A stretch of DNA of 64,000 nt from an uncultured delta proteobacterium (lineage in GTDB: Bacteria; Desulfobacterota; RBG-13-43-22), in NCBI GenBank assembly GCA_963790475.1, contig CAWBOS010000010.1, forward strand, positions 1,600,001 through 1,664,000, given 5' to 3'. Positions 1 to 64,000 of this stretch are shown here, one piece after another. Positions within the stretch are counted from its first letter, which is position 1. Each line of letters opens with the position of its first letter. A model generated the notes under the pieces. It made no database searches and had not been told where the DNA came from. It saw only the letters and a list, made by a program, of their open reading frames with translations. The position numbers and the translations under genes were made by a program.

Positions 1-10
1 GCCCGCTCTC

Positions 11-80
11 GTCATTCCGGGCTTGACCCGGAATCCAGGAATTTCAACCTGTTCTGGACCCCGGCTTTCGCCGGCGTGAC
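11..80. repeat. REP/dRS3-like palindromic repeat (family A)
   Basis: GTCATTCCGG..CCGGAATCCAG-spacer-CTGGACCCCGGCTTTCGCCGGCGTGAC; related copies at 6089, 22365, 24375, 31461, 41511 and 56998, plus a split copy at 34271/36038. Confidence 0.8.
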
Positions 81-120
81 GGCGGAGGAGATTTTTTACG
101 AAAGCATCATCAATAATAAA

Positions 121-2859
121 TCAAATCCTCCACGTCGCCCGAATGACCGTCCCTTTCCCTTGGACGGATTCGATGGAAAACCTTCCCCCGGAAAATTCAA
201 CCCGTTCTTTCATGCTGGAGAGCCCCAGGCCCTTTTTCAAACTATCCCTGGAGGACAGACTTTCCAGATCAAATCCTTCTCCATTATCTCTGATATCCAG
301 TTCTATGGTGTTGTCGACTTTTTGCAGCCCGAGATACACCGAGTTGGCCTTGGCATGCTTGCCGATATTATTCATGGCCTCCTGGGTGATTCTAAAAAGG
401 ACGATCTTTAGATGATCCGGCACCCCCTCTTCCCGGATGGTGACCGCATTTTCAATCTTGATCCCGGAATAAATTGTTTCAAATCTCCGGCAAAACCAGG
501 AAAGGGTAGGAACGATACCCAGATCGTCCAGAAGGGACGGTCGCAAATCGGCTTGAATTCGGCGGGCCTCATCGATCGTTTCCTGGACAAGGGGAATGAG
601 GGCCTCCAGAGATCTACTAAAATTATTGGAGGACCCGTCTTGGGGGAGTTGTAGTAAGGCCTCTTCCGCCTTGAATTTGATGGCACTCAGAGATGATCCC
701 AGGACGTCATGAACTTCCAGGGCGATCCGTTTTCTTTCATTCTCCTGGGCGGAGAGGAGCTGGGAGGCCAGGATCCGCAGTTGATCTTTTGATTCCAGCA
801 AGGCTCGCTCCATCTTCACCCGTTCCGCGATTTCGATGGTCAGTTCCTTATTGCTTTGAGCCAGTTCCGCGGTTCGCTCAAGGACCCGGGCTTCCAACTC
901 ATCATGGGATTTGCGAAGCTCTTCTTCCATCCTCTTGCGCTCGGTGATGTCGTGGGCTACGACGAAGGCCCCGACTATCTTCCCATCGGTGTATTTGAAC
1001 TTGGTGCGTAATACACCCCATAAGGTACTTCCATCCTTCCTCTTCGCCCTGTACTCGATTTGGTCCAGCGGAATCTCTCCGGCCTGGGCTTGCCTGATCC
1101 TGTCTAATAATATCACCCCGCTTTCTTGGTCGAGGAGATCCATAGGGTTCATTTCTAAGAGTTCAGCTTCCGTGTATCCGACCATCCTGCACATACCTTC
1201 ATTTACGGTCATGAACCGTTTCTCATTGAAGTCGATCTCGTAAATCGCTGTGGGTGAATACTCCACGATGTGCCTGTATTTTTCCTCGCTCTTCTTAGTC
1301 GCCTCCTCGGCCTCTTTTTGTTCGGTAATGACGTCAAAGATGGCCACGAAGTGCTCTTTTCGTGGACTGTAGACGGAGATCGAAAACCACATGCCCAGGG
1401 CTTCCACATAGGTCTCAAACCGCTCAGGGACGCCGGTGGTGGCTATCCGACCGTAAGTTTCGAACAACTCCGGATCGGATTCCCGTATGCCGGGAATGAC
1501 CTCGGACACCTTTTTACCGGTTACATTCTTCAACCCGGTCAGGGTTTCGAAGGAACTGTTAACATTGAGGAAGATAAAGTCTTTCGGTTTCCCTTCTTCA
1601 AAGAGCATTCTGCAGTAAGCATAGCCGTTCAGCATGTTATCGAACAAAGAGCGATAGTGCTCTTCGCTCTCCCTTAAAGTTTCCTCTGCGTATCGCTTCT
1701 CAGTGACATCATGAAAAACCAGGACCACTCCGATGATGTTGCCAACGCCGTCCTTGATTGGGGCCGCACTGTCCTCGATAGGAATCTCCCGCCCGTCTCG
1801 GGAGATCAGGGCTGTATGGTTAGCCAGGTTGATAATGAATCCTTCCCGCAGCACGCGTTCAGCGATGTCCTCGGCCGGCTGGCCCGACTGCTCGTCAACG
1901 ATCCTGAAGACACTCTGGATCGGCTGACCAAGGGCTTCTTCTATCGGCCAGCCCGTCAGGGTCGCTGCCACGGGGTTGAGAAAAGTGATACGGCCGGAGG
2001 CATCGGAGGCGATCACGGCATCACCGATACTCCGAAGCGTGACCTTTAACCATTCCCGATTCCGGCGCAGTTCCTCTTCGGCCCGCTCGCGCTCGGCTAT
2101 CTCCCTCTCGAGGTCCGACTTGGATGCGGTCACCTCTTTCAAGTCAGCGGTCATCCGGTTGAAGGCATGGGATAGCTCGCCGATTTCATCATGTCTTTTT
2201 TCTTCGAGGACAAAATCAAGATTGCCGGAACCGATAACAGCAGTACCAGCCCGGAGTGCCAATATCGATTTCAGGATGCGTCGGTAGGTCAGCATATAGC
2301 TTACTATCAGAAATAGACCAAACAAGGCCACCATCACATACACGAGCATAGTTCTTGTTTTTGTCCGCTCGTCTATCTGTTGAAGCAATAACTGTGACAA
2401 GCGTGAAGCATCTGCTGCCAACCCCTGGGACTGGACCGCCATCCGGCTCCACGAGACCTGAAAAAACGCCGGGTCAAAGACGGCACTCCGATTCCGGGAA
2501 GGACTTTCCAGAGCAGAGGCGGCGCTGTCGAATACCTCTTTGAACCGTTCTCTATTAGCCTTAATGTCAGCGACGAGCGCCCTCTGCTCGGGCCGGTCTA
2601 CACGCAGAGCGGCCACCTCTGAGGAAAAGGAGGCAAATCTGGAGTTCCAGCGCTTCAGTTGCGGGCTTTCGCGGTAAATGAGGTAGTCATTGGCCAGATA
2701 GCTCAGCTCGCTTGCCCCCTGGGCGATATGGGAGGCTATCCTTACCTGTTGACCGGTCTTTTCCACCTGTCGATTCGTGATAATCGCCGAGGCCGCGATG
2801 ACGGCCAGGGTGATTCCGAACAGGAGCATGGTGATGATGAATCGAGTTCTTAGTCTCAT
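121..2859 (-). CDS. Membrane HAMP/multi-PAS sensor histidine kinase (HisKA_3 type)
   Basis: Two TM segments, HAMP (DEIGELSHAFNRM), three PAS/PAC repeats, H-box ERKRIALEVHD, N-box QEAMNNIGKHA, G-boxes DNGEGF and GLGLSSM. Confidence 0.92.
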   Translation of the reverse strand: MRLRTRFIITMLLFGITLAVIAASAIITNRQVEKTGQQVRIASHIAQGASELSYLANDYLIYRESPQLKRWNSRFASFSSEVAALRVDRPEQRALVADIKANRERFKEVFDSAASALESPSRNRSAVFDPAFFQVSWSRMAVQSQGLAADASRLSQLLLQQIDERTKTRTMLVYVMVALFGLFLIVSYMLTYRRILKSILALRAGTAVIGSGNLDFVLEEKRHDEIGELSHAFNRMTADLKEVTASKSDLEREIAERERAEEELRRNREWLKVTLRSIGDAVIASDASGRITFLNPVAATLTGWPIEEALGQPIQSVFRIVDEQSGQPAEDIAERVLREGFIINLANHTALISRDGREIPIEDSAAPIKDGVGNIIGVVLVFHDVTEKRYAEETLRESEEHYRSLFDNMLNGYAYCRMLFEEGKPKDFIFLNVNSSFETLTGLKNVTGKKVSEVIPGIRESDPELFETYGRIATTGVPERFETYVEALGMWFSISVYSPRKEHFVAIFDVITEQKEAEEATKKSEEKYRHIVEYSPTAIYEIDFNEKRFMTVNEGMCRMVGYTEAELLEMNPMDLLDQESGVILLDRIRQAQAGEIPLDQIEYRAKRKDGSTLWGVLRTKFKYTDGKIVGAFVVAHDITERKRMEEELRKSHDELEARVLERTAELAQSNKELTIEIAERVKMERALLESKDQLRILASQLLSAQENERKRIALEVHDVLGSSLSAIKFKAEEALLQLPQDGSSNNFSRSLEALIPLVQETIDEARRIQADLRPSLLDDLGIVPTLSWFCRRFETIYSGIKIENAVTIREEGVPDHLKIVLFRITQEAMNNIGKHAKANSVYLGLQKVDNTIELDIRDNGEGFDLESLSSRDSLKKGLGLSSMKERVEFSGGRFSIESVQGKGTVIRATWRI

Positions 2860-2890
2860 GAATTCTCCTAAGCGCTGATAAGCGGTAACC

Positions 2891-3886
2891 CTACCTTATT
2901 ATACTTACCGCCTCCGATTTTATGGCCTTCAGACCATCCACGTAGATATAGTCCAGGAAATTGGGTACATTTTTCTCCGTGGTCAGACCGCTCTTTATCA
3001 TCCATCGTGCCTCATCTTCCATGGCCACAATGAGCGACTGGTCAAGGGAAAGCGAAAACTGGTAACGTGGCCAGACCCTCTCCATAAAGGCATCATCAAA
3101 TTTCATCCTTTTCACTACGATGGCTTTGGCCTCATCTTGGTGACGGGCGAGATAGTCTTCCGCCTGAGTTATCGATTTCATAAGCCGTTTTACGATATGG
3201 GAACGGTTCTTGGCCCAATTGCCAGTGCTGACTAAATTCCAGTAAGCCTGCTGGCTGCTCTGTAAGGCCCTTATGATTACTTCCTTACCCAGGTGTTGAT
3301 CTATTCGGTTTACCCAGGGTTCCCAGGTAACGACAGCATCAACCTCCCCATTGGTAATAGCCCTTTCCGCATCCGCCGCCTTAACGTAAACGAGTGTTAC
3401 CTGCTCAAGCTTCAGGCCATTCAAGCTGAAGGTTCTTCCCAGGTAGAATTCTGAGATTGTTTTTAGAGTAACGCCAACCTTTTTCCCCTTGAGGTCCTGA
3501 AGTGTCTTGATTCCACTATCGGTATGCCAGATAATGAAAGTATTCTCGTACTTGGCTATGGTTCCAAAATTGACGAGATTTTTTCTATTAAGTATCTGCC
3601 TCACGGCCACGAACTCAGACGCTGTAGAAATGTCCGCTTCACCATTTAACATCCCGACGGTCGCTGTCGCTCCCGAATCATAGACTTCTTTGAGGGTAAC
3701 CTTAAGGCCATTACGGGCAAAGAAATCCTGAGCTTCCGCAATGTAGAGCGGCGCATTAATCTCAGTTGGCACGGTTGCAATCGTCAGGGTCTCCGCCTTC
3801 CCGGGATAGTCCCTCTTCGAACAGGACAATGGACCGATGCCCGCCGCCAGAAACAGCAACCCAAAGAAAATGACTTTACTGCGCAT
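2891..3886 (-). CDS. NMT1/SsuA-like ABC-type substrate-binding lipoprotein
   Basis: Signal peptide with LSC lipobox-like motif; DLKGKKVG and VDAVVTWEPW motifs; directly upstream of the kinase. Confidence 0.85.
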   Translation of the reverse strand: MRSKVIFFGLLFLAAGIGPLSCSKRDYPGKAETLTIATVPTEINAPLYIAEAQDFFARNGLKVTLKEVYDSGATATVGMLNGEADISTASEFVAVRQILNRKNLVNFGTIAKYENTFIIWHTDSGIKTLQDLKGKKVGVTLKTISEFYLGRTFSLNGLKLEQVTLVYVKAADAERAITNGEVDAVVTWEPWVNRIDQHLGKEVIIRALQSSQQAYWNLVSTGNWAKNRSHIVKRLMKSITQAEDYLARHQDEAKAIVVKRMKFDDAFMERVWPRYQFSLSLDQSLIVAMEDEARWMIKSGLTTEKNVPNFLDYIYVDGLKAIKSEAVSIIR

Positions 3887-3948
3887 TTGACTTATTCCTC
3901 ACTCCTATAGATCCCTCCCGATTTCCATGGTTCTTTTCCCCATTCTGC

Positions 3949-4393
3949 TCAGCGGATGATGTTAACCGAGTTAGGATTGACCTCCTTGAGGCTCTTGGTA
4001 TGGATAAAATCAAGGGAATTAGGAATCGTTTTTCCCCCCGCGGTCAGATTATTATGGATCATCCACCGGGCCTCATCTTCCATGGCCGTAATGAGGGCTT
4101 GGTCGACTGAGAGGGAAAACAAGTTCCGTTGCCAGATCCGATCCACCTATCCGGCGTCCAAATTAAATCGTTTCTGCACGATCGCCTTGGCTTCCTTTGG
4201 GTGTTGGGCGATATAGAGGTTGGCCTGCGCGATCGCTTTCAAGAGCCTGACCAATGGGACCGGATTCCGGGCGATCCAATCATTCCGGGAGGTAAGGACC
4301 GCGTAAAGAAACTGGCCGCTTTGCGCAGACCACTCGACCGCACCGGACCCCAGGGAGCTCTTGATGGAATCGTAAAATGGCGGGAGGGTGACA
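3949..4393 (-). pseudogene. 5'-truncated paralog of the NMT1/SsuA-like binding protein, with an internal TAG
   Basis: Reads VTLPPFY..SAQSGQFLYAVL..EAKAIVQKRFNLDAG*VDRIWQRNLFSLSVDQALITAMEDEARWMI..VNIIR, matching the C-terminal half of 2891..3886; TAG at 4147-4149; no N-terminal half. Confidence 0.8.
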
Positions 4394-4437
4394 GGGGTCT
4401 CGATAACCGCCCGGTGGGTTTAAAAAAAGGATTATCA

Positions 4438-5409
4438 TCAGCCCGAAGGGTCATCTTTTCTTATGGGTTGCAATAGGTAATCGAGTCTTTCCTGGACGAT
4501 GGAATAAGGGTCCCTCTCTCTTCTTTCGATTTGCCGAACGGCCTTTTCCAGTCCTCCATCCTTCTCCCATTGATCCCTGATCAGACCGGTCAGCTGTTTT
4601 TCCAGCAACCCGATGAGTTCTTCTCTGATCCGCACCTCCTGCCAAACTCGTCGATGCCTCGAAGATTTCAAGAAATCCAAAACGGATTCGACTAATTCCG
4701 GCAGGCCCTTATTCTGATTGGCCACGGTTCGAAGGACCGGGGGTCGGTGATTGTCCTGGGCCGGATCCAGATCCAGCATAGCTTCAATATCCAGTATGAC
4801 CGCATCCGCACCTTCCCGATCGGCTTTGTTGACGATAAAGATATCGGCGATCTCCATGATCCCGGCCTTAAGTGCCTGGACTGCGTCCCCCTGGCCGGGA
4901 ACGCAGACGACCAGCACTAAATCGGCGGCTCGGACCACCTCTACTTCATCCTGTCCCACCCCGACGGTTTCAATGAGCACGAAATCTTTGCCGGAGGCAT
5001 CCAAAATCTTGGCCACATCCCGGGCCGATTGATTCAGGCCCCCCAAGGCGCCTCGGGTAGCCATGGAACGGATGAAGACCTCATCCAGATTCCAGAGGTC
5101 TTTCATACGGACCCGATCCCCCAGAAGAGAACCGCCGGAGAATGGACTCGAAGGATCCACGGCGATGATACCCACCTTGAAACCCCTGGAAACCAGCTCG
5201 CAGGCCATTCCGTTGGTCAGGGTGCTCTTCCCCGCTCCCGGTGACCCGGTGATTCCGATAAGCCGCGCTTTCCCGGACAAAGGGTATATTTGCTGCATGG
5301 CCTCCATCCAGCCGGGGTCCCGATTTTCAACCCGGCTCACCAACCGTGACAGGGCTCGAACGGATCCCTGCCGCATTTTTTCAATAAGTTCCGACCAATC
5401 GTTATTCAT
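4438..5409 (-). CDS. meaB: Acyl-CoA mutase-associated GTPase MeaB/ArgK
   Basis: GITGSPGAGKST P-loop, AVDPSSPFSGGSLLGDRVRM, ETVGVGQDE, QALKAGIMEIADIFIVNKAD. Confidence 0.95.
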   Translation of the reverse strand: MNNDWSELIEKMRQGSVRALSRLVSRVENRDPGWMEAMQQIYPLSGKARLIGITGSPGAGKSTLTNGMACELVSRGFKVGIIAVDPSSPFSGGSLLGDRVRMKDLWNLDEVFIRSMATRGALGGLNQSARDVAKILDASGKDFVLIETVGVGQDEVEVVRAADLVLVVCVPGQGDAVQALKAGIMEIADIFIVNKADREGADAVILDIEAMLDLDPAQDNHRPPVLRTVANQNKGLPELVESVLDFLKSSRHRRVWQEVRIREELIGLLEKQLTGLIRDQWEKDGGLEKAVRQIERRERDPYSIVQERLDYLLQPIRKDDPSG

Positions 5410-5467
5410 ATCTTAAAGCCTGATCATCAACAGGATGCACTCTCACCAAAAACGAAACCAACGGGTC

Positions 5468-5989
5468 TCAGATACAGTTTTGAGATAATTTCACTTGAGC
5501 AGCAATGAGCTCCTTCAGCACATTCATCAACCCGCCCTTTTCTATGATATGTAACATTTCTGTCGTGTAGAGTTGTCCCTGGAGTTCCTTGGTTCGAGTA
5601 AGATTGCGAATCTTAGCCGTCCTGAGATCCAGTTCCAGATCATCTCCCTCTTCAAAGGCGTTATGAATCCCCTGGCAGGCAATATTCGGAAAGGCAATGG
5701 CAATGGAGTTCCGCAAGTATATGCGTCCGAATGACTCGGCGATGACAGCCGCCAGACCCAATTCTTTTAAGTTCTCCGGGGCATTTTCCCGGCTCGACCC
5801 GCATCCCCAGTTACGACCGGCGACGATGATGTCACCGGGTCTTACCTGATCTGAAAACCCCTCTCGATTATGAAGGATAACCTTTTTCCGTTGCTCCCAG
5901 GGCAGACCGATAGAGTTCCAGGGGGCCATGACATCCGTGTCCACATCATGATCGAATTTCCAGACCTTGCCCCTAATAATCCAATCCAT
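5468..5989 (-). CDS. LeuD/DmdB-like hydratase/dehydratase small subunit
   Basis: GKVWKF..DVDTD, AGRNWGCGSSRE, AESFGRIYLRN. Confidence 0.9.
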   Translation of the reverse strand: MDWIIRGKVWKFDHDVDTDVMAPWNSIGLPWEQRKKVILHNREGFSDQVRPGDIIVAGRNWGCGSSRENAPENLKELGLAAVIAESFGRIYLRNSIAIAFPNIACQGIHNAFEEGDDLELDLRTAKIRNLTRTKELQGQLYTTEMLHIIEKGGLMNVLKELIAAQVKLSQNCI

Positions 5990-6088
5990 AAAAACCCTCT
6001 TGCTGTTGTATTATAAATAATAGAGGTAATAAAACGAGCCCCATTCATTAATGGGAAACTCGTAAAAACTTGCCGAAATCAACATTAA

Positions 6089-6187
6089 GTCATTCCGGTC
6101 CCGCATCAAGTGCGGGATAGACTCCAGCCGGAATCCAGTGTCTTGAATTAGTAAAAACTTCTGGACCCCGGCTTTCGCCGGGGTGAC
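6089..6187. repeat. Family A REP-like repeat with a nested TCCCGC-ATCAAGT-GCGGGA hairpin
   Basis: GTCATTCCGG|TCCCGCATCAAGTGCGGGA|TAGACTCCAGCCGGAATCCAG..CTGGACCCCGGCTTTCGCCGGGGTGAC, flanked by TCGTAAAAA/TTTTTACGA. Confidence 0.75.
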
Positions 6188-6206
6188 GATTTTTACGAAG
6201 TCCTCA

Positions 6207-7502
6207 TTAATCCCGACATTCATGAAGATCCGTTCCCAACGTCGTTCCGCTCCAATACTTTCGTGGATCCGCGATACGGCCTTCAATAGCCGAAGCGGCC
6301 ACCGTGGCCGGAGATCCGAGGTAAACTTCGGACTCGGGTGACCCCATTCTTCCCCTGAAATTACGATTGGTGGAGGAGATGCAGACCTCTCCGGGACCGA
6401 TCAGCCCCATATGGCCTCCCGGGCAGGGGCCGCAGCCTGTGGGAGTAATATGCGCTCCCGCTTCCAGAAGTACCCGGATATAACCGGCCTTGTCGGCCTC
6501 AATAAGGACCTTGCGGGAAGCAGGGGTTACCAGAAGTCTGACCTTGGGGTTTACCTGATGACCCTTTAAAATTCCGGCCGCTACCTCCAGATCCTCCAGC
6601 CGGCCATTGGTGCATGAACCAAGAAAGGCCTGATCGATCAGGACATCCCCGATTTCCGAGACCGGTTTAGCGTTTCCGGGGTTGTGCGGGAGGGAAACCT
6701 GGGGTTCCACAGCGGTGATATCCAAGGTATAGCTCTCTTCATAAGAAGCATCGGGGTCAGGCCCGAATAGCGAAACCGGTTGGCGGGCCCGATCATGCAG
6801 GTAGTCGATCGTTTTTTGATCAGCCTCGAAAAAGGCAAACTTGGCCCCAATCTCCACACCCATATTGGACAGGGTCATCCGACTGGCAATGCTCATTTGG
6901 TTCGCCAGGGGTCCGCTGAATTCGATGGCTCGGTATTGGGCAACCTCGGTCCCGAACCGTCCGGCTATATAAAGCATCAGATCCTTGGACATCAAAGCCG
7001 GTCCAGGGGTACCGGTGAGCCGGAAACGAATCGTCGGTGGAACCCGCATCCACAATTCCCCCGTGGCCAGCACATAATTCATTTCAGTAACCCCGATCCC
7101 GGCACTGGCCGCGCCCAAGGCGCCGTAGGTGGTCGTGTGGGAATCCGTACCCAGGATCAATTGGCCCGGGATGACGAATCCCTCTTCGACCATGACCTGG
7201 TGACAGATCCCGGCAAAACCCAGGTAATGACGAATTTTGAACTCCTCGACCATCTGCCGGATAATGATCTGCCCTTGTGCCATTCTCACGGTGGGTGCCG
7301 GGAAATAGTGATCCACAATGACCACGACCCGCTCCGGGTCAAAGAGTTTCTTGACCCCCATCCCCTTAAGGGTCAGACCATTCATGGCAAAGGCGTCGTG
7401 GCACATCATCCGGTCAATGACGGCGGTCACGTACTGTCCCGCTTGAACCTCAGTCTGTCCGGAGGCCCTGGCCAGAACTTTCTCGGCCATAGTCATTCCC
7501 AT
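6207..7502 (-). CDS. LeuC/HacA/DmdA-like aconitase-family hydratase large subunit
   Basis: MGMTMAEKVLAR, GICHQV, GTDSHTTTYGA, FLGSCTNGR, CGPCPG, SSTNRNFRGRMG (three 4Fe-4S Cys). Confidence 0.93.
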   Translation of the reverse strand: MGMTMAEKVLARASGQTEVQAGQYVTAVIDRMMCHDAFAMNGLTLKGMGVKKLFDPERVVVIVDHYFPAPTVRMAQGQIIIRQMVEEFKIRHYLGFAGICHQVMVEEGFVIPGQLILGTDSHTTTYGALGAASAGIGVTEMNYVLATGELWMRVPPTIRFRLTGTPGPALMSKDLMLYIAGRFGTEVAQYRAIEFSGPLANQMSIASRMTLSNMGVEIGAKFAFFEADQKTIDYLHDRARQPVSLFGPDPDASYEESYTLDITAVEPQVSLPHNPGNAKPVSEIGDVLIDQAFLGSCTNGRLEDLEVAAGILKGHQVNPKVRLLVTPASRKVLIEADKAGYIRVLLEAGAHITPTGCGPCPGGHMGLIGPGEVCISSTNRNFRGRMGSPESEVYLGSPATVAASAIEGRIADPRKYWSGTTLGTDLHECRD

Positions 7503-7569
7503 AGGACGCCCTCCCCTTCTACTGAATTTCGCACCGGTTTATCCTTTCAAAATTCGAATACTTTTTTTA

Positions 7570-7768
7570 GACAGGATTTACCGGATTCCCCGGATTTTTG
7601 TGCCTTTCGACCTGTCTGCAAGCTAGCACGCAGACAAGCGGGGGGAAGAAAGGCACAAACTGAATCGTTCTCTGGACAGAAGCCTGAACTACCGCCAGAA
7701 GCGGATCGAAGTTGCTCAGGGTCCTCAGGAACCTGAGCAAAAGGCATGTAAATCCTGTTAATCCTGTC
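7570..7768. repeat. MITE-like repeat, family B (ends GACAGGATT..AATCCTGTC)
   Basis: Homologous over ~165 bp, in inverted orientation, to 27506-27670; internal hairpins TTGCTCAGG/CCTGAGCAA and TTTGTGCCTTTC/GAAAGGCACAAA. Confidence 0.8.
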
Positions 7769-7830
7769 AGGTAAAGATTTTTCCCATAAGACAAAGCGTC
7801 GCATAATTTCTTTTTTCATGGATCCCAACA

Positions 7831-8760
7831 TTAAGGTCGATAACCAACGGTCTCCCGGTATTTGCGTTGGACCTCTTCATCAGGCAGAAACAATTCTTCA
7901 TATTTTTTGATTTCCGGAAATCCGATAAATTGGTGAAAATTGCGAATCGGATGGTCCTTCAGTCCCCGGCCGAATTCCCTTAAAAATTCCGTGCCGCCGG
8001 ATTGAAGTCCGTGCATAAAATCCCACATGGCCCTGGCCGCGGCCACAAAAGCGCCTCCGGCGATCTCGACCATAGCGACGCCCAGGGCCTTGAGATCCGG
8101 CATAGGCAGCATAGGAGAAACGCCGGTCATATTGTATAAAATAGGGGCCCGGATTTCTTTGACGCTGCGTTCCAAATCTTCCACACTGGTCAGGCCATCA
8201 GGAAAGATCACATCCGCCCCGGCATCCCGATAGGCCCGACCTCGCCGGATCACCTCTTCCATACTTCCCCCTAACGCTCCCCGGGCATCGGTGCGGGCAA
8301 TCAGGACAAAATCAGGGTCAAGTTGACGGCGCACCTTATCAGCCGCTTTATATTTCCCAACGGCTTCTTCGATGGGAATCAATTGTTTCCCGGCTACGTA
8401 GCCACAGCGTTTCGGGGCGACCTGATCCTCCAGGTGGATGCCAGCTACACCCGCCTTGATGAATTCCTCCGTGGTGCGCATGACATTGATTGCGTTCCCA
8501 TATCCGGTGTCTGCATCACTGAAAACCGGGATATTCACCGCGCCGGCGATATTACGAGCGACACCTACCACTTCAGACATTGTCGTCAATCCCACATCGG
8601 GTTTTCCAATCAGAGAGGCCGAGACGCCATACCCGCTGATGGCCATCAACTTGAAACCCGCCTGTTCAATAATTTTAGCCGATAGGGCGTCATAAGCTGC
8701 GGGAGCGATGAGCAGTTCCTGGCCTGCTAATAATTCTCGAAATCTATGGCTTTGCTTCAT
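7831..8760 (-). CDS. Isocitrate lyase/PEP mutase superfamily C-C lyase (PrpB/2,3-dimethylmalate lyase-like)
   Basis: YDALSA, DADTGYG, HLEDQVAPKRCG, ARTDA motifs. Confidence 0.92.
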   Translation of the reverse strand: MKQSHRFRELLAGQELLIAPAAYDALSAKIIEQAGFKLMAISGYGVSASLIGKPDVGLTTMSEVVGVARNIAGAVNIPVFSDADTGYGNAINVMRTTEEFIKAGVAGIHLEDQVAPKRCGYVAGKQLIPIEEAVGKYKAADKVRRQLDPDFVLIARTDARGALGGSMEEVIRRGRAYRDAGADVIFPDGLTSVEDLERSVKEIRAPILYNMTGVSPMLPMPDLKALGVAMVEIAGGAFVAAARAMWDFMHGLQSGGTEFLREFGRGLKDHPIRNFHQFIGFPEIKKYEELFLPDEEVQRKYRETVGYRP

Positions 8761-8777
8761 GCCGGGGCCTTTCCTTA

Positions 8778-9965
8778 TTATATAATCTTCTCCTGCCGTA
8801 ACTGGTCCATATCTTCCTTCGAGTAACCCAAAAGCTGAGATAGAACCTCTTCCGTATTTTCCCCCATAACCGGAGGATAGGTGTATTTTGTTCTCAATTC
8901 CGATGGTGTCCCCGACATTTTGACGGGGTTCCCGGTTTGTTTGATCCGCCCGCCCGAACCGTTTTCAATAGTGGCCACCATGTCTGTGGCTGCTACCTGG
9001 GGATCGGCCAGGGCCTTGTCCAGGGTATTCACCGGCCCACAGGGCACATCGGCCTCGATGAGTATCCTCATCCACTCCTCGGTCCCTTTGGTGAGAAAAA
9101 TTTCCTGAAGGACTGAATTCCTCTTCCTTTTATTTTCAAGAGTGGATGGTCCGGTAAAGAGGGGCTCCTTAAGCAGGTCTTCCTGGCCCATGGCCTTAAA
9201 CAAACGGGGGTATTTGTCTCCCACGGCGGCAATGGTGATGTAGCCGTCCGCAGTCTGGAAGGCCTGATAAACCGGGAGAACGCGGTGCCCGGATCCTACC
9301 GGTCCCGGCACTTCACCGGAAGCGAAATAAATGCTGGCCTCATAAGCGAGCATGGCCAATGTGGCCTCAAAAAGGGAAGTCTCCACTTTTTGCCCTACTC
9401 CGGTGCGTTCCCGGGCATAAAGGGCGGCCAGGATACCATGAGCGGCAAACATTCCGGCACCCAGATCACTGACGGCGATTCCCGCCCTGACCGGGGGCCG
9501 GCCTTCCTCTCCGGTAATACTCATGGAGCCGGTGATGGCCTGAATGATCACGTCGTATGCCGGCCGGTCCCGATAGGGGCCGCTGGAGCCGAAGCCACTG
9601 ATCGAGCAACAGATAATCCGGGGGTTGATCTTCTGGAGGGTTTCATAATCCATTTTGAGCCTCTCCAGGACGCCGGGCCTGAAATTGTCAAAGACGACGT
9701 CCGATACCTTTACCAGATCATAGAAGATCTCCCTTCCCTTTTCCGTTCGGGTGTCCAGGGTGATGCTCTTCTTGCTGCGGTTGATGCTCATATTGTAGGC
9801 ATCCTGCCCTCTATAGGCAGTCGGTCCGCTGAACCCTCTATTAGCGGCCACGGCCTCTATCTTGATAATCTCCGCCCCCAGATCTCCCAAAATCATGGCA
9901 CCAAAGGGGCCGGCTAAGGCACGGGTTAAATCGAGAATTCTTACATTGGCTAATGCCGTTTCCAT
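8778..9965 (-). CDS. CoA-transferase family III (CaiB/BaiF)
   Basis: ILDLTRALAGPFG..LGDLGAEIIKIE, NRSKKSITLD, NFRPGV, catalytic AYD. Confidence 0.93.
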   Translation of the reverse strand: METALANVRILDLTRALAGPFGAMILGDLGAEIIKIEAVAANRGFSGPTAYRGQDAYNMSINRSKKSITLDTRTEKGREIFYDLVKVSDVVFDNFRPGVLERLKMDYETLQKINPRIICCSISGFGSSGPYRDRPAYDVIIQAITGSMSITGEEGRPPVRAGIAVSDLGAGMFAAHGILAALYARERTGVGQKVETSLFEATLAMLAYEASIYFASGEVPGPVGSGHRVLPVYQAFQTADGYITIAAVGDKYPRLFKAMGQEDLLKEPLFTGPSTLENKRKRNSVLQEIFLTKGTEEWMRILIEADVPCGPVNTLDKALADPQVAATDMVATIENGSGGRIKQTGNPVKMSGTPSELRTKYTYPPVMGENTEEVLSQLLGYSKEDMDQLRQEKII

Positions 9966-10118
9966 TCCATCATTTCCTTTCTATTTTTCATTTGAGAATA
10001 AAACTCTTTGTATCTGTTTAGCTTTTTGAAATCCAAAATACTTTTTAATCCTGTCAGATATTTTCTTATAATGCTAAAGCGTCACTTTTATCTATTTTGA
10101 AGTCTCATCTTTTAAATC

Positions 10119-11462
10119 CTACAGGGACTCTATGAAATCTTTCATACTCTTCCTGTCTTCGAGGATGAGGATGGCCTTCATCACTTCTTCGGACTGCTTC
10201 CGGCCTAAGACAGGAACACATAAATCCATGAATTTGGCTTGCACTTTTTTCCTTTTCGTTTCCAGCTCGGGGATTTCATTCATGATGTCATTAAAACCCT
10301 GAAGCCTTTTGCCTGAAAGAGTCTCAACCTCCACCTTGGCCGCTAAGCCCAAGATGCTCGAATCCGGCACGGCCACAATGGATATCTTTTCCATCAAAGA
10401 CTTTATCTGAGGGTCATTGACCTTTTCATCCGTAAAGGCCTGCATGCCCGTGTCTCCTCTTAAAAGGGCATTGGCCACACAATAATAAATACTAAACTTT
10501 CCTTCCAGACCGGTTTTCGGCGTCTTTTTTCCGGCAATATTAATGGCCGTCTGGGTGGTGTGGATGATTATGGATTTAATATCCGGAACAGTTAAATGGT
10601 CCTTGGTTACCATATTAAGCACCGCCTCGATAGCTGAATGAGTTCCGTGGCAGGAAGCATGATATTTCTGGGCCAATTTCTCCGTATCCCAGGTTTTCCC
10701 CAGCGAATCAACGGCTTTTGGGTTCACCCTGCCCTTTAAAAGCTGGAAAAATCCGTCCGGCCCTTCCAGGATATCTTCGGCGGAAGTAAATCCCTCACTC
10801 CCCAGCAAAACCGATTCCAATCCTACCTGGGAGGCCTTTCCGGCATGATAGGGCTTGCACATGGTGCCGAATACCCTCTTTAACCCGGCGGCCTGGGTCC
10901 CGGCAATGCCCAGGGCGTAAACCGTCTGTTGTTCATTTAAGCCCAACAATCGGGCACAGCCGGCGGCCGAAGCCAGACGACCGATGGTCGATGTTCCATG
11001 CCATCCAGCCCCATAATGTTCTAACCCGGCACAGGCCCCGATAACCGCCCCGGCTTTAAGGCCGATAATGTAAGCCGATAAGAATTCGAACCCGCTTTTC
11101 TCCTTCCATTCGGAAAGGGCCAGCAAGGCCGGAAACAAGGTCACCGAAGGATGGCCCTGGAACTGGGCCATGGTATCGTCATAATCCAGGGCATGAGACA
11201 TGGCCCCATTGATCAGGGCCGCCTGGCTGACATTGGTTCTCTGTCCATGGCCCAGGATAGTCGCCTGGGCATTGCCGCCCATGAGGCTGTTATAATGGAG
11301 GAGCTTCAGCACCAGAGGCTCATCCTTTCCGGCCATCAGGACGGCGAACCAGTCCAGAAAGGCGACCTTGGCCTGTTCATAGCATTCCCGAGGAATGGAC
11401 GAAAGGTCGGCTTGGGTGATCAACCGGGCGATGGTTCTGGTCAATCCTAAAGTTGTTTCCAT
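10119..11462 (-). CDS. MmgE/PrpD family protein
   Basis: NGAMSHALDYDD, GHPS, GWHGTST, KPYHAG, KYHASCHGTH, EGKFS. Confidence 0.92.
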   Translation of the reverse strand: METTLGLTRTIARLITQADLSSIPRECYEQAKVAFLDWFAVLMAGKDEPLVLKLLHYNSLMGGNAQATILGHGQRTNVSQAALINGAMSHALDYDDTMAQFQGHPSVTLFPALLALSEWKEKSGFEFLSAYIIGLKAGAVIGACAGLEHYGAGWHGTSTIGRLASAAGCARLLGLNEQQTVYALGIAGTQAAGLKRVFGTMCKPYHAGKASQVGLESVLLGSEGFTSAEDILEGPDGFFQLLKGRVNPKAVDSLGKTWDTEKLAQKYHASCHGTHSAIEAVLNMVTKDHLTVPDIKSIIIHTTQTAINIAGKKTPKTGLEGKFSIYYCVANALLRGDTGMQAFTDEKVNDPQIKSLMEKISIVAVPDSSILGLAAKVEVETLSGKRLQGFNDIMNEIPELETKRKKVQAKFMDLCVPVLGRKQSEEVMKAILILEDRKSMKDFIESL

Positions 11463-11547
11463 GGGTTTGCTCCTTCGATACGAGAAAAAAAATTTTTAGC
11501 CTAAGGTTTGAGGCCTTTTACCTTACGCCTTACGCCTAACGCCTATT

Positions 11548-12345
11548 TTATTTCCCTTTGAATTCCGGTTTTCGTTTTTGCATAAAGGCCTTCTGGGCTT
11601 CCTTGAGATCTTCGCTGTTAAAGGCCTGGGCGATAATTCCATTCGCCTCCCGGCGGTCTTCATCTGACAGGGTGATCGATTTAGACAACAGGTTCAAGAT
11701 GCGTTTCGTCCCTTTGACCGATAAAGGGGCATTGCCGGCAATTTCGCGAGCCATTTCATAGGCAAAGCTCTCCACTTCCTGTCGGGGCAGGAGATAATCC
11801 ACCAGGCCCATTTCCTTGGCCCTTTGGGCCGGATAATAACGACCGGTAAAAAATATTTCTCTGGTATTGGAAATTCCGATCACCTGGATGAAGCGCGTCA
11901 GACCGGAAAGCTGGTATACTAAACCCAGTTTGGCCGGGGGCATCCCCATCCGGATATCGTCGGCGCCGATCCGCAGGTCACAGCAGACGGCCAATTCGCA
12001 GCCGGCACCGAAGGCATAGCCATTTAACAGGGCTATAACCGGATAGGGAAAGTTGATGATGCTCTTGAGGGCCAGGTCCAGGGGGTTTTGATCTCTTAAT
12101 TTTTCCCTGGTTCGGGGTGAGACCTCGGTCGGAATAGCGGCAATATCGTATCCTGAGGAAAAGGCCTGATCACCGATACCCCGGACAACCAACGCTCTTA
12201 TGGCATCCTCCCGGGCGAAATCCTCCAGGGTCTGATGAATCCTGATCAACAGATCCGGAGAAAGGGAATTGCGCTTTTCGGGACGATTGAAGATCATGGT
12301 TGCCACCCGGTCTTTTTTTTCAATTAATAAAATATCTGTGCTCAC
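11548..12345 (-). CDS. Crotonase/enoyl-CoA hydratase superfamily protein
   Basis: NRPEKRNSL, AFSSGYDI, GYAFGAGCELAVCCDLRI, MPPAKLG, C-terminal KRKPEFKG. Confidence 0.92.
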   Translation of the reverse strand: MSTDILLIEKKDRVATMIFNRPEKRNSLSPDLLIRIHQTLEDFAREDAIRALVVRGIGDQAFSSGYDIAAIPTEVSPRTREKLRDQNPLDLALKSIINFPYPVIALLNGYAFGAGCELAVCCDLRIGADDIRMGMPPAKLGLVYQLSGLTRFIQVIGISNTREIFFTGRYYPAQRAKEMGLVDYLLPRQEVESFAYEMAREIAGNAPLSVKGTKRILNLLSKSITLSDEDRREANGIIAQAFNSEDLKEAQKAFMQKRKPEFKGK

Positions 12346-12366
12346 TTGGGCACCTCCTTAGAAAAT

Positions 12367-12503
12367 AGGGTTCAAGGATTCGAGGTTTCAAGGATTCAAG
12401 GGTTTTAATTTCCATGCCGTTCACTTGAAACCTTGACCCCTTGGCCCCTTGAGTCCTTTTTATGCTTTTTCTTCTCTAAACCTTAGACCTTGAACCTTAT
12501 ACC
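12367..12503. repeat. Inverted arrays of 7-8-mer tandem repeats
   Basis: GGTTCAAG/GATTCGAG/GTTTCAAG/GATTCAAG followed by CTTGAAAC/CTTGACCC/CTTGGCCC/CTTGAGTC, then CCTTAGA/CCTTGAA/CCTTATA. Confidence 0.7.
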
Positions 12504-12507
12504 TTTT

Positions 12508-12912
12508 TTATCCGTTGATCCGGACATGTTTCTTGATAGACTCGACCACCTGATTAATACTGGTTCCGGAAGTAAAAATTTCTTTTACCCCTAATTCCTT
12601 TAAGGCCGGGATATCCTCATCAGGAATCAACCCGCCTACCAGCAGGACCACATCATCGGCCCCCTGGGCCTTTAACCCCTCGGCCACTCGGCGGGTCAGG
12701 GCCAGGTGGGCCCCGGAGAGGATGGAAAGCCCTACTACGTCCACATCCTCCTGGATGGCTGCCCGGACAATGGAATCGGTGGTCTGTCGCAGCCCGGAAT
12801 AGATCACTTCAAAACCGGCGTCGCGCAAAGAATAGGCGATTACTTTGGCCCCTCGGTCGTGGCCATCCAATCCTGGCTTGGCCACCAGGACTCTGATTTT
12901 CTTTTCGGTCAT
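12508..12912 (-). CDS. Cobalamin-binding small subunit of acyl-CoA mutase
   Basis: [14 protein letters not shown] (DxHxxG base-off motif), [12 protein letters not shown]. Confidence 0.95.
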
Positions 12913-12938
12913 CGTTGTTCTCCTTCAATCGTAATAGT

Positions 12939-13233
12939 TCAGCCACCAAGTCACTAAGCAACAAAGACCTGCGGGTCTGCAGGCAATAATTCTCTTGATC
13001 CCATTTTTAATGATAGGTTATCGGAATATCGACTTGCCTTTGGTATTTCAATTCTCGCTTGGATAGTTCATGACAAAAACAGACCTCATAGACCCTCTCA
13101 AGCAAACCCGGTCCTAATGTTTTATGTACTGTATAGGCAGCGTCCACAATTTTTTCAGCAATAAATTCTTCTCTTTCTGATAAGGGTTTAAACATCATAT
13201 CCATTCTTTGCGCCTTCGTGTCTTAGTGGCTGA
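12939..13233 (-). pseudogene. GxxExxY-family protein remnant (internal deletion) bounded by 29-bp imperfect inverted repeats
   Basis: VHKTLGPGLLERVYE motif; out-of-frame C-terminal IIKNGIKRII follows directly; IRs 12939-12967 and 13205-13233 match at 23/29. Confidence 0.82.
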
Positions 13234-13241
13234 GGGTACCT

Positions 13242-15062
13242 TCAATCAAAAATAGGGTCACATTCAATCAAACCCACCGGAATACCGGTCACACGTTCAA
13301 TATCTTTATAGACTCGGCCGCTCAAATCCCTTCCCCATCCGCTCATATGGAAAGGAGAGGATGGAATGACCACCAGATCAGGCGACACCAGGCCCTCCCT
13401 TAAAAAATCTTTTACAGCGAAGATAAAATCTTCGACCATTAATAAATCACCCATAAAAATATTTCCCCCCAGGCACCGGTTGGGGGGAACACGCAGATGG
13501 AGCTTAATCTCGGCCGGAAAAGGGGTTTCTCTGATCCTTTTTTCCAGCGTGGGCCTAACCAGGGTGGAGGTTAGAATGAGGATCTCCCGGGCCTGTACCT
13601 TTAGAATCAGGTTTCTTAATCGTCCTGTCCAATCCAAGGGAATCCCGGAGGATGGAAAAACGCACCCGGCGTAGGGAACTATTTTAGGATCAAAAGGATA
13701 GGCAAAGTTGTTTAATTCCAGGGACAGATCGTCCGGCCCGTCCGGTCGGGCAACGGTCACCGAGACCCTTTCCAACAGGCTGCTCTGGACCAATCCCAGG
13801 AGGGAAAGGGCTTGGGGCCGGGTTTTGATCGGAAGGCCGTTGATAGCATTCAATCGATCGCCCATTCTCAGACCGGCTCCGGCTGCCGGAGAATTCTTGA
13901 TCACCCCGATCAGCCGAGGGGTGTCTACAGCCTCCGGGTCGAGATATTCTTCAAACAGGCCAGGCCGGATGATCAAAGGACAATCGGTCAGGGATCGAAG
14001 ATGTTGGATCTCGTCCTTCACTCGATTCCAGACCTCTTCCCGATCAAAAAGGGTCTCCTTGGAAAACAGCCCTGAGTACCCCGGCAAACTAATTTGAATA
14101 AAGGCCGGGTTGAATTGGGCCGAAAAGGCCACGGTATGGACCAGGTCCTCCACCATTTCTTCAACGGAAGGAAAAGGCCAGGGGACAATGACCACCGAAT
14201 AAGGGATGAGCGCCGATTGGAGGGCCGCCGGAGCACTTAAAGCCGTTTCCGGGTGAAGGTCTCTCATCAGCCAGCGTCGTCGGCTGGCAGAACTGCTGTT
14301 CAAAGAGATATCGACAAACAAAGGCCGGAATTGCGCCAGGGCGGTTATGATCGCCGGGGTGAGTTGCGCGCCGTTAGTCGGGATGCGCAGGACCTCAGCG
14401 GTTTTTTTACGAAGGGCGGCCAGGATCTCCAGGATATGGGGATGGGTCAGCATCTCACAGGGACTACCCACGTCCGGGAAAAAACCCATCTTAGATCCGG
14501 GCACATAACAGGTGATGCGGGCCAGAATTTCCTGAAATTCTTCCTCGGCACTGCCGGGGTTTTCTTGAAAGGCCGGGGGGCTGCCGAGGTTATAACAAAA
14601 AAGGCACCTGAGATTGCAGCGGGTGGCAGCCTGGGCCAGGATGTCGGAGGCCCCGCCTCCTGGTCTCAGCCATCGGGCTGGTTTTCTTAAACGAAAACCG
14701 TCAATCTGAACTGGCTCATTATGGAACTCAAATTCGACTACCGACAAGAGCGATTCTATTAATTTTCGGATGTAGGTCAGGCGTGGCTCATAGATATCCA
14801 GACGATTATCGGACCGGCGGAAATCGCAGGTTTCATCAATAAAAAGTGGATGAACCAAATCGGGTCCGCCAAGAGACCGGTATCCATCGATGCGGACCTC
14901 TTCCCCTTTCCAGGTGGGAGTTAGCAGGTCCAGGAGGGCGCGAAGGTGCCGGCCCGGCAGGTCAATCAGGTTCAACCGGGCCGCATACGAGTTGTCATCA
15001 ATGGGGTATCGGAAGAGATATTCTTTGTCTTCGTCGGGCGTCCGGCCTCGATTTAATTCCAT
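13242..15062 (-). CDS. Radical SAM protein with PDZ and DUF512-like C-terminal regions
   Basis: CNLRCLFC (CxxxCxxC); VIKNSPAAGAGLRMGDRLNAING is PDZ-like; NRCLGGNIFMGDLL..GRDLSG; the ATG at 15062 avoids overlap with the mutase gene. Confidence 0.8.
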   Translation of the reverse strand: MELNRGRTPDEDKEYLFRYPIDDNSYAARLNLIDLPGRHLRALLDLLTPTWKGEEVRIDGYRSLGGPDLVHPLFIDETCDFRRSDNRLDIYEPRLTYIRKLIESLLSVVEFEFHNEPVQIDGFRLRKPARWLRPGGGASDILAQAATRCNLRCLFCYNLGSPPAFQENPGSAEEEFQEILARITCYVPGSKMGFFPDVGSPCEMLTHPHILEILAALRKKTAEVLRIPTNGAQLTPAIITALAQFRPLFVDISLNSSSASRRRWLMRDLHPETALSAPAALQSALIPYSVVIVPWPFPSVEEMVEDLVHTVAFSAQFNPAFIQISLPGYSGLFSKETLFDREEVWNRVKDEIQHLRSLTDCPLIIRPGLFEEYLDPEAVDTPRLIGVIKNSPAAGAGLRMGDRLNAINGLPIKTRPQALSLLGLVQSSLLERVSVTVARPDGPDDLSLELNNFAYPFDPKIVPYAGCVFPSSGIPLDWTGRLRNLILKVQAREILILTSTLVRPTLEKRIRETPFPAEIKLHLRVPPNRCLGGNIFMGDLLMVEDFIFAVKDFLREGLVSPDLVVIPSSPFHMSGWGRDLSGRVYKDIERVTGIPVGLIECDPIFD

Positions 15063-15072
15063 CTTGAAATCC

Positions 15073-16818
15073 TTAAAATATGGAGGGGGGATCATATTCT
15101 CCGAAAACATCTCTGAATACGTCACAGACCTCTTGCAAAGAAACATAAGCCTTGGCGCAGGCGATCAGATGAGGCACCAGGTTCATATCTTTCTGCCCCG
15201 CCTGTTCTTTTAATTCAGCCAACAGCTTTTGCACCTCCTGGTTGTTCCGGTTCTTTTTAACCTCCTTCAAGTTGGCAATCTGCCTTTCTTCGGCCCGGGC
15301 ACGGCGGTCGGGATCATAGGGGTGCGGGACCAGGCGGGTGGTCTGCACTTCGAGTTCATGTTCGCCGGTAAAACAGTTCACCCCCACCACCAGAGTCTCT
15401 CCGCTGGCTATTTTTTTCTGGTGTTCATAGGCGCTTCGCGTTACTTCCCGCTGCACGTAGCCTTGCTCGATGGCCGTCACGATACCGCCCATTTTATCCA
15501 ATTTTTCCAGCTCGGCCCAGGCCTCTTTTTCAATCGCATCGGTAAGGGATTCGATACAATAGGAACCGGCAAAGGGATCTTCAACTTCCAGCAGTTTGGC
15601 TTCACAGGTCAGGATGCGGCTGACGTCCTGGGATAATTGCTGGGCCTCCCTGCTCCAACCCAATCCAAGGGGTTCATCGTAAGGAGGGAAAGCCGAGGGA
15701 GGTCCTCCGGACATGGCCCCGGCCACCGCCCCGAGAACGGCCCGAGTCAGGTTATTGAGGGGACGTTGTTTGGTGGTACTGGAGGGACCGATGTGGGCGG
15801 TCATATTCATTCTAAGCAGCATGCTTCGGGGGTTCTTGGCTCCAAAGCGTTCCTTGAGGAGGCGGGCATACATGCGCCGGGAAGCCCGTTGAAAGGCGAT
15901 TTCCTGCAGGAACTCCATACTGCCGCCCATGGCATTAAAGGTAAAACGAGGGGCAAAGACATCCACGTCCAAACCGGCATTAATCCCTTCTTGCAGATAG
16001 GCAGAGGCGATGGCCATACTATAGGCCAGATCCTGTGTACGCGAGGCCCCTGCCTCCCGGATATGATACCCTCCCATGCTGGTGATATTCATACGGGGCA
16101 TATATTGGTTGGCAAAAACCAGGATATCTCTAAAGAGTCGCATGGCCGGCTTGGGGGGAAAGATATAGGCCCCGCGGGCGATATATTCCTTCAGAATATC
16201 ATTCTGAGGGGTGGCCTGTAATTTTTCCGGGGAAATGCCCCGGTTTTCAGCCAAAGCGGCGTACATGGCGATTAAATAAATGGCCGGACCATTGATGGTA
16301 AAATTAGAGGCGATGCGGTCCAGATCGAGCTCTCCCTGATACGGTTCATAAATGATTTCCATGTCACGGAGGGTGTCTATGGCCACTCCGACTTTGCCCA
16401 CTTCACCGGCCATTAGAGGGTTATCCGAGTCATACCCGCACTGGGTTACAAGATCCATAGCCAAGTTTGGGCCTTGCCTACCTCCCCGTGAAATATTCTG
16501 TTTATAATAATCCCTCGTGTCCTCTGGCGTTCCATATCCGGAATAGCCGGAGGCGCGGGTCAAACCGGAACCTGACGGGGCCCTGGCGGCCATCTTGGCG
16601 GTACCGGCTCTGGGATCAAAAGGATAAACGCTCGCCGTAAACGGATATTCTCCCGGAAAGCTCACTTGGGTCAGGAAATCAAAGTCCGGAGTATCCAGGG
16701 GGGTATAAAAACGGCTGGGGGCCTCTTTCAAATAAGGAAAACGCTCTAAGGCTTTCTTTACCGTTTTTTCCTGCCAAACCTGCCTTCTTTGACGTATCTT
16801 TTCATACTGGTCGCTCAT
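15073..16818 (-). CDS. Adenosylcobalamin-dependent acyl-CoA mutase large (substrate-binding) subunit, divergent
   Basis: FPGEYPFT, GEVGKVGVAIDT, QNDILKEYIARG, GYHIREAGA, DPFAGSY..ESLT, VVGVN. Confidence 0.92.
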   Translation of the reverse strand: MSDQYEKIRQRRQVWQEKTVKKALERFPYLKEAPSRFYTPLDTPDFDFLTQVSFPGEYPFTASVYPFDPRAGTAKMAARAPSGSGLTRASGYSGYGTPEDTRDYYKQNISRGGRQGPNLAMDLVTQCGYDSDNPLMAGEVGKVGVAIDTLRDMEIIYEPYQGELDLDRIASNFTINGPAIYLIAMYAALAENRGISPEKLQATPQNDILKEYIARGAYIFPPKPAMRLFRDILVFANQYMPRMNITSMGGYHIREAGASRTQDLAYSMAIASAYLQEGINAGLDVDVFAPRFTFNAMGGSMEFLQEIAFQRASRRMYARLLKERFGAKNPRSMLLRMNMTAHIGPSSTTKQRPLNNLTRAVLGAVAGAMSGGPPSAFPPYDEPLGLGWSREAQQLSQDVSRILTCEAKLLEVEDPFAGSYCIESLTDAIEKEAWAELEKLDKMGGIVTAIEQGYVQREVTRSAYEHQKKIASGETLVVGVNCFTGEHELEVQTTRLVPHPYDPDRRARAEERQIANLKEVKKNRNNQEVQKLLAELKEQAGQKDMNLVPHLIACAKAYVSLQEVCDVFRDVFGEYDPPSIF

Positions 16819-16853
16819 GGCCTTCCCTCCAAATTAAAATACTTGAACTGCAG

Positions 16854-16972
16854 TTTAGGTATACGGTGTAAGGTTTAAGGTATAAGGTATAAGGTTCAGG
16901 TTCAGGTTCAAAGTTCAAAGTTCAAAGTTTAAGATTCAAGATCTTTACCTTATACCTCATACCTTGTACCAT
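16854..16972. repeat. Inverted arrays of heptamer tandem repeats
   Basis: (TAAGGTA/TAAGGTT/AAGTTCA)n followed by (CCTTATA/CCTCATA/CCTTGTA)n. Confidence 0.7.
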
Positions 16973-16978
16973 GCCGTC

Positions 16979-17716
16979 TTATGCATTGCCCCTTACTAAT
17001 TCGGCAACCCCTTTATAGGCATCTCCCGGGAAAAAAGTGATCGCCATCTCTAAGGCCCTACCGAACCTCGAAAAATAAACGCGTTTGATAACCAGAAGCG
17101 GATGTCCTTTTTTGACCTTCAGGATGGAGGCCAAATTTTTATCAGTCACCGAGGCGTAGGTGATCTGCCGGCTTCGCTTTACCGTCTCCAGGGATTCTTT
17201 CTCGACTCTCTCGATAAAAAGCGGGCGATCCGGATCGGTTATCTTTATGTTTTCCCCTATTTCTTCGGGGACATAGGCCTGAAAAAAGGCCTGGCGTTCA
17301 TTAATCAGATGCCGTAGTCCTTCGAAGAGATAAACTTTTTCCCCTGAGTTCAGCATCATATCCTGAATTATCTGGGGAGAAGGGTTGATCAATTTTTTCG
17401 AATGAAGTTTTAAAGTAGTCTGGACGCCGAGATCAAAAAGATCATCGACTGTTCCATAGAGCTTAAACTGGAAGTTGTTGTTTTTACGAAAAGAGACGAA
17501 GGTACCCCGCCCCTGTTCCCGGCGAATAAGGTTGTCACTTTCAAGAGACAAGAGGGCCTGTCTAACGGTTATTCGGCTGACCCCGAACTCCTGACACAAT
17601 TCTTTTTCAGTAGGAACGGCCTGATCGGACTTGAGTTTGCCGGAAAGGATTCCTTTTCGGAGGACCTTTTCCAGTTGATGGTACAGAGGAATGGGGGTTT
17701 TTTTTAATTTTATCAC
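16979..17716 (-). CDS. GntR family (HutC/UTRA) transcriptional regulator
   Basis: PLYHQL, PTEKELCQEFGVSRITVRQAL, REQGRGTFV, UTRA-like C-terminus. Confidence 0.93.
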   Translation of the reverse strand: MIKLKKTPIPLYHQLEKVLRKGILSGKLKSDQAVPTEKELCQEFGVSRITVRQALLSLESDNLIRREQGRGTFVSFRKNNNFQFKLYGTVDDLFDLGVQTTLKLHSKKLINPSPQIIQDMMLNSGEKVYLFEGLRHLINERQAFFQAYVPEEIGENIKITDPDRPLFIERVEKESLETVKRSRQITYASVTDKNLASILKVKKGHPLLVIKRVYFSRFGRALEMAITFFPGDAYKGVAELVRGNA

Positions 17717-17801
17717 AACCTCTTTCCTTTGGGGTGACGATGGCGGGTAAACCCGCTACCTATGGGAAAGGTTCTTGGCCCTCTTAATTCCGGTGGAAGA
17801 A

Positions 17802-17830
17802 AGGTTATAATGTCATAACAAATATGTCAA
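17802..17830 (-). promoter_or_regulatory. Sigma70 promoter with an overlapping GntR-type operator
   Basis: Minus strand TTGACA-17-TAACCT; imperfect palindrome TGTTATGACA (17811-17820) lies between the hexamers. Confidence 0.6.
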
Positions 17831-18120
17831 TTAATATTTACACTGTTTCGTAATGAATCTTTGTTAAACCTCATTAATTTAAAAGACGCCTCGGCCCTAA
17901 GAGGCCGTTGGGGTCCATACCTCTTCTACGCTGTTAATCTGCGGCCTGATTAGGACTCCATTTCAAGATTTCCTTTTTTTCCCTGTTCTGGTGAGGCCTC
18001 GGTGTTTATGACTGGGGGAAAAACGGGAAAGAGGGACCTTATATCCACATCGATACCCGGGGATTTAAGGCCCGCTGGTGACGATATTCAAAAAAAGGGA
18101 AATAATTAGTGATAAGGGTG

Positions 18121-18149
18121 TTGACAGATTGCCCATGATTCTGTAATCT
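18121..18149 (+). promoter_or_regulatory. Sigma70 promoter of fabH
   Basis: TTGACA-17-TAATCT. Confidence 0.55.
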
Positions 18150-18241
18150 CAATCAATTCGTTAATTTCCTGGCCATTGCAAATTGGCACTGAATTATTGT
18201 TCAAAACGTTTCTATAGTTGTCTGTTAAGGAGTAACGCGCA

Positions 18242-19225
18242 ATGTCGATCCGAATCCTGGGAACAGGAAGCTACTTGCCCCCCCGGGTCCTTCACAACCG
18301 GGACCTCGAAATAATGATGGACACCACGGATGAATGGATTTCCCAGCGAACCGGTATTCACGAAAGACGTATGGCCGATCCGGAAATTGCCGCTTCCGAC
18401 TTGGCCCTGGAGGCATCCAGGTCAGCCCTGGAAATGGCAGGCAAGAAGGTCGAGGATATTGAACTCATCATCATGGCCACCATCACCCCGGATACCCATT
18501 GTCCGGCCGGCGCCAATTGGCTTCAGGCCAAACTGGATGCCCCCCAGGCAGTGACTTTTGACGTAACGGCGGCCTGCTCCGGTTTCATCTTTGCCCTGAA
18601 CGTGGCCGAACAATATATCAAAGCCGGGACCTACCAAAATATCCTGGTAGTCGCCTCGGAAATTATGACCAGGACTTTAAACTGGAAAGATCGTTCCACG
18701 GCCATCCTCTGGGGAGACGGGGCCGGGGCTGTTTTTCTTTCCGGAAATGGGGACAATCCCCAAATCCTTTCCACCCACATCCATACTGACGGGGCCAATG
18801 GAACCAATTTATTGATGCCCGGAGGGGGTTCCAAGACGACGCCCATCTCTCATGAGAGTGTGGATAAGGACCTTCACACCCTCAAATTGATCGAGGCCAG
18901 CGCTTCGGTTCGGGTGGCGGTCAAGCACTTTTCCGAGGCCTGTCTGGAGGCTGTTGAGGCCAACGGATTTTCCATCAAGGATGTTGATTGGGTCATCCCC
19001 CATCAAGCCAATTTGCGTATGATACAATCTTTGGCCAAACGGCTGGACCTTCCCATGGATAAATTTTTCATGACCATCCATAAGTACGGCAACATCTCCT
19101 CGGCTTCCGTTGCCATTGCTTTGGATGAGGCGGTTCGTAGCGGTGCCATCCAAAAGGGGCACCTGGTTTTGCTGACAGCCTTTGGCGGAGGCTTGACCTG
19201 GGGCAGTGCCCTCATAAGGTGGTGA
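18242..19225 (+). CDS. fabH: 3-oxoacyl-ACP synthase III
   Basis: DTTDEWISQRTGI, AACSGF (Cys), PHQAN (His), YGNISSAS (Asn), AFGGGLTWG. Confidence 0.96.
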   Translation: MSIRILGTGSYLPPRVLHNRDLEIMMDTTDEWISQRTGIHERRMADPEIAASDLALEASRSALEMAGKKVEDIELIIMATITPDTHCPAGANWLQAKLDAPQAVTFDVTAACSGFIFALNVAEQYIKAGTYQNILVVASEIMTRTLNWKDRSTAILWGDGAGAVFLSGNGDNPQILSTHIHTDGANGTNLLMPGGGSKTTPISHESVDKDLHTLKLIEASASVRVAVKHFSEACLEAVEANGFSIKDVDWVIPHQANLRMIQSLAKRLDLPMDKFFMTIHKYGNISSASVAIALDEAVRSGAIQKGHLVLLTAFGGGLTWGSALIRW

Positions 19226-19345
19226 ACTAAGAAAAGTGACCAGTGACCAGAAAAAACATAATTGGTCATTCTTGTTAATTAGCACTTGTCGCCCGTCACT
19301 TCATTAGGCTGTTGACTAAACAGGATGCGGAAAAACTCATTTTTC

Positions 19346-19484
19346 ACAGGTTGCTCAAAAAGGTCCAGATACAAGGCGCCCGAAATCCTGAGGAATGAGG
19401 CGTACATAGAAGTACGTCGCAATGACGAAGGATAAGGGCAATCCCGCCGTTGGCGGGATAGATGGGCCTTTTTCAGCAACCTGT
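19346..19484. mobile_element. MITE-like element with a nested TCCCGCC-GTT-GGCGGGA palindrome
   Basis: Ends ACAGGTTGCTCAAAAAGGTCCA and TGGGCCTTTTTCAGCAACCTGT are inverted repeats; non-coding; hairpin at 19441-19459. Confidence 0.65.
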
Positions 19485-19513
19485 TAATCAAGTGCAGGAG
19501 GTGCGAAAAGAGC

Positions 19514-22322
19514 ATGAATAAAAATAAAATAAAAGCCAAAATAAAAGCCATAAAATCATCCAAGCCCAGGAAAAATAAAAAATATGTCTATTTCTTCGGA
19601 AAAGGCAAGGCGGACGGAAATGCCGACATGAAAAACCTGTTGGGCGGCAAAGGGGCCAATCTGGCGGAGATGACCAACCTGGGGGTAACCGTTCCGGCCG
19701 GATTCACCATCACCACCGAAGTCTGCACCTATTACTACCAAAACAAACAGACCTATCCTCTGGAAATGAACCGACAGATGGAGGCCGCCCTGGCCAGGGT
19801 CGAAAATATTATGGGCCGAAAATACGGCGACCCCGCGGACCCTCTTCTTTTATCCGTCCGCTCCGGGGCCAGAAGATCCATGCCGGGTATGATGGAAACC
19901 GTTTTGAATATCGGGCTGACGACCAAGACCATCCCCGGACTGATTAAAAGGACCAATAACGAACGTTTTGTCTATGATGCCTATCGCCGCCTGTTGATGA
20001 TGTATGCCGATGTGGTCATGGAAAAGGCCGCCGGTATCGAACCGGCCGAAGGGGAAGGGATCCGGCAAAAATTAGAACAGGCTATGGACCTGGTGAAAGA
20101 GAAGAAAGGCTACCATCAGGATACCGACCTGACCGCAGCCGACCTTAAAAGTCTGTGTGAAAATTTTAAGACCATCATCAAGGACACCCTGAAAAAAGAA
20201 TTTCCTGATGATCCTCAACAACAACTTCTGGGAGGAATCGGGGCGGTCTTTCATTCCTGGATGGGCAAACGGGCGGTTTCTTACCGTAAGATCGAAGGGA
20301 TTCCGGAAGATTGGGGGACAGCGGTCAACGTCCAGGCTATGGTCTTCGGCAACACCGGGGATACCTCGGCTACTGGGGTGGCCTTTACCCGGAACCCGGC
20401 CACCGGCGAAAATGTATTCTACGGTGAATGGCTGCCTAATGCCCAGGGCGAGGATGTGGTGGCCGGCATTCGAACCCCCAACCCGGTCAACGAGGCGGGG
20501 AAGACCTCGGATACCCGGCATTTGTCTTCCCTGGAAGAAATGATGCCCGACCTGTACCGACAATTATTCAAAATCCAGAAGAGATTGGAAAAACATTACA
20601 CCGATATGCAGGATATCGAGTTCACCATCGAGGATGGTAAACTCTGGATGCTTCAAACCCGTACCGGGAAACGAAACGGCCAGGCGGCCATCAGGATGGC
20701 CGTGGAAATGGCCGAGTCCCGGTTGATCAGCAAGGAAACCGCCTTACTCCGGGTCAATCCCGATCAGATCGATGAGCTCCTGCACCCCAGCGTGGATCCG
20801 GAGGCCGGGAAAAAGGCCGTCGAATTAGTCAAGGGACTGCCGGCCGGTCCGGGCGGGGCCTTCGGTCAAGTCGTCTTTACCGCCGATGATGCCGATCTCT
20901 GGAACAAACAAGGGAAAATGGTAATCCTGGTCCGTAATGAAACCTCTCCTGAAGATGTCCATGGCATGCATGCCGCCCAGGCCATCCTGACCGCTAAAGG
21001 AGGTATGACCAGTCATGCGGCCCTGGTGGCTCGGGGTTGGGGAAAATGCTGTGTGGTGGGGGCCAATGCCCTGGACATCGATGCCCATAATAAAATAATC
21101 CGGGTCAAAGGCCATGAACTTCGGGAAGGAGATTGGATCACCATGGACGGCACTCGGGGCCGTGTCTTTGAAGGCCAGCTCAAATTATTGCCGGCCGATC
21201 CGGCCAATAATCCCTGGTATCTGAAAATGATGAAATGGGCCGACCAAACCCGGAAATTAAAAATCAGGACCAATGCCGACCGGCCCGAAGATGCGAAAAT
21301 AGCCCGGTCCTTCGGGGCCGAGGGCATCGGCCTTACCCGGACGGAACATATGTTTTTCGAGGCCGACCGGATTCGGTCGGTACGGGAGATGATCCTTTCC
21401 GATACCCTGGAGGGTAGACAAAAAGCCCTGGCCAAACTGTTACCCACACAAAAGGCAGACTTCATCGGCATCTTTAAAGCCATGGATGGGCTTCCGGTGA
21501 CCATCCGCCTTCTGGACCCTCCCTTGCATGAATTCTTACCCAAGACCACTGAGGAGACTTCAGGAGCTTTCCGCGGAAATGAAGGTGTCCTTTACCCAAT
21601 TGAGAGCTAAAAACGAGTCCCTTCATGAATTCAATCCGATGCTGGGCCACCGGGGCTGCCGGCTGGGTATCACCTTCCCGGAAATTTATGAAATGCAGGT
21701 CCAGGCCATTATGGAGGCTGCCTGTGAATTGACCCAAAAAAAAGTCAAGGTTATTCCGGAAATCATGATCCCATTGGTCGGGCACGTCAACGAACTGGAA
21801 TCCATGCGCAAGCTGACCATCCGAATCGCAGAGGCAGTCCAGAAAGAAACCAAGGTCAAGGTGAACTATCTGGTAGGGACCATGATCGAGCTTCCCCGGG
21901 CCTGCATCACTTCCGATGAAATCGCCACCCAGGCCGACTTCTATTCCTTCGGCACCAACGACCTGACCCAGACCGTGTATGGTCTTTCCCGGGATGATGC
22001 CGGCGGTTTCCTGCCCTTTTACCAGGAACAACGAATCCTCCCGGACGATCCCTTTATCACTATTGATGTTGATGGGGTCGGGGCCTTTATGAAAATAGCC
22101 GTGGAAAAAGGACGGAAGGTCAAAAAGAATCTGAAGATCGGTATCTGCGGGGAACACGGCGGAGAGCCGCGATCAGTGGAATTCTGCCATTCCCTCAATC
22201 TGGATTATGTGAGTTGTTCTCCCTTCCGGGTGCCCATCGCCCGGCTGTCTGCGGCCCAGGCCGCCATCAAAGAGAAACCGGGGAAGAAGAAAGAAGAAGT
22301 GAAGAATGCCCGGAGAGGATAA
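19514..22322 (+). CDS. ppdK: Pyruvate phosphate dikinase (one +1 frameshift near 21557, probably an assembly error)
   Basis: LGGKGANLAEM, GGMTSHAA (phospho-His), GLTRTEHMF, RLLDPPLHEFLP, then in the next frame EFNPMLGHRGCR, SFGTNDLTQ, GICGEHGG. Confidence 0.93.
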
Positions 22323-22364
22323 ATGTTTCGGGGGATGCAAATGATAATGACAGCTTGATAAAAA

Positions 22365-22444
22365 GTCGTCACCCCTTGGTGAAAACCGGGGTCCAGGATT
22401 ATATCTAATTGACAATTCTGGATTCCGGCTTTCGCCGGAATGAC
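22365..22444. repeat. Family A REP-like repeat
   Basis: GTCGTCACCCC..GGTGAAAACCGGGGTCCAG..CTGGATTCCGGCTTTCGCCGGAATGAC. Confidence 0.8.
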
Positions 22445-22524
22445 TCTGAGGGGTAATTCCGACTTTTTACAAATCGCTGTAATATCGCCTCAGTGCGAAT
22501 AAAAGTTTAAAAAAGGAGAAAATT

Positions 22525-23149
22525 ATGTCAAGTCAAGATTCAAAAACAATGTTTGGCAACAAAATGTGGACCAAGGGGTTTGTTTCACTCTTCTGTCTCA
22601 TTTTCGCTATGGCAGTACTAATTCCCTCAATGGCTTTAAGCAGTTCGGATCGGCTGGTCGATGATAAGGAGTACAAGGACAAGGACTTCCACAAGGGCAT
22701 CATCACCGATTATACGGACATGGTCAAAGGAGACGAGGTGGACTGGGTGTGGGTCAAACCCGGAGAAAATCTCAGTCAATACCAGATAAAGCTGGGAACC
22801 ATTGAGAATAAATCGGATATGTTCAGCAAATCACTTAACTGACTCGGTTAAATCCATATTTGAAGAATACTTTTGCCAACGGAACCAAAAGGAAGCAAAG
22901 GGTACGCTCACGGCCGAGTTGTGTATTACCGAAGTGCAGAAATACAGCCCGGGTAAGGCCTGGATACCTTTTGCCGGAGGAAGACAAATGCAGGCCGGCA
23001 TAGGGATCGAAATGATTCTGCGGGATCAAGATAAAGGGATCATTGCCAAATTGAGGCATTTTGATCGGCAGGGCAGCGATGTCAGAGATGCTATTGAGGA
23101 AGTGGCCGGTCATATGACCAGATACATTTACAACGCATTAATAAAATAG
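22525..23149 (+). CDS. Exported protein (DUF4410-like), split by a frameshift near 22837
   Basis: Signal-peptide ORF 22525..22842 continues in another frame as TDSVKSIFEE..SPGKAWIPFAGG..; one extra A would restore a single ORF. Confidence 0.6.
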
Positions 23150-23271
23150 TAAATCAACTCATCTACAGACCTTGACCGGTTGCGAATTTGGCCTCCGGTT
23201 TCCGGCAGCAAATCCTGACCAAGAGGAGTAGAGAGCTTTTGCTTTACTCCTCTTGGTGCTTACCAACCTTC

Positions 23272-24300
23272 CTAATCCAAACGATAAACCCGTGTTGCCG
23301 TCTCTCGGAAAAGGGCATCCTTTTCTGACTCAGAAAAGCCGGCCACCATTTTCTTAAAGGCATTCCAGACCACATGGTAAGACAGGGAAAGCTTATCCAC
23401 CGGGAAATTGCTTTCAAACATGCAGCGCTCCGGCCCGAAGCATTCAATGGTATGCAGATAATACCTTTTTTGAGCTTCGATAAATTCGTCCGATGAAGGA
23501 GGGATTTCCCGCGTATGCCAGCCGAAACCGTTATCGGGCATGGCCAACCCGCCGAGCTTAGCGAAAACATTTTCACATTTGGCGATTTCGGCCATATCCT
23601 TTTTCCATTGGACAAAAATTTCCTCCCGTTTATCGCGGTAGGGACCAACACCCAACGGGGTCCCGAAATGATTCAGGATCATCCGGGTTCCCGGTACGGC
23701 CCGGGCCAACTCGGCAAAGGCCGGATTCTGGTGATGATAATGCCAGGTGTCATAGGTAAGTCCCCGGCGGCCCAATTCCCTCATCCCCTGTCTGAAGTCT
23801 TCTCTTTGATACAAATGCTCCGGTGCACGGCCGGGAATGGAAAGGGCTTCCCTGTTTTTATCACTTGCCCCTGCATGACGAATTCCCTTAAACAATCCCG
23901 GTCCGGCCTCTTCATGGGCTTGTAGCACCTCTCCGAGCCGGTCACCCAGGGTCAGGTCTGCATGGGCCACAATACCGGATATTTCAGCCCCCCCTTTTCC
24001 CCCTTTGGCGCTTTCCGCGGCGATCCCAGCCACAAACTCCGTTTCACCGACAGGACGCAGATGTTCCGGACCTTCGGTTCGGTAGCCGGAATGACATTCA
24101 ATAAAGACTGTTTTGACGATATGATGCCCGGAACCTGTATCGGCCCACAGGTCTTTTAACAAATAAGATCGCCCGCCCGGTCTTTCCCATAAATGGTGAT
24201 GTGGATCAACAATGGGACGTTCAGGTTCCACAATTTCTTCAACCACCTGGGCCAGCCACTCAGGGGTTCCCGGAACTGGTTTAGACATAATTTTCTCCAT
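23272..24300 (-). CDS. Amidohydrolase_2 family metal-dependent hydrolase (lactonase-like)
   Basis: IVDPHHHLW, KGIRH, ILNHFG, KLGGL, RCMFESNFPVD. Confidence 0.88.
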   Translation of the reverse strand: MEKIMSKPVPGTPEWLAQVVEEIVEPERPIVDPHHHLWERPGGRSYLLKDLWADTGSGHHIVKTVFIECHSGYRTEGPEHLRPVGETEFVAGIAAESAKGGKGGAEISGIVAHADLTLGDRLGEVLQAHEEAGPGLFKGIRHAGASDKNREALSIPGRAPEHLYQREDFRQGMRELGRRGLTYDTWHYHHQNPAFAELARAVPGTRMILNHFGTPLGVGPYRDKREEIFVQWKKDMAEIAKCENVFAKLGGLAMPDNGFGWHTREIPPSSDEFIEAQKRYYLHTIECFGPERCMFESNFPVDKLSLSYHVVWNAFKKMVAGFSESEKDALFRETATRVYRLD

Positions 24301-24374
24301 TAACCGCTTAGTGTTTTATACATCGACAATATTTTGTCGATGTGTTTCTTTTTTGCTGATGCGCCCCCTTATCC

Positions 24375-24465
24375 GTCATTCCGGCAGGTTATTAGCCGGA
24401 ATCCAGGGACTTTGATTTCTCATTTTTTTTAACCTGGATTCCCGATAAAGACATTCGGGAATGAC
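24375..24465. repeat. Family A REP-like repeat
   Basis: GTCATTCCGGC..GCCGGAATCCAG..CTGGATTCCCGA..TCGGGAATGAC. Confidence 0.75.
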
Positions 24466-24479
24466 GAAAAAAGCGCCAT

Positions 24480-25679
24480 TCAATCATCTATAGCCTGCGT
24501 AGCCAGTGTCTGCATATCCATCCTGATATTGAGATGATCGTAGGGACGCACCTGGGTAAGGACCATTCCGAATAATTTTTCTACAGGATCATTCCACCAA
24601 TAGGTGCAAAAAGCGCCTCCCCAGGTATAGGAACCTTCCGAGGCCATGTTATGGGTCTGCCCCCGGTCCAAAGTAACGCCGAACCCCAGGCCGAATCCGT
24701 TGCCCGGGCCGGTCAACCAGACCGGTCGATTGCCTATGTGACTCTTGGTCATCAACTCGATCGTTTTACGGCTCAGTATTCTCTTCTCTCCGCTCTTTCC
24801 CCCGCTCATCAGCATATTGGCGAATTGGAAATAATCCTTGGCCGTAGAGACCAATCCGCCGGACCCCATATAATAAATGCCGGGCTTGCTGAGCCAAAAA
24901 CTCTCCATCGTATCAGGATCGGTCAGTTTGATTTTCTTATCATCCCCCGGTGTGTACGCCACGGCAAAACTGGACAGTTTTTCTTCAGGCAGGAAGAAAT
25001 GGGAGTCCATCATGCCCAGCGGTTCGAAAATATGCTCTTTAAAAAAATCCGCCAGGGTTTGTCCTGATAATACTTCGACCAGCCGGCCCACAACGCAGGT
25101 GGCGCGGGAATAATCCCACACGGTCCCGGGATGATTGTTAAGAGGAACCGTGGCCAGCCGGTCCACAAAGTCACCAATGACCTCTTTGCGGCTGCGGAAT
25201 TTTGTGGTTTGCCTATAAATCTCCTGGTTTTTGGGATTGTATTCAGTGGCAAACCCGGCGGTGTGGGTTAGGATATGCCAGACATTGATGGGAGGGTCGG
25301 CCGGTACCAGATCATATCCTCTTCCGCTTTTGTAAATGGCCACCTGCATATTCTTAAAAGCCGGCAACCATTTGGAGATGGGATCCCCCAGTTGAAATTT
25401 ACCCTGTTCGTACAGCATCATCAAGGCCACAGAGGTTATGGGTTTGGTCATGGAAGCCATTCGGAATATGGTATCTTTGGTCATGGGAATCTGTTTTTCC
25501 ACATTCTGAAAACCCTGGACTTCGAAATGAACGATCTTTCCCTGACGGGCGACCATGGTGACCGCGCCCGGGATCAGTTGCTTTTGAATATACCCCCGGA
25601 TCATGGCTTGGATAAGTTTCAGACGTTCCGAAGACATCCCCACTTCAGCGGGATCGGTAAAAGGCAGGTTGTTGGTCAT
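24480..25679 (-). CDS. Serine hydrolase, beta-lactamase/esterase family
   Basis: FRMASMTK (SxxK), ILTHTAG, PGTVWDYS, GSGGLVST, WGGA. Confidence 0.9.
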   Translation of the reverse strand: MTNNLPFTDPAEVGMSSERLKLIQAMIRGYIQKQLIPGAVTMVARQGKIVHFEVQGFQNVEKQIPMTKDTIFRMASMTKPITSVALMMLYEQGKFQLGDPISKWLPAFKNMQVAIYKSGRGYDLVPADPPINVWHILTHTAGFATEYNPKNQEIYRQTTKFRSRKEVIGDFVDRLATVPLNNHPGTVWDYSRATCVVGRLVEVLSGQTLADFFKEHIFEPLGMMDSHFFLPEEKLSSFAVAYTPGDDKKIKLTDPDTMESFWLSKPGIYYMGSGGLVSTAKDYFQFANMLMSGGKSGEKRILSRKTIELMTKSHIGNRPVWLTGPGNGFGLGFGVTLDRGQTHNMASEGSYTWGGAFCTYWWNDPVEKLFGMVLTQVRPYDHLNIRMDMQTLATQAIDD

Positions 25680-26006
25680 CGTTTTCCTCCAATGAATTTA
25701 TTTTTAAGAATTAATTTGAATCTTCTCCTGATGGATTTTTATTTTGTATATCTTTCCCGGCCAAATAAGTCAAACGTAATTGTGTTAAAGAACAGGCCTG
25801 AGGAAACCAATTGGAATCCAATGGGACTCAAGGTTCTTGACTCCCTTCACTTTGCCGAAAGCAACCTGGATAGCTCCGGCTCCCCCTGATTGCGGTCGAA
25901 ACGGCTGAACCGGTTAAAAGCGAAGGGGGGGCAACTTCATGGTTGCCTTGACAGTCCAAAGAGCCCTGTGATAGATTCTGTTTCATTACTGCCCGGAAGG
26001 AATAGT

Positions 26007-27458
26007 ATGACTGCTCCAGGATCGAAAAATATAATTGATGAAATATTTCATCCCAGGTCGATTGCCGTTATAGGCGCCCGTTCCAACGAATCAATGGAAA
26101 ACGACGGTTGGGTGTCCCGATTAATCGCCTTTGGTTATGCCGGCACGATCTACCCGATCAATCCCAAAGCCACCGAAATCATGGGGCTCAAGACCTATCC
26201 AACCATCAGGGACGTTCCTGGACCTGTGGACCTGGCCATTTTCAATGTCCCTTTTAGAGTATCGGATAAAATCATGGCCGATTGCGCGGCCAAGGGGGTC
26301 AAATTCGTTCATGTTTATACTGCCGGATTCAGCGAGACCGGCAAGCCGGAGGGGATCAGACTGCAAAACGAAATTGAACGCATTGCCGGAGAGGCCGGCA
26401 TCAGAGTGATCGGTCCCAATTGCATGGGTCTGTATTATCCTCACGGGGGTCTGACTTTCGGCCGGATGTTGTCAAAGATACCGGGCCCGGTGGCCTTTGT
26501 TTCCCAGAGCGGGGCCTCGGCTTCCCGGGTGGTGGCCCAGGGTAATGAAAGGGGTATTTTTTTCAGCAAGGTGGTTAGTTACGGAAACGCCATTGATCTC
26601 GACGGGACGGACTTCATCGAGTATCTGTCGAACGATCCGGAAACTCAGGTCATCGCCTCCTATGTTGAAGGGGTTAAGGACGGCCGCCGATATTTTAATG
26701 CGATCCGGGAATGCACCGGGAAAAAACCGGTCATCGCTCTAAAGGCCGGTATTACCGAAGGCGGCAGCCGGGCGGCAGCCTCTCATACGGCAGTCCTGGC
26801 CGGTTCGGAAATCATTTGGGATTCCTTTTTCAGACAGACCGGGGTCATCCGGGTTGACGATCTGGAGGAGTTGCTTGATGTGGCCCTGGCCTTCATCCAT
26901 CTCCATCGTCCGGCCGGGCGACAGGTCGGAATCGTCGGTCGAGGAGGCGGATTGGGGGTGGTGGCTACGGACATGTGCGAAAAAGCCGGTTTAAAGGTCC
27001 CTCAATTTCAGTTGGAAACGCAAAAACGACTGGAACAACTGATTCCCGACGCGGGGACGAGTGCCAGAAATCCGGTGGAGCCTGATAAGGGATTGGCCGC
27101 CTGGGCCGCCTTTTATGAAGAAGGATTGAAAGCCATCGATGCGGACCCAGGTATCGATATCATATTGACCCACCTCGGGATCGATATCTATGGGGGAATC
27201 GGAGTTCGCTTGAGCCAGTCCCTGGATGAAACCATCGGCATCCTCCTCAAACTCTCTAAACGATTGTCCAAGCCTCTGGTGATTGTCCTTTACTCGGGTG
27301 GACGGGCGGAAACGATCAATGCCGTACTCTTAGCCCAACAAAAGTGCTTGGAAGCGGGGATCCCGGTTTATCCCAGCGTACCCTCAGCCGCTAAAGCCAT
27401 CAGCCGTTTTATCGGCTATTACGAATTCCTGGATCGAAAATCGGGGCATCCGAAATAA
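26007..27458 (+). CDS. ADP-forming acyl-CoA synthetase alpha-type subunit (CoA-binding and ligase domains)
   Basis: PRSIAVIGA, YPINPK, IGPNCMG, VSQSG, SYGNAID, AAASHTA (phospho-His); no ATP-grasp domain; start chosen after SD GGAAGG and TTGACA-18-TAGATT. Confidence 0.87.
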   Translation: MTAPGSKNIIDEIFHPRSIAVIGARSNESMENDGWVSRLIAFGYAGTIYPINPKATEIMGLKTYPTIRDVPGPVDLAIFNVPFRVSDKIMADCAAKGVKFVHVYTAGFSETGKPEGIRLQNEIERIAGEAGIRVIGPNCMGLYYPHGGLTFGRMLSKIPGPVAFVSQSGASASRVVAQGNERGIFFSKVVSYGNAIDLDGTDFIEYLSNDPETQVIASYVEGVKDGRRYFNAIRECTGKKPVIALKAGITEGGSRAAASHTAVLAGSEIIWDSFFRQTGVIRVDDLEELLDVALAFIHLHRPAGRQVGIVGRGGGLGVVATDMCEKAGLKVPQFQLETQKRLEQLIPDAGTSARNPVEPDKGLAAWAAFYEEGLKAIDADPGIDIILTHLGIDIYGGIGVRLSQSLDETIGILLKLSKRLSKPLVIVLYSGGRAETINAVLLAQQKCLEAGIPVYPSVPSAAKAISRFIGYYEFLDRKSGHPK

Positions 27459-27505
27459 CCTAAAAAAACAGGTACCACTTTAGACTTATAAAAAATAAAT
27501 TATCC

Positions 27506-27670
27506 GACAGGATTAACAGGATTTATAAGTATTTTGCTCAGGCTCCGAGAGATCCTGAGCAACTTCGATCCGCTTCTAACGGAAACTGAGGCGTCTATTC
27601 GCAGGACGATATGGTTTGTGCCTTTCTTCCGGAAAGGCACAAAAATCAAGGTGATCCTGTAAATCCTGTC
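27506..27670. repeat. MITE-like repeat, family B
   Basis: GACAGGATTAACAGGATT..GATCCTGTAAATCCTGTC; inverted homolog of 7570-7768. Confidence 0.8.
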
Positions 27671-27790
27671 TGATAAAAATTGCGAAATTTAAAAAGCTAA
27701 ACGGGTACAAATAAAAGAAGAATCACTATCTAATCTCTTTTGTTACCTATTCAGAATGGGTGTCAATCCTAAGGGAGAAAGGAGTGTACC

Positions 27791-28558
27791 ATGGGAAAAC
27801 TTGATGGAAAGGTGGCTATTGTAACCGGTGCCAGTCGGGGGATCGGAAAAGCAGTCGCAATTGAATTTGCCAAGGAACGGGCCCGAGTGGTAGTTGCCGG
27901 CCGAACGGTTGAGCCGTTAAAAACCGGTTTGTCCGGGACCATTCTTGATACCGCCGAGGCGATTAAAGCCGCGGGCGGCCAGGCCCTGGCTATTAAGACG
28001 AATGTCATGGTCGAAGACGAGGTCCAGGCCATGGTGCAGCAGGTGTTAAAAGAATGGGGCAGGATAGATATCCTGGTCAACAACGCGGCAGTAGCGGCCC
28101 CCGGCCCCTTCGCCGAGACGACGACCCGTCGCTGGAATCTGGTCATAGGGGTGAACCTCCTGGGGACTTTCCTGTGCACCAAAGCCGTCCTCCCCATCAT
28201 GATGAAACAGAAAGGAGGGAGCATTATCAATACCAGTTCCGGCGCGGCAGACAGCAGGGTGTACGGGGTCACCGGAATCGCCTATGGCACGGCCAAGGCG
28301 GCGATTGAGCATTATACCTGCAGCTTGGCTGCTGAGCTTGGTCCGTATAATATTGCCGTCAACTGTTACAAGCCGGCTCAGGGAGTGGCTACAGAAGGAT
28401 ATGTATTCAATTTGCCGCCGGGATACGATAAGTCACGGTTGATCGGCCCAGAGAAAATGGTCAAGGCGGCCATTTTCTTGGCTCAACAGGATGCCAAGGG
28501 GGTTACAGGATGCGTGGCCAGGGATGAGGAGATCATCCAGTGGCACGGGTTAAAATAA
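27791..28558 (+). CDS. Short-chain dehydrogenase/reductase
   Basis: TGASRGIG, DILVNNAA, YGTAK (YxxxK). Confidence 0.93.
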   Translation: MGKLDGKVAIVTGASRGIGKAVAIEFAKERARVVVAGRTVEPLKTGLSGTILDTAEAIKAAGGQALAIKTNVMVEDEVQAMVQQVLKEWGRIDILVNNAAVAAPGPFAETTTRRWNLVIGVNLLGTFLCTKAVLPIMMKQKGGSIINTSSGAADSRVYGVTGIAYGTAKAAIEHYTCSLAAELGPYNIAVNCYKPAQGVATEGYVFNLPPGYDKSRLIGPEKMVKAAIFLAQQDAKGVTGCVARDEEIIQWHGLK

Positions 28559-28760
28559 GGCTTATTCCCATTTTTGCAGACGCCCGAAACACGAAAATTT
28601 TTCTAAGGTTTCAAGGAGCCAAGGGGTCAAGGTTTCAAGGTTTCAAGGGAAAAACTTGGAGACTAAAGACCTTGAACCCACTCGGCTGAGCTCGTCGCAT
28701 GCCTCGAACCCTGGAATCCTATAACCCTTTTTTTCGAACTAATGAAAGGAGCACATCATC

Positions 28761-29909
28761 ATGGACTTTATGTTTACCGAAGAACAAAAGGAATTGAGAC
28801 GCCGAGTACGGAAGTTCGCTGAGGAAAAGCTTGCTCCCCTGGCACCCGTGGTCGACGAGTCTGAAGAGATTTCCTGGGACCTGGTCAAGTTGCTGGCCGA
28901 TGAAGGGCTCCTTCGCCTGATGGTACCTAAAGAGTATGGCGGAGACGGAATGGTAAGCTGCGTCAACATTTCCATTGTGCGGGAGGAGTTCAGCCGGATA
29001 TGTAGTGCTGCCGCTTCCATCTTCACCATGCAGGGTCTGGGGACTTACCCTATTACACTTTTCGGCACCGACGAACAAAAGCGCAAATACTTGTCTCCCA
29101 TAGGGAATGGGGAGAGATTAGCCGCCTTTGCTCTCAGCGAACCCGATGCCGGCTCTGATGTCGCCCGGATGAAGACCACTGCCGTTCTGGATGGAGACCA
29201 TTACGTCCTGAACGGGTCAAAGCGCTGGATCAGTCAGGGACCGGCCGCTGAAATTTACACCGTTTTCGCGAAGACCGATCCGGCCCAAGGCAATAAAGGC
29301 ATCTCCGCTTTTATCGTAGAGAAGGGGACCCCGGGCTTCGACCCCAGCCGGAAAATGAAGCTGATGGCCGCTCACTGTATCTGTGAGCCGAGATTTGAGA
29401 ATTGCCGCGTTCCCAAGGGAAATCTCCTGGGCGAACTGAACCGGGGAATGAGGATTTCCATGGAGAACCTGGATATGTTTCGCACTACAGTGGGGGCAAC
29501 GGCGGTGGGATACGCTCAAAGGGCCTATGAGGAGGCTAAGACCCGAGCCAAGGGCAGGATTGTCTTTAACCAGCCCCTGTCTGAGTTCCAGGTCACCCAG
29601 TTTAAGTTGGCCGATATGGCCACCGAAATCCAGGCTGCCCGGCTGATGGTCTACTGGGCCGCTAAAAAGAAGGACCAGGGCCAAGACTGGCGAACGGTAA
29701 TGACTTCGGCCTCCATGGCCAAACTCTTCGCCACGGAAGTGTGTCATAGAGTGGTCGACGAGTCACTTCAAATCCACGGGGGTACCGGCCTCATTAAAGG
29801 AACCCCCATCGAACGCATTTACCGGATGCAGCGATCTCTTCGCATCTATGAAGGGGCCTCAGAAATCCAACGGATAACCATCGCCCGAAGCATTCTAAGA
29901 GAGGATTAG
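28761..29909 (+). CDS. Acyl-CoA dehydrogenase
   Basis: FALSEPDAGSD, LNGSKRWIS, QFKLADM, QIHGGTG, RIYEGASEIQ. Confidence 0.95.
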   Translation: MDFMFTEEQKELRRRVRKFAEEKLAPLAPVVDESEEISWDLVKLLADEGLLRLMVPKEYGGDGMVSCVNISIVREEFSRICSAAASIFTMQGLGTYPITLFGTDEQKRKYLSPIGNGERLAAFALSEPDAGSDVARMKTTAVLDGDHYVLNGSKRWISQGPAAEIYTVFAKTDPAQGNKGISAFIVEKGTPGFDPSRKMKLMAAHCICEPRFENCRVPKGNLLGELNRGMRISMENLDMFRTTVGATAVGYAQRAYEEAKTRAKGRIVFNQPLSEFQVTQFKLADMATEIQAARLMVYWAAKKKDQGQDWRTVMTSASMAKLFATEVCHRVVDESLQIHGGTGLIKGTPIERIYRMQRSLRIYEGASEIQRITIARSILRED

Positions 29910-30315
29910 GGAAGAAGTCGTAAATATCAGGAGGTCAAATCTTCTTCAGCCACATCAGGCGGGATATTTTCTTTGAAAGCGTGCGGCAACTGATGCGGGA
30001 ATTCGTTGGTCAGAGTAAAGAATCGGTTCAGGGGGGGAAGGCAACAGAATGAGTCGATAACCCAGGCATCGCCCATAAACGAAACGATGCCCGGGTTAAT
30101 CTTTTTCCCGGTTGATCCCTATGAGTCTCCCGACCGCATAGCGGCAAATCCAAGAAGCAATATAATATTGGAAATAAAATTGCGGAAGTGTCCCTTCTCC
30201 TTGGAAGAAGAATTGCTTTCTGTAACATTGTCTTTCGTATTTTCCTGATTATACCAGAGTTCAATCGCTAATCGCCGACGAACCCCTTCCAGCCCCTTCC
30301 AGGGAAAAATCCCCA

Positions 30316-30478
30316 TTTACAATTTCCAAAAACGTGTATAATGAAGGTCCATTCAAAAGCCAAATCAGTAAGGTAGCCTGTCTTTCAGAATCGCCGCTTT
30401 ACCATAAAGGAGGGGCAAAAATATGGAGGAATTTTAAAAATCCTGTTTCTCAACCAAGAGGCGGGGTTTTTAATTTTT
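30316..30478 (+). promoter_or_regulatory. Candidate attenuator leader upstream of the MgtC gene
   Basis: TATAAT at 30337, SD AAAGGAGG plus mini-ORF MEEF (30423-30437), terminator-like hairpin 30435-30472 followed by a T-rich run. Confidence 0.4.
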
Positions 30479-30595
30479 GATGAATCGCCCAGAGATTTAA
30501 AGAATGAACGATAAAAAAAAGACAAAACCGTTTGAAATAATATCTATTATATAAGAACAACATTCCGTGAGTCTTATCCAGATTGGAGTTTATCA

Positions 30596-31288
30596 ATGGG
30601 CAGCTTTTTTTTCAATGTTCTGACTCACTTAGTGGTGGCGATGATCGCCGGAGGGCTTGTAGGGCTTGAAAGGACTTATAATGGGCATGCTGCAGGATTC
30701 CGCACTCACACTCTTGTATGCATGGCTTCGAGCCTCCTCATGCTTGTCACGGTTTACCAAGGCCAGTGGTTTTCTGGTGCCATGCCCGAGACCGTACGGA
30801 TTGACCCCACACGTATGGCTCAGGGGATTATGACCGGCATCGGTTTTCTCGGCGCCGGAGTTATCATGAAAGAGGGACTTTCGATACGGGGCCTGACAAC
30901 CGCAGCATCAATATGGATTACCGCAGCAATAGGGATTCTTGCAGGTGTTGCCTTTTACAACGCAGTAATCATCGTGACTATCCTAACCCTTGGTACCCTC
31001 ACTATTTTTCGTTGGATCGAGTCAAAAATACCTACCCTTATTTATGCTCATAACTCACTGCGTTTCCCCCGGGAGATGACAATGTCTGAAGCGGACTTGC
31101 GAACTCTTTTAACTCAACATGGATTCAATGTCGTAGAACTAAGCTACTCTCTTACAGATGAAGGGAAGTTCTTCGAATACGACTTGCTGATTCGTACTCG
31201 AAAAGAGGAAAACATATTGCGTCTCTCACAAACTTTATCAAGACTCGACTCAGTCAAGGGATTTCGCATCTCCCTGACCGGAGACTGA
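30596..31288 (+). CDS. MgtC/SapB family membrane protein
   Basis: GLER..AGFRTH, DPTRMAQGIMTGIGFLGAG, GLTTAASIW. Confidence 0.93.
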   Translation: MGSFFFNVLTHLVVAMIAGGLVGLERTYNGHAAGFRTHTLVCMASSLLMLVTVYQGQWFSGAMPETVRIDPTRMAQGIMTGIGFLGAGVIMKEGLSIRGLTTAASIWITAAIGILAGVAFYNAVIIVTILTLGTLTIFRWIESKIPTLIYAHNSLRFPREMTMSEADLRTLLTQHGFNVVELSYSLTDEGKFFEYDLLIRTRKEENILRLSQTLSRLDSVKGFRISLTGD

Positions 31289-31460
31289 GGCGGTCCCCAA
31301 AAATTGGAATGGTGAGGCAATTTTCGAGGAACTTAAGGGGTCTTCCGCAAACTTCCATTAATCTTCCCCCTTTTAACCTTTCCCCCCCAAAAAAGTCTGA
31401 TCTATTAAAAATAGGCTATCGGAAAACTATTAAAATTGAGATGAGATTGATTCGCAAAAA

Positions 31461-31540
31461 GTCGTCGCCCCGGCGAAAGCCGGGGACCAGGAGATTAAAA
31501 CTACCTAAAATCACTGGATTCCGGCTTTCACCGGAATGAC
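31461..31540. repeat. Family A REP-like repeat
   Basis: GTCGTCGCCCCGGCGAAAGCCGGGGACCAG..CTGGATTCCGGCTTTCACCGGAATGAC. Confidence 0.78.
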
Positions 31541-31679
31541 TAATGCGGATTTCGGCGACTTTTTGCGAGTTCATCAGATAAAGGTCTTGACAAGCGGCAC
31601 ACCGCTGATCATTTTATTCCCTGAAAAAATCTTAAAAATAAAGAATCATTACAGTCAGTTAGATCGAGAAGGAAAAGCA

Positions 31680-33131
31680 ATGAAAATAAGAAAAAATATT
31701 ATCATTTCCTTGTGGCTGTGGTCGCTGATTCTGACCCTGCTCGCGGCCCCTGGGGAGATCATGGCCCAAGGCCCGGACTCGGGCGATCCAATGCCTTTCC
31801 GCCAGGAAGAACTGGACCAGATGCTGGCGCCCATCGCCCTCTATCCGGATGACCTTTTGTCAGAGGTCCTGATCGCGGCGACTTATCCCCTGGAGGTGGT
31901 CGAGGCCGCCCGCTGGATTCAAGCCAATCCTAATTTAGGGGGGGACCAACTGGCAGCCGCCCTGGAACAAAAAGACTGGGACCCCAGCGTGAAATCCCTG
32001 GTCAACTTCCCCTCTGTCTTACAGATGATGAGCGACAACCTGGAGTGGACCGAGATGCTGGGGGACGCCTTCCTGGCCGGGGAAGACCAGGTGATAGACA
32101 CGATCCAGAGGCTCAGGCAGAAGGCCCAGTCCCAAGGCTACCTCAGGAGCACTAATGAGCTAGTGGTGGATTCTGATCCTCAGACCCGGGAGATCATCAT
32201 CGAGCCGTACGACCCGGAGGTGGTCTACGTTCCGGTCTATGACCCGATGGTCGTTTACGGCCCATGGTGGTGGCCGGCTTATCCGCCTTTTCATTACTAC
32301 CCGCGAGGGAGAATCACCCCCGGTCGGTTCATCGGATTCGGCTCTGGGGTGCGGATTGGTGTGGCCTGGGGTTATGCCTGGGGCGGCTGTGACTGGCACA
32401 ATCACCGGGTGATGATCAACATCACCAGAAACATACGCCTTAATAATCGCATCGACCGCAACCGGTATACGCCTCACTTCAACGTTGATAGAGGCGGCCG
32501 AGGGGTCTGGGTGCATGATCCTGATCACCGTCGGGGGGTGGCCTACCGGACTCCGGCCATCGCCCGGCAGTTCGGAAGGGGGCCTCTGCCCGGTTCGGAC
32601 ACCCGTCGCGGCTTCAGAGGGTATGATCGTCCAGTTCCTGGAGGAGTTATCCCCCGGGGAGTTAGCCGTCCAAGCACCGAGCAACCCCAGGGATTCCCCA
32701 GACCCTCCGCGCTTGAACCGGCCAGACCGATCACACCTGTTCCACAACCAAGGGTAACTACCAGTCCAACACCGAGGGTAACCCCTATTCCACAACCAAG
32801 GGAAACCCCCAGTCAACGGATTGGTAGACCTGAGCTACGAAGACAACCCCCTCCCCCTGTTCAACAGCCGCAGCCTGCTCCGCGTCCGGTTCTCACGCGT
32901 CCGGAGGGTTTCAGACCGCCTCCCGCCCAGATACATCGTGAAGTTCAAGGGCTTCAAGGGCCTACGGTCTTTGGCGGTTCCGGTCCCGGCGGTCAGACGC
33001 GGGAGGATAGCCATCGAGGGCATGAAAGCCTCTCCGGGACAAGGCCCGAGCGCCAAGGGCCCGAAGGTGGCAGACCCGAAAGAGGAGGCGGGCATCCAGG
33101 TGGTGAAAATCCAAGAGGGCGCGGCAAATGA
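31680..33131 (+). CDS. DUF3300-domain exported protein with Pro/Arg/Gly-rich tail
   Basis: Signal peptide, ELDQMLAPIALYPDDLL, WDPSVKSL, VVYVPVYDP..VYGPW. Confidence 0.88.
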   Translation: MKIRKNIIISLWLWSLILTLLAAPGEIMAQGPDSGDPMPFRQEELDQMLAPIALYPDDLLSEVLIAATYPLEVVEAARWIQANPNLGGDQLAAALEQKDWDPSVKSLVNFPSVLQMMSDNLEWTEMLGDAFLAGEDQVIDTIQRLRQKAQSQGYLRSTNELVVDSDPQTREIIIEPYDPEVVYVPVYDPMVVYGPWWWPAYPPFHYYPRGRITPGRFIGFGSGVRIGVAWGYAWGGCDWHNHRVMINITRNIRLNNRIDRNRYTPHFNVDRGGRGVWVHDPDHRRGVAYRTPAIARQFGRGPLPGSDTRRGFRGYDRPVPGGVIPRGVSRPSTEQPQGFPRPSALEPARPITPVPQPRVTTSPTPRVTPIPQPRETPSQRIGRPELRRQPPPPVQQPQPAPRPVLTRPEGFRPPPAQIHREVQGLQGPTVFGGSGPGGQTREDSHRGHESLSGTRPERQGPEGGRPERGGGHPGGENPRGRGK

Positions 33132-34165
33132 GATTTGACCAAAGGCCCCAAATGCCTAGGGAGGATATAGTGATGTGTCGATCCAAAGAGACTGCAGAAA
33201 AAGGTTGGTTCAAAAACAAGGGAATAACTGTGGCCGCCATCGTTCTTACCGTTGCCTTTATAGGCGGCAACGTCTATGCCAGGACCCCCAGGAACCAGAA
33301 AGGCTATTCTTCTCCGCAAGAGGCCGTCAAGGCCATGGTGGATGCGGTCAGGACCGATGATACCCGATCCCTCCTGAGGATATTAGGACCCGGAAGCAAG
33401 GCCCTTATTCTATCCGGGGATCCGGTGCAGGATGAGGCAGGAAGGGAACGGTTCATCAAACGTTTCCAGGAGAAAAACAGGCTGGAAGAGGTCTCCGGAA
33501 AGGCCACGCTTCTCCTGGGAAAAGATGACTGGCCTTTTTCCATCCCTATCGTCAAAACCGAAACAGGATGGAAGTTTGATACCCGGGCAGGCAGACAGGA
33601 GATACTGGCCCGTAGGGTCGGGCGCAATGAATTGAATGCCATTCAGGTTTGCCTGGCTTATGTGGATGCTCAGAAGGAATATGCCCTGCGGCAGGGCCGC
33701 CAGGGAAAGGGCCTTCTTGAATACGCCCAGGAGTTCATCAGTACGCCGGGCAAACAGGATGGCCTTTATTGGGAGGCCGGCGAAGGCCAGGAGCAAAGCC
33801 CCATGGGGCCCCTTTTTGCCGCTGCCCGGGATGAGGGCTACAGCGGGAAACTCATGGCCGACACCCCGATGCCTTACCACGGATATCTCTACCGAATTCT
33901 CAAAGCTCAGGGTCAAAAGGCTCCGGGCGGCGCCCGTGATTATGTGGTCGAGGGCAAGATGATTGGTGGTTTCGCTCTTATCGCCTACCCGGCGCGATAT
34001 GGCTCTTCGGGAGTCGTGACCTTCATGGTCAATCAGGATGGAGCCGTATTTCAAAAGGACCTGGGTAAGAACAGCAGAACGATCATACAAACCATAACGG
34101 TCTTTGATCCTGATGAGACTTGGGTGCGTGTAACCCCCAAGTATAATAAGGACACACAAAAATAA
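33128..34165 (+). CDS. DUF2950 family protein
   Basis: DWPFSIPIVK, RRVGRNEL, DGLYW, PYHGYLYRIL, GFALIAYPARYGSSGV; usual partner of DUF3300. Confidence 0.88.
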   Translation: MRFDQRPQMPREDIVMCRSKETAEKGWFKNKGITVAAIVLTVAFIGGNVYARTPRNQKGYSSPQEAVKAMVDAVRTDDTRSLLRILGPGSKALILSGDPVQDEAGRERFIKRFQEKNRLEEVSGKATLLLGKDDWPFSIPIVKTETGWKFDTRAGRQEILARRVGRNELNAIQVCLAYVDAQKEYALRQGRQGKGLLEYAQEFISTPGKQDGLYWEAGEGQEQSPMGPLFAAARDEGYSGKLMADTPMPYHGYLYRILKAQGQKAPGGARDYVVEGKMIGGFALIAYPARYGSSGVVTFMVNQDGAVFQKDLGKNSRTIIQTITVFDPDETWVRVTPKYNKDTQK

Positions 34166-34435
34166 CTCGGAAGAGCTGCAAAAAATAATGACAATCTGAA
34201 AAATTGTTCGGACCGAAACTTTAAGAAGTTTAATTTCGGGATAACATTATTACTGATAATCTCGTAATATGTCGTCATGCCGGTGAAAACCGGTCCCGCC
34301 TATAATTGTGCCATATGGCATTGAATGGTAAAATGATGATCATGATTGGTAAAGGAGTTAAGTCTACCCAGGCGAAGAAATCCAAGCCACGGGTTAGACC
34401 GAAATCCGTTTTTCAACCTCAAGGGGAGGACCGGC

Positions 34436-35257
34436 ATGATCAACAACTCAGCACTCCAAAAATGGGATCGACTGGCCCAGAAACAATTGGATCGACAGTT
34501 CATGAATGAAATCATCCAAGGTCTGCAATGCTCGCCTTTCGAAGCCGGTGCCATCCTGGACACCGTCTACAAAGTGTATCGACCTTATTTTGAAACCAGT
34601 GGCACGCTTAAGCCAGGGCAATTACTCTTTCAGGTAATTGCGGTGGAAGCGTCCCCGAATAAACCTTTAGCTCAGGGCCGACAAGTGACCGTAACGCTGA
34701 CTCTCGATTCCGGTCCGGAGGACCTGAAGATCCGAAAGCAAAAAGGGATCATCGGACTCAGGCAGCACCGACTCCAGCGGGTTTGTCACGAAGCCTTCCA
34801 ACAAGGAGGCTTGTTGACCCTGGAGGACTTGGCCAATCGGTTGTTCAATTGTGGCGAAAGAACCCTGTCTCGAGATCTACAGGCCCTCCAAGAAAAAAAG
34901 GTTCTCTTGCCCCTTCGTTCCACGATTAAAGATATGGGCCGTTCCATTTCCCATCGTAACCTAATCGTCCAGGAATGGCTCCAAGGAAAAGAATATACCG
35001 AAATCGCTCAGACCACCCATCATAGTATTCCTGCCATAAAAAACTATATCGACAAATTCAAACGGGTCATCGCTTTAACCGAGGAAGGATTTGACCGCCA
35101 TACCATCGCCTTCCTGGTCAAACTTTCGGCTCAACTGGTTGAAGTCTATTATCAGCTTTATCAAACTCTTACGATCGTTCCTCATCGGAAAGAAGAATTG
35201 CGCCTTTTTCTAAAAAAAAAGAGCCCCTTCCCGACGCCGCCCAGGAGGATCCGATGA
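34436..35257 (+). CDS. DUF1670-type protein, ORF A
   Basis: LKPGQ, EAFQQGGLLTLEDL, PLRSTIKDMGRSISH, EIAQTTHHSIPAIKNY; SD GGGAGG before the ATG at 34436. Confidence 0.78.
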   Translation: MINNSALQKWDRLAQKQLDRQFMNEIIQGLQCSPFEAGAILDTVYKVYRPYFETSGTLKPGQLLFQVIAVEASPNKPLAQGRQVTVTLTLDSGPEDLKIRKQKGIIGLRQHRLQRVCHEAFQQGGLLTLEDLANRLFNCGERTLSRDLQALQEKKVLLPLRSTIKDMGRSISHRNLIVQEWLQGKEYTEIAQTTHHSIPAIKNYIDKFKRVIALTEEGFDRHTIAFLVKLSAQLVEVYYQLYQTLTIVPHRKEELRLFLKKKSPFPTPPRRIR

Positions 35258-36003
35258 TTAAAGCGCCGGACAGTCAAAAACGATATAACGCCGCCAGAGA
35301 TCGCTTCCTCCAGGCGGGAATGATCAACTTTTTCGCCCGTGAATTCCCCAAACTCTTTGGCCCAGTGATGCGGCAAAAACTGGCCGAAGAAATTGTTGGT
35401 CTTTTTGAAAGCCTATCCCCGGAAGTCAAGCGACTGAAACCGGGGCAAATCCTTTGGAATGCCCTGGACCAGAAAACACGGGGCGATTCACCCCGCCGCA
35501 GATATGTTCCGGTCGTGTTATCCATCATTACCCCGGAGGATGTAGAACGACTGGCTCAAGGCCAGCCCCTGTCCCAGATCGCTGAAAAGGCCATCGCCCG
35601 CATAATCTTGGAAGCTCATGACCAAGGCGGCATCCTTTCCATGCGCGATATCGGCTTGCTCCTCTTAAAACATCCATCCCAGGTCTCTCGGTTAAGAAAA
35701 AATTATGAGAAAGATCAGGGCTGCACTCTGCCGCATACCGGTGCCTTACATGACATGGGATCTTGTCTGTCCCATAAAACCACCATTCTGCAGAAGGTAC
35801 TTGTCGAAAAAAAAGATCCGGCCGATGTCGCCAGAGAATGTCGTCATACTCAGCAAGCGGTCGACCGATACCTTAAAGACTATCATCGTGTTAAAACGGT
35901 TTATGACCAAAACCAAGACCTAAATTATATCCATATCGTAACCGGATTAGCCAAACATGTGGTTAAACAGTACATTAACATCGTCAATCATGAAAACTTT
36001 TAA
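35254..36003 (+). CDS. DUF1670-type protein, ORF B
   Basis: LKPGQ, EAHDQGGILSMRDI, LPHTGALHDMGSCLSH, DVARECRHTQQAVDRY; ATGA overlap with ORF A; SD AGGAGG. Confidence 0.78.
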   Translation: MIKAPDSQKRYNAARDRFLQAGMINFFAREFPKLFGPVMRQKLAEEIVGLFESLSPEVKRLKPGQILWNALDQKTRGDSPRRRYVPVVLSIITPEDVERLAQGQPLSQIAEKAIARIILEAHDQGGILSMRDIGLLLLKHPSQVSRLRKNYEKDQGCTLPHTGALHDMGSCLSHKTTILQKVLVEKKDPADVARECRHTQQAVDRYLKDYHRVKTVYDQNQDLNYIHIVTGLAKHVVKQYINIVNHENF

Positions 36004-36398
36004 CTTGACCCGCCATTTGGCGATAACTTTGGCGGGATGGATTCCGACTTTCGTCAGAATGACAAAAATATGCTTTCCGTTATTTTTTCGAGATCATTTT
36101 TGATCGATTCCGATATTTTAAGGATTACAATTCCATATATTTTACTGCCGTAGTAGTATTTAACCCCTTCCTGTTTTTACCGCTCCTCCCCATATTCTTT
36201 TTTTTCAAATTTAGACCGATAGTAATGCTAATAAATCAGCACTGTAGATTGATAGGCTTTAAAGAATAAGCTTAAAAATCTATTGGTGATAAAAATTGAA
36301 ATTTGTATTACTATATAAATTGCTTCTTTAATTGATCCGATCATAAGGCGATTTAGTCGTTATCCGACCCTGAAACAAAAAAGGAAGGGAAAGAAGAG

Positions 36399-37511
36399 AT
36401 GAATTCTATTACCTGGTCGCCAGGTCTGATAAGTAATTTAGTCGAGATTCTTAAGACGGGAATTCTCTTAACAGACAATCACGGGTGGATCCGCTTTACT
36501 AACCATTTGGCAAATGGTCTATTGGGTTATCCCCAAGATTATTTGAACGGTAAATCGATCGAGACCCTTTTTTTGCCTGAAGATACCCGGGTTTTCCTAC
36601 CCAATATCTTGAGATTGACCCGGGACAACACCGGCTTTGATGGGGAGGTCCTTTTAAGGAAGAAGGATGGAAATTCCATTTTTGTTAACTGTTCCACGGC
36701 CCTTTATAAGGATAATTCCACAGGCCATGAGTTAATCATATTCGCTCTGCAAGATATCACCCCTTTTAAAAAAATGGAAAAGAAACAAATCGAATCGGAG
36801 AGATTTGTCGGGCTAGGAATGATGACCGATCAAATTTCCCACCAGATTCGAAATCCTATTACTGCCATAGGGGGATTCGCTTTACGTTTGGCCAGGGATC
36901 AGATATCGCCTGAGGAGTATGCTGATTACACCAAAATTATTCACAATGAAGCCAAACGATTGGAGCACATCATCGATCGATTGGTGGAATTTGCCAACGT
37001 TCACTCCGACCGTTTTTTTGCTTTAACACTTGCTGAGGTTTTTGACGAGGTAAGGAAGGCCTCCCAGCTTGAACTGGAAAATAATTCGGTTAGAATTAAA
37101 TTCCCTGATTCAGCGACTTTACCGGTTAAACCCCTTTATGTTGATCTAGGCCTTATCGAGCAAGCCTTGCGGTGCATTGTTCAAAATGGTTTGGAGGCCA
37201 GCCCCAATGAGGGTGAGGTAACGGTAACCGGTGATATTATCGAGAATCACGTACTGATCGGGGTTAAGGATCATGGAGAAGGGATCGAGCCTGAACACCT
37301 TCCTTTCATCTTCGACCCCTTTTTTACTACGAAATTTAACCGCCTGGGCCTGGGGCTCACCATGGCTCAGCGAATTGTTCAGGTTCATAAAGGTCATATT
37401 GATGTTGATAGTGTCCCTAAGGAAGGAACCAAAATCAGCATAATTCTTCCCCTTGATCGTCGACGGGAGATTAGAACCAGGCTTTTCCAGAAAAAACCTT
37501 TGGCTATTTAA
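36399..37511 (+). CDS. Cytoplasmic PAS sensor histidine kinase
   Basis: PAS domain, H-box ISHQIRNP, DHGEGI, FDPFFTTK, GLGL. Confidence 0.9.
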   Translation: MNSITWSPGLISNLVEILKTGILLTDNHGWIRFTNHLANGLLGYPQDYLNGKSIETLFLPEDTRVFLPNILRLTRDNTGFDGEVLLRKKDGNSIFVNCSTALYKDNSTGHELIIFALQDITPFKKMEKKQIESERFVGLGMMTDQISHQIRNPITAIGGFALRLARDQISPEEYADYTKIIHNEAKRLEHIIDRLVEFANVHSDRFFALTLAEVFDEVRKASQLELENNSVRIKFPDSATLPVKPLYVDLGLIEQALRCIVQNGLEASPNEGEVTVTGDIIENHVLIGVKDHGEGIEPEHLPFIFDPFFTTKFNRLGLGLTMAQRIVQVHKGHIDVDSVPKEGTKISIILPLDRRREIRTRLFQKKPLAI

Positions 37512-37825
37512 GATGTCCGCAAGATCCCCCCGGATGATGCTGTGCATTAAAATACCCCTGGAGATCAATCTTGAGTCAGTTAACAACATTAGGGTAAAGG
37601 GGCAGGCCGACTCGGGGTGACATTGAAGCCTCTGCATTGGAGAGGAAATGAAGGGGTTGGATTGTCTTCCCTTGCCTTTTAGGCAACTTGCGATGGGAAG
37701 AAGCGGGAGGCAAGATAATGTTGCCATAAAAGAGAATATGAAAACAACTTCTACTAAGATATTGACGCCAAGAGTGTATCGAGGAATGTCTCCTGAATCT
37801 TTAATGAAAAATAGAATGAGGGGTT

Positions 37826-38947
37826 ATGTTTAATCTTATAAAAGTCAGAGAACAATTTGGAAAAGAGTGTACCGGCTGCGGTCTTTGTTTGGAAAAGTGT
37901 CCCATAATCTCCAAGACGGAGCTTAAGGGTGTTGATCCCCAAAAGATTATGGGTGAGGTACTCGATCTCTTCGTAAATAAGAAGGTCGGAGAACTGGCCA
38001 GAAAGAAAATTTATTCCTGCCTCTATTGTTATACCTGCACGGCATCCTGCCCCCAAGGCCTTACTCCGGCCCTTGGCTTTGCCGTCGCCAAGGCGATTCT
38101 CCAGGAAATCGGAGACCCCGTGCCCAAAGGCGTGTCCTCGATTCTAAAAGTTGCTGAGGAATTGATCGCCATGGCCTTGCCGTCTTATCAGGAACATCTC
38201 CGGGAGGAGGATTGGCTAATAACAGAAATAAATAAGAAACCGATACCGCCAATCAAAACCATTCTCTTCTCCAGTTGCTTCGGACTCATCCAAAGGGAGG
38301 TCTTGATTACTGCGGTTAAGATATTAAAGCGCATCGATCCCTCCCTCAAAGTCTTGGGAGGCTTTGATTACTGTTGCGGGGAACTCCAGCTTATTGCCGG
38401 CCGTCCCGAAGAAGCCGATAGACAATTTTCCAAACTGATGGAGGGGCTGAACACCCTTTCCCCGGAAAAAGTGGTGACTTTCTGTCCCACCTGTAACATG
38501 AATTTCGATCATCATAATCCGAAAACCACCTGGTCATGGACTTTTATTACCGACTTTATTGCCGAACACCTGGATGAGCTTGGACCCTTTAAGGAGATTG
38601 AAACCACCGTTACCATTCATGACCCCTGCCACTTTGTCCGTGGAGTAAAACCCGGCTCAGACTCCCCCAGAAAGATATTAAATGCCATACCGGGAATTAA
38701 GATCATCGAAATGGAAAACAGCCGGGAAGAAACCTGGTGTTGCGGAGGCTACGCTATCGGCGGATCGGGAAAGCCGAGGTTGGATTTCCGGGATGGCAGG
38801 CTTAAACAGGCCCAAGATACCGGTGCCGATATCTTGGGCCTTTATTGTCCCGGTTGTCTGATGGTCTTAGGACCGGAGGGACCTAAGCATAACTTAAAAA
38901 TTGACTCCCTGCTTACTCTCCTGGGTAAGTCCATAGGGATAAAATAA
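37826..38947 (+). CDS. HdrD/GlpC-like Fe-S protein with CCG domains
   Basis: CTGCGLCLEKCP, CLYCYTCTASCP, YCCG, HDPCH, WCCGG, CPGC. Confidence 0.88.
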   Translation: MFNLIKVREQFGKECTGCGLCLEKCPIISKTELKGVDPQKIMGEVLDLFVNKKVGELARKKIYSCLYCYTCTASCPQGLTPALGFAVAKAILQEIGDPVPKGVSSILKVAEELIAMALPSYQEHLREEDWLITEINKKPIPPIKTILFSSCFGLIQREVLITAVKILKRIDPSLKVLGGFDYCCGELQLIAGRPEEADRQFSKLMEGLNTLSPEKVVTFCPTCNMNFDHHNPKTTWSWTFITDFIAEHLDELGPFKEIETTVTIHDPCHFVRGVKPGSDSPRKILNAIPGIKIIEMENSREETWCCGGYAIGGSGKPRLDFRDGRLKQAQDTGADILGLYCPGCLMVLGPEGPKHNLKIDSLLTLLGKSIGIK

Positions 38948-38979
38948 GAAAACCTTTTCAGTTTAAAATTGGAAACGAC

Positions 38980-39402
38980 CTATTTCTCCCCCCCGGCCAG
39001 TTTTATCATTTTGGCCGAATTCGGAGTAAGGGGCTTGCCGTCAGCCTTAACATTGTTGGCCTGAAGGGCAAAGGAGATGATATCCAGATATTCATTGTCC
39101 TTCAAGCTGCCAGGCTTGTTAGCCGGCATATTTTTCTTTGCGAATTCATAGGCTTGACCGGCCGTCTTCATCTTCGGCAGGTATCCCGGACCGGCTACCG
39201 GAGAAGTCTTGGTACCGGCTATTTTACCGAATTGCGCGGGAACCGTGCCACCCTCGCCATTGGCCCCATGGCAGATCGCACAATTTTTGCCATAAAGCGC
39301 CTTCCCATTTGAGGCCTGCTCGGTGGTGTAGGCAAAAGCCGGTGCCACCCCAAAAACCACAATCACTAAACACAGAATCAACCGCCAGCTCTTTTGCGAC
39401 AT
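38980..39402 (-). CDS. Monoheme cytochrome c
   Basis: Signal peptide, CAICH heme motif, distal Met in NMPANKPG. Confidence 0.88.
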   Translation of the reverse strand: MSQKSWRLILCLVIVVFGVAPAFAYTTEQASNGKALYGKNCAICHGANGEGGTVPAQFGKIAGTKTSPVAGPGYLPKMKTAGQAYEFAKKNMPANKPGSLKDNEYLDIISFALQANNVKADGKPLTPNSAKMIKLAGGEK

Positions 39403-39515
39403 TTTTGTCCTCCTTCTTGGATTATTTTTGATAAACCTATCACAACGAGAAAAGAAATTAAATAATATGGATTTGGTATTTTTAGGAAAAAAAGGTTGTA
39501 GTTAAATAATTCCGA

Positions 39516-41441
39516 CTAAGCTAAACCCTTCCGAATATCCAGATCCGCGGCGATATCATCCAGTCCGAGTTGGTGAAGTTTTTCTTTGGTCTGCAACCCG
39601 GAACCCGGGTTCCAACCGCGCAATCGGTAATACTCGGTCTTCATGGACTCGAATTGTTCCCGGTCAACCACTGCCCCTTTTCTGCTGATCGTTTCGCCCC
39701 CCTTTCCGGGGGCCAAACATTCCGGATTCAGGAAAGTCTCTTTCAAGGGTATTGTGTAAAACATCTCATGGATACGGTCGGCCTGTCTCCCCATATGACC
39801 TTCCCGGGTCAGAATGGCTCTCTGCAAATTGAATATGCGCTCACCGGTTTGATTCAAACCCGCTTCATCCGTTTCCCTGCCGGTCACCGCCGAGTAGATC
39901 CGGCTCTCCAGCGCCGGATCGCCTTTGTGATCTTCCGAGCAAACCACATCGGTGATCGGCCAGGAAAAATCGCAGAGGATCAGGCTTTCCTTGGCATATT
40001 CCCGGTCTTGGACTAATTTGGCTGCCAGGGCTTTCCCGTTGTAGGTGGAAAAATCAGCCCCTTCTTCACTGCCCCAGAATGTCTTAGCTATCCAGCGGAC
40101 CAGATCGGTGGACATATAAGCCTCCGGATTACCCCCCAACCAACTCACCCATTTGAGGACAGGGCTCCTGACGGCATGAAGCTGCTGAATCGGCTGGCGT
40201 GGTTCGGTGGCATAAAATATTCCAGTGGTGATATACATTCGGGGACAATAGGCCGGACCGTGGTCGGCGATGGAAATCTGGTCGGCAATCAACTCCGGGG
40301 CCCCCTGCCCTATTATTTCAGCGGCCCGGGTTGTGCCCTGGGCCAGGATATCGCCGATGCCTTCCCGGAAAGAAATCTTTTTGGCCAGGGCTTCGATGAA
40401 TTCGAGGCTGCCGATTTGAGCCAGAGGCAGGCCGGTGTTTTCTTCAGTGAATATTCCTGCCCGGTGACCGCGAAAGAGCAAAGTGACGATCGAATCCATA
40501 ACCATGGTGTCAAACCCGTAGCTGTCGGCGATTCGGTTGGCAAAGAAAGGAACTTCAGTGCGTTCTCCAAAGAATTTCCAGGCTGCCTGGGCGTAGTACA
40601 TAGAAGACTGACACATGGTTTTACCCCGGGTGCCGTCTTTCGCTTGATAAATCAAACGACCGGTACAGGCCCCTATGCAACCAAAGCAGGCCTGCCTTCT
40701 CAATCCCGACCCTTCCGGCATGAGCTTTTCCAATGTTCCGGGTTTGAGTTTTTTCAGTTCTCTCACGTAGCCGACCAGTTCCCGCAACTTTTCCGGGTGG
40801 GCAGCTTTGATGCTTTGGTCCCCTTGAACCACGATGGCTTTCAGCTTTTTTGAGCCCATCACGGCACCAAACCCGCTGGAACCACTGGCATCGTTGTCTG
40901 CCAAAAGACCGGCAAAAGCGACTTGATTGTCTCCGGCCGGTCCGGTGGCCAGAACCCTCGTCTCCTGGCCCAAGGTCTCTTTAACGGCTTGGCGGACTTC
41001 CACCGCGCTTTTCAGCCACAGCCGGGAGGCATCCTTGATTTCAACTTTATCGTTGCGGATAGAGATATAAACCGGTTTGTCGGAAACCCCTTCCACAATT
41101 AATCCGTCATAACCGGCAAATTTTAAATGAGCCCCCCACTGGCCCCCCATGTTGGAATAACTGAAGGTGTGAGGATCGGCCGATGGAGACTTCGCACACA
41201 CCTGCCAGCGTGAACCTGATAAGCCCCCGAAACCGGCCAAAGGTCCGGTAACGAAGATCAGGCAGTTTTGAGGATGAAAGGCATCCACTTCCGGTGGCAC
41301 CAGGTCCCAATAGATTTTAGCGGCCAGACCTCGACCGCCGATAAAACGGTCCACGTATTGGGCCGTGGGAAGATGACTGATTTGTCCCGTGGATAAATTA
41401 ATCCTCAAGACCTTTCCGGCATAACCATATTCGTTTTCCAC
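39516..41441 (-). CDS. aor: Tungsten-dependent aldehyde:ferredoxin oxidoreductase family
   Basis: GYAGKVLRINL, GGRGLA, AKSP, LKFAGYDG, GAVMGSKKLKAI, CFGCIGAC, EYYRLRGW. Confidence 0.9.
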   Translation of the reverse strand: MENEYGYAGKVLRINLSTGQISHLPTAQYVDRFIGGRGLAAKIYWDLVPPEVDAFHPQNCLIFVTGPLAGFGGLSGSRWQVCAKSPSADPHTFSYSNMGGQWGAHLKFAGYDGLIVEGVSDKPVYISIRNDKVEIKDASRLWLKSAVEVRQAVKETLGQETRVLATGPAGDNQVAFAGLLADNDASGSSGFGAVMGSKKLKAIVVQGDQSIKAAHPEKLRELVGYVRELKKLKPGTLEKLMPEGSGLRRQACFGCIGACTGRLIYQAKDGTRGKTMCQSSMYYAQAAWKFFGERTEVPFFANRIADSYGFDTMVMDSIVTLLFRGHRAGIFTEENTGLPLAQIGSLEFIEALAKKISFREGIGDILAQGTTRAAEIIGQGAPELIADQISIADHGPAYCPRMYITTGIFYATEPRQPIQQLHAVRSPVLKWVSWLGGNPEAYMSTDLVRWIAKTFWGSEEGADFSTYNGKALAAKLVQDREYAKESLILCDFSWPITDVVCSEDHKGDPALESRIYSAVTGRETDEAGLNQTGERIFNLQRAILTREGHMGRQADRIHEMFYTIPLKETFLNPECLAPGKGGETISRKGAVVDREQFESMKTEYYRLRGWNPGSGLQTKEKLHQLGLDDIAADLDIRKGLA

Positions 41442-41510
41442 AGAATAATCCTTTCAATTTACTATAGCGGACGATATAAATTTTTATCCGTAAAGGGCAC
41501 ACCCCTTGAC

Positions 41511-41578
41511 GTCATGCCGGACTTGATCCGGCATCCAGACAATTCAAAATCCTGGATTCCGGCTTTCGCCGGAATGAC
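41511..41578. repeat. Family A REP-like repeat
   Basis: GTCATGCCGGACTTGATCCGGCATCCAG..CTGGATTCCGGCTTTCGCCGGAATGAC. Confidence 0.8.
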
Positions 41579-41611
41579 AAGAATGGGCTCCAGCGACTTT
41601 TAATGAATCCG

Positions 41612-41881
41612 TCAACTCTCAATACGCTCCAATCCGAAAATGACCGTATTGGTATTATCCGGACATTGGAGTTCTTTTTTAAGATTGATCCAATCATTGG
41701 GAGAGGTCTCACGGCAATAAGCGGTCAGATAAGGAATAAGGGCCGGCAAGGCATACATACAAATCCCTTGGGGTCGGCCCGCTTCGATCATCAACCCGCC
41801 CTTGACATGAAAAAAATCACCGACCTTATAGCCTGCCGAACAATAACCTTTTACCGACTTAACGGTAAGTTTAGCATCCAT
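41612..41881 (-). CDS. TIGR04076-like small Cys-containing protein
   Basis: VKGYCSAGYKVGD, ICMYA, QCPD..VIF. Confidence 0.75.
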   Translation of the reverse strand: MDAKLTVKSVKGYCSAGYKVGDFFHVKGGLMIEAGRPQGICMYALPALIPYLTAYCRETSPNDWINLKKELQCPDNTNTVIFGLERIES

Positions 41882-41959
41882 AAGCCACCTCCAGTTTAAA
41901 TGACTTTCTTACATACTATTCAGGGGAAAAAAAGAAATCAAGAAATAAAATACCGAAAT

Positions 41960-42024
41960 CCTCCCCTCTCAAAGGAGAGGAAGCTGCCTCTCCCCTCCGA
42001 GGGAGAGGGTTGGAGTGAGGGGGA
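41960..42024. repeat. CCTCTCCC/GGGAGAGG-type palindromic repeat
   Basis: CCTCTC-AAAG-GAGAGG and CCTCTCCC-CTCCGA-GGGAGAGG followed by GGAGTGAGGGG. Confidence 0.55.
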
Positions 42025-42131
42025 AACGAATATTTCCTGTTTCGTGGCGCCTCAACGAGGTGGTCGGCATTTCCTCAAGTTGCTAACGAAGTATACTATC
42101 TCCGGAATTTCCCCGCCTACAACTACAACCG

Positions 42132-42277
42132 TTATTCAAAGCCGGGCGGAATGTTGAAACCCCCTGTCAGTTGTTCCTATAGCAACACGGCGAATTGAAT
42201 GGGCGTGTGATCTTCCAGATAAGGCCCAATAGTCTGAACACCTACAGGCAAGCCGGCGAGCATGAAGCCGATGGGGG
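42132..42277 (-). pseudogene. Amidase C-terminal remnant
   Basis: PIGFMLAGLPVGVQTIGPYLEDHTPIQFAVLL*EQLTGGFNIPPGFE; in-frame TAG at 42177-42179; rest of the gene absent. Confidence 0.7.
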
Positions 42278-42548
42278 ATAGATCCCTTATTTTTGATGTC
42301 TCTCAATGGGATCTCAAACTGTTGTCTCGGTCCGACCCAATGCCATTAACTTAAGGATAAGCACTTTAATTACAATAAGTTATCTTATTTTCTGACTTAC
42401 CCATCACTTCCCCTTTTTCCCTCAATCCTTTTTGTTTTCTCTGGATTCCCCGATTTTTTTCTTGACAAATGTCAGTTTATATAATTAGTATTACTGTAAT
42501 AACAACTTACTTGACTATCAATTCCTTATCCCTTAGGAGGCTCTTTCC

Positions 42549-42914
42549 ATGAAAAAAGAGGATCTTAAAGAAGTCCTTCTTCAAGTCATTGAACTTCAGC
42601 TTGATTATCAGTTACGGGCTATTCGCCAGCTTCAAGGAAAACCGGAGATTGAACCTGTCATTTCTCCTCGAAAGGGAAGAAGACGTCAGTCTCTTGTCGA
42701 TTTATCCATTAATTTACTTACTGAAAATAGGAAACCCTTACATGTCAATGATCTCGTCCAACTTCTCCAACAACGTTTCGGACGTCTCACCGACCGGGAC
42801 ACCTTGTCCAGTGCCTTGGCCAAAAAGGCTCGCCAGGGCATTCTGCTTAAACAGACCGCTCCGGCCACATTTTCTCTCATCAAAGGAAAGGAGAAAACCC
42901 ATGTCAAAACCTGA
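42549..42914 (+). CDS. Small winged-HTH protein inside the IS4 element
   Basis: SD AGGAGG; N-terminal coiled coil, then LLTENRKPLHVNDLVQLL..DTLSSALAK..APATFSL (HARE-HTH-like). Confidence 0.65.
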   Translation: MKKEDLKEVLLQVIELQLDYQLRAIRQLQGKPEIEPVISPRKGRRRQSLVDLSINLLTENRKPLHVNDLVQLLQQRFGRLTDRDTLSSALAKKARQGILLKQTAPATFSLIKGKEKTHVKT

Positions 42915-44263
42915 TCTACGATTGCTTACTCAATGGCTCGATCCAGCTCTGGTGTCCAGGCTGGAAGACCGACGGTATCTGAAAAATGAATGGCGCCGTC
43001 ATCGCAAATTGGCCACCCTGGAAACGCTCTGGCTGATGTTGGCTGTGTCGTTGGATACCCATCGTTCCAGCCTCCACGAGATCCTCCGCTTGGCTACGGG
43101 ACATCTCGGACATCAAATGGTCTATTTCCGTGGCCGCTTTCTGCAAAGCCCGGGCCCGTTTTTCCCCTGGAGGCTTTATCCTGGGTTTATGGCGTCTCTG
43201 GTCTCCCGACTGCAAAATGCCTGCAAGGACCAACACCGTCGTTGGCATGGGTTGCGCCTGCTGGCCAGCGACAAGACCACTCTCGCCTTACCCGAATCAA
43301 CATCCCTTTACCAATGTTTCGGTGCCCACAAAGGCCAGCAGGGATTGGGGCCGATTGCCGTCGAACTTTGTTGCCTCTTTGATCTGATCAGTCGTGCTCC
43401 CCTTCGATTCGTCTTCGACAAAATCTGTACCTCGGAGCACAAGCTCATCCGCAAATTCATCCAATACCTTAAAAAGGGGGATCTGCTTCTGTTGGACAAC
43501 GGCTTTTACAACCACGCCACTTTCAACAAAATCCTCTCTCGGCAGGCCCACTTCATCATTCCCACTAAGACGACTAACCGTCCCCAAGTAATCCAAGCCC
43601 TCGGCCCAGGAGATTATCTTTGCCAGATCACCGACTCCACCGATAAAACCACTCTTACCGTCCGGGTTGTTTTTGTTTATCGAAACGGCTTTCGCCGGCG
43701 CCGTCTGGTCACCTCTCTTTTAGACCCCTTCCTTTTCCCCGTTTCAGAACTGGCCAATCTCTACCACCTGCGTTGGGACATCGAGACCTTCTATCGCGAT
43801 TTTAAGCACACCCTGAAAGCCACTTCCTGGCATTGTAAATCTCCCACCTCTTTTCATCAGGAACTCCTGGTGCACATGATTGCCCTGTGCCTCATCCGCC
43901 TGGCCATGCTCGAAGCCAGTTGTTTGGCCAACCTCACCGTCGCTCAACTTAGCTTTTCCCGTGCGCTCACGGAGACCCGTTTATTTTTAAAACTTTTATT
44001 GTCTACGGCCGAGGTTTTACTCTGGTCTTCCCTCTACGCAGCCTTTGTGCTATGTTGCTCTCGTCATCGTGTCCAATGCAAACCAGACCGGCACTTTCCC
44101 CGTGACCGACAGCATATATCGAAAAAAAAGCCGTGGCGTCGTCGAGAAACGCCGTCCAGGACGAAGACGTAATCCTGCACGTATGTATACCTCAAATCCG
44201 GATATTGTTATTAAATCCGAAACCATAAAGGATAGTAAAGACAGAGTTTTTCTCTTAAGTTAA
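42901..44263 (+). CDS. IS4-family DDE transposase (several single-base indels)
   Basis: LLASDKT, LLLDNGF, YHLRWDIETFYRDFK (YREK-like); out-of-frame SVAAFCKAR motif; stop TTAAGTTAA lies inside the right TIR. Confidence 0.85.
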
Positions 44264-44290
44264 CGGCATTAGGTCCGACCCCAATTTCAT

Positions 44291-45607
44291 CTACCCTCCG
44301 TTTATAGAAGAAATATATTTTTTGATCGATCGACATATTATTTCTATGGTCTCGATGAATTTCGATTCATCCGATTCCAAAAGAGTGAATCGAAAACCAT
44401 TGTAGGTAGAGTTAAAACCTGACATAAGCGGCACAACACAGATGCCTGTTGAGGCCAAAAGGTTATAGGCAAACCTTCTATCAAGCACCTTTTCCTTCGT
44501 AATAATGTCTTCAAAAAAATTCCTTACCTCATCATTTTCAATGGCAAGCGCCTCTGTATTGGTAAGCACTCCATCCTTGAATATCACACTCATGTAAAAC
44601 GCTCCATGGGGCATATTCACGACAAGTTCAGGAATTTTTGAGAAATGATCATAGGCGATCTCTGCCCGTTTCTTGTACTGTCCGCAACGCTTTTCAACAT
44701 AGGGATAGTAACGAGGGTCGCTCATAATGGTCGGAATCACACTCTGTGGAAGGGTCGTTGAACAAACCTCAAGCATCTTTGAATCGATAAGCGCCTTGGT
44801 ATAGGCCTTGAAATCCTGGTCTTTGTCTCTGTTATAGAACTCTATCCAGCCGCATCTCGCCCCAGGCCAGGGGAACTCCTTGGAAATGCCGCGCATACCT
44901 ATTCCGGGCACGTCTTCGATAACGGCGGCAAGCTTTTTATATTCAACGTCTCCATAGGTTAGATTGGAATAGATTTCATCCGAAACGACAAAGAGATTAT
45001 ACTTGCGTGCCAGGTTAATAATTTGCTTCATAACATCAACTTCATATACAAATCCGGTAGGATTGTCAGGATTGATGATAAGAATGCCTGAGATCTCGGG
45101 ATGCCCCTTGATCTTTTGTTCCATTTCATTAAGATCAGGCTGCCACCCATTATAGGGATTGAGCGCATAAGTAATGTAAGGCGCATCAGCATGCGCTGCT
45201 TCGGCAGACGAATGTGTCGGATAGGCGGGATTGGGGCCTATAATTCTCGTATTGCGGTTGAGATTCCTGTATATCATCGAGATAGCATCACCAAGTCCGT
45301 TAAAGAAAAGAATGTCATCCGGGGTGATTTGAATCCCTCCTTCAATATTTCGCTCATAGGCGATATATTCCCGCGCCTTCAGGAGTCCCTTGCTTGGAGA
45401 ATACCCATAGGTTGCATTCTCCGATACCGCATCGATAACATGTTTTTTTATCCAATCCGGCACCTCCTCGCCCTTCTCAACCGGGTCACCAATGTTCTCC
45501 CAAACGATTGGCACACCCATTTGCTGCACCTTTTGCGCGAGCGCAACAATTTCACGGATTTCGTATACCAGATTTTCCGCCCCGGGATGAACGATATTAT
45601 TCCTCAT
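44291..45607 (-). CDS. PLP-dependent aminotransferase class I/II (AlaA-like)
   Basis: YEIR, NIGDP, INPDNPTG, SDEIY, GISKEFPWPGARCGW. Confidence 0.9.
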   Translation of the reverse strand: MRNNIVHPGAENLVYEIREIVALAQKVQQMGVPIVWENIGDPVEKGEEVPDWIKKHVIDAVSENATYGYSPSKGLLKAREYIAYERNIEGGIQITPDDILFFNGLGDAISMIYRNLNRNTRIIGPNPAYPTHSSAEAAHADAPYITYALNPYNGWQPDLNEMEQKIKGHPEISGILIINPDNPTGFVYEVDVMKQIINLARKYNLFVVSDEIYSNLTYGDVEYKKLAAVIEDVPGIGMRGISKEFPWPGARCGWIEFYNRDKDQDFKAYTKALIDSKMLEVCSTTLPQSVIPTIMSDPRYYPYVEKRCGQYKKRAEIAYDHFSKIPELVVNMPHGAFYMSVIFKDGVLTNTEALAIENDEVRNFFEDIITKEKVLDRRFAYNLLASTGICVVPLMSGFNSTYNGFRFTLLESDESKFIETIEIICRSIKKYISSINGG

Positions 45608-45657
45608 ATTTCTCCTCTAATATCCATTGACGTCACTATAAGAACCTATGAACAGTC

Positions 45658-45768
45658 TGGGGTCGGCCACGAAAACCTGTTGATTATTCATAATTAATGT
45701 TCCGGAAAAAGGTAGAAATGATACTATTTTCTTTAAGATTAAAAAGTTCTCGTGGCCCGACCCCAATT
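45658..45768. repeat. GGGGTCGG/CCGACCCC repeat family D (inverted pair)
   Basis: TGGGGTCGGCCACGAAAAC..GTTCTCGTGGCCCGACCCCA; related single arms at 44272, 47080, 47801 and 55186. Confidence 0.6.
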
Positions 45769-45878
45769 TACAAAAACCGCGACATAAACCTTTTTTAAGG
45801 GCCAGAATTTACAATAACATTCATCATATCATAAAGTCCGCGTGGTCAGCCCCCCATAACATTAAATGTAACCTGGAA

Positions 45879-47006
45879 TCAACCAAATAATGGAGGCAAT
45901 GACTCAACCGGCACATGGTCTCTGGTTTTTTTCAGGGTAATGGCATCCGACGGGCAATTGGCGGCACACACGCCGCAACCAAGGCAATAATCCAGATTAA
46001 TGGCCATTGCAGTTTGGCCGGCCTCCTCCTTGGATTTAATCACTTCCATGGGGCACATCTCTACGCAGGTTCCGCAGAGAGAGCAAAGGTCGTCATCGAT
46101 CACCGGCGTAAAGTTGGTGTTTGCCGCTCTCCCCTTGTATCTCATATCTTTGATGGCGATTAATGCCCCGCAACAGCATGAGCAGCAGTTACATATAAAG
46201 GTTGCCGGCGCCTGCATATTCTGGGTTGAATGTACCAATCCGGCCCGTGAAGCCTTTTTCAACAATTCCATCATCTCATCAAAATTCAGCTTCCGTCCGA
46301 TACCCGCTTCAATCGCCTTCTCCGCAGCCTCCCCGGCACCCAAGCAGAAATTTTCTTCGGTCCGTTTACAGGGTTCTCCTGCTAATTTTGCCGCTGTTCG
46401 GCAGGAGCATTGAACCACGGAAAAAATGTCATATTTTGAAAGGTATTCTCCAAGAACTTCAAAAGGCAGGATTTGATGCTCCACTTTTAGGGTTTTATTT
46501 ATTTCAATGGTTTTTTGTGTAGGCTCCACTGCGGGCACAAAACGCCATCCCGCCTCTGGGTTGAAATTAGAAGGTTCTTTGATAGGTAATTCCAATCCCG
46601 GCGTAAAGGCCACTTTTAGCAGGCGGCGATGAGCTTCGGCAGCCAGCTTCATTCTTTCAGGGTCATCTTTTTCAAAAGTAAAATAGCTTTCAAAAACTCC
46701 CGGCAGGTAAGCGGAAATAAAAACATTTTCTTCTCTGTCAGAGGGGATTTTGCCTTTCATCACCATATCCATCCACAAAGCCCCGGCTTCTTCAATGGAT
46801 CTTCCAGCCAACTCCGCTGCTTTTTTGAGCGGCACTTTCTCCCAGGTTTTATTTAGACAACCGGTCAGAAATTCGGCTTCTTCCTCGGAATACATATTCC
46901 GCAACAGTTTGTCCGTTAATGGATGTTTCGGCAAAGGGGCAAAGCCTGGAACACTTGGGCTCAGCAATTGCCGCAGCTTTTCGTACGTCTCCTCTGTATT
47001 TGCCAT
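45879..47006 (-). CDS. 4Fe-4S dicluster ferredoxin-domain protein
   Basis: CSCR, ICNCCSCCC, CSLCGTCVEMCP, CLGCGVCAANCP. Confidence 0.88.
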   Translation of the reverse strand: MANTEETYEKLRQLLSPSVPGFAPLPKHPLTDKLLRNMYSEEEAEFLTGCLNKTWEKVPLKKAAELAGRSIEEAGALWMDMVMKGKIPSDREENVFISAYLPGVFESYFTFEKDDPERMKLAAEAHRRLLKVAFTPGLELPIKEPSNFNPEAGWRFVPAVEPTQKTIEINKTLKVEHQILPFEVLGEYLSKYDIFSVVQCSCRTAAKLAGEPCKRTEENFCLGAGEAAEKAIEAGIGRKLNFDEMMELLKKASRAGLVHSTQNMQAPATFICNCCSCCCGALIAIKDMRYKGRAANTNFTPVIDDDLCSLCGTCVEMCPMEVIKSKEEAGQTAMAINLDYCLGCGVCAANCPSDAITLKKTRDHVPVESLPPLFG

Positions 47007-47177
47007 TTCAGTCTCCTTCCCGGGTTATCGAGCCCTTTTTAATGTTTTATCAGCAATAAGTTCTTCTGGGGCCAGCCCAAGCCGACCCCCAATTAAACTC
47101 TTCTCACCCAACAGTTATTCTAAAGTTTTCCGTATATCTCCCCATCCGAAGAGGGTCTTTAGGGTTATAGTTAATAG

Positions 47178-47558
47178 CTAGAACATCGCGAAAACATGCG
47201 GACCGAAGATAATAAGCCCAATTATGACGGCACCGATGGCGGAAATCAATACAGCTCCCGCAGCTACATCTTTGGCTTTTCCGGCCAGGGGATGAAAATC
47301 AGGAGAAGCCACGTCGGTAAGAATCTCGAAGGCCGTATTCAGAGCTTCAGCAGTCCAAACGGCAACAATCGCCAGAACAATCCAGCACCATTCGGATTTC
47401 GCAAGGGTGAAATAGAAACCTAGGGCGGTAACCACGACCGTAGCAAAAGCGTGAACCCAGGCATTGTGCTGAGAAGCGAGCATGACAACTACGCCTTTAA
47501 TCGCACACCGAATACTTCTTAGCCTGCCTGAAAATGTAAGATTCGTGTTGTTATTCAT
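47178..47558 (-). CDS. dgkA: Diacylglycerol/undecaprenol kinase
   Basis: Three TM segments, EALNTAFE, AKDVAAGAVL. Confidence 0.9.
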   Translation of the reverse strand: MNNNTNLTFSGRLRSIRCAIKGVVVMLASQHNAWVHAFATVVVTALGFYFTLAKSEWCWIVLAIVAVWTAEALNTAFEILTDVASPDFHPLAGKAKDVAAGAVLISAIGAVIIGLIIFGPHVFAMF

Positions 47559-47888
47559 CGATTTGGTAGATGGTCATCCCTGGGGGAGCGGGATCAGGTC
47601 TATAATGTTTCACTTTTTCTATCCTTCTATCGTTTAGACTTCTGAAGAGATTTGTAAAGTAAAATTCCAGACAGTCTGTAAGTTATTGGCTAACGGCATC
47701 GCTGTTCTTCTTAAACCCATCTTTGGGGGAGGTTAAAAGATCGGTTTAAGGCCTTTCTAATCCCTTATTTTTATATCTTTCATTGGAATTTCAATCTCTT
47801 GTCCGACCCCAATTAAAAATTAAAATGGACCAATTAAAACAATTAAACAATGAAAACAAGAATGAAGCCTCAATGGTCTATAGAAGGA

Positions 47889-48437
47889 TCAGTGCCGGGC
47901 CGATAATCTGCTGGCCACCAGGCGTGCTAATTCTAGAAGCGCACTGACCGTCTCCGCTTCATCATCATCCCATGAGAGCGTCACCTGATAAGGCCCTTGA
48001 TAAAAATTCATGAAACCGTCTTCCAGCAGGGCCGCCATGCCGATCGATACCTTTTTGCCTTGTTTCCCCATCTTCTGTTTAAAGACACCCGCAGCGCCTT
48101 TCTCAGATGTCATTTGATAGATCTCCAGATTCATCAGTTTCCCGGCCTTATTGCGATAGGTCGCCATTATGGCCTGTTTGAATCCTGCTTTAATATAGAT
48201 CTCGGCACCACCGTTGATAAGTTTATACAGTTTAGTTCCCACTGCTGTTTGGGGCGTGTCGTCCAATTGCCATCCCTGCAGTTGAGACTTGGAGGGAAGC
48301 AAGTCGAACAGGACCTTGGCCCCCCTGGGATCTTCTGCCTGGCTGAAAACCGGAACCAAAAACAACCAGAGAAAGACGCCTAAGATCATGCCCACGGAGC
48401 TGGAATACACCAGTTTATGCCTCATTTTATGCCTCAT
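47889..48437 (-). CDS. Exported hypothetical protein (DUF6599-like)
   Basis: Signal peptide; LYKLINGGAEIY..GF, EIYQM..A.GVF. Confidence 0.6.
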   Translation of the reverse strand: MRHKMRHKLVYSSSVGMILGVFLWLFLVPVFSQAEDPRGAKVLFDLLPSKSQLQGWQLDDTPQTAVGTKLYKLINGGAEIYIKAGFKQAIMATYRNKAGKLMNLEIYQMTSEKGAAGVFKQKMGKQGKKVSIGMAALLEDGFMNFYQGPYQVTLSWDDDEAETVSALLELARLVASRLSARH

Positions 48438-48487
48438 TTATATATCGAAGTCTTCCGTTCCTTAAGCCTGATGGCTCAATCGATGTA

Positions 48488-49432
48488 CTAGGCAATCGCT
48501 TTGATTCGCAATTTATCAAGGTCCATTTCGCCGAGACCGTGCCGATAGGCATTGCCAATCATCAGAATCTCTTTCGGGTGACGGCCAAGGAACCGGCAAC
48601 AAAAGGCGTCCAAACTCACCCGATTCAGTGATGCCGCTATGATATCGGCCCTTCCCAACTTGCCCGGCCCGGAAGGGCCATTCTCGGTTAAAAACTCGGT
48701 GGCATCAGAGATGCAAAGATCCGGCTTGCACACGAGATTGAGGTCGGCGATGCATTGTGAAAGATGTTCGACATCGCCCATTGAACTAACCTTCTTGAGG
48801 GACCCGATATGGAAACGGATATTGGTGGAAAAAGGGCACAACCCCATCATGTTCTTCAAGGTTCCGGTAATATGCACGCCGCGATGCTGCTTGGTTTTAG
48901 CGATGTTGATAAAGACATCGCAGGTCAACAATTCCTTGCTCACCCTGGCCTGCTTGAGCAAGATTCCGCCGGGGATATCCCTTGGGACATGATCACCGCT
49001 TTCAGGCTTCAGGCTCTTAATGGCGGCAGCATATTTCCCTGCCAAAGCCGATCGTTCCCAGTAATTTTTATGCGGGTTTTTTAAGTAGCAAATCTCCTTT
49101 GCGCCGGCATCGAGGCACATTTGCATAACGGCCAAGGCAATATCCGGGTTGACCGACGCCCCGAAGTGCTTAAAGGGCGAATTCACCAAAAGCCCCACGC
49201 GATCCCCTCGGCGTACAAACGACGCTATTCCGCCCAATGGTTCCACAGCGCGAAGCGTATTGGCAAAGTAATCTCTGCCTTTCACGGCAACAACATCCGG
49301 TTTTAACGTTTGCCCAAGCGCCCCCGTCGGGGTGATTCCCATAAGACGCCAAAAGACGTCATCGCCCACCAGGGTCCCGGCGCCCAAAAGGGCGGCCTTT
49401 CTCAGAAAAGATCGACGACTTATTTTTTTCAC
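48488..49432 (-). CDS. Tat-exported DUF362 Fe-S protein
   Basis: SRRSFLR twin-Arg signal, KTKQH, TGTLKNMMG, NGPSG. Confidence 0.85.
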   Translation of the reverse strand: MKKISRRSFLRKAALLGAGTLVGDDVFWRLMGITPTGALGQTLKPDVVAVKGRDYFANTLRAVEPLGGIASFVRRGDRVGLLVNSPFKHFGASVNPDIALAVMQMCLDAGAKEICYLKNPHKNYWERSALAGKYAAAIKSLKPESGDHVPRDIPGGILLKQARVSKELLTCDVFINIAKTKQHRGVHITGTLKNMMGLCPFSTNIRFHIGSLKKVSSMGDVEHLSQCIADLNLVCKPDLCISDATEFLTENGPSGPGKLGRADIIAASLNRVSLDAFCCRFLGRHPKEILMIGNAYRHGLGEMDLDKLRIKAIA

Positions 49433-49481
49433 GGGTCTGGTCCTCAGTTATTATTAAAAAAACCCTTTTTGCGGTACAAAC

Positions 49482-49545
49482 CACTAACACAAGCGTCACC
49501 CGGAGCCGGCTGTTTCGGCGATCGGGTGCACGCGTTTGGTTAGCG
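49482..49545 (-). other. attC site (cassette 4)
   Basis: Minus strand CGCTAAC..GCGTGCACCCGATCGCCGAAACAGCCGGCTCCGGGTGACGC..GTTAGTG, overlapping the stop codon of the upstream gene. Confidence 0.85.
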
Positions 49546-50085
49546 GGTTTTCTCATCTTTACCCGTTCCGTCTACGTTACCTATGCCGTACTTGTGGGGC
49601 TCCATGTGCTTGACTTCCTCGGTATGAGCAAAAAGGATAGACGCCAGCAACGTTGTATTGATTTGAAAGAACGTTTTTATGTTCTTTATGCTGTCCATCG
49701 CATCCCTCGGCGGACTCGTGCTTGTCAGTGTTTTGAGCTGAAGGCATTTATCCCTAATACGCTGGGTCTCGAAATTGATACCTTCGAAAGAATGGGCGAA
49801 GTCGTTCCTGATGTTTTTGATAAGCTTCAGGTCTTCAAATTCACTTTGCTCTAGTAGACCTAAATAATAGGCGAGGTTGATTTTAGCGCTCATTGTGGAA
49901 AGGGGTGACATTCCATCAAATAAATCCCTTTCTACCGACTGGTGGTCAATCAGGAAAGCAAGAAGGAGTCGTTCCAACAGCTCTTCGAGGAGAGCGCTTG
50001 ATACTATCGCCGAAGCCCGGTCAGTTTGCTTAAACACCTCCTCAAAAGTCCGGTTCAATTGATCACCAAAACTACCCTCCGACAT
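49540..50085 (-). CDS. MtlR-like HEPN-domain protein (gene cassette)
   Basis: TDRASAIV..LEELL, PLSTMSAKI..AYYLGLL, IRNDFAH (Rx4H). Confidence 0.75.
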   Translation of the reverse strand: MSEGSFGDQLNRTFEEVFKQTDRASAIVSSALLEELLERLLLAFLIDHQSVERDLFDGMSPLSTMSAKINLAYYLGLLEQSEFEDLKLIKNIRNDFAHSFEGINFETQRIRDKCLQLKTLTSTSPPRDAMDSIKNIKTFFQINTTLLASILFAHTEEVKHMEPHKYGIGNVDGTGKDEKTR

Positions 50086-50115
50086 CGCAACCTCTTAATT
50101 GAATGTTTACCGCTG

Positions 50116-50376
50116 CTACCTGTGTGTCCCTTCGGTCAGCCGAATTCCTGTGGCGGTGCCAAGATGGAGTTTTCCTGACCTGTTGGGTGTCCGTTCGATC
50201 TCATATTTTGCTCCGCATTGGCATTGGACTCGGTACTCTGCATCACCCGTTCGGTTTCCCAAAAGTTCACGGCATTCGACGCAAAGCCACGCAGCGTTAT
50301 TGCCCCAAACCAGCGCTACAGAATCCTTGAACGGAAGTCCCTCACGGTTCTTAACAAATGTCCTCGTGGTGTTCAT
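50116..50376 (-). CDS. Small Zn-ribbon-like hypothetical protein (gene cassette)
   Basis: CVEC..CQC; SD GGAG just after the cassette start GTTAGCG. Confidence 0.6.
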   Translation of the reverse strand: MNTTRTFVKNREGLPFKDSVALVWGNNAAWLCVECRELLGNRTGDAEYRVQCQCGAKYEIERTPNRSGKLHLGTATGIRLTEGTHR

Positions 50377-50389
50377 TTCTTCTATTCTC

Positions 50390-50478
50390 CGCTAACGTTC
50401 GGAGTGAGCCGCTTCGGGTTGGCCGCAGAGCGAAGCGGCGCGGCTAACCCGAAGCGGCTCTCGACTCCGTTGTTGGAT
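50390..50478 (-). other. attC site (cassette 3)
   Basis: Minus strand ATCCAAC..GGAGTCGAGAGCCGCTTCGGGTT..AACCCGAAGCGGCTCACTCC..GTTAGCG, a long imperfect hairpin. Confidence 0.9.
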
Positions 50479-51110
50479 CATTTCTTGCCGTCTCTCTTCT
50501 CGATCTGTTCCTTCTTTCCCGGTGGCAGAGAATCATAGAGTGTGTCGATCTGCTTGGGTTGCGTGATCATGGCATCTGCAATGAAGTTGACCAACCTGGC
50601 GAGATGGACGGCGGTCTCGGGGTCGTCGCGCAAGTCAATCTCTCCAGGATGCACAGCGTCATTCCCAACAACGCGGACAATGTCGAGGCTCTTCTGAATG
50701 CGGGGATTAAGGCCCTTCTGGACCAGAGCGGCAATGTCTTGGTTGATGTTCTTGCCCGGCTCGCCAAGGTGAGCACAGAGCTTCTGGATGCAAAGACGGA
50801 GCAGCGCGGCGGCACCACGGGGGGACCGGTTGACAATGTTTCGAGCTTCCTCGAAGTCCCGTCGAATGTCTTCTGGGAGATCTGGATTCGGCATAGGCGC
50901 AGTGGATGAATCCGGGAACACCATGTTGCCTGCCCACCAGATGCTGTACTTAGAGCAGTGGCTACACTGGCACACGTGCAGGCCCTTGACCAATAAATGA
51001 TTACTGGGGATCCAGCACCCGTCGCCCCAGACCTGTCTGGCGTACGGGTTGCAGAAAGGGCAGTTAAAGGATGTTCCTTGGAACTTCGGCGGTGTAAACG
51101 GTTGAGTCAT
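50478..51110 (-). CDS. DUF4145 (HEPN-type) protein with N-terminal Zn ribbon (gene cassette)
   Basis: CPFC..CSHC, SPRGAAALLRLCIQKLC, IVRVVGNDAVH. Confidence 0.82.
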   Translation of the reverse strand: MTQPFTPPKFQGTSFNCPFCNPYARQVWGDGCWIPSNHLLVKGLHVCQCSHCSKYSIWWAGNMVFPDSSTAPMPNPDLPEDIRRDFEEARNIVNRSPRGAAALLRLCIQKLCAHLGEPGKNINQDIAALVQKGLNPRIQKSLDIVRVVGNDAVHPGEIDLRDDPETAVHLARLVNFIADAMITQPKQIDTLYDSLPPGKKEQIEKRDGKK

Positions 51111-51127
51111 CTATCATTCCTCTCTTG

Positions 51128-51184
51128 ATCCAACGCCTGAGTTAAGCCGCGCCGCGAGGCGTCGGCTTGAACGAAATGTTCAAG
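51128..51184 (-). other. attC site (cassette 2)
   Basis: ATCCAACGCCTGAGTTAAGCCGCGCC..GGCGTCGGCTTGAACGAAATGTTCAAG. Confidence 0.85.
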
Positions 51185-51339
51185 TAAGCCGCTGTGCGGC
51201 AGAACCGTTTCTATGTAATCCTTCCTGAAAAATCTCTTCAGAAGTCCATTCGATAGGACGCATACCGTTTAGTCCAGTATGATACTTCAAACCCCCTCCT
51301 CATAGGAAGGGGAAATCCATCCTTATAAGGAGAAGTATC

Positions 51340-52227
51340 ATGATGAACAATTGGTATGACAAAACGATCCAAGCTCTTCAACTCAACGGTAAAGGGGAAC
51401 GCACCCAGGAAGCCTACGCCCGCTCCGTCCGCATGCTCACCCAGTTTTATAACAAAACTCCTGATTCCATCAGCGAACAGGAACTTCAGGATTATTTTCT
51501 TCAACGGAAAAATGTCGATAAGTGGGCCCCCAATACCATGCGGATATGCTATTGCGGCATACGCTTCTTTTTTGAAAAAGTACTCCAGCGCAACTGGCAC
51601 ATCCTCGGAATCCTCCGAGCCCAAACCGAACGAAGACTCCCGGCCGTCTTGAGCGTTGAAGAAGTCCGTAAACTCCTGGCCCAGGTTAAAACCTTCCAGA
51701 ACTATGCCTATCTTTCCACCGTCTACTCCTGCGGTCTGAGACTTCAGGAGGGACTCTATCTCGAAGTCTCCGATATCGATAGTGACCGGATGATGATCCA
51801 TATCCACCGGGGCAAAGGCGCCAAAGATCGCTATGTCCCTCTCCCCCAATCCACTCTCAGCCTGCTCCGTCGCTATTGGGTCACCCACCGTCATCCTGCC
51901 CTCCTTTTTCCAGCCATCGGCCGAACCAGACAAGGCGTCAAGGAAGCTAAAACGCCCATGGCCAAAAGCAGTGTCCAAGGGGCCTTCCGTCGAGCCAAGT
52001 TTGCTGCCGGAATCCACAAAAAAATGGTCTCTGTTCATACCCTCCGGCACTCTTATGCCACCCATCTGCTTGAGGCCGGCGTCAACCTTCGGGTCATCCA
52101 AAGATACATGGGCCACGGCCAATTGGAAACGACCATGGTCTATTTGCATCTCACTCAAAAAGGTCAAGAGGATGCCTGCCAGTTGATCAATCAGGTGATG
52201 GGGGGCTTAGACCATGACCACCATTAA
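51340..52227 (+). CDS. Tyrosine recombinase (phage integrase family)
   Basis: YSCGLRLQE, GKGAKDR, HTLRHSYATHLLEAG, MGH..TTMVY; lacks the IntI-specific insertion. Confidence 0.93.
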   Translation: MMNNWYDKTIQALQLNGKGERTQEAYARSVRMLTQFYNKTPDSISEQELQDYFLQRKNVDKWAPNTMRICYCGIRFFFEKVLQRNWHILGILRAQTERRLPAVLSVEEVRKLLAQVKTFQNYAYLSTVYSCGLRLQEGLYLEVSDIDSDRMMIHIHRGKGAKDRYVPLPQSTLSLLRRYWVTHRHPALLFPAIGRTRQGVKEAKTPMAKSSVQGAFRRAKFAAGIHKKMVSVHTLRHSYATHLLEAGVNLRVIQRYMGHGQLETTMVYLHLTQKGQEDACQLINQVMGGLDHDHH

Positions 52228-53314
52228 TGAGATCTTTCGAACCTTCGGCCCCCAATACCTGGGGCGCTACGGTCAGACTATGCCTAAAATACACCGCCAG
52301 GTCATCGAGGCCATCATCGGCTGCCGTACCGAAGCCTGCGGCCTCGTCCTATACCAGTGTGAAAAATGCGGCCAGTCCCATCTGATCTATCGTTCCTGCG
52401 GCAATCGCCATTGCCCCACTTGTCAACACCATAAAACCCAACAGTGGTTGGATAAACAGATAAAGCATCAACTTCCCGGACATCATTTCATGATGACCTT
52501 TACCGTCCCCGAACAACTGCGCCGCTTTATACGGAAAAATCAGAGGGTGGCTTATTCCGCCTTGTTCAAAGCCTCCTCCGAGGCCATCAAAAAGCTGGCT
52601 CCGGACGAAAAATACATCGGCGGTGATCTTCCGGGATTCCTCGGGGTCCTTCATACCTGGGGACGTACCTTGGAGTATCACCCCCATATCCATTACATCG
52701 TCCCCGGCGGAGCCCTCTCCACCACTGACGGTCTCTGGCATCCCTCAAGGATCGATTTTTATCTCCCGGTCAGAGCCCTCTCCAAAATCTTTAAGGCCAA
52801 GTTCAAAAAGGCCATGAAAGAAGTCGGTCTCTTCGAGCAAATCCCTACTGAGGTCTGGCAGATCGACTGGAACGTCAACTCTCAAGCCGTAGGTTCCTCC
52901 GAAGCCAGCCTAAAATACCTCGCCCCTTATGTCTTCAAAGTGGCGATCTCCAATTCCCGCATCCTCAAGGTGGAAAACAACACCGTCTTCTTCCGATACA
53001 CCAAACCTCATAGCCATCGGTTGAGGACTATGGCCCTCGGTTCCATGGAATTCCTCCGCCGTTTCCTTCAGCATGTCCTGCCCACCGGATTCATGAAAAT
53101 CCGCTATTACGGCTTCATGAACCCCAATTGCTCGGTCCCTTTCGAAAGAATATCTACCCTCATTCAAATGGCCTATTCCTTCGTCTTGAAGATGCCCGAA
53201 TATCAGCAAAGCCCTTCTCCAACTCCCATCTGTCCCAACTGCGGCGGAACCCTCAGATACCTCGTATCCTTCATCCCCGGTCTCACTCCTCAATTGACCC
53301 TGGACAGTTCTTGA
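52214..53314 (+). CDS. IS91-family (Y2/HUH) transposase
   Basis: Zn-binding CEKC..SCGNRHCPTC, FTVP, LHTWG..HPHIH (HUH), YLAPY (YxxxY), RYYG. Confidence 0.93.
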   Translation: MTTINEIFRTFGPQYLGRYGQTMPKIHRQVIEAIIGCRTEACGLVLYQCEKCGQSHLIYRSCGNRHCPTCQHHKTQQWLDKQIKHQLPGHHFMMTFTVPEQLRRFIRKNQRVAYSALFKASSEAIKKLAPDEKYIGGDLPGFLGVLHTWGRTLEYHPHIHYIVPGGALSTTDGLWHPSRIDFYLPVRALSKIFKAKFKKAMKEVGLFEQIPTEVWQIDWNVNSQAVGSSEASLKYLAPYVFKVAISNSRILKVENNTVFFRYTKPHSHRLRTMALGSMEFLRRFLQHVLPTGFMKIRYYGFMNPNCSVPFERISTLIQMAYSFVLKMPEYQQSPSPTPICPNCGGTLRYLVSFIPGLTPQLTLDSS

Positions 53315-53570
53315 ACGGTCTTCCTAAGACCCCCTTCTTAAATCCAAAATGTCAAAGAACTAAAGCGGTAGGGACTCCTATGTCCAGAGTCCTAAAAATC
53401 GATGGGTGCTTTTATCTGATCAGTGAAAAAAGGTATTGCCGTGCTTCGTAAGGTAAGTTCTTAGTCCTTTTCCTGTTCCCTGAGTCTATTTATAAGCTTT
53501 TTATCCTCTCCTCAGTTCGTCCCCCTTCGAACCTTTACCCTTTATAGATCGTCATTATTTATCCGGGCTT

Positions 53571-53627
53571 CTTGAACAATGGATTGAAACGACCTTTCAG
53601 GATCGTCTCAATCCTTATTGGTTAGGC
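53571..53627 (-). other. attC site (cassette 1)
   Basis: Minus strand GCCTAACCAATAAGGATTGAGACGATCCTG-AA-AGGTCGTTTCAATCCATTGTTCAAG. Confidence 0.82.
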
Positions 53628-54029
53628 CTTTGTGTCATGACTAGCACGGGCGATGTAAGGCCTGGGACGGAATCGAAAAAGAACAAAGATGCCAGTAATG
53701 AACAAAGTGGCACCCAGCCAAGAAAGTTGAGAACTTGGCGCTGCCGTAAAAAAGTGAAAATACACCATCGGCGCAACGCCGCTCAGGCCACTAACCGCCC
53801 TGCCTTTTGAGCCGTCCCGCCATGTCCACCCCAGCACACTGATCCACATCTTGGCTCGGGCATGCACTCTTGAACGTGCAGAGCCTTTGGACGGAGATTT
53901 CGGCGATGGCGGATGAGTTCTAGGCTCACTCACATCTCGGCGAGCCACCACCTGATGCGCGGCACAGCCGTTGACAATCCGCCGGATGCCACAACTCATC
54001 ACCGCGTCATCAGCGCGAACACACCCCAA
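53622..54029 (-). CDS. Hypothetical or degenerate membrane ORF in cassette 1
   Basis: Hydrophobic C-terminus; stop overlaps the attC R'' box; start uncertain. Confidence 0.3.
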   Translation of the reverse strand: MGCVRADDAVMSCGIRRIVNGCAAHQVVARRDVSEPRTHPPSPKSPSKGSARSRVHARAKMWISVLGWTWRDGSKGRAVSGLSGVAPMVYFHFFTAAPSSQLSWLGATLFITGIFVLFRFRPRPYIARASHDTKA

Positions 54030-54745
54030 CCTAGGTATTCACGTGTGTAAGCGGCGTAGCGCTCGGGTTCCGAGGTCAGTTTGGCTCGAACATCTTTCGC
54101 GAACTCGTCGTCGGGATTAGCTTCAAGCCATCGGCGCATGGTGAGCCATTTAGCCGCCTCGTATCTGTCCCAGCCGTCTTGGTCTGCCAAAACCATTTCC
54201 ACGACGTCGTAGTCAAGGTGGCCGAAAGACGCGAGAAGTTCTGGAAGCGTGAGAAAGTCGGAGATTGAGCCGGCAAGACACCCCTTGGCAACATCTTCCG
54301 TCGGCGGTAACTGCCGCCAGTAGGGCTCGCCGATGAGGATGATCCCTCCGGTGCGGAGGCTCTGCGCCAGAAGCTCGATAGTGCCGATGACTCCCCCAGC
54401 GATCCATGTAGCACCGACACAGGCTGCCACACCGGCCTTGTCGTCCGAGACGTAGCCGGTAGCATCGCCATGGATGAACTTGACTTGATCGGCGACGCCG
54501 AGTTCTTCAGCGCGGAGTTTCGCTTGCTCGGTGAACAACTGGCTCATGTCGATGCCGGTGCCGATGACTCCGTAATCGCGTGCCCAGGTGCACAGCATCT
54601 CCCCCGAACCGCTGCCGAGGTCGAGCACTCGGGTCCCCGTTTCCAGACGCAGCGCCGCGCCGAGAGTGGCGAGCTTTTCGGGTGTGAACGGGTTATGGAT
54701 GCGGTGAGCACTTTCGGTGATGTTGAATATCCGTGGAATGTCCAT
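53999..54745 (-). CDS. Class I SAM-dependent methyltransferase (YjhP-like), gene cassette
   Basis: VLDLGSGSG motif I, IHNP, CVGATWI, IGEPYW; SD AAGGAG after the cassette start GTTAGGC. Confidence 0.9.
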   Translation of the reverse strand: MDIPRIFNITESAHRIHNPFTPEKLATLGAALRLETGTRVLDLGSGSGEMLCTWARDYGVIGTGIDMSQLFTEQAKLRAEELGVADQVKFIHGDATGYVSDDKAGVAACVGATWIAGGVIGTIELLAQSLRTGGIILIGEPYWRQLPPTEDVAKGCLAGSISDFLTLPELLASFGHLDYDVVEMVLADQDGWDRYEAAKWLTMRRWLEANPDDEFAKDVRAKLTSEPERYAAYTREYLGWGVFALMTR

Positions 54746-54786
54746 TTCGGGAAATCTCCTTATGGGTGTGAATAGATTCGGTCACG

Positions 54787-54830
54787 GCCTAACAAAATAT
54801 TGAATAGTTTCTTTTCAATTACCAAGAAAT
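54787..54830 (-). other. attI-like site heading the cassette array
   Basis: Minus strand TTCAAT-ATTTT-GTTAGGC (L/R-type simple site) in AT-rich DNA, with no complementary R'' box. Confidence 0.5.
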
Positions 54831-55341
54831 TTTAGAATTGATCATTTAAACAATAAATAATTGAACCATATTTATTAGATATTATTATTTTAATTTAGTT
54901 GTTCAACACCTGATTTCTATCCTTATGGGGTTTTCCGTTCAATTCGAACATACCCTGATCCTGTTTCCAAATGAGGGTCAGAACCAGGGTAAAAATTTGG
55001 ATCTTACCGGAACTGGGTGTTTTCTTGGGTGGATCTTTTGAGGCATGGAGCTGGGCCATAAATCTCCTCAAGATCTGAAGGAAGAGGGTTGTTGGATTGA
55101 GGGTGCTGGGGACTTATTAACATAACCGCCTAATTTGTCAAGAAATTAGTTTTTGCCGTTGGCAATATTCGACATTAGATCAAATAGGTTTCGTGGTTCG
55201 ACCCCGATTTGCACGCCCCAATTTCTTATCTTTACAAAGAGAAATAATTTATCTAATTTAAATTATTTAAATTAAAAATGACCGTAAGACCGGTCAAAAC
55301 ATTTCTAAAATGATGATATACTACAGAAAGGAGAATCTGGT

Positions 55342-56643
55342 ATGCGGATACTGTTTGTCTCGACCAATCGATCCAGAGCTGCCATGTTACCGATGCCGCT
55401 GGGACTGGCCTCCATCATTGCCCAGATGCATGAAGCGCGACACGAGATCAGAGCGCTTGACCTGATGTTTTGCGATCAGCCCGAAGCAGAATTAATGCAA
55501 ACCTTGGCAGGTTTTAAACCCCAGATAATCGCCCTTTCCATCAGAAACCTGGATAATCAAAGCTGTCTCAATACAGAATACTATCTACCCCTGGAAAAAA
55601 AATTCGTTGAACTGTGCCGGGAAAACTCCCGGGCAACCCTTATCATTGGCGGAGCGGCCTTTACCGTCAGTCCGGTGGCGGTTTTTGGATATCTTGAGCC
55701 CGACTTTGGAGTTATCGGCGAAGGCGAAACCGTATTTCCGAAACTGGTCGATCGAATAGAACAAGGCTCCGATTGCACCGATCTGCCGGGACTGGTCTGG
55801 AGAGATGCCGGTGGCATTCGACATAATCCGCACGCATTCGTCACCGACCTGGACGCACTGAAGCCTCCGCGCCGGGATCTGTTCGATAATCAGCGATACG
55901 CCAAGGAAAGGGGCATGGCCAATATCGTGGTGAAACAGGGCTGCCCATTCGGGTGTCTCTATTGTGACAGCCCGCATGTTATGGGTAAACACTGGCGGAT
56001 GAAATCTCCGCAAACCGTAGCGGCGGAGCTGGAATCGATCCAGAAGGACATTGGTGTTAAGATGTTGTATTTTACTGATGCCATTTTCAATCATCCGGTA
56101 GAACATGCCAAAGCCATCTGCCAGGCTATTATCGATCGCGGACTGAGCATTCGTTGGGTGGCAACCTTACATCCTGCCTTTGCAGACCATTCACTCCTGG
56201 AATTGATGAAGAAAGCCGGCTGTGTGGTGGCTTCATCCAGTTGTGACACTTGCTCTGAAAAGATGCTCCAGGTCATGCGAAAGGGATTCACCAAGGATGA
56301 ATTAAAGTCCTGCCTGATCATGCTGGAAGAGATGCAAATAAGTTACATCCCCTCCCTGCTGTTCGGCGCTCCCGGGGAGAACAGGGAAACGGTGGAAGAG
56401 TCCATCCGATTCCTCGAAGAACGAAAACCCATGATGCTGGATTTCTGCGCGGGGATAAGGTTAATGCCCCATACACCGCTGTTCGACATTGCGGTCAGCG
56501 AGGGCGTTATTTCTGCCGACGACCCGCTCATGGAGCCCAGGTTCTACATCAGCCCCGATATCGCAGACTGGATCGAGGAATACCTCACGAAGATTTGTTC
56601 CACCCATGAAAAATGGAATGTGAACTGGAGAAACAAGCCGTGA
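55342..56643 (+). CDS. B12-binding domain radical SAM protein
   Basis: PLGLASI, SIRNLDN, GEGE, GCPFGCLYC (CxxxCxxC), FTDAIFN. Confidence 0.9.
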   Translation: MRILFVSTNRSRAAMLPMPLGLASIIAQMHEARHEIRALDLMFCDQPEAELMQTLAGFKPQIIALSIRNLDNQSCLNTEYYLPLEKKFVELCRENSRATLIIGGAAFTVSPVAVFGYLEPDFGVIGEGETVFPKLVDRIEQGSDCTDLPGLVWRDAGGIRHNPHAFVTDLDALKPPRRDLFDNQRYAKERGMANIVVKQGCPFGCLYCDSPHVMGKHWRMKSPQTVAAELESIQKDIGVKMLYFTDAIFNHPVEHAKAICQAIIDRGLSIRWVATLHPAFADHSLLELMKKAGCVVASSSCDTCSEKMLQVMRKGFTKDELKSCLIMLEEMQISYIPSLLFGAPGENRETVEESIRFLEERKPMMLDFCAGIRLMPHTPLFDIAVSEGVISADDPLMEPRFYISPDIADWIEEYLTKICSTHEKWNVNWRNKP

Positions 56644-56997
56644 TGACCTTTAATAGAAGCATCAGTATAAAAACACGTCATCAAAGAACCCCGTGGTTAT
56701 GATCTGCGGCTTACCCAAGGAATATGAATAAGAAGGGGAGAAAAAGGACCGCGATTTTCAGGCGTCGCTCTTGATTTTTTTAAAGGTGGACATATCTTTA
56801 TAACATGAGATAAAAAAGCAGTTTCCCGAATTGCCATTTTTTCTCGATTGAAAACTACAGATCAGGGTCAATATGGGTTATCAACGAAAACCACAATCAA
56901 ATTTCACTTAAAATACCTAACCCGGACAAGCCGGAACCATAGTTGAAATATTGTAACATGTGGTGGATTCGTAAAAAGTCGCCGAAAGCCTATTTTC

Positions 56998-57075
56998 GTC
57001 ATTCCCTTGAAAAAGGGAATCCAGTGTTTTTAATAAGTTGAGAATAGCCTGGATTCCCGCCTCCGCGGGAATGAC
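56998..57075. repeat. Family A REP-like repeat (dRS3-like ATTCCC-N8-GGGAAT)
   Basis: GTCATTCCCTTGAAAAAGGGAATCCAG..CTGGATTCCCGCCTCCGCGGGAATGAC. Confidence 0.8.
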
Positions 57076-57136
57076 GACGAAATATTCTATCCAATTTGAG
57101 TAGAATTCTATTCCTAAGTTACTAAAGGAAAAAGTG

Positions 57137-57430
57137 ATGATTGAGATAACGATAACGGAAACAGCGAAAATTGAACTTTCCAAGGTACTGAGATATTTTG
57201 ATGCTCAATCCGTTCGGTTGATTCAGAAAGGCTATGGTTGAACCGGCCCCAGATTGGCAATGGTTCTGGATGAACCAAGAGAAGAAGATGAAATCGTGCA
57301 TTTACAAGACTTCGAGTTCGTTTATAATAAACACGAGAAAGATTTATTTAATCAAACTCTTATAGACTATAAAGATTCCTGGTATGGTGAAGGTTTTACG
57401 GTCTGCTCTCCGACCTCCGAGCCATGTTGA
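57137..57430 (+). CDS. HesB/IscA-like selenoprotein (UGA at 57239-57241)
   Basis: MIEITITETAK..VRLIQKGYG-UGA-TGPRLAMVLDEP..IDYKDSWYGEGFTV..C; the frame stays open after UGA; SD AAAGGA; hairpin CCAGA..TCTGG just downstream. Confidence 0.82.
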
Positions 57431-57853
57431 AATAGATAGCAGTAGGGATCATAAATCGGGGACAGCCACTCTTTTTTAAATGAAAACAATGAATCAGGAT
57501 TTTAGTGTTCACGAAGCGTATCTGAAAATGAAAAGAGGGAGGTTGTTCATTTCATTCACTTTAGGTTTATTAAATTTTATCTGCAGATAACAGAAAAAAA
57601 ATTTTCAATACTTTTATTCTAGCCATGTCCGTAACTGAAGGAGGAGATTTTAATATTCTCTTCCACAGATAAAGGGAAAACTGAGGATGAGGAGATATCT
57701 CAATTCATTTTTTTCCTTTAATAAGGTTATCATATTTATCCGGATTTTCCAAAAAATGAATTAGTGAATGAAATTAACGACTTCCCGTTTTAAGTATTTT
57801 ATGAGCAACTGAAAATCAACATGAAAAAACCAAGGGCAGCAAGGCGATGGGTT

Positions 57854-59200
57854 TCAACCGTCCCTGATCGAGACACTAATTTCATCATAATCCGGTAGAT
57901 CAGTCTCGACATTTCGAACCACTGGAATTATGTATCCGCTCACACTGGCCAACATTCCTGATACAGCTGTGCAAAGAAACATTATTGCAATCCCGGCCCC
58001 CGGGCCGGTGCCTACAAGCCAACCAAAGGTATCCGCTAAAAGGCCCCCGGAAGACATGGCCGGTTCAAATAGGCGATCTGCTAACGGCCCTGCAAGAATA
58101 TAGGCTAATGGAAGGCTCATCTGCTGTGCCATTCCCTGAACGGAGAATACTCGTCCCTGGGCATTGGGAGCGACCTTTTTCTGCCATAGGGAACGATTGG
58201 CGCTGTCAATTAGCGGTATGAACAGGGCTGATAAAAAGGCCGCCGATGTCCAGACCGGAATACTGCGACCCGTTGCAAAAAGAATATCACCTAATATGAA
58301 AGATGCTCCTGCCCCCGCAAGAATTCCGTGGATTAGTCGTTTTGGCCCTCCCCAGAGAGTTACTATTGTGGCTCCAACGATCCCACCAACACCAAGGGTG
58401 GCCTGAACCGTTGCCAGCGCCATTTCATTACCACTGCTTCGAGCAAGGATCAATACAGGCAGGATCGAAAAATAGGTTAGACCCGCAAAAAAGTTTATGC
58501 CTGAGAAGATTAACAAGAGCCCTAATAATCCCCTGCGTTGAAGAATGTATCGAAAACCGAAACTGAAATTCTGCCAAAAAGAAGAGCAAGTCGTTCTATC
58601 CGTGGACTCAGGCGCAGGGTTAGGAATATGAATTACTAATAAGGTGCTGACTGCCATCAAAAATGTAATGATGTCGATCAGCATTATTCCATTAATATGG
58701 ATCACGTAAATTAAAATACCGGCCAAAATTGGGGCAAATACCTGCGCCATATAATCAGCGAGCGACCAGAGTGCGCTGGCTCTTGTGTATTGAGTTTTTG
58801 CCACCAAGCAGGTTATTGCGGCCCTATAAGCAGGGACCTGAAACGCCATAAACAATCCAGCAATAGTCCGGCTCAAATATATGTGCCATATCCGCAAATC
58901 GCCATTGAGATAAAAGAACAGGATCGCTGTTGTCATTAGACCTTCTCCGATATCACTCAGGATAAGAACAAAACGCCGGTTAAAGCGATCGACCACTATT
59001 CCTGCCAATGGGCTGATGAGGATATACGGCACAAAGGTAAAAAAGCCTACTAAAGCTAATGTAGTCGCCCTGCCTGTCTGCTGATAGGCCCATATTAAAA
59101 GCGCGAAACGTGTCATACCTGTTCCCGATATGGATATCAACCGACCTAACCATATAATGATAAATGTTTGCCAATTACTGACATATTGATTCTTGAACAT
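57854..59200 (-). CDS. MFS transporter (MefA/DHA3-like efflux)
   Basis: About 12 TM segments, GIVVDRFNRR motif A, QGRVFS, GPLAD. Confidence 0.9.
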   Translation of the reverse strand: MFKNQYVSNWQTFIIIWLGRLISISGTGMTRFALLIWAYQQTGRATTLALVGFFTFVPYILISPLAGIVVDRFNRRFVLILSDIGEGLMTTAILFFYLNGDLRIWHIYLSRTIAGLFMAFQVPAYRAAITCLVAKTQYTRASALWSLADYMAQVFAPILAGILIYVIHINGIMLIDIITFLMAVSTLLVIHIPNPAPESTDRTTCSSFWQNFSFGFRYILQRRGLLGLLLIFSGINFFAGLTYFSILPVLILARSSGNEMALATVQATLGVGGIVGATIVTLWGGPKRLIHGILAGAGASFILGDILFATGRSIPVWTSAAFLSALFIPLIDSANRSLWQKKVAPNAQGRVFSVQGMAQQMSLPLAYILAGPLADRLFEPAMSSGGLLADTFGWLVGTGPGAGIAIMFLCTAVSGMLASVSGYIIPVVRNVETDLPDYDEISVSIRDG

Positions 59201-59293
59201 TTTTTATACTCCATTTTAGCCGCCCGCTTGGATCGGCGAGACGCAAAGAGCGCTGAAGACAATATGTTTTAACGTTGGTGCTGTTTCTTCAGA

Positions 59294-59333
59294 ACAAAAA
59301 AAAACGGCTGCGGGAGTGTACCCGCAGCCGTTT
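59294..59333 (-). terminator. Intrinsic terminator in the MFS leader
   Basis: 13-bp stem AAACGGCTGCGGG/CCCGCAGCCGTTT followed by a U-tract on the minus strand, ~95 bp upstream of the MFS start. Confidence 0.75.
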
Positions 59334-59487
59334 GTGTAGCTGTATTTATTTAATTTATTATGTCAAAAAAAGGGCACACCTCTGGCGTTGAAATAGAAGT
59401 GGCCTCCAATGGTTAATAATATGTATTCATGTGGAATCATATAATTCTTTAGGTATGTTAAATACTTCTCCTTTTGAATTAAGAGGA

Positions 59488-59515
59488 AGTTTATCATGCT
59501 TAATAGAAAAGTCAA
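59488..59515 (-). promoter_or_regulatory. Promoter of the MFS leader
   Basis: TTGACT-16-TAAACT with extended TGn. Confidence 0.5.
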
Positions 59516-59776
59516 TCTTTTTGTGAGTTAGGGTCTCGCTCTTGGCTCTTAATCGTTCTTTTGGATAAACAGAAACAACCCAATGGCAAAAAACCATCAC
59601 AACATTTTTTTCCTTGACCACGGTTTTTTCGTTCCTTAGAGAAGTTCATCTTAGTGGAAGGAATTCCGATGGAGGAAATCTTCAACGAAAAATAATGAAA
59701 GTAATCTTTTCAAAATTAGCCAAGCCGATCAGGAGTGCGGTGACCATCTGTCTGAATTGAACCTGCTTATTTTAGT

Positions 59777-59903
59777 TTATCCCTTCTCTTTTCCGGTGGC
59801 CAACCATTGCCGGAAAAGTTCGTAAATATCTTTTCGCGGGCCCAAGTAGTGATTTAATTTGCTTGCTGGAAGTTTCAGAATAAAGCAGGCGATAGGAAGG
59901 CAT
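59777..59903 (-). pseudogene. RelE/ParE-like toxin remnant (internal deletion)
   Basis: TAATG overlap with the antitoxin; MPSYRLLYSETSSKQIKSL is joined out of frame to LGPRKDIYELF. Confidence 0.7.
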
Positions 59904-60178
59904 TATTCTTTCCAGGCCGAATCATGGTCCAACACTCGGCCTTCTTTAAAATCTTTTTTTGAGGCCTGTAGAGCAGTTATTATCTTTCGGTCACTCAAAA
60001 CCTCGATCGTCTCCAGGAGACCTTCATACCGGGATAGCGACATCATCACCCCGATGGGCTCACCATTCTTGGTCAGGGCAATCGTCTCCTCTTCCTTTTC
60101 CATATTTTTAAGAATATCAAGAAGGTTTCTTTTTACTTTGGTAACGGGCAGAATTTTCTGGAAATCTTCCATGGGCAC
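59903..60178 (-). CDS. Phd/YefM family antitoxin
   Basis: PVTKVKRNLLDIL, IALTKNGEP..VMMS..YEGLLETIEVLSD. Confidence 0.9.
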   Translation of the reverse strand: MPMEDFQKILPVTKVKRNLLDILKNMEKEEETIALTKNGEPIGVMMSLSRYEGLLETIEVLSDRKIITALQASKKDFKEGRVLDHDSAWKE

Positions 60179-60202
60179 TCCTGAATGATATTTTTAATGA
60201 CC

Positions 60203-60230
60203 ATTATAATTTTCAAATTAAATTTGTCAA
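60203..60230 (-). promoter_or_regulatory. Near-consensus promoter of the TA locus
   Basis: TTGACA-16-TATAAT. Confidence 0.7.
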
Positions 60231-60245
60231 CAAACAATTAAACAG

Positions 60246-60297
60246 GATAAAAAAACCCCCGATGGACTATAAATTAGCCCTCGGGGGTTTTTTTATC
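60246..60297. terminator. Bidirectional intrinsic terminator downstream of ahcY
   Basis: GATAAAAAAACCCCCGA..TCGGGGGTTTTTTTATC. Confidence 0.75.
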
Positions 60298-60422
60298 AAT
60301 TTCATATTCCTAAGAAGCGTCCCGAATCCTGATAATAGCTTCATTGGGGTGATAGGCGATGGGGTTTAGGAGATCAGAGTCCCCGGTTTTTCTCCGAGTC
60401 CCCGTCTCACCCCGTCAATGTT

Positions 60423-61679
60423 TTACGTCCCCATCTCCCAGGAGGCCAGATATTTTTTCTGCTCGGCGGTCAGGTTGTCTATCTTGATTCCCATCGAGGC
60501 CAGCTTGAGCCGGGCGATTTCCCGGTCGATCTCTTCCGGAACGCCATAAACCATCTTCTTCAAGGTCTTGCCCTTTTGAACCATATATTCGGCACATAAG
60601 GCCTGATTGGCAAAACTCATATCCATCACGCTGGGAGGATGGCCCTCGGCCGCGGCCAGATTAATCAACCGGCCTTCCCCCAGGACATTGATCTTCTTTC
60701 CGCTGTTGAGTGTATATTCTTCCACATATTCCCGAATGAAGCGTCGTTTCTTGCTGATCTGACCCAGGGATTTCAGGTCCAGCTCGACATTAAAATGTCC
60801 CGAATTGGCCACGATGGCCCCGTTTTTCATGGTCAGGAAATGCTCCCTGCGAATCACATTGATATCCCCGGTCAGGGTGACAAGGATATCCCCCACCTTG
60901 GCCGCTTCAGCCACCGGCATCACTCGGAAGCCGTCCATAACCGCTTCCAAGGCCTTGAGGGCATCCACTTCAACAATAATGACATCGGCTCCCATGCCCT
61001 TGGCCCGCATGGCCACACCCCTTCCACACCAGCCGTACCCGCAGATCACAAACTTACTCCCGGCCAGCAGCCGGTTGGTGGCCCGGATAATCCCGTCAAT
61101 CGTGCTTTGTCCGGTACCGTAGCGGTTATCAAAAAGATGTTTGGTCTTGGCGTCGTTGACAGCGACAATCGGATAGGAGAGCACTTTTTTTTCAGCCATG
61201 CTCCGCAGACGGATCACGCCGGTAGTGGTTTCCTCCGTTCCTCCCAGAATCCCTTTAATCAAGCCCCTTTTCTCGGAGTGAATCGTGGACACCAGATCGG
61301 CCCCGTCATCCATGGTCAGATGAGGTTTTATCTCCAGGGCCTGATAGATATGCTTATAATAGGTTTGGCCATCCTCCCCTTTGATGGAAAAGACCTGGAC
61401 TTGGTCTTGTTGAACCAGGGCCGCGGCCACATCATCCTGGGTGCTTAACGGATTGGAGGCACACAAGGCCACTTCCGCCCCTCCGGCCTTCAGGGTTCGG
61501 ATCAGGCCGGCGGTCTCGGTGGTTACATGAAGACAGGCCGCCAGGCGAACCCCCTTCAAGGGTTTTTCTTTAGCAAACCGTTTCCGGATACTTTCCAGGA
61601 CCGGCATACTCTGATTGGCCCATTCGATACGTAAGGCCCCGGAAGCGGCCAGATTTAAATCTTTGACATCGTATTTCAC
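60423..61679 (-). CDS. ahcY: S-adenosylhomocysteine hydrolase
   Basis: [53 protein letters not shown]; likely GTG start at 61679. Confidence 0.97.
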
Positions 61680-61825
61680 TTTAAGTTCCTTTCCTTGATA
61701 AAATATGGGTTTAAGGTCCAAGGTATACGGTTAAATAAGGAGCAATATCGGCTTAAGATTTTCCTTGAACCTCCTGCCCCTGCGGGCCTGCAGGCGCAGG
61801 CCTTGAACCTTGAACATCTTTTTGA

Positions 61826-62998
61826 TTATTTCTTCAATCCCGCCCGTTCTCGGAGGATTTCGATTTTATCTGTTTTTTCCCAGGAAAAACCGGGTTCATT
61901 CCTGCCGAAATGGCCGTAGGCAGCGGTTTTCTTATAGATGGGTCTTAACAAATCGAGATAAGAAATCACGTCCGCCGGTTTAAAACTGAAAATCTGTCTT
62001 ATGATCTGATTGATATTGAAGTCCGGGATTTTTCCGGTACCCCGCGTATCCACAAAAATGGAAAGGGGTTCGGCTTTACCGATGGTATATGAAACCTGGA
62101 GTCGGCAGGTATCGGCCAATCCGGCTGCGACCACGTTTTTGGCCACATAACGGGCCATATAGGAGGAACTGCGATCCACCTTCGAGGGATCCTTGCCGGA
62201 AAAGGCCCCGCCGCCATGGCTTCCGCGGCCACCATAGGTGTCGGCAATGATCTTGCGCCCGGTCACACCACAATCCCCCATGGGCCCGCCAACCACAAAA
62301 CGTCCGGTGGTGTTTATAAAATATTGGGTTTTTTTGGTCAGGAGCTTGGGCGGAATGACCTTTTTGATGACCGTTTCAATAATACCTTCCTGTAATTTTT
62401 TGTAACTTATATCGGGATTGTGCTGGGCGGCAATGACCACGGCCGGTATGGATACCGGCTTCCCATTTTGATATTCCACGGTCACCTGGGTTTTGCCGTC
62501 CGGCCGCAGAAAATTAAGGATTTTCTTTTTCCGAACCTCAGCCAGTCGTTTGGCCAAAAGATGGGCATACCAGATGGGCATGGGCATAAAATCTTTGGTC
62601 TCCGTGCAGGCATAGCCGAACATCATCCCCTGATCCCCGGCCCCTTGTTCTTTTTTCTCTCCCAGGTTGTTGACCCCCTGGGCAATGTCCGGAGATTGTT
62701 TGTCGATAGTGGTCAGGACCGCACAGGTTTCCCAATCAAATCCCATGGAAGAATCGTTATACCCGATTTCCTTGATGGTCTGGCGAACGATCTTGGGCAT
62801 ATCCGCATAGCAAGAGGTGGTGATCTCTCCGGCGATCAAAGCCAGGCCGGTGGTGACCATGGTCTCACAGGCCACCCGCCCTTTGGGATCTTCGGCCAAA
62901 ATAGCATCCAAAATAGCATCAGAAATCTGATCGGCCACCTTGTCCGGATGCCCTTCGGTAACCGACTCCGAGGTAAAAAAATAATTCGAACTGCTCAT
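61826..62998 (-). CDS. metK: S-adenosylmethionine synthetase
   Basis: [34 protein letters not shown]. Confidence 0.98.
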
Positions 62999-63028
62999 AT
63001 GCAGGTCCTCCTTTTGAAAAATTTCCTT

Positions 63029-63056
63029 ATAATAAACATCGTCTGCTTTTTGTCAA
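63029..63056 (-). promoter_or_regulatory. Promoter of metK-ahcY
   Basis: TTGACA-16-TATTAT, then SD AGGAGG. Confidence 0.5.
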
Positions 63057-63150
63057 GCGAATAATGTCCAATAGTCAAGAGAATCAAACCCTTTTGCCCT
63101 AACCATTCCCCAATTCCCGGCAATCCTCAAGAATCCATCCGGAGTCTTTT

Positions 63151-63789
63151 CTAAGACCTCTTTTTTTGAACCAGCTTGACTATCCATTCGATAATCGTCG
63201 GAAAATCGACCATGCTGGAATCAACGGAAAGATGAAAGTTTCGGGCATCCAGCCAATCCACTCCGGCCATATCCCGGACAAATTTGGCCTTGGCATGGTC
63301 CGATTCTTTGACTCTGGCCTGTACTTCCTGCTGGTCGGCTGTCTTTTGACCCTCCATTATTCGTCTGACACGAAACGGCCGTGGGGCATGGATTAAGACC
63401 CTGATCACCTCAGGTCGGTCTTTCAGGGCATAGAATCCTCCTCGTCCCAGGATAACGGCATTATACCGTTCGGCAATCTCGTTCATGATTTTGCCTTCCA
63501 CGGTGAACAATTCCTTATGGTCAACCGGCCGCCTCTGGGGAAGAGGAACGGAAATTTCCGGTATGCCGAAAGAGAATCCTTTCATAAGCGTCTCCAGGAA
63601 GGTCGCCGATCTTTCATCGAGGTATTGAAGGGCTCCGGGGTCCGTCCCCAGACGGTCTGCGGCCTGTCGCAGGATTTCCCTATCGACATATTGGAAACCG
63701 AGTTCTTTGGCCACCGAATACCCGATAAAAGAACCGCCGCTCCCCATCTGTCTCGACAAGGTTATGGTCATAGGTTTTTTTTCCGCCAT
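63151..63789 (-). CDS. Cytidylate kinase-like family protein
   Basis: ITLSRQMGSGG, YVDREIL, VILGRGG, VLIHAP, FHLSVDS. Confidence 0.85.
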   Translation of the reverse strand: MAEKKPMTITLSRQMGSGGSFIGYSVAKELGFQYVDREILRQAADRLGTDPGALQYLDERSATFLETLMKGFSFGIPEISVPLPQRRPVDHKELFTVEGKIMNEIAERYNAVILGRGGFYALKDRPEVIRVLIHAPRPFRVRRIMEGQKTADQQEVQARVKESDHAKAKFVRDMAGVDWLDARNFHLSVDSSMVDFPTIIEWIVKLVQKKRS

Positions 63790-64000
63790 AGATCCTCCCT
63801 CTTTGCTAAACGTTTCACAACGACATACCGGTTATTGGCCGATATCTCTAAGGACATCATTCAAAAGTTGACAATCGGTCATCCTTAATGAATAGGGCCA
63901 GAGGAACGGAGACAAAAAAAAGTATGGAGACCAGGAAGTAAACGTGATTAAAGGAAAGCATACTCGCTTGTCTTAAAACGATTCCCCCTATAGCCTTGGC

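Follow-up and report, generated by a model that had tools for sequence, protein, structure and literature searches.

A DUF1670 gene pair as the coding content of a probable insertion sequence targeting palindromic repeats

To our knowledge, each of the established insertion sequence (IS) families has a known catalytic class as its defining feature, namely DDE, DEDD, HUH, serine or tyrosine recombinase. IS1397 and ISKpn1 make short target duplications, which are not seen for the element described here. The target duplication of ISPa11 is reported to be absent (PMC1525189), REP-like hairpins are linked to RAYT/IS200/IS605-type systems (PMC3333891), and a minicircle pathway is described for IS2. 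In the window, i.e. the whole 64,000-nucleotide stretch of DNA analyzed here, we found an element with the anatomy of a circle-forming, site-specific IS, yet its coding content consists of DUF1670 proteins only. The segment 34301-36027 is very probably mobile, with the ends and the target given below, and probably represents one copy of an undescribed IS family, as judged by Pfam, NCBIfam and fold comparison. The element and its target consist of the following parts:

34271..34293, + strand: host REP, first hairpin (GTCGTCATGCCGGTGAAAACCGG), which forms part of the target context and lies outside the element; the module also precedes copy 2 and the uninterrupted REPs
34294..34300, + strand: 5′ arm of the target palindrome, TCCCGCC, host DNA
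34301..36027, + strand: mobile unit of 1,727 bp, starting with TATAATTGT and finishing with GATAAC
34301..34306, + strand: left terminus with the -10-like hexamer TATAAT (30 left ends: TATAAT in 20, TATATT in 7, other in 3)
34310..34319, + strand: left subterminal palindromic 10-mer GCCATATGGC, kept in relatives, a presumed protein-binding site
34362..34399, + strand: leader hairpin GTCTACCC...GGGTTAGAC, 5′ of ORF A, positioned as the covarying stem-loop of relatives
34436..35257, + strand: ORF A, DUF1670 protein of 273 aa by Pfam match (dN/dS 0.12-0.14)
35254..36003, + strand: ORF B, DUF1670 protein of 249 aa by Pfam match (dN/dS 0.08-0.15; model pLDDT 89.6)
36005..36010, + strand: -35-like hexamer TTGACC, 17 nt from the right terminus
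36012..36021, + strand: right subterminal palindromic 10-mer GCCATTTGGC, kept in relatives
36022..36027, + strand: right terminal hexamer GATAAC (consensus RWTAWC)
36028..36030, + strand: loop of the target palindrome, TTT, host DNA
36031..36037, + strand: 3′ arm of the target palindrome, GGCGGGA, host DNA
36038..36063, + strand: host REP, second hairpin (TGGATTCCGACTTTCGTCAGAATGAC)

Sequence identity between element copies in different flanks starts at 34301 and stops at 36027, and comparison of a filled with an uninterrupted site in genome G084 gives the same boundaries. The initial annotation had placed the ends at 34294-36037 (1,744 bp), but the outer 7 bp are host target arms; the relatives of the element are 1,716-1,766 bp long. 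The end sequences quoted at that time are present in the DNA, but they comprise two different things, element 10-mers and host palindrome arms. The claim of inverted ends stands for the 10-mers, which are owned by the element, and falls for the outer TCCCGCC and GGCGGGA, which belong to the host. The end motif shared by both sides is a 10-bp palindrome with a 2-nt centre, GCCAWWTGGC, which is set back 9 bp from the left end and 6 bp from the right end, and only 33 such sites occur genome-wide in 6.34 Mb. The stop codon of ORF B (36001-36003) indeed lies 8 bp 5′ of the 26-bp right repeat, which starts at 36012, and the DUF1670 pair is alone in the unit, with no further ORF of at least 100 aa inside.

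The flanks of the element are, as first noted, the two halves of a REP, and target duplication is absent at the element borders. Uninterrupted REP copies read AACCGG-TCCCGCC-AAA-GGCGGGA-TGGATTCC. The REP spacer, formerly held to be missing, was not deleted by the insertion, because the target is a REP subfamily in which TCCCGCC-AAA-GGCGGGA replaces the ~32-bp spacer; among 169 genome-wide REP hits, at least six are uninterrupted copies of this hairpin type, compared to 128 with the spacer. Instead of the seven intact REP copies counted earlier in the window, there are three full ones (second halves at 22419, 31515 and 41553), two variants (57023 and 57050) and one partial copy (1476). Perfect arms of at least 4 bp surround the element, with a loop of 2-4 nt on its right, in 23 of 28 loci, compared to perfect arms in 3 of 28 for a control displaced by 10 nt. 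This loop differs between otherwise identical copies (AC/GT, AG/CT), and the uninterrupted target palindrome in G084 is CCTCCCTTT-TCC-AAAGGGAGG. As proposed, the element targets palindromic repeats, typically CCGCC-N2-3-GGCGG and here a REP subfamily. Judged from the sequence, the element inserts in one orientation and precisely at the border of the 5′ arm and the loop, and target bases are neither duplicated nor deleted.

The true empty site of the window insertion was not found, and the uninterrupted copies of the target palindrome (G000) sit elsewhere in the genome. A joint of 34300 to 36031 with AAA was rejected as the true empty site, as it derives from REP copies elsewhere (sides of 21 and 29 nt), and a relative has a contig that joins 34171 to 36161, from which the intervening content is not readable. 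Search of 13 same-genus genomes revealed no empty site, because the two flanking genes are not neighbours and the locus is not syntenic there. Element DNA was not found in any of these 13 genomes, and DUF1670 was found in none of 10 same-genus genomes other than that of the window.

The genome contains two copies of the element together with a 5′ fragment and a 3′ stub, in line with the original idea of an IS-like mobile element present in several copies in different contexts, and its defined common ends recur in at least 28 loci. The second copy (C6:754424-756144) shares 100% identity over 1,721 bp and sits behind the same kind of REP arm. The piece absent from this copy is exactly the 13-bp right-end stub found at C10:1434291, where TCCCGCC, ATTTGGCGATAAC and AGG-GGCGGGA stand in succession. 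The 525-bp 5′ fragment lies inside an RND pump gene at CCACC^AGG-GGCGG, between ...FPEFAPPL and VVI*TEAPG, with zero residues lost; the RND region around this C12 fragment has no DNA relative within the genus. For another fragment (L014), an insertion-related origin of the left breakpoint was rejected, as it lacks a target-like motif and resembles a plain deletion.

On a wider scale, 11 of the 401 genomes sampled from the phylum have DUF1670. Independent insertions comprise six loci in genomes labelled as different phyla and 33 metagenome loci; tblastn against plasmids gave no match. Metagenome copies with 99.9% identical element bodies occur in different flanks, the left and right sides of which may be chimeric in these contigs; further flanks are seen in contigs of another study. 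ORF A has 1,526 homologues, and among the 120 listed the longest contig is at most 3,215 bp for 113; distant DUF1670 representatives again lie on short contigs in most cases. These homologues on element-sized contigs are signs of repeat collapse in assemblies. In homologous pairs the ends are conserved in different flanks, the pairs are not syntenically fixed, and a conventional transposase is not part of the unit. Altogether, the 1.7-kb element is common in environmental bacteria and spread across phyla.

Search with the Pfam PF07900 HMM confirmed the DUF1670 assignment of both ORFs, with E-values of 1.2e-46 (159.4 bits) and 5.2e-48 (163.7 bits), both above the gathering score of 25 bits. ORF A most likely starts at ATG 34436 and not at TTG 34346, as suggested by GGAGG upstream and the conserved ATGATCAATAAC start in 21 aligned leaders. 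The start of ORF B, preceded by AGGAGG, overlaps the stop of ORF A (ATGA), and the two are translationally coupled paralogues, both under purifying selection (dN/dS 0.08-0.15). The earlier impression that known transposase or recombinase families are missing holds for Pfam at E≤0.1, for NCBIfam, where no family matched and which includes IS-family transposase models, and for fold comparison.

The model of ORF B consists of helical HTH modules and one β-hairpin, with only two short strands. Structural similarity search using Foldseek gave no PDB match for ORF B at E≤0.001, the best being MntR- or sigma-like, and a PDB sequence search found nothing beyond a designed HTH repeat. Search of the ESM Atlas gave weak HTH clusters only (0.81 or lower), and PADLOC and PHROGs gave weak HTH-level hits only. 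The predicted complex of ORF A and ORF B scores 0.24, which speaks neither for nor against binding. Across 88 sequences with a mean column identity of 30%, His174 and Tyr206 (numbered as in ORF B) never vary; the conservation of Tyr206 and Tyr240, which occupy positions frequently taken by Tyr in HTH recognition helices, may be structural. The family comprises 759 representative clusters at 50% identity, a Pfam control search matched in Methanosarcina, and an identifier-based literature search returned nothing on DUF1670. Ten longer relatives possess extra DUF1670 repeats, N-terminal extensions and, in one case, a CHC2 zinc ribbon; in four of the 10, N-terminal regions of ~170-220 aa have no domain match, and none of the 10 has a known catalytic domain. 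Both proteins look like pure multi-HTH DNA binders without a recognisable catalytic fold.

When the two ends abut, TTGAC(N)-17 nt-TATAAT arises at the joint, which is close to the sigma-70 promoter consensus and points towards the genes. The 17-nt distance is exact for ends joined without any intervening base: 37 of 42 right ends have TTGAC followed by A, T or C exactly 17 nt from the terminus, and 27 of 30 left ends start with TATAAT or TATATT. Such a junction promoter points to an intermediate that is either circular or tandem, as known from IS110, IS911 and IS30. A circle joint was not found in the assembled contigs of four runs, which drop rare forms.

We propose that the DUF1670 pair would bind the GCCAWWTGGC palindromes near both ends, and that the element would move via an excised circle or a head-to-tail junction. 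The joined ends would build a promoter reading into both genes, such that formation of the intermediate would switch on production of the proteins, which would go on to integrate it. The DUF1670 pair itself might perform or direct strand breakage and joining, with the invariant His174 and Tyr206 in addition to an LPxRGxxHDxGxxxxHK linker as the candidate active site. The junction promoter and the purifying selection together argue that the genes serve transposition. We assign a probability of roughly 55% to this full reading, i.e. an undescribed IS with a circle pathway and the DUF1670 pair as recombination machinery, autonomy included. A further-reaching reading, which we hold only tentatively as possible rather than probable, is that DUF1670 represents a new class of recombinase or transposase made of HTH modules, which would recognise the stem-loop boundary of a short palindrome and insert a circular element at that point, leaving no duplication. 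The paralogue pair, or fused two- or three-repeat proteins, would then act through catalysis by the invariant His and Tyr of the LPxRGxxHDxGxxxxHK-HTH region, possibly assisted by the leader stem-loop, and the whole family would constitute a large overlooked IS superfamily of bacteria and archaea.

Alternatively, the element might be non-autonomous and the DUF1670 pair might only bind DNA, as a regulator, targeting or retention factor, with cutting and joining supplied in trans, either by a host enzyme that cleaves hairpins 5′ of the loop or by a Y1 HUH transposase or RAYT that works on the hairpin; we consider this less likely, although the predicted folds are HTH only. SbcCD is a host enzyme with such an activity, and TnpB is an accessory protein in IS605-type elements. 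The genome itself has 20 Y1_Tnp and 17 IS110-type matches, and insertion 3′ of a short motif, with neither duplication nor terminal inverted repeats, resembles IS200/IS605. Moreover, Y1_Tnp is present in 10 of 11 DUF1670-positive genomes, compared to 293 of 401 in the phylum sample, which leaves a helper in trans some probability; this excess is too weak to decide, as genomes that are related do not count independently and the base rate is already 73%. By contrast, the two-gene unit is retained with the same ends, at 58-91% protein identity, across genomes labelled as different phyla, and purifying selection acts on both genes. In addition, the promoter exists only when the ends are joined and reads into the DUF1670 genes, which argues that these genes are needed after excision. 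The element ends lack the long subterminal hairpins of IS200/IS605, a single-strand circle is at odds with the double-stranded junction promoter, and genome G289 has a complete DUF1670 pair and no IS110-type gene.

A different division of labour, which we regard as improbable, would have the leader RNA made from the junction promoter join recombination in the manner of bridge or seek RNAs, with the DUF1670 proteins as its partners. In 15 relatives, the leader that separates the left end from ORF A does contain a stem-loop showing compensatory changes, in which each of nine stem pairs is paired in 15 of 15 sequences with several pair types, and its location 3′ of the junction promoter matches the layout of IS110 non-coding regions. 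This covarying hairpin is confined to the left leader. However, its apical motif GGAAGGAGGGCGUAGCCCGACUGGA is constant while the target arms vary (CTCC, CCGCC, CCTCCCTTT), such that a role as programmable guide for the arms is disfavoured. The window element, whose leader hairpin differs in sequence from that of the 15 relatives, has the same kind of target all the same; the leader matched no family in Rfam, and the hairpin could merely regulate translation or block read-through transcription.

It is even less credible that a 1,744-bp element has TCCCGCC and GGCGGGA as its genuine terminal inverted repeats, with the REP hairpins as its excision footprints. CCGCC and GGCGG do flank most copies in several phyla, and in six REP copies the hairpin occupies precisely the positions of the junctions. 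Nevertheless, copies that are 99.9% identical show compensatory arm differences (GTCGCGCC/GGCGCGAC, GTCCCGCC/GGCGGGAC, GGCCCGCC/GGCGGGCC), further arms comprise CTCC, CCCTCC, a 14-bp arm and CCTCCCTTT, and the insertion in a coding region has a CCACC arm. As for footprints, five of the six REP hairpins share an AAA loop and resemble one repeat subfamily, and a second REP family contains the TCCCGCC-NNN-GGCGGGA hairpin as a module, too. The 17-nt promoter spacing works only with the termini 34301 and 36027, which argues against the 1,744-bp element. Finally, a fixed, non-mobile regulatory gene pair that chances to sit in a REP is hardly conceivable: multi-HTH proteins resemble transcription factors, but identical copies and fragments lie in different contexts, near-identical copies have different flanks, homologues sit on element-sized contigs, and the element was not found in the searched same-genus genomes.

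The element may use a kind of DNA-moving enzyme that is not yet described. If the DUF1670 proteins are catalytic, they would add a new enzyme class to mobile-DNA biology, as a compact structure-targeting recombinase of ~520 aa in total that makes no duplication; if not, they would be a DNA-binding pair that recruits host hairpin-processing enzymes for precise insertion. Either way, an orphan Pfam family gains a function, the ~2-kb assembly-breaking contigs in sediment and soil metagenomes are accounted for, and a new player enters the dynamics of REP and other palindromic repeats.

Among known systems, RIT elements were the first to be compared, as they also have tandem paralogous genes between inverted sequences. 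This comparison did not survive: RITs encode tyrosine recombinases, whereas neither a Phage_integrase domain (R-K-H-R-H/W-Y) in Pfam nor a tyrosine-recombinase fold was detected in the element, and its inverted sequences are largely host target. As to the DDE families (IS3, IS4, IS5, IS30 and others), we found no DDE Pfam match, no RNase H-like domain and no duplication. IS911, IS2, IS30 and IS21 resemble the element in carrying the -35 and -10 hexamers in opposite ends, which give a strong promoter only when abutted, but they are DDE elements with target duplications. The IS3-family elements IS1397 and ISKpn1 share the insertion into REP palindromic units and the two-ORF layout, according to one study (PMC1525189), but differ in a DDE (rve) OrfB and terminal inverted repeats, none of which is found in the element.

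The element is closer to IS200/IS605 (Y1 HUH TnpA, "peel and paste") and RAYTs, which likewise insert 3′ of a short motif in a fixed orientation, are associated with REP-like hairpins, make no duplication and have no terminal inverted repeats, and whose truncated derivatives end at look-alike cleavage motifs. In contrast to these, its unit lacks Y1_Tnp (PF01797) and TnpB, with Y1 genes located elsewhere in the genome, its subterminal 10-mers are too short for stable hairpins, and its junction promoter implies a double-stranded joined form. Compared to IS110/IS1111 (DEDD recombinase and bridge/seek RNA; IS621, ISPpu9, ISPpu10, ISPa11), the element has no DEDD_Tnp_IS110 (PF01548), Transposase_20 (PF02371) or RuvC-like domain in Pfam at E≤0.1, and possesses two HTH-only paralogues instead of one recombinase. 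Moreover, its leader motif does not covary with the target, and its insertion point is set by the stem-loop boundary. Nevertheless, both share orientation-specific insertion into REPs or palindromes, ends without classical terminal inverted repeats, a junction-made promoter, which in IS110/IS1111 lies on the circular intermediate, and a structured non-coding leader before the gene (PMC1525189). By analogy, IS110/IS1111 or IS200/IS605 would provide the closest working model for the DUF1670 element.

The window carries a unit of 1.73 kb whose ends are fixed and asymmetric, inserted in a single orientation where the 5' arm of a short GC-rich palindrome meets the loop, without target duplication. 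The initial annotation had drawn it at 34294-36037, with inverted ends TCCCGCC/GGCGGGA and with the spacer of a host repetitive palindromic sequence (REP) missing. The sequence it quoted is present at those coordinates, and both ORFs are indeed DUF1670 (Pfam PF07900; E-values of 1.2e-46 and 5.2e-48). The element is real and unusual, but its anatomy is corrected to 34301-36027. Two ORFs on one strand fill the unit, and the source genome (G000), in which the window spans C10:1600001-1664000, carries four pieces of the element.

Features of the element in the window and of its other pieces on contigs of G000
34301-36027, the unit, 1,727 bp (relatives, 1,716-1,766 bp)
34436, most likely start (ATG) of ORF A, 273 aa; preceded by GGAGG and conserved in 21 aligned leaders
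35254-36003, ORF B, same strand, 249 aa; its start shares ATGA with the ORF A stop, with AGGAGG upstream
36005-36010 (TTGACC) and 34301-34306 (TATAAT), predicted junction promoter, 17 nt apart with the ends abutted
C6:754424-756144, copy 2, 100% identity over 1,721 bp
C12:1412914-1413438, C12 fragment, 525 bp
C10:1434291, right-end stub, 13 bp

The termini were set by flank comparison, using six loci with 58-91% identity to ORF B, whose genomes bear the labels Desulfobacteraceae, Bacteroidales, Sphingobacteriales, Calditrichia, "uncultured bacterium" and "delta proteobacterium", in addition to 33 metagenome loci (60-84%). Flanks differ around element bodies of 99.9-100% identity, and the identity between such copies begins exactly at TATAATTGT-GCCATATGGC and stops at TTGAC-N2-GCCATTTGGC-RWTAWC. 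The left flank closes with an arm, such as ...CCGCC; in the right flank, the complementary arm comes after 2-4 bases that vary. Near-identical copies show compensatory arm differences (GTCGCGCC/GGCGCGAC, GTCCCGCC/GGCGGGAC and GGCCCGCC/GGCGGGCC); arms at other loci include CTCC/GGAG, CCCTCC/GGAGGG, one 14-bp arm, CCTCCCTTT/AAAGGGAGG. Perfect arms of at least 4 bp occur at 23 of the 28 loci with both flanks, compared to 3/28 in a control with flanks displaced by 10 nt, so the outer 7 bp formerly assigned to the element belong to the host palindrome. Left-right flank pairings may be chimeric in metagenome contigs, which probably explains the loci with imperfect arms.

The missing REP spacer reflects a REP subfamily rather than a deletion, since uninterrupted spacer-less copies with the same junctions exist. 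The second REP hairpin pattern has 169 matches in G000, 128 of them with the usual ~32-bp spacer, and at least six of the 169 read AACCGG-TCCCGCC-AAA-GGCGGGA-TGGATTCC. Contigs aligned to the window skip 1,730 bp (34301-36030) and have AAA instead; by their flanks, they represent REP copies elsewhere in the genome. The loop is TTT at the window insertion versus AAA in the uninterrupted copies. Another genome, G084, has both a filled site (CCTCCCTTT, the element, then TCC-AAAGGGAGG) and, at another place, an uninterrupted palindrome reading CCTCCCTTT-TCC-AAAGGGAGG on one strand. This pair shows that zero bases are gained or lost, and that insertion occurs between the 5' arm and the loop, which stays to the right of the element. 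The C12 fragment splits an RND pump gene between ...FPEFAPPL and VVI*TEAPGLSPEQVE, with 0 residues missing. As its target is CCACC^AGG-GGCGG (one C being ambiguous), the rule is also valid in coding DNA, where the arm is other than CCGCC.

The pump gene has an in-frame TAG (VVI*TEAPG, at about 1480-1500 of locus L003, beside the C12 fragment), at a position where Gln would be expected from relatives. Its operon is far richer in G+C than the window, lacks any DNA relative among 13 same-genus genomes, and could have been acquired as an island or stem from assembly contamination (estimated genome contamination, 9.68%). At the window locus, a contig of a ~91%-identical relative from sequencing run X3 joins 34171 to 36161 with a shorter side of 45 nt; the X3 population may lack the whole REP-plus-element stretch.

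Copy 2 ends on the right at the element-internal ...TTGACCCGCC, directly followed by a loop and 3' arm that belong to a different REP family (CCCGCC, then TAC-GGCGGGA-TTGCCC), and lacks ATTTGGCGATAAC. Exactly this absent piece constitutes the stub, which sits within a target hairpin (TCCCGCC, ATTTGGCGATAAC, AGG-GGCGGGA). The element-internal CCCGCC can pair with the 3' arm of the target, mimicking a 5'-arm/loop boundary. In the simplest reading, excision would have taken this look-alike as the right cut; the stub would have stayed behind at the donor site, and a truncated element would have reinserted at C6. The C12 fragment likewise stops at an internal sequence, TTGACCC. This pattern suggests excisive movement with cleavage at arm-loop boundaries.

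DUF1670 was detected in 11 of the 401 genomes sampled from the phylum, one of them being G000, and in 0/10 further members of the genus; at the DNA level, 13 same-genus genomes gave no match to the element. ORF A had 1,526 matches in a protein search; among those listed, the longest contig is at most 3,215 bp, about the size of the element, for 113/120, and 3,552 to 106,501 bp for the other seven. An exhaustive search with ORF B yielded 759 representative clusters (E≤0.001). The majority of ten divergent representatives lie on short contigs of 1.3-7.1 kb, including a 944-aa triple-DUF1670 protein on a 3.4-kb contig; contigs of 17 and 20 kb carry members of one cluster. This short-contig pattern is the one that a multicopy insertion sequence (IS) produces in short-read assemblies. 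A lone DUF1670 gene at locus L018 (G299:C223) lies between nearly perfect inverted repeats of ~75 bp (about 1250-1330 and 2290-2410), an arrangement unlike the two-gene unit and possibly an invertible segment or a further kind of element.

The unit has a G+C content of 48.2%, versus 49.7% for the window, and both genes show a dN/dS of 0.08-0.15. NCBIfam, whose set includes NCBI's naming models for IS transposases, assigned no family to either protein. H174 and Y206 do not vary across 88 sequences (mean column identity, 30%), and conservation reaches 90% or more at R116, A121, Q124, L128, P160, D167, G169, K175, H198 and Y240; the motif LPxRGxxHDxGxxxxHK holds five of these 12 residues (P160, D167, G169, H174 and K175). 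The AlphaFold model of ORF B (pLDDT 89.6, pTM 0.72) consists of a helical N-terminal part, one β-hairpin and three HTH-like helical modules. Foldseek against the PDB gave 0 matches at E≤0.001, the top-ranked hits above that cut-off being MntR, sigma and TFIIB-like HTH proteins, and a profile search of PDB sequences matched only a designed HTH repeat. Ten longer relatives possess additional DUF1670 repeats, N-terminal regions without assignment (about 170-220 aa in 4/10) and, in one case, a CHC2 zinc ribbon; none has a known catalytic domain. The fused proteins P0135, P0141, P0151 and P0184 (930-952 aa), P0199 and P0238 (532-544 aa) and P0168 (400 aa) comprise fusions of three or two DUF1670 repeats and one of DUF1670 to a primase-type CHC2 zinc ribbon. 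The conservation, fold and domain searches thus identified no active site; a structural role in the HTH may account for some of the conserved Tyr residues.

TTGAC[A/T/C] lies exactly 17 nt from the terminus in 37/42 right ends, and the left terminus is TATAAT in 20 and TATATT in seven of 30 left ends. Ends abutted with zero bases between them would therefore form a TTGAC(N)-17-TATAAT promoter directed into ORF A. Because the termini had been set by flank comparison, the exact spacing is an independent check on them. Such a promoter is the hallmark of ISs with a circle or tandem-junction stage, for example IS911, IS2, IS30 and IS110. A stem-loop that 15 relatives carry ahead of ORF A, after the left palindrome, has nine outer pairs paired in 15/15, by two or three pair types each, and a conserved apex (GGAAGGA-GGGC-GUA-GCCC-GACUGGA). 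The window element has an unlike hairpin at the corresponding place (34362-34399), and Rfam gave no match to the leader. A programmable guide is disfavoured, as the apex is unchanged while target arms vary and the window hairpin differs; we read the leader hairpin as a regulatory or protein-binding structure.

We put the probability that the element is mobile and IS-like, with the ends and target described, at about 0.9. That it is autonomous, with DUF1670 as its recombination proteins, seems somewhat the better bet. Mobilization in trans, the main rival, appears rather unlikely. G000 has 20 matches to the HUH transposase domain Y1_Tnp and 17 IS110-type matches, and Y1 genes occur in 10/11 DUF1670-positive genomes compared to 293/401 overall, a weak excess among non-independent genomes. 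One genome bears the DUF1670 pair without an IS110-type gene. As the most likely mechanism, we propose that the element would be excised with its ends joined, and that the junction promoter would then transcribe both ORFs. The HTH modules of both proteins would bind GCCAWWTGGC sites near both ends and recognize the palindrome, and the pair would integrate the junction into a fresh palindrome.

Outside the window in G000, a different element with ends CTTCTATGTTGAAAAGCAAGTCTTTTTTAT, at C13:478877-480514 and C15:486193-486888, splits other copies of the same ~250-bp REP-containing repeat. An IS110-type match (PF01548) lies at 479900-480337 in the C13 copy, so that REPs in this genome are interrupted by two or more unrelated elements. 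A second REP family (window 19443-19457, …GACGTAC-N6-GTACGTC…GGGCAAT-CCCGCC-GTT-GGCGGG-ATAGATGGGC…), which forms the right flank of copy 2, carries the same CCCGCC-N3-GGCGGG hairpin, a module common to several REP types. A BIME-like doublet at 56998-57075 has two variant REP second-half units (TGGATTCCC…GGGAATGAC), inverted and ~25 bp apart. In multicopy IS200-like elements outside the window (C10:353396, 602813, 893418 and 971229), Y1_Tnp lies about 155 bp downstream of a hairpin, CCCCGCCC-TAA-GGGCGGGG, that is similar but not identical to the target palindrome of the DUF1670 element.

REPs are known targets of the IS3, IS110, IS4, IS256 and IS5 families (PMC1525189); the choice of target is therefore not new. 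No paper or preprint on DUF1670, PF07900 or IPR012871 was found among about 8.4 million; an earlier listing under another name, in ISfinder or in supplements, is possible. In its workings, the element is closest to IS110/IS1111: it targets REPs, makes no duplication, and has both a junction promoter and a structured leader. It also resembles IS200/IS605 in inserting 3' of a short motif and lacking inverted repeats. Pfam, NCBIfam and fold searches revealed neither the defining proteins of these two groups nor the tyrosine recombinase of RIT elements, with which the initial annotation had compared the element. We rate the DUF1670 element as lying outside the known IS families.

Follow-up and report, generated by a model that had tools for sequence, protein, structure and literature searches.

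What is a gene pair of tyrosine recombinase and IS91-family transposase doing inside an array of integron cassettes, and which enzyme brought it there? The pair lies in the window analysed here, a stretch of 64,000 nucleotides (G000:C10:1600001-1664000; all window coordinates count from its first letter). The surrounding minus-strand array is small and consists of a methyltransferase gene, a DUF4145 gene, an attC, two ORFs and the last attC. A sequence-only reading had described the pair as a unit formatted as a cassette and lying exactly between two attC sites.

True ends of the element and the interrupted attC

The features of the locus are listed in Table 1. Part of the earlier description held: ORFs and domains agree with two plus-strand genes running antisense to the cassettes, the heptamers CTTGAAC and GTTCAAG were present at the positions named, and the extended inverted repeat was found at 51177-51190 and 53578-53566. 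The boundaries were different. BLAST against the genome detected a copy at C11:97891-100338 that equals window 51178-53625 at 2447 of 2448 positions, with one base different. This copy interrupts an HTH-cupin regulator gene at a place where attC is absent, and the two halves of the gene product (...GVSVTTI and HKLERSEM...) rejoin in frame with one shared G and without duplication. Because the C11 copy spans the hairpin at 53571-53621 and fixes both ends, the mobile unit is 51179-53621; the hairpin is part of the element and is not a second attC. The true ends thus lie elsewhere than at the cassette boundaries, and the supposed right-hand attC is the terminal hairpin of the element itself. When the element was excised in silico, one ordinary attC remained; its R'' box GCCTAAC (minus strand, 53627-53621) is the complement of the GTTAGGC that opens the methyltransferase cassette (54793-54787). 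Therefore, the element sits within a single attC, which it split at the G|TT of the R'' box (the vertical line marks the crossover), in antisense orientation. Recent movement was shown in this genome, where intI was not found.

Table 1. Features of the array and of the inserted element, in window coordinates.
Feature	Position	Strand	Description and basis
Mobile element	51179..53621, 2443 bp	+	G|TT crossover at either end, without target duplication
Tyrosine recombinase gene	51340..52227	+	295 aa, IntI-related, without IntI insertion; R134, K159, H233, R236, H259, Y268; PF13495 + PF00589 (domain search)
IS91-family Y2 HUH transposase gene	52214..53314	+	366 aa, zinc domain, H158-x-H160, Y235-x3-Y239; PF14319 + PF04986 (domain search)
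Left end of element	51179..51200	+	TTCAAG (R'-like half), one unpaired T, AAGCC outer arm, GCCGC/GCGGC hairpin (51188-51200); terIS-like position
Right end of element	53566..53621	+	GGCTT arm, CTTGAAC (R''-like), 3 nt, GGATTGA...TCAATCC stem, variable loop, 6 nt, G; oriIS-like position
Target attC, larger piece	51128..51178	-	R' GTTGGAT (51134-51128), L', terminal stem, L'', 5-nt spacer, crossover G; attC-arm score 29
Target attC, displaced R'' piece	53622..53627	-	GCCTAA, complementary to cassette head at 54793-54787
First cassette gene	53999..54745	-	class I SAM methyltransferase, whose attC is the interrupted one; ORF and domain search
Cassette head	54787..54807	-	GTTAGGC, AAT-5 nt before it; putative attI-like simple site; sequence only
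DUF4145 cassette gene	50478..51110	-	ORF and domain search
Intact attC	50390..50478	-	attC search; fold against shuffles z -7.7
Two-ORF cassette	49540..50376	-	86-aa unknown (50376-50116) and MtlR-like 181 aa (50085-49540); ORF and domain search
Intact attC, last of the array	49482..49545	-	attC search and fold

The geometry of attI sites was used to read the cassette head as attI-like. The methyltransferase stop is separated from R'' by 378 nt (53622-53999), in which a short minus-strand frame, perhaps a remnant of another cassette gene, stops at the TAA within R''. A repeat with about a dozen BLAST matches elsewhere in the genome lies at 55010-55150, 220 nt upstream of the first cassette. 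At 42589-44172, a DDE transposase (PF01609) region has a 121-aa ORF upstream and a near 27-nt inverted repeat at 42329/44280. An Rfam scan of the whole window gave no matches, the promoter and terminator scan performed at chance level with no promoter found for the recombinase gene, and no native attC of the methyltransferase cassette was found in plasmids. Contigs of four of the 20 listed runs over 49300-55200 contained neither a circle junction nor an empty-site joint, and are uninformative either way as contigs drop rare forms.

Four decayed copies in the same genome (C6:609749-610439, C12:796917-796983, C13:214051-214077 and C10:140858-141262) terminate at the same point as the element, with right junctions G|TTGGGT, G|TTAGCT, G|TTCGGC and G|TTAGGC. 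Three of the four come after antisense cassette-like genes (Mrr endonuclease, GNAT and nuclease-HhH), and the C13 piece resembles an attC half joined to the last 27 nt of the element via a common GATCG. A candidate relic right end at 54901-54929 was rejected, as its loose pattern matches six times in the genome and one to four times in each of five shuffles.

Enzymes and end architecture

The transposase gene overlaps the recombinase gene by 14 nt. The transposase scored 373.8 bits against NF033538 (cut-off 125), and H158, H160, Y235 and Y239 were kept in 75 of 75 relatives. Among 59 recombinase relatives, R134, K159 and R236 were retained in all 59, H259 in 58, and H233 and Y268 in 55 each. 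The recombinase scored 175.8 against TIGR02249, under the cut-off of 265, and positions 178-234 of that model were unmatched, meaning that the IntI insertion is missing; its closest PDB match was IntI4 (E 4e-33). An intact recombinase ORF was found upstream of 84 of the 96 transposase ORFs having room there, and dN/dS was 0.07-0.16 (10 pairs) and 0.11-0.19 (11 pairs). Judged from these comparisons, both enzymes were shown to be intact, with purifying selection acting on them. The 30 IntI sequences of a quick 70-row tree formed a clade (support 100) that was united with 31 element recombinases at SH-aLRT 87; monophyly of the element recombinases had a support of 55, so that IntI may be nested within them.

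The left-end layout was retained in relatives down to 30% transposase identity. At the right end, relatives carry the outer arm, an R''-like 7-mer, 3 nt, a stem with variable loop and 6-7 nt before G|TT, and the stem-loop measured 28-72 nt among correctly parsed relatives. Subterminal palindromes were found at both ends, and the hairpins were more stable than shuffles (z -3.6 and -4.65 for 53560-53630). Furthermore, changes in the left 6-mer are matched by compensatory changes in the R''-like box, giving three classes (TTCAAG/CTTGAA, TTGAAC/GTTCAA and TTGGAC/GTCCAA), with single mismatches in some elements (for example L032, L033, L045, L199 and L237). This covariation rests on ends read by hand, because automatic picking of right ends chose many wrong sites; the shuffle statistics of the automatic picks (36/60 and 45/81) include wrong picks.

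When the two ends were joined, they formed one long hairpin of -20.3 kcal/mol (68 nt, bottom strand), compared with -10.8 kcal/mol (57 nt) for the hybrid site proposed in the sequence-only reading. In circular form the junction has the cassette trait of complementary R'' and R' boxes around a hairpin, and one arm reads AAC-5 nt-ATT as in attC. Canonical attC sites, with which the intact sites of the window agree, have a 5/6-nt spacer and an L-box extrahelical base; the junction departs from this geometry with a second spacer arm of 8 nt instead of 6 (5/8) and without that extrahelical base. The suggestion that the element mimics attC cores was thus upheld by an attC-like hairpin at the right end whose R''-like box covaries with the left end. 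At the right ends of L039 and L033 the whole terminal hairpin is tandemly duplicated, and 4-9 nt are duplicated at the right junction of L016, L048, L052 and L201; both are possibly footprints of re-insertion at an element's own end.

Targets of related elements

Related loci were gathered through the transposase (63), through the left-end motif in metagenomes (at least 120) and from one viral sequence, with attC not being a criterion. Together with three loci of the same genome they gave, among the matches listed, 173 left ends and 163 distinct flanks, in which the base at -1 was G in 152, A in 7 and C in 4. Of the 156 left flanks with a length of 100 nt or more, 69 had an attC arm (score of at least 20), compared with 73 of 2500 GTT sites taken as controls in these loci, the related loci being non-independent samples; GTT sites from the genome gave 14 of 2500. 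At score 18, arms were found at 62 of 108 metagenome and viral flanks, 11 of 45 genome loci, 0 of 24 in two multicopy MAGs and 1 of 3 in the own genome. A stricter detector, used first and insensitive in that it overlooked sites plain by eye, found 46 of 156 flanks (controls: 251 of 6271 and 581 of 20000), a number that dropped to 27 when the junction was shifted by 1 nt and to 1-10 at larger shifts. The second detector was slack, since moving the junction by 1-4 nt still yielded 65-77 matches at score 18, and therefore it indicates that an attC arm is nearby and not its register. The enrichment bears out the earlier suggestion that such elements target attC cores. The preference for attC is genuine but not exclusive, with about half of the insertions elsewhere.

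Orientation was called from ORF direction, because L-box geometry alone (42 bottom, 18 top and 9 ties among the 69 attC flanks) gave no settled answer. An antisense ORF starts just past the attC in 45 of these flanks and a sense ORF stops there in 5, with neither in 19. Likewise, an antisense ORF stops at the right junction in 11 of 17 attC-positive elements vs 6 of 35 attC-negative ones.

Distant members were picked by hand (6 among many records listed). In NZ_LT985243.1, a relative with 30% transposase identity interrupts, in a class 1 integron, the attC of aadA1, again at the G|TT of R'' and in antisense, and in NZ_CP065043.1 another comes after a long attC-like arm. Two class 1 integrons on E. 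coli plasmids carry relatives at attC sites. The element of locus L200 had no match among E. coli complete genomes, and among the best 5000 plasmid records no other covers 80% of the query. A relative with ISAzo26-type ends in NZ_AP018145.1 sits in sense orientation at R' of an intact attC, just as a cassette would, between aac(6')-IIa and aadA4 and beside intI1. Thus, IntI may move such elements at times, and to this extent the idea of movement by IntI stood. Dependence on it did not, because no intI over the TIGR02249 cut-off was found in the window's genome (100% complete, 9.7% contaminated) or in G301, G302 and G264, with 10, 13 and 2 copies of the element; three of these four genomes are MAG assemblies and G264 is one contig, 99% complete. 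Genome G303 carries intI and G304 an intI fragment. Among 300 other genomes of the phylum, an intI match was present in 17 of the 35 that have a transposase relative and in 89 of the 265 that do not. No left flank was common to two copies within a genome (four genomes with 2, 3, 10 and 13 copies), a comparison that also bears on one-ended transposition past terIS and can miss rare events; there is therefore no sign of cassette capture, and the proposed mobilisation of neighbouring cassettes has no support.

Right junctions were resolved in 65 elements (2 of 67 skipped) and read GTT in 59. The base at -1 agreed between the two junctions (G/G 59, A/A 3, G/A 2, A/G 1; Fisher p 9e-4), one of the G/A cases being misparsed and the other truncated, and two of the A/A elements also carry an R'' box altered to CTTGAAT. 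L018 has A on the left and G on the right, and its nine sister copies are G/G, which places the crossover between G and TT, the crossover position of IntI. A second conserved position was A at -9, found in 63 of 69 attC flanks, in the C11 target, and in 21 of 33 flanks without an attC-like motif (background 0.26, p 5e-6); these 33 are the 48 low-scoring flanks minus 15 with an attC-like motif or C at -1. We take A at -9 followed by G|WT to be the spacing of an attI-type simple site. Two multicopy MAGs break the -9 rule (PWM above control in 0 of 11 and 0 of 13).

In a Nitrospirota MAG, all ten copies (L016-L022, L024, L037 and L039) lie in a repeated intergenic motif, roughly RAATTCAGG|TTGAAANTT, which precedes a GTTNC-N6-GNAAC palindrome. 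Seven non-autonomous miniatures of 322-503 bp (L085, L096, L101, L109, L113, L124 and L152) retain both ends, and four of them score at least 20 for the attC arm. In L219/L241 (G045:C34), a relative follows an intI gene directly, points the same way and may occupy attI.

Candidate mechanisms and known systems

We give about an even chance (roughly 0.5) to a division of labour in which the transposase makes a circle with an attC-like fold and the element's recombinase inserts it at an attI-like G|TT. The Y2 HUH transposase would start rolling-circle copying at the right end, and the bottom strand would be let go as a single-stranded circle, as IS91 does; the functional IS91 intermediate is a bottom-strand circle (PMC13181058), which we count in favour. 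The circle junction would fold attC-like, with the R box CTTGAAC/GTTCAAG, an unpaired spacer, an inner stem and a variable loop. The IntI-related recombinase would then cut this folded junction at AA|C, and the partner for joining would be a simple site in double-stranded DNA that resembles attI (A at -9 followed by G|WT); the product would be resolved by replication, as with integron cassettes. Antisense insertion at R'' would follow because the L''-5 nt-R'' half of a double-stranded attC would act as an attI-like simple site facing backwards; other targets would be true attI sites or look-alikes within ordinary genes. The G|TT crossover, the concordant -1 base, the bipartite targets, the pairing of the ends, the IntI4 kinship and the kept ORF pair all count for this proposal. 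Against it, IntI handles folded attC through an insertion that the element recombinase does not have, the junction has a 5/8-nt spacer and no L-box extrahelical base, the -9 rule fails in the two multicopy MAGs, and the node with IntI reached only SH-aLRT 87 in a quick tree. In addition, the -1 concordance hangs on three A/A cases, two of them from related genomes, and has exceptions in L018, L201 and possibly L198.

The -1 concordance would also be given by base-pair-guided HUH targeting, and the rival that survives best is that excision and insertion are both the work of the Y2 transposase, as in IS91, but under a changed target rule (5'-NAA(C), bottom strand), in which the box at the hairpin foot perhaps recognises the target by base pairing. 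The recombinase would then just resolve multimers or cointegrates, or regulate termination like Orf121. IS91 circles are inserted by TnpA alone (PMC13181058), which speaks for this rival and against a role of the recombinase in insertion; the NF033538 equivalog cut-off for IS91 is passed, target duplication is absent, both ends carry hairpins, the end boundaries by themselves do not tell a nick from a recombinase crossover, and the short right-junction duplications of L016, L039 and L048 could be replication slips. However, CTTG, GTTC or GTCC, the targets of four characterised IS91 members (PMC13181058), was found beside the right junction on the bottom strand, in either register, in none of the 65 resolved elements. 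This leaves the link to GTTC/CTTG tetranucleotides drawn by the sequence-only reading unsupported, and because of it we file the element as an IS91-related subgroup and not as canonical IS91. A second conserved position 8 bp off also suits a recombinase dimer better than a tetranucleotide, and the match to the integron core would have to be coincidence or convergence. We consider insertion by the transposase alone rather unlikely, if still a serious competitor.

Less probable again, and in our view doubtful, is that the recombinase excises and integrates between the two junctions while the HUH protein serves as a Rep whose action at an internal origin makes or amplifies single-stranded circles. 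Both junctions being G|TT, the internal and conserved hairpin, and a right flank that is loose for an HUH nick site (TAAC 41, CAAC 12, others 12 of 65) agree with this, but the integrated left junction has no nearby partner arm for folding and the IS91-type ori/ter polarity already accounts for circle release. Movement as a cassette by host IntI, with the ability to carry neighbours, is very improbable and as the main route already contradicted, since the moved unit does not run from attC to attC, copies share no flanks, four multicopy genomes gave no intI, and antisense insertion at R'' is contrary to the bottom-strand selectivity of IntI (PMC5027507), against which stand the NZ_AP018145.1 case and the intI counts in the phylum.

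The gene pair and the kinship of its recombinase with IntI are already in print, and attC targeting is only hinted at. The ISAzo26 subgroup of IS91 (NC_006824.1, L198) has the same gene pair, order and end layout, with ends TTGGAC/GTCCAA; ISShvi3, ISSod25 and ISWz1 (ISfinder) are other recombinase-carrying members. Subgroup recombinases have been placed among an integron-like group without the IntI insertion in 10.1101/542381, which by its own account found no IS interrupting attC; IS91 goes unmentioned in the relevant parts of the journal version (PMC8138268). The nearest printed hint is one sentence in PMC9229058 on ISShvi3 adjoining attC. No published description of R'' targeting, the attC-like circle junction or the G|TT rule was found, with subscription journals, ISfinder/TnCentral and supplements outside the scope of the search.

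The element resembles IS91, IS801, IS1294 and IS1294b in its Y2 HUH transposase, palindromic ends, lack of target duplication and probable single-stranded circle (PMC13181058), but its target is a bipartite G|WT instead of CTTG/GTTC/GTCC, and its upstream gene is a tyrosine recombinase instead of orf121. With integron cassettes it shares the G|TT core start, followed by genes and then a hairpin with complementary R boxes and a variable terminal structure, as well as crossover position and first-base identity; IntI requires only an identical first nucleotide between partners (PMC2811028). In contrast to a cassette, it is autonomous, has the 5/8-nt spacer and carries its extrahelical base outside the R box, and its recombinase differs from IntI in lacking the insertion and in scoring below the IntI cut-off. 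This is a real attC-homing, recombinase-carrying IS91-related element whose joined ends fold like attC, and possibly an integron cassette in self-moving form. Somewhat more tentatively than the mechanism itself, we suggest self-mobile cassettes that obtain their single-stranded circle from the HUH enzyme and rely on a sister of IntI to insert the folded circle junction into double-stranded attI-like sites. If true, this would offer a living model of how a rolling-circle transposon gave rise to IntI, to attC hairpins and to the recombination of single strands in integrons. Should the recombinase be able to integrate a folded single-stranded junction although it lacks the IntI insertion, two genes and a 70-base site would suffice to test how attC recombination arose. 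It would also give a role to the unexplained recombinase of the IS91 subgroup and join rolling-circle transposition to integron recombination. For array annotation, insertion at R'' separates cassette and attC and leads to one spurious attC being called.

Such elements would be a third kind of parasite of cassette arrays, class 1 integrons included. Group IIC-attC introns also home to attC, at R'' in antisense and also in CALINs (PMC7923331), and IS1111-attC elements home to attC as well (cited in PMC9229058); the former use a reverse transcriptase and the latter an IS110-type recombinase, neither of which the element has. The intron site TTGT/T is one base from the element's G|TT. At the left junctions of L098, L141 and L193 the base at -1 is C and not G, with a group II intron reverse transcriptase upstream in L098, a partial motif in L141 and none seen in L193; in cases of the L098 type, the G|TT of the element may itself have served as an intron target.
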